Shown piece by piece: positions 1 through 35,574 of a stretch of DNA of 35,574 bases (positions within the stretch are counted from its first letter, which is position 1; the number at the start of each line of letters is the position of its first letter). Source of the DNA: a virus (taxonomy: Duplodnaviria > Caudoviricetes); IMG/VR virus record IMGVR_UViG_3300032212_000092, positions 1 to 35,574 of that record, one strand, 5' to 3'. The notes under the pieces were generated by a model, which saw only the letters and a program-made list of their open reading frames with translations, was not told the DNA's origin and made no database searches. The position numbers and the translations under genes were made by a program.

Positions 1-107
1 CAGACGAAGCAGCAGCTAAAATTAAATGCTCACGTCAAGCTTTATATAATTGGGAAAAAGAAGGGTTTATTGGGGAAAAGACGACTAAGGGATTAAATAT
101 TGCGAAC
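1..107. repeat. Terminal direct repeat (copy 1), identical to 35468-35574; indicates a circular assembly of a complete ~35,467 bp genome
   Basis: The first 107 nt match the last 107 nt exactly, and an ORF reads continuously across the junction. Confidence 0.95.
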
Positions 108-146
108 TGGCATACAAACCTAAAGAAGCTGGGGCTTAGTCCTACA

Positions 147-437
147 CTAGAAGCCATCTAGCAGCTTGTTTGTCTCTTCTAGCAAATATGCCTCTGTACC
201 ATAACGCGCCTCAAATCGGCTCTTAAAGGGGTGGCGTGAGGTGTATGCGGTACAATCTGAACCTTCTCGATGATGATAGTAACACAGGCCAATCGTTTCT
301 TGATTGCCGTTTCCTGTTCTACCGTATGGATGATGAATTTCTGGTGGGGAGTTAACCCCCTTCTCAAGCAAGCAAACAATACAGCCTAACTGAGAAAGTT
401 GGTCATACCGTTTTTTGTCTTCCTTATTCACTAACAA
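147..437 (-). CDS. ref: Ref-family recombination enhancement nuclease (HNH-like Zn-binding)
   Basis: Motif pattern LGCIVC...PPEIHH...TIGLCYYHHR...FEARYGTEAYLL. Confidence 0.75.
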   Translation of the reverse strand: MLVNKEDKKRYDQLSQLGCIVCLLEKGVNSPPEIHHPYGRTGNGNQETIGLCYYHHREGSDCTAYTSRHPFKSRFEARYGTEAYLLEETNKLLDGF

Positions 438-640
438 ACCTGCCTAGCAGCATCCGAAGTATCGACAACCGCCTTATCATCAGCAATAAATATCTCAGCC
501 ATACTAACAATCTGGTCTATTTCGTGATGCTTTATTTCTTCGCTTTCGTATTCGTTATATTTACAGTGATTTGCATGTTTAACGATTCTTTCTGCCATAA
601 GTTTAGCCAGCTTTAGCATTTCATCTTTTGTATGGTTCAT
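431..640 (-). CDS. Hypothetical phage protein
   Basis: ATG at 640 with GGAGG SD, overlapping the stop of the upstream gene. Confidence 0.6.
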   Translation of the reverse strand: MNHTKDEMLKLAKLMAERIVKHANHCKYNEYESEEIKHHEIDQIVSMAEIFIADDKAVVDTSDAARQVC

Positions 641-921
641 ACTACCTCCCACTCTCTAATTACCCGCGCATGATTAGACGGTATTTTTGATTGAATAAAA
701 CCCAAAGGCTGAAACTCTTTACCTCTAAAAATCGAACCCCAGCAATTAGGGTGTTTAGGCTTCAAATTAAGTCTATCCGCTACTGCTCTCAGGTCATCGG
801 TAGAAACGGATCCGTTTTGCTTTGCAATAAGTCGCGCATTAAACCGCATAGCATCAACAAACTCTTGGTTGTTTACTTCGACTCTTATCTGTCCTTGTTC
901 TTTTAGTTGTTTTCCGTTCAT
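637..921 (-). CDS. Conserved hypothetical phage protein (possibly DNA-binding)
   Basis: 94 aa, coupled to neighbours; PKHPNCWGSIF...SNHARVIREW pattern resembles small environmental-phage proteins. Confidence 0.65.
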   Translation of the reverse strand: MNGKQLKEQGQIRVEVNNQEFVDAMRFNARLIAKQNGSVSTDDLRAVADRLNLKPKHPNCWGSIFRGKEFQPLGFIQSKIPSNHARVIREWEVV

Positions 922-1784
922 TTTAAAGCCTCCACTAAAACCATATTATAATTGTTAATTTTATTTTTCAGATTTAAGTTTTCTTTTTTTATCAGTTTAT
1001 TATCTTTAAATTTTTTGTAATTTACGTGGTGATGCCACCTATTAAACCTCCACACAACCTTTGCAACGTCAGGATGTAGGTTTTCTATCATTTGAGATTT
1101 TGGTTTAGTTCCTTCTTTGTCGTAAAACTCCTTAGAATTACCCCCTTTCATTCTTTGCGTTGTTACTTTACCGCATAAAAAAGCATTAAACTGTATTGTA
1201 CAAAGGCCGTCCTTTAAAACCCGCAAAGACAGGTCTGTGTCTTCGTTATATCGACCCCTCCACCTATACTTGTGGGTATTAGAGATTAATAAGCAAGAAT
1301 AAATACGTGTATTAGTTATAAATGGCGGTACTGCATCGGTTTTCTTGCAAAAAGAATAATAGTTAAAACCTGCAACTGGCACGTTTTCATATCTGTCTAC
1401 AAAATCCTCTGCCGCGCATATTGTAGAATTACACTCGACTTCATATTTTTCGTTTTTATTTAAGTAATGAAAAGCGTCTAGGTTATCATCCATCACCCAA
1501 TGCCTAGAAAAACCTTGTAGTGTTGAATGATCTTTGCAAAAGTTACGTGCCGCGCCCGGACCTTTGCTTTTACTATTACCAATATCGTCGCAAGTATCGT
1601 AATTATCTAAATAATGATCCGGTAAAATTAAAATTGCCGCTTTTGTATTATTTAGATAGTTTTCATATTCGTGAGATTCAACAACAATATAGTGATCAAT
1701 CCCCATTAAATTAAGAGCTTTAGTGGTTAAGCCGTTTAGCCATCGGCCTTTTGACACTATATAAACTGGGTATCTATTTTTCAT
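918..1784 (-). CDS. GREB1-like / TET-associated (TAGT) glycosyltransferase, putative DNA-modifying
   Basis: YPVYIVSKGR, GPGAARNF, HWVMDDN (metal-binding DD), NTRIYSCLLI, WRGRYNEDTDLSLRVLK, QRMKGGN motifs. Confidence 0.75.
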   Translation of the reverse strand: MKNRYPVYIVSKGRWLNGLTTKALNLMGIDHYIVVESHEYENYLNNTKAAILILPDHYLDNYDTCDDIGNSKSKGPGAARNFCKDHSTLQGFSRHWVMDDNLDAFHYLNKNEKYEVECNSTICAAEDFVDRYENVPVAGFNYYSFCKKTDAVPPFITNTRIYSCLLISNTHKYRWRGRYNEDTDLSLRVLKDGLCTIQFNAFLCGKVTTQRMKGGNSKEFYDKEGTKPKSQMIENLHPDVAKVVWRFNRWHHHVNYKKFKDNKLIKKENLNLKNKINNYNMVLVEALK

Positions 1785-1989
1785 GTTTATAAACCTTTTT
1801 ATCTAGACCCCAATGAGACTTATAAGGATGCCATATACTTTTAGTTTTATGTGTTAGTTTTTGATTGATAATTTCAGCAAATTCCTTGTAATCCTTCTCG
1901 TTCTCAAATCTGATAATTAATTTTTTATACGGTTCTTTTTTTTCTTGTTTGAACTCAGGCATGTCAACCCACTCAGACTCAACATCCAT
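1774..1989 (-). CDS. Small partner protein of the glycosyltransferase
   Basis: EWVDMPEF...LIIRFENEKDYKEFAEIINQKLTHKTKSIWHP; overlaps the GT start; GGAG SD. Confidence 0.65.
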   Translation of the reverse strand: MDVESEWVDMPEFKQEKKEPYKKLIIRFENEKDYKEFAEIINQKLTHKTKSIWHPYKSHWGLDKKVYKHEK

Positions 1990-2083
1990 AACTAAAACTC
2001 CTTATGTGGAACAGTCATAAAATCAATAAACCGCTTAACCCATGTTTTACGGGTCATGTTTTTAAGGTCTTTGTTAAATATCT

Positions 2084-2272
2084 TCATAAAAAATCCCCCT
2101 CTCTTTGATCCCATGCCGGACTATCCTCCTCACGACATTCTTCTTTATATTCTAGGTTTTCAATCCGCGCCTCTTCACGGCGGTCACGTTCCAATTCTTC
2201 GCTATCACGGTTTTCTACCTTATCAATAACCGCATCCACTATGTTCATTGAGTCAATAATTCGCTTATTCAT
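2084..2272 (-). CDS. Acidic hypothetical protein
   Basis: 62 aa ORF in the leftward operon, GAGG SD. Confidence 0.55.
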   Translation of the reverse strand: MNKRIIDSMNIVDAVIDKVENRDSEELERDRREEARIENLEYKEECREEDSPAWDQREGDFL

Positions 2273-2273
2273 T

Positions 2274-2504
2274 TTATAACCTCTTTTTTATAAATTGCTG
2301 TACGTTTCCGTGATAGGTTTTATTGTTCCATCGCCACTTATTTTTACTAGGCCAATAATCGAGCCTTTTTTCTTGTAACGTCATACTGTAATGATAGTAA
2401 GTGTGTTTTGTGAATCCGCTTAAATCAGCCTTATCTAAATTATTTTCTCGCCTTTCTTTATCGGCTTGCTTCATCGCATTAAACACTTCACCCATGTCGC
2501 CCAT
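2274..2504 (-). CDS. Conserved hypothetical phage protein
   Basis: First gene of the leftward operon, GGGGGA SD; MGDMGE...LDYWPSKNKW. Confidence 0.65.
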   Translation of the reverse strand: MGDMGEVFNAMKQADKERRENNLDKADLSGFTKHTYYHYSMTLQEKRLDYWPSKNKWRWNNKTYHGNVQQFIKKRL

Positions 2505-2524
2505 ATCTATTCCCCCATTCGTTC

Positions 2525-2563
2525 TGTAAAGTATAATCTAATGAATTTAGAATGTAAAGCATA
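2525..2563 (-). promoter_or_regulatory. Leftward sigma70-like promoter overlapped by two TGTAAAGYATA motifs
   Basis: Minus strand TTTACA-17 bp-TATACT; motif copies at 2525 and 2553. Confidence 0.65.
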
Positions 2564-2568
2564 AGTGC

Positions 2569-2600
2569 AAAAAAAACCCAATTGTTTAAACTGGGTTTTG
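2569..2600 (-). terminator. Rho-independent terminator
   Basis: Minus strand AAAACCCA...TGGGTTTT stem running into T8. Confidence 0.65.
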
Positions 2601-2625
2601 ATTATAAGTTTTATCTCTATATTAG

Positions 2626-2634
2626 TTAGTCCAT
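2626..2634 (-). other. Met-Asp-stop minigene with SD
   Basis: Minus strand GAGGG-9 nt-ATG GAC TAA between a TTGTAA-17-TATAGT promoter (~2704-2732) and the 2569-2600 terminator. Confidence 0.35.
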
Positions 2635-2746
2635 GATTAATAGCCCTCTTTTGCGGTTAAAATTTATATATTATATTTAGCTTTATATATCTAACAATAA
2701 AAACTATAGACTATAAATATATACTTTACAAGTATTATTTTCAGGT

Positions 2747-2900
2747 AAAAAAAGACCCCAATTAAGAGGTCGAAGGTGGGGGAGTGAATTCGTAGGCCCT
2801 CTTTCAAGCCTGAGGGCGGAGGCCACTACCTACTTGCATCGTTTGGAGAATTTGAGTAGGATAGCTGTATCTAGTTCTACTTTAGAGGGTGGTACTAGAT
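2747..2900 (-). ncRNA. Candidate small RNA (~150 nt) with C/U-rich anti-SD loops
   Basis: TTGACA (2937-2932) and extended -10 TGnTATACT (2915-2907) upstream; three hairpins; terminator GACCTC-TTAATT-GGGGTC-T7 at 2771-2747; no ORF. Confidence 0.6.
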
Positions 2901-3120
2901 GGGAAGAGTATACCACATATAATTCCTATCATGTCAATACTTTTTACACCCTCAATATTTTTTACTAGGTCGGTACGGGTATACCAATGGTTCCGATAAT
3001 ACGCAGCGCACCAGAAACAAACAGTTTATGCCGCCACACCCTTTGGGCATAGGTTGACTACACTAGAGTGTTACTAAGTGTAAAAAGGTAGAGGTTAAAT
3101 GGGTGGAATGCGAGGTTATT

Positions 3121-3324
3121 ATGGATATTGAAAGAATATTAGAATTAGGAAAACAGCAAACAACCGATAAGGAGGTGCTCTACATGATTATATCAAACAG
3201 AATTACGCACTATCTTGGTGACAAAGATGGAGCTGCAATCAGCGGTAAAAACTTTGATTTGCTGGCTGATGATATTTTGAAATGGCATGAATCTCAGATG
3301 CAGACACAGACCAAGGCCGGATAA
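3121..3324 (+). CDS. Hypothetical protein
   Basis: ATG 3121 with GAGG SD; ORF track 3103-3324. Confidence 0.55.
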   Translation: MDIERILELGKQQTTDKEVLYMIISNRITHYLGDKDGAAISGKNFDLLADDILKWHESQMQTQTKAG

Positions 3325-3530
3325 GTTAACACCGTTTTGCGGGTATTAGTATAAGTGCTATGTATCGTGCGTACTTTAGGATGATAACCTAACAACTTAG
3401 TGATGAATTAAGTTGGGAGTACTCACTACAGATAGTATTTATATGGGTACGGGTAACAGGAACCTAAAGGCTTCCACCCTTGGGGAGACTATATCTAAAA
3501 TAAATAGAATAATAAAAAACAAAATAAAAC

Positions 3531-3563
3531 TTGTATTATGTAAAGCTATAACGTAAAGTATAA
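3531..3563 (+). promoter_or_regulatory. Early promoter with tandem GTAAAG operator
   Basis: TTGTAT-17-TAAAGT; GTAAAG at 3540 and 3553. Confidence 0.65.
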
Positions 3564-3592
3564 GGAACTAACCAACGATAGGAATATTAAAG

Positions 3593-3889
3593 ATGAAAAA
3601 GATAATTATTATAGGTTTTGCGGCGCTGCTTACAGGGTGTGGGTACGCGAATATTGATGCTTTAAAAAAAGATGCCCCGAAGAAATGGAAAAAGCAAGGG
3701 TTTGAGGTTGTTGATTATGAGGGTTTTGAATGGGGTTTATGGCTTGGTGGTGATTACGGAGGCGCAAAAGTTTGGCATAGGCTTAAAAAAATTCCAGATA
3801 ACGGGATCACTTATTCGGGATATTTGACCAAGTGGGGCGATGAAACGCATGTTTATGGTCCTATAGCTACTGATGCGATCAAGCCTTAG
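3593..3889 (+). CDS. Putative lipoprotein
   Basis: MKK + hydrophobic stretch + LTGC lipobox. Confidence 0.7.
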   Translation: MKKIIIIGFAALLTGCGYANIDALKKDAPKKWKKQGFEVVDYEGFEWGLWLGGDYGGAKVWHRLKKIPDNGITYSGYLTKWGDETHVYGPIATDAIKP

Positions 3890-3905
3890 ACGGAATAGGT
3901 GAGAT

Positions 3906-4274
3906 ATGAATTATACAGAAGACTTTGAACAACTATGGAAAATATATCCTAAAAGGGCTGGCGGGAACCCTAAACCAAAAGCATTTAAAGCCTTTACTGC
4001 AAGACTAAAAGAAAAGGTGCTTTATAGCGACTTACAAGCTGGCTTACTGAGATATTATAACTTTTGCAAGCAAACAGGCATATTAAACACACCTTATGTT
4101 ATGCAATCTTCCACGTTCTTCTCAGCTAACAGTGAGGCATGGTGCGAAGATTGGGAAGTACCTAAGCCAGAAGTAAAGGAAACATTAGTAGAAAAAGGCA
4201 AGCGGCTGAATATTATGGCTAAGGTCGGGGAAAGCATGAGCCAATACGAGAAACGAATAGCGCAAGCAAGATAA
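3906..4274 (+). CDS. Phage replication initiator/organiser-like protein (C-terminal-type domain only)
   Basis: FEQLWKIYPKRAGGNPKPKAFKAF...YVMQSSTFF, typical of lambdoid replication-protein C-terminal domains. Confidence 0.65.
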   Translation: MNYTEDFEQLWKIYPKRAGGNPKPKAFKAFTARLKEKVLYSDLQAGLLRYYNFCKQTGILNTPYVMQSSTFFSANSEAWCEDWEVPKPEVKETLVEKGKRLNIMAKVGESMSQYEKRIAQAR

Positions 4275-4296
4275 AAATATATTAAAGAGGTGAGGT

Positions 4297-4473
4297 ATGA
4301 AAAGCAGAAAACTATTAAATCCTGACGGGACAACACGGTCTATTGTTGTAGAAAAAGATAGTGGGGCGTTTAATGCTTTTACACCAAGGGAGGCGGCTGA
4401 AATAATAAACGAGCTTAAAGCTCAGTTATGGAATGGCATGCCGCTAGACAATCAGTTCTACAAGGCAAGGTAA
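4297..4473 (+). CDS. Hypothetical 58-aa protein (MKSRKLLNPDG...)
   Basis: Manually read ORF with strong GAGGTGAGG SD; same TAAAGAGGTGAGGYATGAA junction precedes the next gene. Confidence 0.55.
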   Translation: MKSRKLLNPDGTTRSIVVEKDSGAFNAFTPREAAEIINELKAQLWNGMPLDNQFYKAR

Positions 4474-4484
4474 AGAGGTGAGGC

Positions 4485-4685
4485 ATGAAGAAGTTAAAAT
4501 TAGGTAATTCAAGATGCCAGTATATCGGTTGTGATGAATATTTTAACTCTGTAGCGGCGTTTGATAAGCATAGAATCGAGGGTATTTGCGAGACTAGGCG
4601 ATGTATGACTAAAAAAGAGCTATTAAAGGCCGGACTCAGCGTAAATGCGGCGGGTTTCTGGGTAACCAGTACGTTTCGCCTTTGA
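4485..4685 (+). CDS. FDXHR-type phage zinc-binding protein
   Basis: CQYIGC...FNSVAAFDKHR...RRC motif. Confidence 0.65.
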   Translation: MKKLKLGNSRCQYIGCDEYFNSVAAFDKHRIEGICETRRCMTKKELLKAGLSVNAAGFWVTSTFRL

Positions 4686-4740
4686 AGACAAAACCGCTTA
4701 AATCGCCTGTATGAAAGTTTAGAAATAATTAAAGAAATAG

Positions 4741-4773
4741 TTGCATATCGTAAAGTTATGGTGTAAAGTATAT
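4741..4773 (+). promoter_or_regulatory. Early promoter with tandem GTAAAG operator
   Basis: TTGCAT-17-TAAAGT; GTAAAG at 4750 and 4763. Confidence 0.65.
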
Positions 4774-4791
4774 AAAACTTAGGAGAAAAAT

Positions 4792-5102
4792 ATGAAGCCA
4801 GAAACATTAAAAATAGACGAAGTTGAATATGTCCGTAAAGACGCGGCAAACGTAGTGCCAACTACTAAACAAATTGTTGTATTACAGCGCGGGTGGGTTG
4901 TTGTTGGTGACGTAAGCAAAACTAGCGAGGAGGTAACAATTAAAAGTTGCTCGATTATTCGTATTTGGGGTACGTGGAAAGGGTTGGGAGAGATTGCAGA
5001 AAACGGGAAAACAAGTAAAACTGTTTTAGACTCTTGTCCAGATGTTATCGTACACCCTTTGTCTGTAGTGCTTTATATGAATGTAAATATGAGTAATTGG
5101 TA

Positions 5103-5103
<1 letters not shown>
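4792..5103 (+). CDS. DUF6948-like beta-rich phage protein
   Basis: VVLQRGWVVVG...IIRIWG...GLGEIAENG pattern; AGGAG SD; stop overlaps the next start (TAATG). Confidence 0.6.
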
Positions 5104-5423
<320 letters not shown>

Positions 5424-5425
5424 TA

Positions 5426-5577
5426 TGGACTGCATTAAAACAGCCTTAATTCTATCAGTCGGCTTTATTATCGGCGGTCAAGTTATGTTATTACAACCTA
5501 AACCGGAACCGATTAAGATTTGCTTTAAATACACTACTGAGCGTTTAACGATGAAACATAGGGTTAAGTGTCCATAA
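5426..5577 (+). CDS. Small protein with hydrophobic N-terminus (MDCIKTALILSVG...)
   Basis: Manually read ~50-aa ORF whose stop lies at the first attC-like site. Confidence 0.45.
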
Positions 5578-5707
5578 CATAACGCTAACTATTGAGGGGC
5601 GCACGATGAGCGAAGATTATATTTTATTCCCAGAGGATAAATTAAAAATGGATAAAGCTAGATGGAAACGCAGCTCAAGTGCGTCCAGCTCGAATGACTT
5701 GTTATGC
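5577..5707 (+). mobile_element. attC-like imperfect palindrome with the start of the next gene inside its loop
   Basis: ACATAAC...TTGAG-GGGCGCAC [loop] GTGCGTCC-AG-CTCGA...GTTATGC. Confidence 0.5.
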
Positions 5708-5917
5708 ATAAAACCAAACGTGGAAGACGTTGCTAAGTATCTTACTGATTACTGGGGAACTTATATAGAAATGCAGGTAGGAGTGAGAGACTACACAGCA
5801 AAAACAATTATTGAAGATGCTCTTTATGGATTAGGTGCTGCATTGAATGATGATTATAGATTTGCACAGGGGTTTGATAAGTTTAAAAAAGACCTCTTAG
5901 CTTATTTAGATGCATAA
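5606..5917 (+). CDS. Hypothetical protein in a cassette-like segment
   Basis: Reads through the right arm of the palindrome (SASSSNDLLC); stop codon inside GCATAAC. Confidence 0.65.
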   Translation: MSEDYILFPEDKLKMDKARWKRSSSASSSNDLLCIKPNVEDVAKYLTDYWGTYIEMQVGVRDYTAKTIIEDALYGLGAALNDDYRFAQGFDKFKKDLLAYLDA

Positions 5918-5963
5918 CAGCCAAGATAACCAGCCGCAGGTCTGTGTTATCGATCTGTTATAT
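5912..5963 (+). mobile_element. Short attC-like palindrome
   Basis: GCATAAC-AGCCAA-GATAAC-CAG...CTG-T-GTTATC-GATCT-GTTATAT. Confidence 0.5.
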
Positions 5964-6001
5964 AAATATAGGTAAGTCGTAAACGATTAATGAGGTGAGA
6001 T

Positions 6002-6178
6002 ATGAAAAAGAAAATAAGCGCTTTCGAGTACGCAATGAATAACGCCATTAATAGGTCTGACTTAAATGAAAACTGCGAGCCAAGAACAAAGCAGGAAGAA
6101 GCGGCCATCATAGAAGAAGAACTGGTCGATCAACTTAGCAGAATGAGAAACGCGACAACTGGCGAACCAATTATTTAA
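6002..6178 (+). CDS. Hypothetical 58-aa protein
   Basis: Manually read ORF, GAGGTGA SD. Confidence 0.55.
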   Translation: MKKKISAFEYAMNNAINRSDLNENCEPRTKQEEAAIIEEELVDQLSRMRNATTGEPII

Positions 6179-6204
6179 CCACTAACAGCACAGAGGGTGT
6201 GTAA

Positions 6205-6393
6205 ATGAATAAAGAAATGCAAATTAAGAAAGATGAAACTGAACAGTTTTTTAAAGATGCTTTCTGTGCGGAAAAAGCCGAGTTCCAATTTGGTAAAAGT
6301 CTGTCTGATTTTAGAGAGGCAGGGATTGTTAAAATAGTTACGGGCGACAAAAGAGAAGATTTTTATGTTGCGGTATTAAAGATTAACCAATAA
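6205..6393 (+). CDS. Hypothetical protein
   Basis: ORF track, GAGGGTG SD. Confidence 0.55.
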   Translation: MNKEMQIKKDETEQFFKDAFCAEKAEFQFGKSLSDFREAGIVKIVTGDKREDFYVAVLKINQ

Positions 6394-6431
6394 CTAAACC
6401 AATAACTCAACAGATATAGAGGGTGGTAGGA

Positions 6432-6632
6432 ATGATACAGCTAGAACTAGACGGCACTTTAAAGAAACTTGTTTGTGATGATGGATTCAAAAGACTGTGC
6501 TTTATCTCAACGGACGGCGAGGGCTTTGACGTTGAAACTATCGAAGAACTTTTGCAGGGCGCAGGAGTTATTAGTCTTAGTAAAATGGACGGCAAGAATG
6601 TTGAGATAGCTATAAATATTAGTGATGTTTAA
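6432..6632 (+). CDS. Hypothetical protein
   Basis: ATG 6432 after GAGGGTGGTAGG. Confidence 0.55.
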   Translation: MIQLELDGTLKKLVCDDGFKRLCFISTDGEGFDVETIEELLQGAGVISLSKMDGKNVEIAINISDV

Positions 6633-6683
6633 ATTAACCCAACACCCCCACTATAGCGGGTAAGTAAATAACAGGATAGAGAA

Positions 6684-6860
6684 ATGCTAACAGAAATAAG
6701 ATTAAACGATATAAGTGAGTTCGGGCAAAAAGAGTTGGTTTTTCGCTTTGGAGACAGGTATCAAGCCGTTGCCTTTAATCCTGCTGAAAAAAAGGAAGAT
6801 GTTATTCATCGTCTTCACGACTTGGCAGAAAACATAGCGCACGACATTTTAATTGAATAA
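6684..6860 (+). CDS. Hypothetical 58-aa protein
   Basis: Manually read ORF, AGGA SD. Confidence 0.5.
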   Translation: MLTEIRLNDISEFGQKELVFRFGDRYQAVAFNPAEKKEDVIHRLHDLAENIAHDILIE

Positions 6861-6876
6861 GAGTTAAACGATTTAT

Positions 6877-7008
6877 GGGTAGAAGCATGTAGTCATGCAG
6901 GCTAGAAAACGGGGATGCCGTCAAGCGTAGAGAGCAGAGATTAAGATCTCTGACGATACGATGCCCGTTGGAGACAAGCAAGGAAGTAACGCCCTTGCCT
7001 ACCCACCA
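6877..7008 (+). ncRNA. tRNA-like structured RNA ending in ACCA
   Basis: GGGTAG/CTACCC acceptor-like stem, GCATG/CATGC hairpin, long AACGGG/CCCGTT arm with CAGAGAT/ATCTCTG hairpin, GCAAGG/CCTTGC T-like arm, 3' A-CCA. Confidence 0.55.
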
Positions 7009-7023
7009 TACAGGAGAAAGGAA

Positions 7024-7212
7024 ATGACGGAAGCGAATACAAAAAACTTGGTTGAGCGCGTTGTTAGTTTGGGGGACCTGTATGCCGATAGCTGCGTATC
7101 ATGTGGAGCGAGGGCAGAATGGGGTATTGCAACAAAAAGCGGCGCAGAAGGTTGCGTGGAAGCAATTAAAACAGGTCAAACATACTGTAAAGCTGATTTA
7201 CCTAAAATCTAA
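7024..7212 (+). CDS. Small Cys-rich protein in a cassette-like segment
   Basis: AGGA SD; CVSC...C...C; reads through GGTTGAGCGCGTTGTTAGTT (attC right-arm-like); followed by AGCTAAC. Confidence 0.5.
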   Translation: MTEANTKNLVERVVSLGDLYADSCVSCGARAEWGIATKSGAEGCVEAIKTGQTYCKADLPKI

Positions 7213-7239
7213 AGCTAACAACAAAAGAATAAAGGTGAA

Positions 7240-7425
7240 GTGATGAGTTTTGAAGAAGCATGGGTTAGGTCTGGGTATGATGATCAATACGAAGAAATCG
7301 GCAAAGAATTATATAATCTTGCTATAGATGAAGCGGTTAAAGTTGCAAAAGAAACAATGTATAACACTAACCGCAACGACACGCCCGTTAAAATCAAAGA
7401 GTTAAAGAATAAAGGTGATGTATGA
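7240..7425 (+). CDS. Hypothetical protein
   Basis: ORF track, AAGGTG SD. Confidence 0.55.
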   Translation: MMSFEEAWVRSGYDDQYEEIGKELYNLAIDEAVKVAKETMYNTNRNDTPVKIKELKNKGDV

Positions 7426-7588
7426 GCAAGCACCGATGGTGGAGAAAAGATAGATATGGCTATCCAATAGAATATATCGTTAATAGCCCTGTTAAAAATA
7501 TAATTAGAGTTATCGACATGAATATAAAAAAGTTATTTGGCAAGGATTTTAAAAACAAGCCGCCAACCAACAAGCTAAAGGATAAAGC

Positions 7589-7876
7589 ATGAACGCAAAC
7601 GCAAACAATTTATATTTATTAGCTGATGAAATGAAAGTATGGCCTGATGGTGTTAATGCTGAAACAGCCGTTAAAATTATGAGAGAGGCAGCAGACCAAT
7701 TCGAACAAAAAGAGAAAGAGTTGCAGGGTTATAAAAAGACTCTTGAAAGATTATCAAGCATGGAAGCGTTTGAAATGTCACGCGCTATACATGATGTTTC
7801 AGACAAAGAGCTATTGGCGCGAATTGATTACGCAAGGGCTGCCATTGGAAATCCTAGAGGTGGTGAGAGTGAGTGA
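7589..7876 (+). CDS. Hypothetical protein
   Basis: ORF track, AAGGA SD. Confidence 0.6.
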   Translation: MNANANNLYLLADEMKVWPDGVNAETAVKIMREAADQFEQKEKELQGYKKTLERLSSMEAFEMSRAIHDVSDKELLARIDYARAAIGNPRGGESE

Positions 7877-8342
7877 GCCAGTAATATTAAGTCGAGAAGA
7901 TTGGAATAGCGTTACAAAAGAAAACGCAGAGTTAAAAAAGAAGTGCTCCGCTGAACAAATTAACAACGCTTACGCAGAAACAATAGAACGACAAGCCGCT
8001 GAGATTAGCAAGCTAAAGCAGAGTGAGAATAAGTTAGGGCAGAAGTTAGATGCCACCAAAAAGCAGCGTGACAGCCTTGCAAACTTTAATCCTGACTGGG
8101 ATATGCTGGAGGCTACACAAGAATCATTGCGTGAACACATGGTTTTATGCAGAGAACTAAAAGAACGCTTAAAAAACTGCCTTAACCATGACAGCTTAAT
8201 TGCTACTCGTAGTGAGCTGGATAAGAAAGATAAACGCATTACTAAGCTTAAAGGTGCTTTCGATGAATTTGACAAATTAACATACTCCTTCGACAGCAGA
8301 AAAAAGATGGAAGCAATAAGGGCAACCGCTAAAGGTGAATAG
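7869..8342 (+). CDS. Coiled-coil hypothetical protein
   Basis: Probable GTG start at 7869 after GAGGTGG; heptad-rich; NPDWDMLEATQESLREHM motif. Confidence 0.6.
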   Translation: MSEPVILSREDWNSVTKENAELKKKCSAEQINNAYAETIERQAAEISKLKQSENKLGQKLDATKKQRDSLANFNPDWDMLEATQESLREHMVLCRELKERLKNCLNHDSLIATRSELDKKDKRITKLKGAFDEFDKLTYSFDSRKKMEAIRATAKGE

Positions 8343-8392
8343 TATGTCGATTTCTCAAAAGTATATGCAATCAAGTAAAAGTATGCGAGAGG

Positions 8393-8575
8393 GTGAATAG
8401 TATGGGAATGATTTTAGAGATATACATAAATGACAAAGAACTTATTGAAGATTTAAAAGCCGTTGGTTCAGCAGATTTAAAAAATCACTTCTTACCGAAA
8501 GCGGGTATAAAAGCGGATAGCGTTACATTTTACACAGTTGAACCACCAAAGGATAATAACAATGAAAACAAATGA
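8393..8575 (+). CDS. Hypothetical protein
   Basis: ORF track; true start may be ATG 8402 or 8408. Confidence 0.5.
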   Translation: MNSMGMILEIYINDKELIEDLKAVGSADLKNHFLPKAGIKADSVTFYTVEPPKDNNNENK

Positions 8576-8918
8576 GCATGGATATAGAACCGTAGAATTT
8601 GGCGGGATTAGGGTAAACCCCAAAAAAGAATACTTAACCGACTTTGACAAATCAGTTATCAGGGAAATATTACAATCAAAAAATGAGGATATAGCCTCAC
8701 GAGTGTGGGTCAGGCGTGTTCACAGCAGATTAGCGGCGTTCTTTAGTTTGGATGACCAAATCATAAGCGACCAGACCGCAATGGCTAGAAAGCGTTTAAA
8801 ATACGCTGAGAAGCAGCAAACAGAGCGCATAAAGGCGTGTTCCATTGGTGCGCTGGCTGAAAAATTCCAATGCAAAGAATATTTAATTGAAAAACAGATA
8901 AATGAGTTTATGCAATGA
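8562..8918 (+). CDS. Hypothetical protein, possible C-terminal HTH
   Basis: AAGGA SD before ATG 8562; SIGALAEKFQCKEYLI resembles an HTH. Confidence 0.55.
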   Translation: MKTNEHGYRTVEFGGIRVNPKKEYLTDFDKSVIREILQSKNEDIASRVWVRRVHSRLAAFFSLDDQIISDQTAMARKRLKYAEKQQTERIKACSIGALAEKFQCKEYLIEKQINEFMQ

Positions 8919-9250
8919 GGGTTGATATTAAGCCTCTTTCAGTTAATGAGGCGTGGAAAGGCCGCAGATTTAAGACGGACGCATATAAAAAATATGAAAA
9001 AGACGTTTTAAAGCAACTTAAGCCAATGAATATACCTGATGGAGAGCTAGAAATAGTTATACAGGTAGGTTTTAGCAATAAAGGTTCAGACATTGATAAC
9101 ATAGCCAAGCCATTTATAGATATTTTACAAAAGAAGTACGGATTTAATGATTCAAGAGCGTATGCGCTTGTTTTATTGAAAAGAATCGTACCAAAAGGAC
9201 AGGAATATATTAGTTTTTCTATATTTGAATGTTTAAAAATAATTGATTAA
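8915..9250 (+). CDS. rusA: RusA-like Holliday junction resolvase
   Basis: KPLSVNEAWKGRRF...SDIDNIAKPFIDIL...NDS catalytic pattern. Confidence 0.8.
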   Translation: MRVDIKPLSVNEAWKGRRFKTDAYKKYEKDVLKQLKPMNIPDGELEIVIQVGFSNKGSDIDNIAKPFIDILQKKYGFNDSRAYALVLLKRIVPKGQEYISFSIFECLKIID

Positions 9251-9274
9251 TGTAAATTAATAGTGTAAAGTATA
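9243..9274 (+). promoter_or_regulatory. Promoter with tandem GTAAA(G/T) operator upstream of the ibrB-X-ibrA operon
   Basis: TTGATT-17-TAAAGT; GTAAAT 9252, GTAAAG 9265. Confidence 0.6.
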
Positions 9275-9294
9275 GGAAACAAGAGGGGGAAATA

Positions 9295-9981
9295 ATGAGA
9301 ATAGATTTAGTAGAAAGCATAAATGATGTGGTTAATATAATTGATAAAATGCCATTAGATGAAAAAGTAAAGGCGTTGAACCACATTAAAATGAGTATAT
9401 CTGAGGTTAGCCCGTTCCACTCTGAGCCGGTTGACTGTGTTGTTTGGGTGAAAGGGGATAAAGTTAAGTCTAATGATTATAACCCTAATACTGTAGCCCC
9501 TCCTGAAATGGAATTATTAAGGCTCTCAATTAGCAATGACGGCTATACTCAGCCAATAGTTTCTATGGAGGATAAAGAGGAGTTTGAGGTTATTGATGGG
9601 TTTCACCGTAACAGAGTAGGAAAAGAGTGTGAAGACATAAAAGAAAGAGTGCATGGATATTTGCCTTTGGTTGTCATAAAGAAAGAGCGCGAAAACAAGT
9701 CAGATAGGATGACTTCAACAATTCGTCATAATCGCGCAAGGGGCAAGCATCGCGTAGATGCAATGTCAGATATTGTTATTGAGCTAAAAAAGAGAAACTG
9801 GACAAGCGAAAAAATAGGTCGAGAGCTTGGAATGGATGAAGATGAGGTTTTAAGGCTTTGTCAAATATCGGGTTTAGCAGAGGTTTTCTCTGATACAGAA
9901 TTTTCCAGAGCGTGGGACGTAGATATTTTTGATGAAAATAATTACGAGGCTTTATTTTCCGAGGAGATGGAAAGTGAATAG
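9295..9981 (+). CDS. ibrB: IbrB-like ParB/Srx N-terminal domain protein
   Basis: NDYNPNTVAPPEMELLRLSI..DGYTQPIV, VIDGFHR, STIRHNRARGKH, LGMDEDEVLRLCQ. Confidence 0.85.
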   Translation: MRIDLVESINDVVNIIDKMPLDEKVKALNHIKMSISEVSPFHSEPVDCVVWVKGDKVKSNDYNPNTVAPPEMELLRLSISNDGYTQPIVSMEDKEEFEVIDGFHRNRVGKECEDIKERVHGYLPLVVIKKERENKSDRMTSTIRHNRARGKHRVDAMSDIVIELKKRNWTSEKIGRELGMDEDEVLRLCQISGLAEVFSDTEFSRAWDVDIFDENNYEALFSEEMESE

Positions 9982-10396
9982 GGTTTATCATACGTGGGAT
10001 AAATGGGAGTGCTACCCTGCTGGATTCTTTGATGCTAAATGCAGGAATGGAGAAACAACAGAGGAGGCGGAGTTAACATACAAAAAACTGCTATCTGATA
10101 ACGCTATGTTTTCCGCTTCGTTGTTCAGTCTTATCGAGCAATGGCCTAATTCATGTGAGCATAACTTAACAAATGAGAAAATGAACCGTATCGCATGGCT
10201 TGGCCAAGCTGCTTTAGCTTACGCTTATCATATACCCGCTAAATTTAGGAAAGGGTATTACATGTTGAGCGCTGATGAGAGAAAAGCGGCAGATAAAACA
10301 GCGCTTAAATATCTTAATAAGTGGCTTTCTAGTAAGGGCGAAAAAAATATAACACTGGAGGAGGCTGGCGCAACTTCTGTTGCTAACCAATATTAG
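9974..10396 (+). CDS. Conserved hypothetical protein between ibrB and ibrA
   Basis: GTG 9974 after GAGGAG; WDKWECYPAGFF...WPNSCEHNLTN..NRIAWLGQAA. Confidence 0.7.
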   Translation: MNRVYHTWDKWECYPAGFFDAKCRNGETTEEAELTYKKLLSDNAMFSASLFSLIEQWPNSCEHNLTNEKMNRIAWLGQAALAYAYHIPAKFRKGYYMLSADERKAADKTALKYLNKWLSSKGEKNITLEEAGATSVANQY

Positions 10397-10403
10397 GTGA
10401 ATT

Positions 10404-11639
10404 ATGTCTATAAAATTATATAAAAAGCACAGCGTTTTAGATGCAGCAAGAAAGAGAATTCAGTATGCGTTTGATAACTTTGAAAAACATTACGTTAGTT
10501 TTAGTGGGGGTAAAGATAGCTCTGTAATGTTTCACTTAGTTATGGAGGAGGCCATAAAAAGAAATGTTGTTGTTGGTGTTCTTCTAATAGATTTTGAAGC
10601 GCAATATAAAGCAACTTCAGATCACGCTATGGAAATGTTTGAGCGGTATGCAGATAATATTGATGTTCATTGGGTTTGTTTGCCTATGGCCTTGAGGAAC
10701 GCGGTTAGTAATTTCGAGCCAAAATGGATTTGCTGGGATGAAGACGAAAAAGAGAATTGGGTCAGGGAATATCCAGACCACCCTTCTGTTATAACAGACG
10801 TTAATCATTACCCGTTTTTCCAGAAAGGTATGGAATTTGAGGAGTTTATCGTTTTGTTTGGCGAGTGGTACGGAGGAGGTGATTTAACAGCGGCCTTTAT
10901 TGGTATTCGTTGTGATGAAAGCCTAAACCGATTTAGAACGATAGCCACAAAAAGAAAAGATATGTTTGATAAGAAGCAATTTACAACCAAAGTTGTTGAC
11001 GAAACGTATAATGTTTATCCAATTTATGATTGGAGAACTGAGGATATTTGGGTTTATCACGGTATGTTTCCAAATAACCAGCACAATAAAATATATGACT
11101 TAATGAATATGGCGGGTGTTAAATTGAGTCAGCAGCGATTATGCCAACCATATGGTGACGACCAAAGAAGGGGTTTATTTTTGTATCACATCTTAGAGCC
11201 TGAAACATGGCGAAAGATTGTTGCGCGGGTAAATGGGGTAAATAGTGGCTCTTTGTATATACAGGAGAGCGGAAGTATAAACGGGAATAGATATATAACG
11301 AAACCAGACAACCATACTTACAAGAGTTACTGTGAGCTTTTACTGTCTACTTTACCTATTCCAACACAAAAGCATTATGTGAATAAATTTAAAGTGTTTT
11401 TAAAGTGGTGGTACAAACGCGGATACGATAAAGGTATTCCAGACGAAGCGCCTAGATTGTTAGAGAGCCAGTATCTGGCCCCCTCATGGCGTAGAATCTG
11501 TAAAACATTATTGAGAAATGATTATTGGTGTAAAGGTTTGAGAATGAGTCAACCAAAAAGCGAGGCTTATGGAAAATACCTGGATATAAAGAAAGCTAAA
11601 AAGAAAGCGAAGGTTAAGCCGTTCAGAATGAGCGCGTAA
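10404..11639 (+). CDS. ibrA: IbrA-like PAPS-reductase-family (PP-loop) protein with DUF3440-like C-terminus
   Basis: YVSFSGGKDS PP-loop, GIRCDESLNRF, YPIYDWRTEDIW, QRLCQPYG, SWRRICKTLLRNDYWC. Confidence 0.85.
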   Translation: MSIKLYKKHSVLDAARKRIQYAFDNFEKHYVSFSGGKDSSVMFHLVMEEAIKRNVVVGVLLIDFEAQYKATSDHAMEMFERYADNIDVHWVCLPMALRNAVSNFEPKWICWDEDEKENWVREYPDHPSVITDVNHYPFFQKGMEFEEFIVLFGEWYGGGDLTAAFIGIRCDESLNRFRTIATKRKDMFDKKQFTTKVVDETYNVYPIYDWRTEDIWVYHGMFPNNQHNKIYDLMNMAGVKLSQQRLCQPYGDDQRRGLFLYHILEPETWRKIVARVNGVNSGSLYIQESGSINGNRYITKPDNHTYKSYCELLLSTLPIPTQKHYVNKFKVFLKWWYKRGYDKGIPDEAPRLLESQYLAPSWRRICKTLLRNDYWCKGLRMSQPKSEAYGKYLDIKKAKKKAKVKPFRMSA

Positions 11640-11887
11640 TGGATAATATAATTTTATTATTGTCAGCGTCGCTGCTTGTATTTATGCGTGGTATGCAACA
11701 GCAAAATGTCATACATCGGTATTATTGGTGGGCTGCTTGTACAAGCTATTTAATCGCAATCGGTGAAGTGGCTATTGTTTTCAATGTTGCTCAAATAGGT
11801 TGGGCTGCTATCCCTTGGGTTGGTACTGGTGGGGCTATCGGGGTTACAGCCTCGATGTATGCACATAATAAGTGGATTAAAAAGTGA
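11639..11887 (+). CDS. Small integral membrane protein (~3 TM)
   Basis: Hydrophobic segments; TAATG coupling to ibrA. Confidence 0.65.
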   Translation: MDNIILLLSASLLVFMRGMQQQNVIHRYYWWAACTSYLIAIGEVAIVFNVAQIGWAAIPWVGTGGAIGVTASMYAHNKWIKK

Positions 11888-12318
11888 AACAAAGAGTATT
11901 ACTAAAACAAGCTGATTTAGATAGGGCTGCAAGAGATATATCCGGCCTTGGTGGTAGTTTGCCTTTAGTAATAACAATAACAGAAGGCACAAAGACGCGC
12001 ACATCACCACAAAATGCAAGATATTGGGCTGAGATAAGCTATTTCATGGACGAATTGAACAATGTTATCGAGCAAAAAGCAGATGAAACAGGATATTCTA
12101 ATATTGAAGTGAGAAAAATACTGGCTGAAAAGCTACCGATTGAACAGGCCATTATCTTATTTGCCAAAAAGAGCGAGATAGTTCATCAAGTATTGAAAGA
12201 TATTTGCGGTATTCCAACATCAACAAAGCTAGGAACTAAGGATTTTGTAAAATTTGAGGATAGGTTATCTCAAACAATGACGGAAATAATAGGAAATATT
12301 AGGGGGTTTTTAAGGTGA
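11884..12318 (+). CDS. NinB/Orf-like recombination protein (divergent)
   Basis: ITITEGTKTRTSPQNARYW and STKLGTKDF..F motifs. Confidence 0.5.
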   Translation: MKQRVLLKQADLDRAARDISGLGGSLPLVITITEGTKTRTSPQNARYWAEISYFMDELNNVIEQKADETGYSNIEVRKILAEKLPIEQAIILFAKKSEIVHQVLKDICGIPTSTKLGTKDFVKFEDRLSQTMTEIIGNIRGFLR

Positions 12319-12689
12319 GTGAATTATTAAAGCTATCAATAGAGCATCCGTATTATTGTAGTGAATCAAATTATTACAGCAATGAGGCCTCAACTAAATG
12401 GGAGACTATGAGTGACTTTTTAGATGATATGGAAAAATCTGATATTGATATGAACTTGGTTTTTCGGTGGGATATAAAGCCCAATAGAGATTATGACACC
12501 GATGAAATACTTGGCGGGTATTATGCTGAGATATTTATTATTCATCAGAGAAAAGGGATATTTCACCCATGCTTAATTGGCGAGGTTACAGAAAAAGATG
12601 TGCCGCGATTAAAAGAATATTTATCTAAGCATTGGGATTACCTGTGTGAGTTATGGCAACCATTAGCAGAACTAAAGGAGGATGTATGA
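12315..12689 (+). CDS. Conserved hypothetical phage protein
   Basis: HPYYCSESNYY...DIDMNLVFRWD...QRKG...LWQP. Confidence 0.65.
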   Translation: MSELLKLSIEHPYYCSESNYYSNEASTKWETMSDFLDDMEKSDIDMNLVFRWDIKPNRDYDTDEILGGYYAEIFIIHQRKGIFHPCLIGEVTEKDVPRLKEYLSKHWDYLCELWQPLAELKEDV

Positions 12690-12892
12690 GCTATATAAAC
12701 ACAATTATGACGGCCATGCGCCCAAAATGCGTATACCGGCCAGCAGATTTGGCAGAATCAACACATATTCCAGTAAAGGACGTTAGTCGATGCTTGAAGA
12801 TGCTAGAAAAAGGCGGAATGGTTGAGTCAACCAACACAGAAGAATATCGAAGAAAAAAACTCTATACAACAAAGCAAAAGAGTTTGTTTTAA
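12686..12892 (+). CDS. Small winged-HTH-like DNA-binding protein
   Basis: AGGAGG SD; PADLAESTHIPVKDVSRCLKMLEKGGMVE. Confidence 0.55.
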   Translation: MSYINTIMTAMRPKCVYRPADLAESTHIPVKDVSRCLKMLEKGGMVESTNTEEYRRKKLYTTKQKSLF

Positions 12893-13057
12893 ATGGATAA
12901 GAGGCCAAGACATTACGCGGCGGAAATTATAAGCGAACCCAGCAGGGAAAAAAGAAAAGAAATGCTGGGCAAAGTTCCTGAGATATTTAGGGGGTGGGTT
13001 AGAGATATAGTTGTGTCTACATTTGAAATAAGGCTAAAACAAAGGAAAAACCGATGA
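12893..13057 (+). CDS. Small conserved-looking phage protein (MDKRPRHYAAEII...)
   Basis: Manually read 54-aa ORF abutting the previous gene; more <60-aa ORFs follow to ~13470. Confidence 0.55.
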   Translation: MDKRPRHYAAEIISEPSREKRKEMLGKVPEIFRGWVRDIVVSTFEIRLKQRKNR

Positions 13058-13499
13058 TTAAACGATTCCCAACAACAAAGAACCCGCTAGATATAGGCGA
13101 AAACAAAGGCCATGCTAGTTATATGCAAAATAGATTAAGAGCTGGAGCAGAGGCGCATTTTAAAGAGGTTGAGAATAGGGAGTGTAAAAATGGAAAATGT
13201 AATTAATTTGACAGATTACAAGGTCAAAAAGATTCTAGGCAGCATGAGCGATATAGTGCTGGACGATAAAAAGCGTGACAGGCTTTTAAATGATATAAAG
13301 AAGTGCAAGGAAGAATATAAGGAGAAAAAATGAACAATACAAAGCATAAAGATATTACCACCTCTGTCCTGATGGCTTTTTTTGCTTGGGTTGTTGCGAT
13401 ACTAGCTTTAGTCGCTTTTAGTTGGGTTGTTGGGTATTTTTCTAAAGTATTACTTGATTTTCTATGAATGAAAAATAACTGTATTTATTGAGGTGAAGC

Positions 13500-13670
13500 A
13501 TGAAAAATATATTATTATTTACTTGTTTAGCGTTAATTATTATTTTCTTATCTGGCTGTCAAATAAAGCCAAAGGCTGAGGTATTGTTAGAAATGGATCA
13601 ATTCACTAACTGCTCAGAGTTAACGGTTAGTGAAAAGAAGTCCGGCATTACCATTAATTGTAAGCGTTAA
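13500..13670 (+). CDS. Small lipoprotein
   Basis: GAGGTGA SD; MKNILLFTCLALIIIFLSGC lipobox. Confidence 0.55.
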   Translation: MKNILLFTCLALIIIFLSGCQIKPKAEVLLEMDQFTNCSELTVSEKKSGITINCKR

Positions 13671-13807
13671 TGATAAACAACCTCTTCGGCCTCGGTGAAT
13701 ATATCATGAACAAACTGATCTAATTCTTCATCGGTTAGCGTTTCAACAATGTCGAGTGGACCTATACCGTATTCGACTAAGAATGATATTTTTCTCTCTC
13801 TGTCCAT
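13667..13807 (-). CDS. Inverted small acidic protein (46 aa)
   Basis: Minus strand AGAGGT SD then MDRERKISFLVEYGIGPLDIVETLTDEELDQFVHDIFTEAEEVVYH. Confidence 0.55.
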   Translation of the reverse strand: MDRERKISFLVEYGIGPLDIVETLTDEELDQFVHDIFTEAEEVVYH

Positions 13808-13868
13808 AATTACCTCTAAATCCAGTCTATGGTTGGGTATAATGGCTTATTTGTGCTAAAATGTGAAC

Positions 13869-14045
13869 ATGGATAAGAAGGTATACACAGGAAACAAGCC
13901 AATAAAAGAGCATGTTGAGCAATTAACAAGCCTTTACGGTATGCCGGAACATGCAGCGCATAAAGTTAAAGTGCTAGGAAAGCCGAACATTAAACCTAAA
14001 CAATCTATTCAAGTAAGAAAGCTAAAACAGGAAATATGGTCATGA
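13869..14045 (+). CDS. Hypothetical basic protein at the start of the late region
   Basis: ORF track; TATAAT and TGCTAAAAT -10-like boxes at 13838-13862. Confidence 0.4.
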   Translation: MDKKVYTGNKPIKEHVEQLTSLYGMPEHAAHKVKVLGKPNIKPKQSIQVRKLKQEIWS

Positions 14046-14412
14046 TGGAATGTATTTTTATAGGTATTGTAGCGACGATAATCTGCTTAATTGGATATGG
14101 CCTGTATAAACTATCTCAAAAGGACTACAGGTGATAACAGCAAGAAGAAATAAATATTTCTACCAAATAATAGAGCAAACCTACTGCACCCGATCAAGAA
14201 GATACACTATTGATGTATACGCTTAATAAGTGGTAATATAGAGCTATCTGAAACTAATCGGAATGGTGAAAGCCTTGAAAAAACCCACACAATCATACAC
14301 ACCTAAACCAACAGACATGGTAATGGTGCCCGCAAACTCCAAAGCAGGCAAAACTCTTGCGGCTATCTATAATAAAGCGTTTAACAATCAAAAAGTTAAA
14401 GGTTGAACTAAT

Positions 14413-14679
14413 ATGCCAGGTGGAGCACCAAAAGGAAACAACAACGGCGGCAAGAATAAAATCTGGTCTGATGCTTTGCGCTTAGAGTTAGCTGGTACTC
14501 GGAATGCAGCAAAATTACGTAGACTTGCAAAAAAACTCATAGAGCAAGCGGAAGACGGCAACATGCAAGCCATGAAAGAAATAGGCGACAGGCTAGAAGG
14601 GAAGCCCAACCAATCAATTGACGTTGCTGTTACTGAGATAACACACGAAGAAGCGCTCGACATGCTCGATAATGAGTAA
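14413..14679 (+). CDS. terS: Terminase small subunit
   Basis: GGAPKGNNN...AEDGNMQAMKEIGDRLEGKPNQ; overlaps the TerL start. Confidence 0.75.
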   Translation: MPGGAPKGNNNGGKNKIWSDALRLELAGTRNAAKLRRLAKKLIEQAEDGNMQAMKEIGDRLEGKPNQSIDVAVTEITHEEALDMLDNE

Positions 14680-16237
14680 AGAAATAACAGAGCGAGAAAT
14701 AGCAATACGCACCTATCTAAAAAACAACTTCGAGGCGTATGCTAGTAAGTGTTTACAGATTAGAACAAAATCAGGAAAGCTTGAGCCATTCACGCTAAAC
14801 AAAGCCCAAAAATATATTCACGAAAAACTAGAAGCTCAACTAAAAGAAACTGGAAAAGTCAGAGCCAATATACTCAAGGGTAGACAGCAAGGGTGCTCAA
14901 CTTACACAGAGGCCCGATTCTATTGGAAGGCAACCCATAGAAAGGGTGTGAGAGCATTTATCCTTACACATGAAGACGAAGCCACTAAAAACCTTTTTGA
15001 AATGGCACAACGATTCCATGACCACAATAACCCGCTATTAAAACCATCTACCGGTGCCGCTAATGCTAGAGAGCTGTATTTTGATGGTCTAGATTCTGGC
15101 TACAGAGTAGGCACAGCAAGAACAAAAGGCACCGGCCGCTCTGGTACGTTTCAATATTTTCATGGCTCAGAGGTTGCTTTTTGGCCTCATGCAGAAGAAC
15201 ATGCAAAGGGTATCATGCAAGCTATACCAGACGAGAGCGATACTGAGTCAATAAGAGAGTCCACAGCCAATGGGGTTGGTAACTACTTCCATCAACAATG
15301 GAAAGCGGCTGAACGCGGAGAAGGGGATTATATAAACATATTTATCCCTTGGTTTTGGCAAGATGAATACAAGAAAGAGGTCGCCGATCTTGTTCTTGAT
15401 GAAGAAGAAGAAAAGCTTGTAGAGTATTACGGGTTGTCAAATAGCCAGTTAGCATGGAGAAGACAGAAGATTGTCGATTTATCCGTTAGCGGTGCAGATG
15501 GAAAATCAGCCTTTAAGCAAGAATATCCATGTAATGCAGCAGAGGCATTCCAGCTAACAGGTCAATTAGGTCTGATTAAGCCTGAAATAGTTATGAAGGC
15601 AAGGAACAATACAGTTAATGGAAACGGCCCATTAGTTGTTGGTGTTGACCCGTCAAGGGGCGGCGATAGATTTTCAACCATTAAGCGGCAAGGAAGGAAG
15701 TCTTATGACTTGAACAGCCATAAGGACGAAAAGGTTGATAAACTTGGTAAGGCTGTGGCGATATGTAAAGATATTCTTGATACTGTCTGCCCTATAGCTG
15801 GAAAAATTCCTGATATGATGTTTATTGATGCCGGTGGCGGTGCTGATCTAGTTGATAGATTGCATGAACTTGGTTACGAGGACAGGGTTAAGGCTATCGC
15901 TTTTGGTTCAACTGCGCTAAATACAAAAAGATATACCAACAAGAGGAACGAAATGTGGGGGGAGACTAGCTCATGGCTGAATGACGAGAATTTAGATGTG
16001 GAGCTGCCGGACGAAGACTCGCTACAGGCTGATTTATGTTCTTCTTTGTATAGTAGGGACTCACATGATAGGATTGTGCTATTATCGAAAGACAAGATTA
16101 AAGCTGAGTTTGGTTTTTCTCCTGATGAAGGCGACGCGCTAGCCCTTACTTTCACTGAACCGGTTAAACCGAAGAAAAAGAAGAAAGAACGCAGACCACA
16201 ACATCATTATTCTGGAGGCGGGTCATGGATGGGGTAG
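14672..16237 (+). CDS. terL: Terminase large subunit
   Basis: ILKGRQQGCST Walker A, FHGSE Walker B, ESTANG, GVDPS and SPDEGDALAL nuclease motifs. Confidence 0.93.
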   Translation: MSKEITEREIAIRTYLKNNFEAYASKCLQIRTKSGKLEPFTLNKAQKYIHEKLEAQLKETGKVRANILKGRQQGCSTYTEARFYWKATHRKGVRAFILTHEDEATKNLFEMAQRFHDHNNPLLKPSTGAANARELYFDGLDSGYRVGTARTKGTGRSGTFQYFHGSEVAFWPHAEEHAKGIMQAIPDESDTESIRESTANGVGNYFHQQWKAAERGEGDYINIFIPWFWQDEYKKEVADLVLDEEEEKLVEYYGLSNSQLAWRRQKIVDLSVSGADGKSAFKQEYPCNAAEAFQLTGQLGLIKPEIVMKARNNTVNGNGPLVVGVDPSRGGDRFSTIKRQGRKSYDLNSHKDEKVDKLGKAVAICKDILDTVCPIAGKIPDMMFIDAGGGADLVDRLHELGYEDRVKAIAFGSTALNTKRYTNKRNEMWGETSSWLNDENLDVELPDEDSLQADLCSSLYSRDSHDRIVLLSKDKIKAEFGFSPDEGDALALTFTEPVKPKKKKKERRPQHHYSGGGSWMG

Positions 16238-16325
16238 GTGCGCCTATTGTATCTTATATAATATTTGTGGTTGTATTTTTGATTTTCGCCATTTATTCAG
16301 AACCAAAAATGTAATAGGATAAGTC

Positions 16326-18638
16326 ATGCCAAAAGATACTACTGCTGAGAAAGCAGAAGATACAATCAAAGCCGCTAAAGACTGTCTAGAGAAATACCAA
16401 GACAGAGAGAGTGAGAATATTAATCTAGCAGAGGAGGCAATCCGCTTTAGAGCCGGTGAGCAATGGCCTCAAGCAATACGCCGCGACCGAGAAGACGAAC
16501 ATCAAGAGGGCGGATCCCGTCCTTGCCCTGTCCTAGACAAAACAGACCAATACGTTAGACAAATCGTAAACGAGGAACGATTAAACCGAGCCGCTATCAA
16601 AATACGCCCCGTAGACAGTGGCGCAGACCCCGAAACAGCCGATATTTACACAGGCATAATCAGGCACATCGAGGACGAATCCGAAGCTCTAGTTGCTTAT
16701 ACAACAGCAGGAGAGCATGCTGTTGATGGTGGCTTCGGTTATTTCCGAATATTCTCTGAATACGTCAACCCGATGTCATTCAGTCAAAAGCTCACTATTA
16801 AGCGAATCAACAACCGTTTCTCTGTATCTCCAGGCTACCACACTGAATCCGACGCGGCAGACATGAAAGAGTGTCTTATTTGGGAAGATGTACGCCGCGC
16901 TGATTTTAAATCCGAATACCCAAAAGCTAAGGAGGTCGGGTTTGAGGATAACGGCGATTGGGCTGATAAAGATATGATTCGTGTAGCCGAATATTATTGT
17001 ATAAAGCCTGAACCCACTACTATTCATTTATTTGACGATGGCCGCGTCATTACCGATAAGGATTTTAAGCAAGCTAAAGAAATAGCAGAAGCAGAGGGGA
17101 TAGAAGTACCCGAGCCTGCCGCCACACGCGAAACAGCGGTAAATAAGGTTATGTGGTACAAAGTTACAGCAGAAGAGGTTCTCGAACAGCGCGAGCTAAC
17201 CGGCCTTAGCTATATCCCTGTTATTAAAGTCACAGGTAACGAGCTAACTATGCCGGACGGTAAGATTCGTTTAACGGGCGCGGTTTATGCTGCAATGGAT
17301 GCCCAAAGACTGCATAACTACTCAATCGCTGGATATGTGGAGCATGTTGCTCTTGCTCCACGCGCCCCTTGGATTGCAGAAGAGACGCAAGTTGAAGGAT
17401 ACGAGAACAGCTACTCAGACGCTAATCGCAAACCTATCGCTTTACTCAAGTATGCTGCTACAGCAGATGAGAGTGGACACCCTATCCCACCGCCACAAAG
17501 AACACCACCGGCCGGAATGTCTACAGGCTGGCAACAGATGCTTTCTAATACCGAACACGGCGTAGAAGCTGCTTTTGGTATGTATGGCGCTTCGGTGGGT
17601 GCAACAGGACAAGAGAAGTCCGGAGTAGCATTACAGGAGCAAAAAACGCAAGGCGCAATCGGTCAATATCAATTTCCTGATAATCTCGCAAGATCAATCC
17701 AACATTGCGGACGTATTTTATTAGAATGGATACCGATTGTTTACGATACAGCAACAGTTGCCCGTATTTTAGGTGAGGACGGAACACAAGAGCAGGTCCA
17801 GCTTGATCCCAACCAAGAAACCTCGATGATGGAAACAGCAGACCAGATGGGCAAACCTACTGGCAAATCCTATAATCTATCAGTCGGGACTTACGATGTA
17901 AGTGTATCGGTGGGCGCTAGTTACACATCGAAACGCCAAGAAGCTGTAGAGACACAAACCCAAATCATTCAAGCCGCGCCAGAGTTAATGCCTGTTATTG
18001 GCGATATTTTATTCGGCAACATGGATGCTCCTGGCTCCGATAAGATTTCAGAAAGACTTAAAACCATGCTACCCCCAGAGATTAAAGGTCTAGAGGAAGA
18101 AAAGGGAGAAATAGACCCACGCACTATGGAGGCTATGGCGCAAATTGAACAAGCAGCCGCCCAGCTTGAAGAAAGAGGGCAGCAATTACAAGAGTTTGAG
18201 CAAGAATTAAACAAGACTGCCGATGAAATTGGCGCTGATAAAGTAACCACAGACTCGCAATTAAAAGAATTGAGCGCACAGAGAAAAGTGCTGGCAGCTG
18301 ACTCTAAAACATTAAAAGCCACACTGGAATTATTAGGCATACAGCTTATTAATCAGATTGAAGATATAACCGAGCCAGTAATGATGGCGCTAAATGAGCA
18401 AAAACAAGAAGTACAAGAAGAGGACGAAAACGGAGAGCCGAAAACTATCGTAATTCAAGACCCAGCAATGCAAGAAATACTTGAAAACATAACATTAATG
18501 ACACAGGCATCAGTTGCACAGATGGCAGAGACTGTTAATGGTGCTCTTATGTCGGTATCTGAGAGTATTAATGCACCAAGGGAAACAACATTACAATTTG
18601 ATGAAAACGGCGAACCCATTGGGAGTGTTACGCAGTGA
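16326..18638 (+). CDS. P22-like portal protein with long C-terminal coiled-coil barrel
   Basis: FRAGEQWP, RPC, GGFGYFRI, SGVAL, DNLARS, GTYDVSVSVGASYTSKRQE motifs; position after TerL. Confidence 0.92.
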   Translation: MPKDTTAEKAEDTIKAAKDCLEKYQDRESENINLAEEAIRFRAGEQWPQAIRRDREDEHQEGGSRPCPVLDKTDQYVRQIVNEERLNRAAIKIRPVDSGADPETADIYTGIIRHIEDESEALVAYTTAGEHAVDGGFGYFRIFSEYVNPMSFSQKLTIKRINNRFSVSPGYHTESDAADMKECLIWEDVRRADFKSEYPKAKEVGFEDNGDWADKDMIRVAEYYCIKPEPTTIHLFDDGRVITDKDFKQAKEIAEAEGIEVPEPAATRETAVNKVMWYKVTAEEVLEQRELTGLSYIPVIKVTGNELTMPDGKIRLTGAVYAAMDAQRLHNYSIAGYVEHVALAPRAPWIAEETQVEGYENSYSDANRKPIALLKYAATADESGHPIPPPQRTPPAGMSTGWQQMLSNTEHGVEAAFGMYGASVGATGQEKSGVALQEQKTQGAIGQYQFPDNLARSIQHCGRILLEWIPIVYDTATVARILGEDGTQEQVQLDPNQETSMMETADQMGKPTGKSYNLSVGTYDVSVSVGASYTSKRQEAVETQTQIIQAAPELMPVIGDILFGNMDAPGSDKISERLKTMLPPEIKGLEEEKGEIDPRTMEAMAQIEQAAAQLEERGQQLQEFEQELNKTADEIGADKVTTDSQLKELSAQRKVLAADSKTLKATLELLGIQLINQIEDITEPVMMALNEQKQEVQEEDENGEPKTIVIQDPAMQEILENITLMTQASVAQMAETVNGALMSVSESINAPRETTLQFDENGEPIGSVTQ

Positions 18639-19684
18639 GCGATAACGTCTTTGTTCATCCAGCGCAGGAGGCCAATAGAGTCTCGGTTGCTACTGATGAG
18701 ATAGATGATGGTTTAGGTAATAAAACACATTATCCTATTTATAAAACGGCCTTTGGTACTGCCGATTCTGTTACTCAAGTAGATTTAAGCAACCCTTTAC
18801 CTGTAACAGCTTCATCTTTACCGCTACCAGCGGATGCAGCAACACAAACAACGCTAGCCGCAGTTTTAGCCGAGTTAGCATTAAAGGCTGATTTAACAGA
18901 GATACAGCCCGTTTCGGCATCTTGGGCTAACCCTGTGTTTACGCCTGATTTTCTTATTGAGGTTCAAAAAGGCAATATTGCTGGTCATTCAATCGTACAC
19001 AAGTACGGCAGAAATGGCGCTGTACCAAATGGATCGTGGGCTTTTGTTGGGGTGCTAGGTGCGGTAAATCACCTGTCAACACCAACTACTGTTCGCATAA
19101 AGGCTGGCGGTAATGCGGCAGACGTAGCAGGTGGCGCGGGTTGCAGAGAAATTACTGTTCAAGGTATAGATTCTACACTAGCAGAAATATCCGAGACTAT
19201 AGTCACGGCAGGAGCAAGCGCCTCAAGTGCGACCACAGCCTCTTTCTGGCGAGTACATCGCGTTAAAGACCCAATAGTCGGGACGTATGGCGCTGCAAAT
19301 ACTGGTGATATAGTTATAGAGAACTCAGGTGGCGGTACAGATCTTGTAATGGTTGCTGCTGATGAGGGGCAATCCCAGTATGCGGGGTTTACTATTCCAA
19401 CAGGAAAAACAGGGTATATTCAAACTATAACAATTACGGTGAATGCCTCAAAACCCGCTAATATTAGAATGTTTTATCGCTCAAATATAACAGATACAAC
19501 AGCCCCGATGACTGGCAAGGCATTAAAATTAAATCTTGACGGGATAGATGGTGTATTTAACTTTAGACCAGCCAGCCCTCTTAGCCCTATCCCTGCTTTG
19601 ACAGATATTTGGTTTGAGGCTTATGGGAACGGTAATGCTAGTGCCGTTTCTGTGGATTTTGAAATATTGTTAGTGGATGATTAA
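18635..19684 (+). CDS. Beta-rich putative virion accessory protein
   Basis: 349 aa, A/G/T-rich, between portal and scaffold. Confidence 0.6.
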   Translation: MSDNVFVHPAQEANRVSVATDEIDDGLGNKTHYPIYKTAFGTADSVTQVDLSNPLPVTASSLPLPADAATQTTLAAVLAELALKADLTEIQPVSASWANPVFTPDFLIEVQKGNIAGHSIVHKYGRNGAVPNGSWAFVGVLGAVNHLSTPTTVRIKAGGNAADVAGGAGCREITVQGIDSTLAEISETIVTAGASASSATTASFWRVHRVKDPIVGTYGAANTGDIVIENSGGGTDLVMVAADEGQSQYAGFTIPTGKTGYIQTITITVNASKPANIRMFYRSNITDTTAPMTGKALKLNLDGIDGVFNFRPASPLSPIPALTDIWFEAYGNGNASAVSVDFEILLVDD

Positions 19685-19865
19685 TATGATTGCTAAAGTA
19701 CAAAAGAAAGACGGTGATTTTGCTTACATTAATCCAGACCAAATTGAGAGGATTGCTGTTTTAGATTTAAGGTATTCTGTGACTATGCCGAGCGGATTCT
19801 CTTTTTATGCCGATAAAAGTGACCCAATTATTACGGGGTTAATAACTGCCGCAGATGCCGGTTAA
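19677..19865 (+). CDS. Hypothetical protein
   Basis: Coupled ORF; YINPDQIERI motif. Confidence 0.55.
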   Translation: MINMIAKVQKKDGDFAYINPDQIERIAVLDLRYSVTMPSGFSFYADKSDPIITGLITAADAG

Positions 19866-20212
19866 TGATTGATGTAACACCTCAAGGGCCTGGGTTTTTC
19901 TTTTTCTTTCGCTATAAAACGATAGAAAGCGGCGGATATAAAAAGCCGGTATATGTTGATTACGGAACCGAGGGCGAGAGATTTACACCAAAGACCAAAG
20001 ACGAGGAAGATGCTAAACCAATTATTGAAGCAGTATTGGAAAAAGCAGTAGAAACACAGGAAATAGAAACAAAAACCGATATAGATTTAATGCTTCGGTT
20101 AAGATTAGAGCGAGAAGGGCTTAATTACAATATAGCCTATCTTGAATGGGTATTAGGTCAAATTAGGCGCAGAAAAAGAAATAAAGCGGCTGTTTTGCTA
20201 TTACTGAATTAA
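19865..20212 (+). CDS. Hypothetical protein preceding the scaffold
   Basis: Coupled ORF with C-terminal RRRKRNKAAVLLLL. Confidence 0.6.
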   Translation: MIDVTPQGPGFFFFFRYKTIESGGYKKPVYVDYGTEGERFTPKTKDEEDAKPIIEAVLEKAVETQEIETKTDIDLMLRLRLEREGLNYNIAYLEWVLGQIRRRKRNKAAVLLLLN

Positions 20213-20242
20213 GTGTTATTATTAAAACGTACTACATTGTCA

Positions 20243-20256
20243 CTGTCGTGAGACAG
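20243..20256 (+). promoter_or_regulatory. Late leader hairpin CTGTC-GTGA-GACAG
   Basis: Same family as 21121, 25534 and 29404. Confidence 0.55.
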
Positions 20257-20308
20257 CAAGTTAGATGTAGATGTAATGCTGAGAAGCATAACTAAATGGA
20301 GACATAAA

Positions 20309-21109
20309 ATGTCCGAAGAAGAAACGGTCACAACTACCGAAAACGTTGATGTTGAACAAACTCCCGAAGCTGCTGAAACAGCAGAAAACACCTCTGTCGA
20401 GGATGCGGAAGCCACAACCGCCGAAGAGACTACGGAAGCCCCAGAAGTTGAGGAAAAACCGAAAGTTGATCGAACTAAGAAAAAAATGGCAAAAGTCTCG
20501 TATGAGAATAGAGAGCTAAAAAGACAGGTAGCGCAACTAGCTAAAGCAGTAGAAGAGCAATCAAAAGCTGTATCTGCCGCCCAAGGCAAAACTGAGCCGC
20601 CTAATATTGAAGATTATGACACGATGAATGATTATCTTGATGCAAGAGATAATTACCGTGATACGCAGCGCGAGGCGAAAGCCAAGCCGGAGGCTAGAGA
20701 AACAGCTAACACAGGATACGATCCTCGTGATGAGTTGTTTGATAACGGCCAAGAGCGTTATGATGATTTTGAAGAGGTTGTTGGTGGTGATGTAAGTATT
20801 TCCCCACAAATGGCCGCAGCAATCTTTGAAATTGACGACCCAGATCTTCAAGTTGATGTTGCTTATTATTTTGGTAACAACCATAAAGAAGCAAGCAAAA
20901 TAGCTCGATTGTCAGAGAGGCGGCAAATCGCAGAGGTCGCTAAGATTGAGGTTAAATTATCAAACAAAACCCCTGCAAAAAAGACAGCGTCTAAGGCGTT
21001 TAAACCCATAAATCCTGTTGGAGGAGCTAAAACCTCAAGCAGCGAGATTCAACCCGTAGAGGAATTTGAATCATTTATGAAAAAGCGCAACAAACAACTA
21101 AGACGCTAA
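20309..21109 (+). CDS. Scaffolding protein
   Basis: Acidic N-terminus, coiled coil, PPNIEDYD, VAYYFG, KPINPVGG; directly upstream of the coat gene; GGAG SD. Confidence 0.8.
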   Translation: MSEEETVTTTENVDVEQTPEAAETAENTSVEDAEATTAEETTEAPEVEEKPKVDRTKKKMAKVSYENRELKRQVAQLAKAVEEQSKAVSAAQGKTEPPNIEDYDTMNDYLDARDNYRDTQREAKAKPEARETANTGYDPRDELFDNGQERYDDFEEVVGGDVSISPQMAAAIFEIDDPDLQVDVAYYFGNNHKEASKIARLSERRQIAEVAKIEVKLSNKTPAKKTASKAFKPINPVGGAKTSSSEIQPVEEFESFMKKRNKQLRR

Positions 21110-21120
21110 ACATTAATTTA

Positions 21121-21134
21121 TAGTCGGGAGACTA
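21121..21134 (+). promoter_or_regulatory. RBS hairpin TAGTC-GGGA-GACTA of the major capsid gene
   Basis: Stem ends 3 nt before the ATG. Confidence 0.6.
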
Positions 21135-21137
21135 AAA

Positions 21138-22319
21138 ATGGCAAACTCAATATTAACTATCGACCAAATCACGAATGAGGCATTGCGCCTCGCTCATGAA
21201 AAAGCGTCATTCATCGGTACGATTAACCGCCAGTTCGACAGCTCGTTTGGCCGCTCGGATGGTAAAATCGGCGACACACTCCGTATCCGCAAACCTTCAC
21301 AATACACTCGCCGTCAAGGTAGTCGTGTTATGGACGTTCAAGATGCAGAAGAGCAAAACACAACTTTAGTAACAGCAACGCAAGATGGTGTTGATATGAA
21401 GTTTAACTCACGCGAATTATCGCTTGATCTGCAAAACTTCTCACAGCAGCACTTAGAACCAGCTATGGCGGCAATGATTTCAGGTATTGAATCTGATGTT
21501 ATCCAAGGTTGCACTAAATTAACTTACAACCTAGCAGGCACAGCAGGAACGCCTCCGACAGATCTCGCCTCAACAGGTGCGGCACGCGCCAAATTAAACC
21601 AAAACTTAGCCCCTAAAGATGGAAACCGATGTATTCAGATGGATTCTGTAACTATGGGCGGCTTAGTGAATGGCTTAAAAGGTTTATTCCAAGATTCAGA
21701 CCAAATCAAAAAACAATACCGTGAAGGTATGGTTGGACGTACTGCGATGGCTGATTTCTATGAGAACGAGCGCGTATGGACAATGACCAACGGCGCAGAT
21801 GTAGCTGGTGCAATCAATCAGACTTCATTCACAAACGGTCTCAGCACTTTGACTGTTGATGCTTATACAGCAGCGCCGGAGGTTGGCTCTGTTTTCACTA
21901 TCGCCAGCGTTAAGCAGGTACACCCCGAGACTAAAGCTTCATTTAGTCACGATCAACAATTTACTGTTACAGCGGCAACAACTACTTCTATCACGTTCTC
22001 TCCTGCTATGTATTGGGAAGGTGCGCGCCAGAATGTTGATCATCAACCGTCTAACGATGACGTGATCACTCATGTAGGTTCAGCTTCTACGGGTTATGTT
22101 CAAAACTTGATGTATCATAAAGATGCATTCACTTTTGCGACTGCCGCCCTACCAATGATGGCTGATGCGGCTAAATGTGTCGTTAAGTCATACGACGGTT
22201 TAAGTGTTCGTGTGTGGCAAGCGTCGGATATTCGCAATGATGAAATGTTGACTCGTATCGATATGCTGTATGGTTATGCAGCTATCCGTCCTGAGTGGGC
22301 TTCACGTGTTACTTCTTAA
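21138..22319 (+). CDS. Major capsid protein, P22 gp5 family
   Basis: MANSILT..ITNEAL, KIGDTLRIRKP, YHKDAFTFATA, TRIDMLYGYAAIRPEWA. Confidence 0.92.
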   Translation: MANSILTIDQITNEALRLAHEKASFIGTINRQFDSSFGRSDGKIGDTLRIRKPSQYTRRQGSRVMDVQDAEEQNTTLVTATQDGVDMKFNSRELSLDLQNFSQQHLEPAMAAMISGIESDVIQGCTKLTYNLAGTAGTPPTDLASTGAARAKLNQNLAPKDGNRCIQMDSVTMGGLVNGLKGLFQDSDQIKKQYREGMVGRTAMADFYENERVWTMTNGADVAGAINQTSFTNGLSTLTVDAYTAAPEVGSVFTIASVKQVHPETKASFSHDQQFTVTAATTTSITFSPAMYWEGARQNVDHQPSNDDVITHVGSASTGYVQNLMYHKDAFTFATAALPMMADAAKCVVKSYDGLSVRVWQASDIRNDEMLTRIDMLYGYAAIRPEWASRVTS

Positions 22320-22330
22320 GGAGAATTAAA

Positions 22331-22822
22331 ATGGCTTTAGCAGATGTAGAAAGATTAGATTATGGTTCTCCTGATGGTAGTCTTGCAAAAGGCTTGCATC
22401 GTGAGGTTATTTCTGGCAAGGGCAACACCACGATAGCTTATGAGTTGAAACCAGAGCAGTCTGGTGCGCTCTGTTTGTTTGATGCGGCTGATGGTGTTAT
22501 TTACACGCTACCTGCTCCTGTTGTCGGCATGAAGTTTGACTTCATAGTGACGGTGGCTGGTACGAGTAACGCGTACTCTATTGATACAGACGCAGCAACT
22601 ACCTTTATTGGTGGCGGTGTTGGTTCGTTTTCAACAACTGTTGCAGAGGGTGGCGATAGCTTTGCTGCTGATATTGCGGCGACTGTATCATGTGACCTTG
22701 ATAGTGATTTGACCGGTCGATTGGTTGGTACTCAACTATCTATCACTTGCACAAGCGCAACAACGTGGGTTATCTCTGGTAACATTCACGGCGTTGGCAC
22801 ACTAGCGACTCCATTCGCATAA
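22331..22822 (+). CDS. Putative capsid decoration / minor virion protein
   Basis: AAGGAG SD; lies between the coat gene and the terminator. Confidence 0.6.
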   Translation: MALADVERLDYGSPDGSLAKGLHREVISGKGNTTIAYELKPEQSGALCLFDAADGVIYTLPAPVVGMKFDFIVTVAGTSNAYSIDTDAATTFIGGGVGSFSTTVAEGGDSFAADIAATVSCDLDSDLTGRLVGTQLSITCTSATTWVISGNIHGVGTLATPFA

Positions 22823-22828
22823 TTGTAA

Positions 22829-22853
22829 GCCCCCTCTTCGGAGGGGCATTTTT
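22829..22853 (+). terminator. Rho-independent terminator
   Basis: CCCCTC-TTCG-GAGGGG followed by CATTTTT. Confidence 0.85.
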
Positions 22854-22864
22854 AAGGATAAATT

Positions 22865-23134
22865 ATGGAAATTTACCAATTACACCCTAATCATGGTCGC
22901 CATATTGCTTATAATCAATTAGAAGAAAAGGGCAACATTGAGAACGGCTGGGCAACAGTAACAAAAGAAGAATTTTACTCTGGAATCCTAAGTAAGCCGA
23001 AGCCAAAAGAAGAAAATAAAGAAGAATACAAATTATCGCATGATGAATTGGTCGAGCTTTACGTGTTGAAGTTTGGCAAAAAACCGCATCATAAATTGAG
23101 CGCGGAAAACATCCAAAAGAAGCTTGATGAATAA
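22865..23134 (+). CDS. Hypothetical head-completion-region protein
   Basis: HPNHG...Y..KFGKKPHH pattern; AAGGA SD. Confidence 0.65.
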   Translation: MEIYQLHPNHGRHIAYNQLEEKGNIENGWATVTKEEFYSGILSKPKPKEENKEEYKLSHDELVELYVLKFGKKPHHKLSAENIQKKLDE

Positions 23135-23877
23135 TGGCTGTCAACACAGAAAACGGCACTCTTAGCTCATTTACTGCAAGTGATATTATCACTCGCGCTT
23201 ATCGTATTCTAGGCGATATTGCAACAGGTGAGACAATTACAGCAGCGCAAGGCAGTGTTGGGCTTGAGGCGCTAAACGCCATGTTAGATGCGTTTTCTAT
23301 TGAGAGGTTGATGATTTACGAAGTAAGGCAAGAGGATTTAACTTGGCCATCATCCACAACAAGCCGCACGATAGGTAGCGGGGCAGATTTTGACACACAT
23401 AGGCCCGACAGAGTTGAAACCGGCACTTTTTTTATAGACTCAAACAATATTGCATACCCTGTTGATATAATTAGAAATAGAGAAGTTTACGACAGCATCC
23501 CTGATAAAACGGTGACATCTTCATACCCGAGCAAGCTATTTTATGATCCGTCATCTACATGGGGAACGCTTTATGTTTACCCAATACCTGACGCCTCTTT
23601 GACATTAAAGCTTAATTCTTGGCAGCCATTACAGATATTTGACAATCTAACCGAGGCTCACGTCCTTCCGGCGGGCTATCGTCGAATGATGGCGTACAAT
23701 CTCGCACTGGAATTAGAGTCTGAGGCAGGCTTACCGATGGCCTCAAACGCCATAAGAATTGCCTTACAGTCAAAAGCATCAATTAAAAAGCATAATAACT
23801 TACCTATATTATCATCAACCAGTACAGCTTACGTGCTAGATGGTCGGGGTCGATCTGATATTATGGCAGGCCAATGA
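23134..23877 (+). CDS. Head-tail adaptor (P22 gp4-like)
   Basis: TASDIITRAYRILG...LEALNAMLD...LPAGYRRMMAYNLALEL; position. Confidence 0.75.
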   Translation: MAVNTENGTLSSFTASDIITRAYRILGDIATGETITAAQGSVGLEALNAMLDAFSIERLMIYEVRQEDLTWPSSTTSRTIGSGADFDTHRPDRVETGTFFIDSNNIAYPVDIIRNREVYDSIPDKTVTSSYPSKLFYDPSSTWGTLYVYPIPDASLTLKLNSWQPLQIFDNLTEAHVLPAGYRRMMAYNLALELESEAGLPMASNAIRIALQSKASIKKHNNLPILSSTSTAYVLDGRGRSDIMAGQ

Positions 23878-25298
23878 GAGCAGAAGCCCCTCTTTTTGGT
23901 TTAGGTCTTCATTCTAAGTCGCCTAACGTAACAAGTAACAAGTTAATCAATGCTTATTATGAGTTCCAGAAAAACCCAGACAGAACATCGGTCGCGATTT
24001 ATGGTACGCCAGGGCTTACTCTGTTTTTAGATCAAGGCGACACCCCTTGGAGAGGGCTGCACGTTGTTGATAATACAATGTATGGCGTTCATCGAGGCAC
24101 GTTTTACTCGATAACAAATGCTGCTGTTGCTACAGCAAGAGGCACGATAGGCACAACAAGCGGAAAGGTAGGGATTTGTGATGATGGTACGCTTATTACT
24201 GTTGTTGATGGTAGTGAAATTTATACTTATGATACTACTTCGCCAGCTACGCCTATTGCGGCGGTAGCGGATGCAGACCGACCTACAAGTCCAAATACAT
24301 GCGTATTTCAAGGCGGAAGAATATTAACCGATGAAAATGGTACAAGCCAATTCAAGGGTAGTGAGTTATACGATAACACAGATTGGGACGCGCTCGATTT
24401 TGCTACGGCTGAATCAAACCCCGATAATTTAATAAGAGTTATCAATTACCGAGGTACTGTTGTCTTGTTTGGACAATATACAACTGAATTCTGGTCGAAT
24501 ATCGGTGGTTCGGGATTTCCTTATACCAAAGTACTACAAGCAGATGTTGAGTATGGTCTTGATGCCCGATGGTCTGTCGCACCTTTTGCTGGAACATTCG
24601 CTTTCTTAGCTACAAACCGAGAAGGTCAAGTCATTGTTTCGGTGTTAAATGGGTATTCTACGCCTACAAGAATTTCCAACTTTGAACTAGAAAATGAAAT
24701 AAACAGTTATGCCACTACCGGCGATGCGTCTGGTTTTGGCTATATGTTGGGAGGCCATCCAATGTATCAGCTTAATTTCCCCACAGAGAGCAAAACGTGG
24801 CTTTATGATGGCTCGACTCAATATTGGTCAGAGTTACAATATAATTCAGGCGAAAGACACAGGGCGGAACTAAGTGTCGATTTTCTTGGTAAAACCATCG
24901 TTTCTGACTACGAAAACGGAAAAATATATAAACTGGAGTCCGAAGCATTAACGGATAACGGTATGGATATACATATGATATTATCCGGTAAACATATATT
25001 TAATCAAAAAAAGAAGGTGCGATTTACTCGGTTAGAACTAGGATTAGAGTCTGGAGTAGGTCTTGTTACAGGCCAAGGATCCGAACCTGTTGCTGGTTTG
25101 CGTATTTCAAAAGATGGTGGTAATTCATTCGGCGCAGAAACTTACGCTCGTATGGGCAAGCAAGGTGAATACACTAAACGTTGTATTTGGCGAAATTTAG
25201 GCTCTGGGCGAGATATCGTACCACAGATAACAATAACCGACCCAGTAAAACGAGTTATTACAGACTGCACCTTAATTATTGAGGATGGATTATCATGA
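23874..25298 (+). CDS. Tail hub / DNA stabilisation protein (P22 gp10-like)
   Basis: LYGTPGL-like start, DFATAESNPD, GHPMYQLNFP..SKTWLYD, SKDGG..FG, WRNLG motifs. Confidence 0.85.
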   Translation: MRAEAPLFGLGLHSKSPNVTSNKLINAYYEFQKNPDRTSVAIYGTPGLTLFLDQGDTPWRGLHVVDNTMYGVHRGTFYSITNAAVATARGTIGTTSGKVGICDDGTLITVVDGSEIYTYDTTSPATPIAAVADADRPTSPNTCVFQGGRILTDENGTSQFKGSELYDNTDWDALDFATAESNPDNLIRVINYRGTVVLFGQYTTEFWSNIGGSGFPYTKVLQADVEYGLDARWSVAPFAGTFAFLATNREGQVIVSVLNGYSTPTRISNFELENEINSYATTGDASGFGYMLGGHPMYQLNFPTESKTWLYDGSTQYWSELQYNSGERHRAELSVDFLGKTIVSDYENGKIYKLESEALTDNGMDIHMILSGKHIFNQKKKVRFTRLELGLESGVGLVTGQGSEPVAGLRISKDGGNSFGAETYARMGKQGEYTKRCIWRNLGSGRDIVPQITITDPVKRVITDCTLIIEDGLS

Positions 25299-25528
25299 GC
25301 CAACCTCCTACACAGAAGCCATTTGATGAAAACGGCAACCCAGATAACGCATGGATTGAATGGGCCTTAAATGTTACTCGCAACTTAAAATATAAAGGCT
25401 CTGACACTACGGCAAACAGACCGACGAACGGCCTAACTGATGGTGACTGGTATTTAGATACTACATTAGGCTATCCTATATGGTATTATGGTAGTGTGTG
25501 GATAAATAGCGCAGGCACTACAGTTTAA
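25295..25528 (+). CDS. Small tail protein (needle/plug position)
   Basis: GSDTTANRPT...YLDTTLGYPIW motif; follows the gp10-like gene. Confidence 0.55.
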   Translation: MSQPPTQKPFDENGNPDNAWIEWALNVTRNLKYKGSDTTANRPTNGLTDGDWYLDTTLGYPIWYYGSVWINSAGTTV

Positions 25529-25533
25529 AATTA

Positions 25534-25547
25534 CTGTCGGGAGACAG
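25534..25547 (+). promoter_or_regulatory. RBS hairpin CTGTC-GGGA-GACAG
   Basis: Stem ends 3 nt before ATG 25551. Confidence 0.6.
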
Positions 25548-25550
25548 AAA

Positions 25551-26477
25551 ATGACGCAAATTCAGCATGTAACAAAAAAAGAAATGTTAAGGCGTACCGG
25601 CACAAACGCGCTTGGCTACACTTACCCAAAAGAAAACCTCATTCTTTTAGAGAAAGGCTTAACCGGAAAGAAAAAGCGAGAAGTTATAGCCCACGAAAAA
25701 AACCATCTAGCAAAAGGTGAAGAGGGGCCGTTTTGGGGTGCTGTTGCTATGGCTGCTGCATCCTTGATAGGCAACAACCAAAAGAAACAGGCTGAAAAAA
25801 GAGCGGCTGGAAATGCCGAGGCAAGAATAAAAGACTCGGAAACTAATCAGCTAGCCGCAATAAGAGAGGGCGTTAATAATGCTTTACCCGCACTTACTGG
25901 TGGTTATGAAAGCGCGAAAAATTACCTTTCCCCTTATGCTAGCTTTGGTGCAGATCAGCTTACAGAAACTCAGAATTGGCTTAAATCGCCAGAAGGTAGA
26001 TTTAACGCGCCCACTATGGATGACGTAAAGAATAGCGCTGGATATTCTTCTAGGCTTGGAGCAATAGAAAACTCAGCAGCAGCTAAAGGTGGTTTATTTT
26101 CTGGTAATGCCCTTAGAGATATAGGTGATTTTGGCTCAAGAGAATATGAAAAAGAATATGGTCGAAATTTAAACGCCTATTTGCAAGACCTATCAACGAG
26201 AATGGGGTTGCTTCAATTTGGTTCAGACGCAGCCAGACGGTCTGCTGGACTAGAGTCAGAATATGCATCTAACACAGCAAATATCCACACTGGCAAAGCC
26301 AGCAATTTATCGGGTATTTATAGCGCGTCCGCTTCTCCGCTTGCTAATTTGGCATTAAAAAAAGGCGGCTCAGACTCAAGGCAAATTGATGATTTCAGTA
26401 ACACATTAGGCAGCGCATACGGAGAATATCAAGGAAATAAAAATTGGAATGATTTTTTAAGTAGGATGGGGAGGTAA
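25551..26477 (+). CDS. DNA ejection protein (gp7-like) with N-terminal HExxH metallopeptidase-like segment
   Basis: LSPYASFG, SAAAKGGLFSGNAL motifs of gp7-like proteins; N-terminal REVIAHEKNH. Confidence 0.7.
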   Translation: MTQIQHVTKKEMLRRTGTNALGYTYPKENLILLEKGLTGKKKREVIAHEKNHLAKGEEGPFWGAVAMAAASLIGNNQKKQAEKRAAGNAEARIKDSETNQLAAIREGVNNALPALTGGYESAKNYLSPYASFGADQLTETQNWLKSPEGRFNAPTMDDVKNSAGYSSRLGAIENSAAAKGGLFSGNALRDIGDFGSREYEKEYGRNLNAYLQDLSTRMGLLQFGSDAARRSAGLESEYASNTANIHTGKASNLSGIYSASASPLANLALKKGGSDSRQIDDFSNTLGSAYGEYQGNKNWNDFLSRMGR

Positions 26478-26479
26478 TC

Positions 26480-27631
26480 ATGCCTAACGCTTTCGACAGC
26501 TACTTAAAAGCAAAACAAAACGCTATGCAAGAAGGGCAAAACATGCTTTTAATGGAGCAAGCCGCTCGTAAAATACAGCGCGACAATAAGATGCGTAATA
26601 TTTTAGCGAATACTTATACTCCTGCTGAGACTTTACCCGATTATCCCGCACAAACAATGCCAGCAGCAGAAGCAATGGGGCCGATACCTCAAGTTGAGGG
26701 CGATGCCTATTTGCCTGGAGAAGCCTTGAGAGACTACCCAGCGCAAACACTACCTGCTGCCGCAGCTCATGGGCCTGTACGACCTGGTAGATTCAGTATG
26801 GAAAACGCACTAAGCGAAATGTACAAGCAAGGTTTAGGTGTTGAGGCTTTACCGCTTGAAATGCAAATGCAAGCCGCAGGAAAAAGTAAGCGTGACATTC
26901 TATTAAAAGATAAACTAAAAAGACAGCAAGCAAAAGAAATGTTTGATTTAATTAAGTCAAAAGGCGGCGACCTAGGCCCTTACAAGACAAAGATTAAACC
27001 TTCTGGGGTTGAGTTTGAAATAGACCCTTATGCGGCTAAAAAGGCGGATTTAGAACAGAAAAAGTTTGAGTATGAAACCGGAACCAACGCTTTGAGCAGA
27101 ATTCCATCTAGAATAAGCGATAGATTGCCTCAAAAAATGCGTAATGAAATTAAATCTAAAGAATTAGGCGCTATTGCAGCAAAAGAAGGTGCGGCTTTAG
27201 GTGAAGCAAAGACAAAACTTGAAACATTAAAAGCCAACTTACCGAGATTAAAAACTGTTGTAAAACAGCTTAGTAAATTAGGAAAAAAAGCCACTTATAC
27301 TTATTTAGGGCAGGGGTTAGATTTTGCTGGCAGACAAGCTGGGATTACAACAGAAGGCGCTATTGCTAGAAAAGAATATATATCTAAGGTTGATAACGAA
27401 ATCTTACCTTTATTAAAGCAGACTTTTGGCGCAGCCTTTACCGTAAAAGAAGGGGAATCATTAAAAGCCACCTTGGGCGACCCTAATGCATCACCAGAAG
27501 AAAAAGATGCGGTATTAAGATCGTTTATTGACTCTAAAAACGCACAGATTGAAACCATGCAGCGCAGAGCTGGCGAAGTGCCGCGAGAAAGTCTTAATAT
27601 TCAGGATTTGGTCGATAAATATGCCGACTAG
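26480..27631 (+). CDS. DNA ejection protein (gp20-position)
   Basis: Q/A/K-rich helical protein; LKQTFGAAFTVKEG; internal duplicated DYPAQT(M/L)PAA motif. Confidence 0.65.
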   Translation: MPNAFDSYLKAKQNAMQEGQNMLLMEQAARKIQRDNKMRNILANTYTPAETLPDYPAQTMPAAEAMGPIPQVEGDAYLPGEALRDYPAQTLPAAAAHGPVRPGRFSMENALSEMYKQGLGVEALPLEMQMQAAGKSKRDILLKDKLKRQQAKEMFDLIKSKGGDLGPYKTKIKPSGVEFEIDPYAAKKADLEQKKFEYETGTNALSRIPSRISDRLPQKMRNEIKSKELGAIAAKEGAALGEAKTKLETLKANLPRLKTVVKQLSKLGKKATYTYLGQGLDFAGRQAGITTEGAIARKEYISKVDNEILPLLKQTFGAAFTVKEGESLKATLGDPNASPEEKDAVLRSFIDSKNAQIETMQRRAGEVPRESLNIQDLVDKYAD

Positions 27632-29342
27632 AGAGCAATTAGAATCCGCGTTATTTAATGCCGATAAAGCTGGTGACTTTCAAGCAGCTAAGTCAATAGC
27701 GAATGAGTTAAAAAGCTTTAATATTGATTTACCTCAGCATGATTACCTACGCCCTCAAGAAACACCTGTCTCCGATGCGGGTCTTGCTTTGGTTAGCGGC
27801 GCAAACACTTTACTACCTAATATCGCGGGTTTACCTATGGATTTTGCTAGGAATGCCGCAAATTTAGGTTTAGCTGGGTATGGAGTTGCTAGAAAAGAAT
27901 TAGGTGAAATAATGGGAGAAGATGGATATATTCCGCCCGAACCAATAAAGCCGCTAATTGGCGGCTCTGAGTGGATGCGCCGAAAAATAGCCTTAAGCAC
28001 CCAAGCGTTAGGCGGCGATCCATTTGCTATGCCTAACCCAAGCGACCCGTTACAGCAAAAAGCGCACATGGCTGGTAGTATACTAGCATCAGGCGCACTA
28101 GCGCCATCCAAAGGAATCAAAGAGGCCGCGCTAAATGTGGCTCGAATGACTGTACCCGCTACTGGTGCGGTAGGCATGCAAGAAGCCTTCCCAGAACAGC
28201 CTTTAGCTCCAATAATCGGCATGATGGCTGCCCCTGCTGGCGTAGCTGCTACAGTGAAGACAAAAAACGCTATTTCGCCAACAGTGTCCGCAGCAAAATC
28301 ATTTTTGAAGGCGCATAAGCTAGGTTATAAAGTGCCACCTGCATTAGCAAAACCATCAAAAACGCAACAAGTTGTCGAGGGGTCTGCTGGTGTTGTTCCA
28401 ACAAAACAAAAAGCGTCACTATTTAATCAAAAAGTAACTAATGACCTAATTAAGAAAGATTTAGGGTATCCGAAAGATGTACCGTTATCTCGTGAGGGAT
28501 TAGGCGCTATCCGTTCTGAGGCTGGCCGCGTTTATGAAAAAGCCAAAACAGTCGGCACATTTAAAACAGACAAGACTTTCATCGGTGATATTAGTAAGAT
28601 TTCTAACCAAGGATCGGCTTTAGCAAAAGAGTTCCCTAATATGGTGAAGCAAGATGTCGCTAAACTAGCAAAAACATTCAATAAAAAACAAATATCATCG
28701 GAGGCTCTAGTTGAGGCGGTTAAGCAATTACGCGCCGATTCATCTGCTGGGTTTCGGTCACAAGACCCTTCAACGCTTGCTCTAGCAAAAGCTAACGGTA
28801 AAATGGCCAGCGCTTTAGAGAGTTTAATGGAAAGAAGCATAAGTAAAACACACCCAGAACTTTCTCCTTCTCTAAAAGCGGCTAGGCAGAAAATAGCTAA
28901 GACTTACACAGTAGAGAAAGCCTTGAAGGGTGATAATGTTGATGCGGTAGCTTTAGGGCGCGACCTCGACAAAGGCAAGCCGCTTTCAGGTGTTATCCGC
29001 GACGTAGCTGAGTTTGGTCAAAGCTTTAAAGGTGCGGCCCAAGTTAATGTTCCTCAGCAAACAAATTTTAGGCCGATGGATTTACTAACTGGTGTAAGCG
29101 GTGCTGCTGTAACAGGGAATATGATGTGGCTTACTGCCGCATTAGCAAGACCGGCGCTGAGAACGCTAACCTTATCTAAGCCTTATCAGGCGGTATTAGC
29201 TAGACAGCGCCCAGAGGTTTTGACTCAAGCAGTTAAAGAGCTTAAAAACATAGCAACAATGGCAGACAAGCAAGCTCAGTCTGTCGCTATATCATCAATG
29301 ATGGCCGACCTTCAAGAATCAGGAAATATTGACTCTAGGTAG
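27621..29342 (+). CDS. DNA ejection protein (gp16-position)
   Basis: ATG 27621 overlapping the previous stop; LESALFNADKAGD..AA N-terminus; A/G-rich. Confidence 0.65.
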   Translation: MPTREQLESALFNADKAGDFQAAKSIANELKSFNIDLPQHDYLRPQETPVSDAGLALVSGANTLLPNIAGLPMDFARNAANLGLAGYGVARKELGEIMGEDGYIPPEPIKPLIGGSEWMRRKIALSTQALGGDPFAMPNPSDPLQQKAHMAGSILASGALAPSKGIKEAALNVARMTVPATGAVGMQEAFPEQPLAPIIGMMAAPAGVAATVKTKNAISPTVSAAKSFLKAHKLGYKVPPALAKPSKTQQVVEGSAGVVPTKQKASLFNQKVTNDLIKKDLGYPKDVPLSREGLGAIRSEAGRVYEKAKTVGTFKTDKTFIGDISKISNQGSALAKEFPNMVKQDVAKLAKTFNKKQISSEALVEAVKQLRADSSAGFRSQDPSTLALAKANGKMASALESLMERSISKTHPELSPSLKAARQKIAKTYTVEKALKGDNVDAVALGRDLDKGKPLSGVIRDVAEFGQSFKGAAQVNVPQQTNFRPMDLLTGVSGAAVTGNMMWLTAALARPALRTLTLSKPYQAVLARQRPEVLTQAVKELKNIATMADKQAQSVAISSMMADLQESGNIDSR

Positions 29343-29403
29343 TTTGCCAAGATTAAAATAAAAATTATGGTTATAATTATCTCCATAGTTTAAGTATAAC
29401 GCA

Positions 29404-29417
29404 CAGTCGGGAGACTG
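29404..29417 (+). promoter_or_regulatory. RBS hairpin CAGTC-GGGA-GACTG
   Basis: Stem ends 3 nt before ATG 29421; TATAAC just upstream. Confidence 0.6.
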
Positions 29418-29420
29418 CAA

Positions 29421-30440
29421 ATGGCTCAAAAGATAAACCCGTTTTCGGGCAGACAGTTTTTAGATGCAAACGGCGACCCATACTCTGGCGCTCAGTTGTT
29501 TATTTACTCGGCTGGCAGCTCGACAAAAATCACCACAACAAAAGATTCTGCTGGTTCGTCTAATCACGCTAATCCGATTATATTAAACTCAAGAGGAGAG
29601 CCTGGTGATGGTGCTGGTGCTTCTCAGGCTATCTGGCAGTCAGAGGGCGTATCTGTAAAACTTGTTCTCGCACCATCCACAGATACTGATCCACCTGTTG
29701 CCGCTATTTCATCATGGGATAATATCTCCGGTATTAATGATACCACTGTAACAATTGATCAATGGATAGCTGGCCCGAACCCGACTTATGTTGACGCGAC
29801 ATCTTTTACCTTAGTTGGCGATCAAACCTCCGATTTTCATGTTAATAGGCGGTTAAAAACCTCAAATACAAGCGGATCTATATACTCAACCATCATATCG
29901 TCTGCATACACAACCTTGACTACTATCACCGTCATAAATGATTCTGGTACGCTAGATAGCGGTCTTTCTGCTGCATCTTACGGGATTAATACGGCAACAA
30001 ATCAGTCTATTTCCTCGTATGCCGTTACCTCTCTTTTAGAAACATTCACGCCAACAGTTCAAGATAGCTCGCTAAGTGACGCAGAAGGACAGACATACAC
30101 GACTCAAAAAGGTTTTTATACACGCATAGCTAATCGAATATTTTTTGATATCACTCTTGATGTAAGCAGTTTAGGAACGCTAGCCGCTGCAAGCAGTGTA
30201 AGGGTCGCCAATCTTCCTCTTGCAAGTACTTCAACAACGGATTACAACTCGTCGATTTCGGTAGGTTTTGGTGATAATTTTTCGTTTACTGCTGGTAGCT
30301 CTGTAACTGGGACAATAGCTGCGGGTAACTCCTATATAACCCTTTTTGACTGGGACTCCACATCTGGCGTTAGTCCATTTATTCTTTCTCAATTGGGCGG
30401 AACGGGTATTTTACGTATATCAGGTAATTATGCGGTTTAA
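29421..30440 (+). CDS. Tail fibre/spike protein
   Basis: QFLDANGDPYSGAQLFIYSAGS..NPIILNSRG attachment domain; C-terminal YTRIANRIFF..LP..SGNY tip domain. Confidence 0.75.
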   Translation: MAQKINPFSGRQFLDANGDPYSGAQLFIYSAGSSTKITTTKDSAGSSNHANPIILNSRGEPGDGAGASQAIWQSEGVSVKLVLAPSTDTDPPVAAISSWDNISGINDTTVTIDQWIAGPNPTYVDATSFTLVGDQTSDFHVNRRLKTSNTSGSIYSTIISSAYTTLTTITVINDSGTLDSGLSAASYGINTATNQSISSYAVTSLLETFTPTVQDSSLSDAEGQTYTTQKGFYTRIANRIFFDITLDVSSLGTLAAASSVRVANLPLASTSTTDYNSSISVGFGDNFSFTAGSSVTGTIAAGNSYITLFDWDSTSGVSPFILSQLGGTGILRISGNYAV

Positions 30441-30448
30441 ATGATGCA

Positions 30449-30985
30449 ATGATAAAAAATCACCTTCCATCTAATTGTTACTCTAAAAACAGAATGAAGT
30501 CTGTTGATGGTGCTGTAATTCATTTTATTAGCGCAAGAAATACAAAACCCAAAAACCCTTTTAATCTTGACGCTATTTTAGATATTTTCAAAGAATACAA
30601 GGTATCAGCTCACTACTTAATTAGGCGTGACGGTACAGAGGTTGAATTAATACCACCAGAATATAAAGCATATCACGCTGGTAAATCAATAATGAATGGT
30701 CGAGAGTCTTGTAATGATTTTACCATTGGAATCGAATTAGAAGGTGGATCAATATGGCCTTATACAGACGAGCAAATCATTAAGTTGGCAGAAAGACTTG
30801 CTAAACTTATGACGAAGCATGATTTTACGCTTGATTGGGTGCAAGGTCATAGTGAAATTAGGGCGGCATGGAATGAAAAACACCCTGAAAAACAAGCATC
30901 TAAAAAAGTAGACCCAGGCGAGCATTTTCCTTGGGAAATACTAAAAGACATGCTTTATAGTGTATCTAAAAAGGAATACGGTTGA
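30449..30985 (+). CDS. Endolysin, N-acetylmuramoyl-L-alanine amidase (Amidase_2/AmpD-like)
   Basis: VIHFIS, VSAHYLIRRDG, AYHAG, CNDFTIGIELEG, GHSEI, KVDPG. Confidence 0.9.
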   Translation: MIKNHLPSNCYSKNRMKSVDGAVIHFISARNTKPKNPFNLDAILDIFKEYKVSAHYLIRRDGTEVELIPPEYKAYHAGKSIMNGRESCNDFTIGIELEGGSIWPYTDEQIIKLAERLAKLMTKHDFTLDWVQGHSEIRAAWNEKHPEKQASKKVDPGEHFPWEILKDMLYSVSKKEYG

Positions 30986-31347
30986 TAATTATGAGCAAGC
31001 AAGACAAAGAAGAGTTTAATTCGTGGCACTTAGATAAAAAGGTGACAGTAGGGCTTTTATTTAGCGTGTCTACCGCTCTTATCGTATCTATATCAAGTAC
31101 TATTATCTTGATACAAAAATATTCGTCATTACTTGAGTCGTTAGACACTGAACCACCTTTGCCTGAACAAATTAGGCAGCTGCAATGGGAAAATGTACAG
31201 AGAGAGAGTTTAGATCACAGAATGGTTGATTTAATGAAAGAATTAAAAGAACTATCATCAATCCATGAGAAAGGTATAGCCATTAATGGTGAAAAAATAA
31301 AGTCGGTTGATAAGCGCGTAGAAAGAGTAGAAGATAAGGTAAAATGA
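30982..31347 (+). CDS. Membrane-anchored coiled-coil lysis-region protein
   Basis: WHLDKKV + one TM + coiled coil; start may be ATG 30991. Confidence 0.6.
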   Translation: MIIMSKQDKEEFNSWHLDKKVTVGLLFSVSTALIVSISSTIILIQKYSSLLESLDTEPPLPEQIRQLQWENVQRESLDHRMVDLMKELKELSSIHEKGIAINGEKIKSVDKRVERVEDKVK

Positions 31348-31547
31348 AAAAAGAGGATATTTCAATTTTATTTAAAGGGTGGTCGATAATTATGTCGATT
31401 GCTCTTTTTATCGCTACCTCTGCCGTCGCGCATTATAGAATTGGACTATTAGAAAAAAGAGAATTACCTCCTTTATGGTTAAAAATAGAAGTTGAAAGGC
31501 TTGGTGTAAAAGTTAGAGAGCTAGAGAGTAAGATCGAGGGAAAATGA
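31344..31547 (+). CDS. Small single-TM protein
   Basis: Coupled ORF with N-terminal TM. Confidence 0.55.
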   Translation: MKKEDISILFKGWSIIMSIALFIATSAVAHYRIGLLEKRELPPLWLKIEVERLGVKVRELESKIEGK

Positions 31548-31548
31548 T

Positions 31549-31944
31549 ATGATTGGATTAATAACTTCTGTTTTACCTAGCCTTTTAAAAATTGGTGACA
31601 AGATGATCGAGGATAAGGATCAAAAGGCAGAGTATGCTTTTAAGGTTCAAGAGATAGCTTTCAAACAAATGGAAACAATGCTTAACGCAAAAACATACCC
31701 TTTTGTGGATGCGCTAGTAAAGCTATCCTATGCCTCTGAGCAGATTGTAAAAGGCTTATTTCGTCCACTTGGCTCAGCCGCTATGACGGGTTTTTTATTT
31801 TACGCTGAAATATATAATATAGAATTAAGCGGTGCAGTAGAGGCAGTCTGTGCAGCAGCGTTTCCCGGATGGATGGCTTCACGCTATACTGAAAAGAAGA
31901 CAAAAGCCAAAAAAGAGAATTTTGACCCCTTTGAGGAGGATTAA
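31549..31944 (+). CDS. Holin-like protein (GTA 3TM-holin-like)
   Basis: DKMIEDKDQK...KGLFRP + TM...SRYTEK pattern. Confidence 0.6.
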   Translation: MIGLITSVLPSLLKIGDKMIEDKDQKAEYAFKVQEIAFKQMETMLNAKTYPFVDALVKLSYASEQIVKGLFRPLGSAAMTGFLFYAEIYNIELSGAVEAVCAAAFPGWMASRYTEKKTKAKKENFDPFEED

Positions 31945-31947
31945 ACA

Positions 31948-32250
31948 ATGGCAACAAAAGAATTGTTAGCACCAACAACAGACGCGACACAAAGCGCGAA
32001 TTTTTATGTACCTAAAGACCAGGTTGCTACAGTTATGTGCTCCCCTGATTTAGCGGGTTCTGAAACGGGAGACGTGCAACTATCGCACGATGACGGTACA
32101 ACGTGGGTTGATTATGTTGACGTTTCTGCCGTCGAGCTGTCAGTATCTAAAAACGCGATAAGGCTGCTTGGCCCTATGCTGTATCGCATAGATAAAGATT
32201 CTACGGCTGGTGCAACAGGAATTTACCTGCATTATTTGGAACAACAATGA
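31948..32250 (+). CDS. Beta-sandwich putative virion accessory protein
   Basis: GAGGAGG SD; VQLSHDDGTTWVD. Confidence 0.6.
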   Translation: MATKELLAPTTDATQSANFYVPKDQVATVMCSPDLAGSETGDVQLSHDDGTTWVDYVDVSAVELSVSKNAIRLLGPMLYRIDKDSTAGATGIYLHYLEQQ

Positions 32251-33548
32251 TTACGACTTTATACAGTAGTCTTGCAACTTCGCTAACGGATGAAGATTAT
32301 ATTGGCGCAAGGTTGTTCCCTAAGCTTTCTGGCACACAATACGGGGAGATTGCGGTAACTCAATCCGTAACGTCTGGTGACACTTTAACCATTCCATTTT
32401 CTACCACTACCAGCGGAACAAGCATGTTCTTGTGTGGCGATGACGCTACACCTGCATCAGCAGAGTTTGATGCTGGTAACTTGTTACAGTTAGTTGGTTG
32501 TACAGCAACTATTGATGGTACAGCGGTTGCAGACGGCGCAAGCATAGCGGCATACCAAGATGGCAAATTAAGAGACTTAGTTTTAACTTTTACAGGATCT
32601 CTCACTGTTGGCTTTATTGGTCAAAATGGCGCTGGTGCAGGTTTTTGGGAAGGGCAATTATTATCCCACCAATTTACAATAAGCAGCGTAGTACAAGACC
32701 CCGTTATTTATGATTCAGGCTCTATCTATTATCAGTTACAGCGTGGTACTTCTTTAGGTGCTGATATAACCTCTATTACACTAGGAGCATGGACAGACAA
32801 TTTAGATGGTAGTTATTCTTTAGTTGGTGATGGATCTTTTCAACCATTAACAATACTGAGCACTACTGTTGGAAAATGGTATGAGGTTAAGGTTGATGTA
32901 GATAGCTTGTCTGGTGGTACGTTAAAACTACAAGCAGATGGTGGTGCATCCATATCTTCATTGACTACTGGAGCAAATACTGTCGTATTCAAAGCGACAA
33001 CCGCTACCGTCTCTATTGGTAGGGATGCTGGGACGATAACAGTTACTATTTCAGGCATCACCTCCAAGTTACTGCCTGATTCAACCCTAATCCTTTATAA
33101 CTTCTCAGCTAGTGATTGGTCGCAATATACATTACAGAGAAATATTGTACATGATGCCGGAACGGTTGCATTAGGGTGGTTATCTAATAACTTGGTTGTT
33201 AATGGTGCGTTTGATGCTGATACGGACTGGACAAAAGGCACAGGTTGGACGATTAGTGGTGGCACAGCTTCTAGTGATGGTTCTCAAGTCGGAGCCTCAG
33301 ACCTTTCTCAAGCCTCAATAGTGGATAATTCGTCTGTATATCTTCATGGGGTCACTGTTACAGGCGTGACTGCCGGAGGTGTAAAGCAGCTATCTGGCGG
33401 GGCTTTAGGTGCGTCACTTACTGCGGATGGTGTTCACGCTGAGATAATAACAGCATCATCTAGCGGATTAGGTGGGGCGCAAGCAGACGCTACTTTTGTT
33501 GGTTCTGTTGATAACGTTACCATTAGGCACTTAATCGAGGTTGTATGA
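32247..33548 (+). CDS. Putative secondary adhesin / virion protein with carbohydrate-binding-like domains
   Basis: G/S/T-rich; NLVVNGAFDADTDWTKGTGWTI...GSVDNVTI module. Confidence 0.6.
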   Translation: MITTLYSSLATSLTDEDYIGARLFPKLSGTQYGEIAVTQSVTSGDTLTIPFSTTTSGTSMFLCGDDATPASAEFDAGNLLQLVGCTATIDGTAVADGASIAAYQDGKLRDLVLTFTGSLTVGFIGQNGAGAGFWEGQLLSHQFTISSVVQDPVIYDSGSIYYQLQRGTSLGADITSITLGAWTDNLDGSYSLVGDGSFQPLTILSTTVGKWYEVKVDVDSLSGGTLKLQADGGASISSLTTGANTVVFKATTATVSIGRDAGTITVTISGITSKLLPDSTLILYNFSASDWSQYTLQRNIVHDAGTVALGWLSNNLVVNGAFDADTDWTKGTGWTISGGTASSDGSQVGASDLSQASIVDNSSVYLHGVTVTGVTAGGVKQLSGGALGASLTADGVHAEIITASSSGLGGAQADATFVGSVDNVTIRHLIEVV

Positions 33549-33898
33549 ATAGCATAGCAATTTACAGCAACGGAAACCTAACCCAAAATCAGCAAGAATT
33601 ACTGCTTAATCTTGCCCAAGTTGGTAATGCGGTAATTGTCGTTCATGGAACGGTTGACGAGTATCGTAGAATAAGAAACGTTGAATTATCAATCTTAAAC
33701 AGGATTTTTACAGCACCGAGAGTGTGGTCATTACCTGAACATTTAACTGAGGAAGACTATGTTACTTATAGCGAGCGAATAAGAGCCGCTAAAGTTGCCG
33801 CCTTTGAGCAATTAAGGTTAGGTAACTATGATTGCATTTATAGCCGTGAGATTGATTTTAATGTAATGAAAAACGAACCGGAGTGGCTTAACGCATAA
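33545..33898 (+). CDS. Hypothetical protein
   Basis: Coupled ORF; stop codon inside GCATAAC. Confidence 0.6.
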   Translation: MNSIAIYSNGNLTQNQQELLLNLAQVGNAVIVVHGTVDEYRRIRNVELSILNRIFTAPRVWSLPEHLTEEDYVTYSERIRAAKVAAFEQLRLGNYDCIYSREIDFNVMKNEPEWLNA

Positions 33899-33941
33899 CA
33901 GGCGCATAAGACGGATGCCCCGCTTATGACGGTTGTTATAA
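33893..33941 (+). mobile_element. Short attC-like palindrome
   Basis: GCATAAC-AGGCG-CATAAG-AC-GG..CC-G-CTTATG-ACGGTT-GTTATAA. Confidence 0.5.
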
Positions 33942-33945
33942 ATAC

Positions 33946-34000
33946 TTGACATATATTAGAACTGTCCTATATTCCTATATAAGTATATTAGTATATAGGA
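33946..34000 (+). promoter_or_regulatory. Promoter plus inverted repeat over the RBS
   Basis: TTGACA-16-TATATT; TCCTATATA (33973-81) / TATATAGGA (33992-34000). Confidence 0.5.
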
Positions 34001-34008
34001 GAACTAAT

Positions 34009-34158
34009 ATGTTCATTACAATTAACAATATGAAACAATTAAACGACTTTCTTCAAGCGGCTGGTATTACGCGCCCTGAGAAAATCAAATCCGTATTGTC
34101 TGATAAAAACATATTAGTGTCTCCTGATGTAGCAAAACTCATACTAAAAGCGGCTTAA
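34009..34158 (+). CDS. Small moron-like protein (49 aa)
   Basis: AGGAG SD, own promoter. Confidence 0.55.
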   Translation: MFITINNMKQLNDFLQAAGITRPEKIKSVLSDKNILVSPDVAKLILKAA

Positions 34159-34189
34159 CTTCCACACTATAACTTTATTTTAAAAAGGT

Positions 34190-34262
34190 GGCTTCATCTA
34201 TCCCCGAGGCTCTTGTTAAAAAGCCAAGCGCTTACTTTGAGATAGTATGAAGCCGATTTTTT
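34190..34262. terminator. Long branched hairpin between convergent genes; probable terminator
   Basis: GGCTTCAT-CTATC...GATAG-T-ATGAAGCC followed by a T-run. Confidence 0.45.
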
Positions 34263-34539
34263 ACCAAGGAATATCCTCTGAGTCGTCTTGTGGCGCACTT
34301 TGCTGACTTCTATTAATTGCTTCATCTTGCCTGCTTTGCGGTTTAAAATCGTTTACCTGCGCGTATGGCTTGCCAGCTTTTGAGACTTTTAGGTCTATAT
34401 TGATCCATTCGTCCGTTTTTCCTGTTAAAAACGTGATTAATTCCTCACGGCGTATTGATAGGCTACCTTTTACAAAATCAGGCGCATTATCACGCGGCGT
34501 TTTAAATATTAAACCGTTTACAAATTCTACTTCACTCAT
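34261..34539 (-). CDS. Putative single-stranded DNA-binding protein
   Basis: Downstream of ERF; acidic tail DDSEDIPW. Confidence 0.65.
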   Translation of the reverse strand: MSEVEFVNGLIFKTPRDNAPDFVKGSLSIRREELITFLTGKTDEWINIDLKVSKAGKPYAQVNDFKPQSRQDEAINRSQQSAPQDDSEDIPW

Positions 34540-34549
34540 TTTATTTTCC

Positions 34550-35344
34550 TTATAGTCCTACTAGTGGGTTTTCTGAACGATGAACCATTAAAAAGACTTT
34601 GAATTCTTCGCTTTTCATTTTCTTTCCTTCTTCGATAGTAAAGCAACCGCCTTTAGTTGGAGCCATTGACAGAGCGCTAACAACTTTTACCTCGTTAACC
34701 TCAGCCCATGCCTCAGCAGCAGCATCTAAATCGCCAGCAGCCAGATAACCCTTTATAGCCATAACTGTGTCAATATTATCCATTACAGCGGCCATGTGGC
34801 TTGACGATCTCTTGTATATTTTTTGAGGTGTAATACCGTTCTCAGCGCGTTTTATTTCTGGCCTTTCTTCGTCATCTTCGCCCGTTTCTATTGAGAAAAG
34901 TTTTAACATAGCCATTTTAGTCGCATAACTAAGCGCCTTTCCTGGCGCTTTATCGCCGGTATCCATAGCGTGCGCTGTTACATTAATAGGTATGCTTTGC
35001 TCTGGTTCATCAATATTAACAAATTCTATCGTATATTTCGCTTCATAACGCATCCAAGGAGTTCCGCTACCTGTTTGTGTTCCTGTTTCAATCATTGACG
35101 ATCCCATTTCATTAGGAACAACGACAACGCCATAATCAATAAGGTATTCTCTAATTGCGCCGGTTACAGCGTCATGCGTTATTGCTTGATAGCCTTGTAC
35201 TTTTGCATCCTTTTTCAAATAAGATACTTTTTTCCTTATCTCATTAACGCGCTGAAACACGTTTAGTTTAGGATTATATTCTTCCTTTACTATTTCGCCC
35301 GCGCCTTCTGTGGCTAACTCCCCTCTTTCTACTAAATCATTCAT
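34550..35344 (-). CDS. erf: ERF-family ssDNA annealing protein
   Basis: KKDAKVQGYQAITHDAV...DTGDKAPGKALSYATKMAMLKLFSIETGED. Confidence 0.85.
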   Translation of the reverse strand: MNDLVERGELATEGAGEIVKEEYNPKLNVFQRVNEIRKKVSYLKKDAKVQGYQAITHDAVTGAIREYLIDYGVVVVPNEMGSSMIETGTQTGSGTPWMRYEAKYTIEFVNIDEPEQSIPINVTAHAMDTGDKAPGKALSYATKMAMLKLFSIETGEDDEERPEIKRAENGITPQKIYKRSSSHMAAVMDNIDTVMAIKGYLAAGDLDAAAEAWAEVNEVKVVSALSMAPTKGGCFTIEEGKKMKSEEFKVFLMVHRSENPLVGL

Positions 35345-35371
35345 TCTGTTTCTCCGTTTGCTTTTTTATCT

Positions 35372-35407
35372 ATTGTAAAGTACAATCACCTCATTGTAAA
35401 GTACAAA
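35372..35407. promoter_or_regulatory. Divergent promoters with two palindromic operators ATTGTA-AAG-TACAA(T/A)
   Basis: Copies at 35372 and 35393 (21-bp spacing); minus strand TTTACA-17-TACAAT toward erf. Confidence 0.7.
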
Positions 35408-35418
35408 GGGTTAAAAAG

Positions 35419-35574
35419 ATGAAAATAACAGTAAAAAATATTAAAAAGGCTACGAATAGCAAAACAGCAGACGAAGCAGCAGCTAAAATTAAATGCTCAC
35501 GTCAAGCTTTATATAATTGGGAAAAAGAAGGGTTTATTGGGGAAAAGACGACTAAGGGATTAAATATTGCGAAC
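35419..35574 (+). CDS. Cro-like HTH regulator (69 aa); continues across the junction to a stop at 159-161
   Basis: MKITVKNIKKATNSKTADEAAAKIKCSRQALYNWEKEG...; missed by the linear ORF track. Confidence 0.75.
   Translation, partial: MKITVKNIKKATNSKTADEAAAKIKCSRQALYNWEKEGFIGEKTTKGLNIAN
35468..35574. repeat. Terminal direct repeat (copy 2)
   Basis: Identical to 1-107. Confidence 0.95.

Follow-up and report, generated by a model that had tools for sequence, protein, structure and literature searches.

The window, a viral DNA record of 35,574 nucleotides, carries on its minus strand the gene of a predicted small RNA that belongs to a real, conserved and so far uncatalogued family of phage small RNAs (sRNAs). 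Seven marine phage elements form this family (the window, G001 to G005 and L133), joined by one divergent relative (L171). Just upstream of the promoter the members possess a complement of the first hairpin loop that changes together with this loop from phage to phage. This co-varying complement is a new, testable feature; like the family itself and the divergent structured leader, it had escaped an earlier sequence-only reading.

The RNA gene and its surroundings

A sequence-only reading had proposed a minus-strand extended -10 promoter, an RNA of about 150 nt free of open reading frames and an intrinsic terminator. These signals were verified in the sequence (Table 1), with a predicted RNA length of 154 nt, and the predicted fold places all four C-rich words pointed out earlier in loops or linkers. 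The sole closed frame of at least 8 codons in the RNA is an AUG frame of 11 codons without a preceding Shine-Dalgarno (SD) sequence. Judged by promoter and terminator signals and by stem covariation, the gene is likely transcribed. The fold of the window RNA alone was only modestly stable (z -1.8); the support for its structure comes from the relatives. Two other candidates were rejected: a palindrome around the -10 box as co-varying feature (covariation P 0.13), and a cis-antisense RNA to a rightward transcript, as no conserved promoter for such a transcript was seen by eye beyond the 3' end of the terminator.

Table 1. Features of the RNA locus in the window, its divergent leader and a candidate target
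Feature	Position	Strand	Basis or remark
Predicted small RNA, 154 nt	2747..2900	-	start predicted at 2900 (A of AUCUAG)
Hairpin 1, AUCUAGU/ACUAGAU stem, 18-nt loop, seed CACCCUC at 2891-2885	2869..2900	-	predicted fold
Hairpin 2, loop carrying AAUUCUCC	2822..2865	-	predicted fold
Hairpin 3, not common to the family	2796..2817	-	predicted fold
C-rich single-stranded linker, CUCCCCCACCUU at 2784-2773	2772..2795	-	predicted fold
Intrinsic terminator, stem 2771-2754, T run 2753-2747	2747..2771	-	sequence
Extended -10 TGGTATACT, at -15 from predicted start	2907..2915	-	sequence
Invariant TAAAAAG and TTGACA (-35 box at 2937-2932, 19-nt spacer)	2932..2944	-	family comparison
Upstream site complementary to hairpin 1, CTAGT 2968-2964, GAGGGTG 2953-2947	2947..2968	-	seed comparison
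Two operator-like direct repeats, 18-nt period (2965-2954, 2947-2936)	2936..2965	-	sequence
Conserved structured leader, RBS region 3101-3115	2965..3120	+	family comparison
First rightward ORF, 67 aa	3121..3324	+	no Pfam family; longer 3103 frame without PHROG family
Candidate trans target, RBS of ORF 6432-6632, 12-nt complement of loop 1	6417..6428	+	borderline

The window, a complete circular phage record, has a terminal repeat of 107 nt and P22-like portal, coat and head-closure genes. Its terminase shares 61 % identity with that of Pseudoalteromonas phage H6/1 and 59 % with that of Vibrio phage 1.182.O; a proteobacterial host is plausible. A leftward cluster (2504 and below) precedes the RNA element, and a rightward operon with, among others, a replication protein at 3906 follows it. 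Divergent operons flank the RNA gene also in G004, G005 and L133; in G002 and G003 all flanking genes are oriented against the RNA. Elsewhere in the window, an ORF built of Gly-Asp/Asn/Tyr dipeptide repeats was observed (5103-5423, plus strand), and a ParB-like plus PAPS-reductase-like pair (9295-11639, plus strand) together with a TET-associated glycosyltransferase (918-1784, minus strand) suggests DNA modification in this phage. A GTAAAGTATA-like motif (at most one mismatch) occupies eight intergenic sites within 2524-9275 and 35370-35410, two of them 21 nt apart in front of a gene with a weak helix-turn-helix match at 35419; the motif is likely a phage promoter or operator.

The structured leader of the rightward operon occurs in the window, G002, G004 and L147 and partly in G001 and L133. 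It combines a ACACCCUU loop with a fixed ribosome-binding site (RBS) region and precedes unrelated small ORFs. Its hairpins co-vary, 8 of 31 predicted pairs being changed on both sides among four sequences, and in L147 it is present without an adjoining RNA. The leader in the window had no Rfam match. A non-coding element of about 300 nt that continues the leader was observed in L171 (~8950-9270, minus strand) and in G003 (~480-750 nt upstream of its RNA); for this continuation neither an Rfam match nor a match to isolated phages was obtained.

Members, distribution and covariation

Common to all seven members are TAAAAAGTATTGACA, a 5' AUCURG/CYAGAU hairpin, additional hairpins and a terminator. 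The stem of hairpin 1 is present throughout, with one A-U to G-C change in three members, and each RNA ends in a U-tailed hairpin. The box TGnTAnnnT was located at -15 in five members and, in G002, at -17; the promoter of G005 is canonical, with 17-nt spacing. RNA lengths range from 102 to 168 nt, the loops differ widely between subgroups, and modules are swapped.

G005 (the same as L002, one of two loci) was located via the replication protein, independently of the RNA pattern. It shows the promoter core of the window and also its 5' stem, in which one pair is altered on both sides. A pattern derived from the comparison of G005 with the window returned 88 stretches, among which five records were recognized as members by upstream sequence, spacing and terminator; a second pattern returned 35 stretches with the same five records. 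A metagenome scan yielded four stretches: L133 was new, two repeated G003 and G004, and one, matching the window in length and position, was excluded. Since TTGACA and the 5' stem were built into the search patterns, their conservation is in part a product of the search, unlike that of the -10 position, hairpin 2, the terminator and the upstream site, on which the patterns did not draw. An alignment search revealed seven loci, among them L171, whose divergent RNA (fold z -3.4) stands behind TTGACG-18-TATAAT in inverted orientation relative to the replication gene. This RNA has 25 of 31 bases in common with hairpin 3 and linker of G001, a score above all 300 shuffles, and is devoid of hairpin 1 and of the GAGGG site; complementarity of its 5' end to its own upstream region was at chance level (P 0.19-0.49).

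Structural evidence is provided by G001 and G005, which are colinear and were compared over helices set by hand: of 23 stem pairs, 12 are identical, 9 differ in both bases and 2 in one base, and none is broken. Stems 2 to 4 share 14 of 34 bases and the loops are mostly alike. Among the five other members, 89 % of the cells in hairpins 1 and 2 are paired and four pairs differ in both bases. Values as high came from 4 of 500 shuffles, a result inflated by relatedness. Fold z-scores were more negative on the RNA strand in five of the seven members and favoured the opposite strand in G003 and G005. G is scarce in unpaired positions (30 of 442 bases) compared with paired ones (149 of 537), and no coding frame with an SD sequence is common to the members. 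Family, stem covariation and strand bias thus uphold the earlier proposal of a non-coding minus-strand RNA gene with anti-SD-like loops. A GGA-rich plus-strand CsrA sponge of the CsrB/RsmZ type was dismissed, as GGA loops are scarce on both strands (the RNA strand has 0-2 GGA motifs, the opposite one 2-4, of which 0-2 are unpaired). Few phage sRNA families rest on covariation.

Rfam returned no match at gathering score for the window, none for L171, and three chance matches at E <= 5 for L001, L133 and L094, none of them to C4. Searches with blastn against isolated phages gave chance pieces of 22-53 nt or nothing, and three matches of the loop-1 16-mer in viral contigs were all unrelated. GTDB genomes had no match in one search and two in another, both non-members. 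A promoter-only pattern had 19 matches, 4 to known members and 15 without the hairpin. The covariance model R1 recovered at E < 1 only its five training members from 25 sources, with G005 at E 2.6, and nothing from 48 further sources; it therefore falls short of G001, G005 and L171. No description of this RNA family was found in the literature, judged by title or abstract start. One study mined IMG/VR for 8495 candidate RNAs (PMC10690425). Family words and dataset numbers were unmatched in its searchable supplements, and gapped alignments would hide exact words, so part of the family may be among its unnamed candidates.

The carrier phages have 0-13 genes in common per pair and differ in terminase and head type, which marks the RNA element as a mobile cassette travelling among phages of little shared gene content; no protein family was common to all members in our gene calls. 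Contigs of run X1 contained further sequences that share only the core 2931-2966. One X1 contig keeps the C-rich linker, with two extra bases, and the terminator (window 2747-2793) behind a different upstream sequence, possibly a minimal version of the RNA. A strand-change joint was not seen in contigs of the runs X1 to X3, which by their nature cannot show absence. Directly downstream of the RNA in G004 and G005 tRNA genes were noted (L145 14969-15305, L146 6022-6098; Pro, Leu, Gln; Arg). On the opposite strand, structured-looking inserts between conserved flanks lie ~420-570 nt upstream of the RNA in G002 and ~420-640 nt upstream in G004; the G002 insert, in which tRNA-like ends flank a long central part, was not called by ARAGORN.

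The upstream complement of hairpin 1

In all seven members, the same strand carries just upstream of TAAAAAG the motif CTRGT, followed after 5-10 nt by a 7-mer that begins with GAG and is complementary to the loop of hairpin 1. Site and seed are GAGGGUG/CACCCUC in the window, GAGGUCG/CGACCUC in G004, GAGGGCG/CGCCCUU in G005 and GAGAGAG/CCUUCUC in G002. Own pairs matched better than crossed pairs (P 0.001 for the loop, 0.0006 for loop plus arm; 5040 permutations). Against 916-7984 background windows of the respective genome, the match reached P <= 0.016 in six of the seven; G003 had a weak match (P 0.057 and 0.107), G002 a modest one. Combined over five lineages, taking the weaker of related pairs, P was ~1e-6, part of which reflects a shared ancestral GAG; the site was picked after inspection and the members are related. 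In G004 the two copies have unequal internal spacing (5 versus 9 nt), a pattern easier to reconcile with base pairing than with protein binding. The family thereby supplies seven natural, swappable seed-site pairs.

The complement could also shape the fold of a longer RNA. Extension of the transcript by 80 nt upstream lowered the predicted formation of hairpin 1 from at least 0.91 to at most 0.37 in five of the seven members; the fold of G002 did not switch. A conserved upstream promoter for such a transcript was not found on this strand in the members, and the long-range duplex was stronger on the opposite strand in five of the seven.

Ribosome-binding sites, mode of action and known RNAs

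Pairing with start regions was analysed on our gene calls, with the 3121 start added by hand, and on 150 sampled start regions. Twenty-six of 27 hand-defined loops paired better with start regions than with coding windows. Twenty beat their own shuffles. The mean z was just -0.85, so composition explains a large part of the pairing with RBSs; hairpin-1 loops beat shuffles in three of the seven members (z -2.5 to -2.9). In these pairing models the loops are anti-SD in a general sense, predicted to be open for RBSs at large. We tentatively favour a trans-acting anti-SD sRNA whose likely targets are mRNAs of the host and some early ones of the phage, and whose hairpin 1 is turned off by fold-back within a longer transcript. 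The phage gene would yield a multi-hairpin RNA whose C/U-rich loops pair with SD regions, probably in messages of the host and in a small number of early ones of the phage, and would dampen translation of these messages. In a longer same-strand transcript the upstream site would pair with hairpin 1, hide the seed and so switch the RNA off, akin to the upstream target sites of the P4 CI RNA. If the loops target host messages, the RNA would offer the phage a small multi-seed instrument for taking over its host.

A silencer tuned to several RBSs of its own phage, acting as developmental or lysogeny switch in place of CI, had been put forward by the sequence-only reading and appears unlikely. Of the multi-target silencer the generic RBS pairing held up, and own-phage targets lacked support beyond one borderline site. 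The words noted earlier at 6192, 8388 and 22320 are present, as is the 12-nt match at 6417; the latter is conspicuous, with P 0.021 relative to shuffles, the greatest length among 63 RNA-by-genome pairs and second rank among 68 start regions, but was singled out post hoc. Own targets ranked 34 of 68 (22320 site), 13 (6205 start) and 7 (8408 start). Exact complements of at least 8 nt occurred in 7 of 68 called start regions, where 1000 dinucleotide shuffles gave 4.0 on average (P 0.14). The window RNA scored alike on three other phages (9/81, 7/58 and 6/78). Over 24 loops the own genome had a mean rank of 4.46 out of 8 with 4.5 expected by chance (P 0.47), mean pairing energies were no better on own genomes, and two-segment sites there gave no outlier; one such site in G002 was discarded, lying within a coding region and being equalled by a cross-genome score. 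The first rightward gene behind the leader was the top own target in two of four phages with the leader (G003, 1/78; G004, 1/60), but its RBS ranked only 20/68 in the window and 33/58 in G002. The gene position between divergent operons in four phages resembles that of the lambdoid cI, which lies between divergent operons, yet the gene orientation in G002 and G003 departs from it. Tyrosine integrase (PF00589), serine recombinase (PF07508) and S24 peptidase (PF00717) were found in none of five genomes, thus a lysogeny switch is unsupported; small HTH_3 matches occurred in four of the five. The phage may persist in a non-integrating state. Next to the 12-nt antisense site, two words of 10 nt at 6434-6451 repeat the sequence of the RNA itself. 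The cluster of one antisense and two sense words (6417-6451; P 0.027) was rejected, being equalled or beaten by three cross pairs, and no relatives of ORF 6432 were present among 25 candidate stretches.

It is quite unlikely that the RNA is a protein decoy, binding Hfq, a ribosomal protein or another C/U-binding factor, with loops that matter as composition only. Loop divergence between subgroups, variable length and swapped modules would fit, and the phage RNA VpdS competes for Hfq (PMC12197685). However, G001 and G005 keep their loop words while the stems turn over, the three hairpin-1 loops exceed composition at start regions, and the seed-site covariation is left unexplained.

Still more doubtful is a mobile control cassette with an RNA in the repressor's place: hairpin 1 would be a guide to the phage's own divergent promoter, as DNA or nascent transcript, the 7-nt seed would define compatibility groups among non-integrating marine phages, and the other loops would throttle host translation. 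If pairing controls the promoter, this would amount to RNA self-recognition in phages without lysogeny genes. The narrower version, in which hairpin 1 pairs with divergent-promoter DNA on the rightward template strand, switches promoters and sets phage compatibility by its seed, is improbable to a slightly greater degree. The only partner co-varying with the seed sits in the promoter region, no upstream promoter is required, the rightward leader starts exactly at the CTAGT half of the site, and hairpin 1 and GAGGG site are missing together in L171. Against it, 7 + 5 bp are too short to invade duplex DNA unaided, a protein shared by all members was not among our gene calls, and a rightward promoter was scored only in G005. 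Just as improbable is a seed-site match that is a DNA feature unrelated to RNA action, such as paired protein sites or template switching in an old inverted repeat. The inverted repeat around the promoter with its 18-nt direct repeats and the several X1 contigs sharing this core alone agree with it; the interrupted, unevenly spaced blocks of G004 and several differences that are G-U compatible on the RNA strand (G001, G002, G005) do not.

Among known RNAs, the family resembles the cuckoo RNAs in shape and the C4 and CI RNAs in having a variable seed with a cis complement, but lacks defining traits of each. RNAIII and RsaE/RoxS are chromosomal Firmicutes RNAs with fixed motifs, whose C-rich single strands are predicted to cover SD sequences. 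The family is similarly C-rich, with UCCC in six of seven members, and differs in being phage-borne and without an Rfam match. The cuckoo or CcsR RNAs of Alphaproteobacteria (RSs0680, SmelA075, SmelA099) likewise have 2-4 adjacent hairpins, variable stems with compensatory changes and anti-SD-like loops (PMC4615179). As described there, every cuckoo loop carries CCUCCUCCC, which occurs in none of the seven family RNAs; unlike these RNAs, the family has mutually different loops, a phage location, its own promoter and the co-varying upstream complement. The C4 antisense RNA of P1/P7 (RF01695) is also a phage RNA with a variable, specificity-setting loop seed that co-varies with a cis site (PMC5320573). 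It is described with a three-stem fold and an RNase P cut at GGW, whereas the family has an independent hairpin chain from AUCU at the predicted start, its own terminator, no Rfam match and no lysogeny genes seen in five genomes. The P4 CI RNA likewise has an upstream complement in the same strand, seqA, and in addition a downstream seqC (PMC4825925); in the family the terminator follows, and no outlier site was found in own genomes. Short and long isoforms of the IsrK locus of Gifsy-1 pair mutually, as proposed for the family, but the long IsrK form arises when read-through at the 3' side enters coding frames (PMC4825925), and the family partner lies 5' of the promoter. VpdS and PreS, from temperate phages, are stand-alone sRNAs acting on host and phage mRNAs (PMC12197685), a likeness at the level of description. 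A trait of Hfq-dependent trans-acting sRNAs, an own promoter together with a U-tailed terminator, is present in the family.
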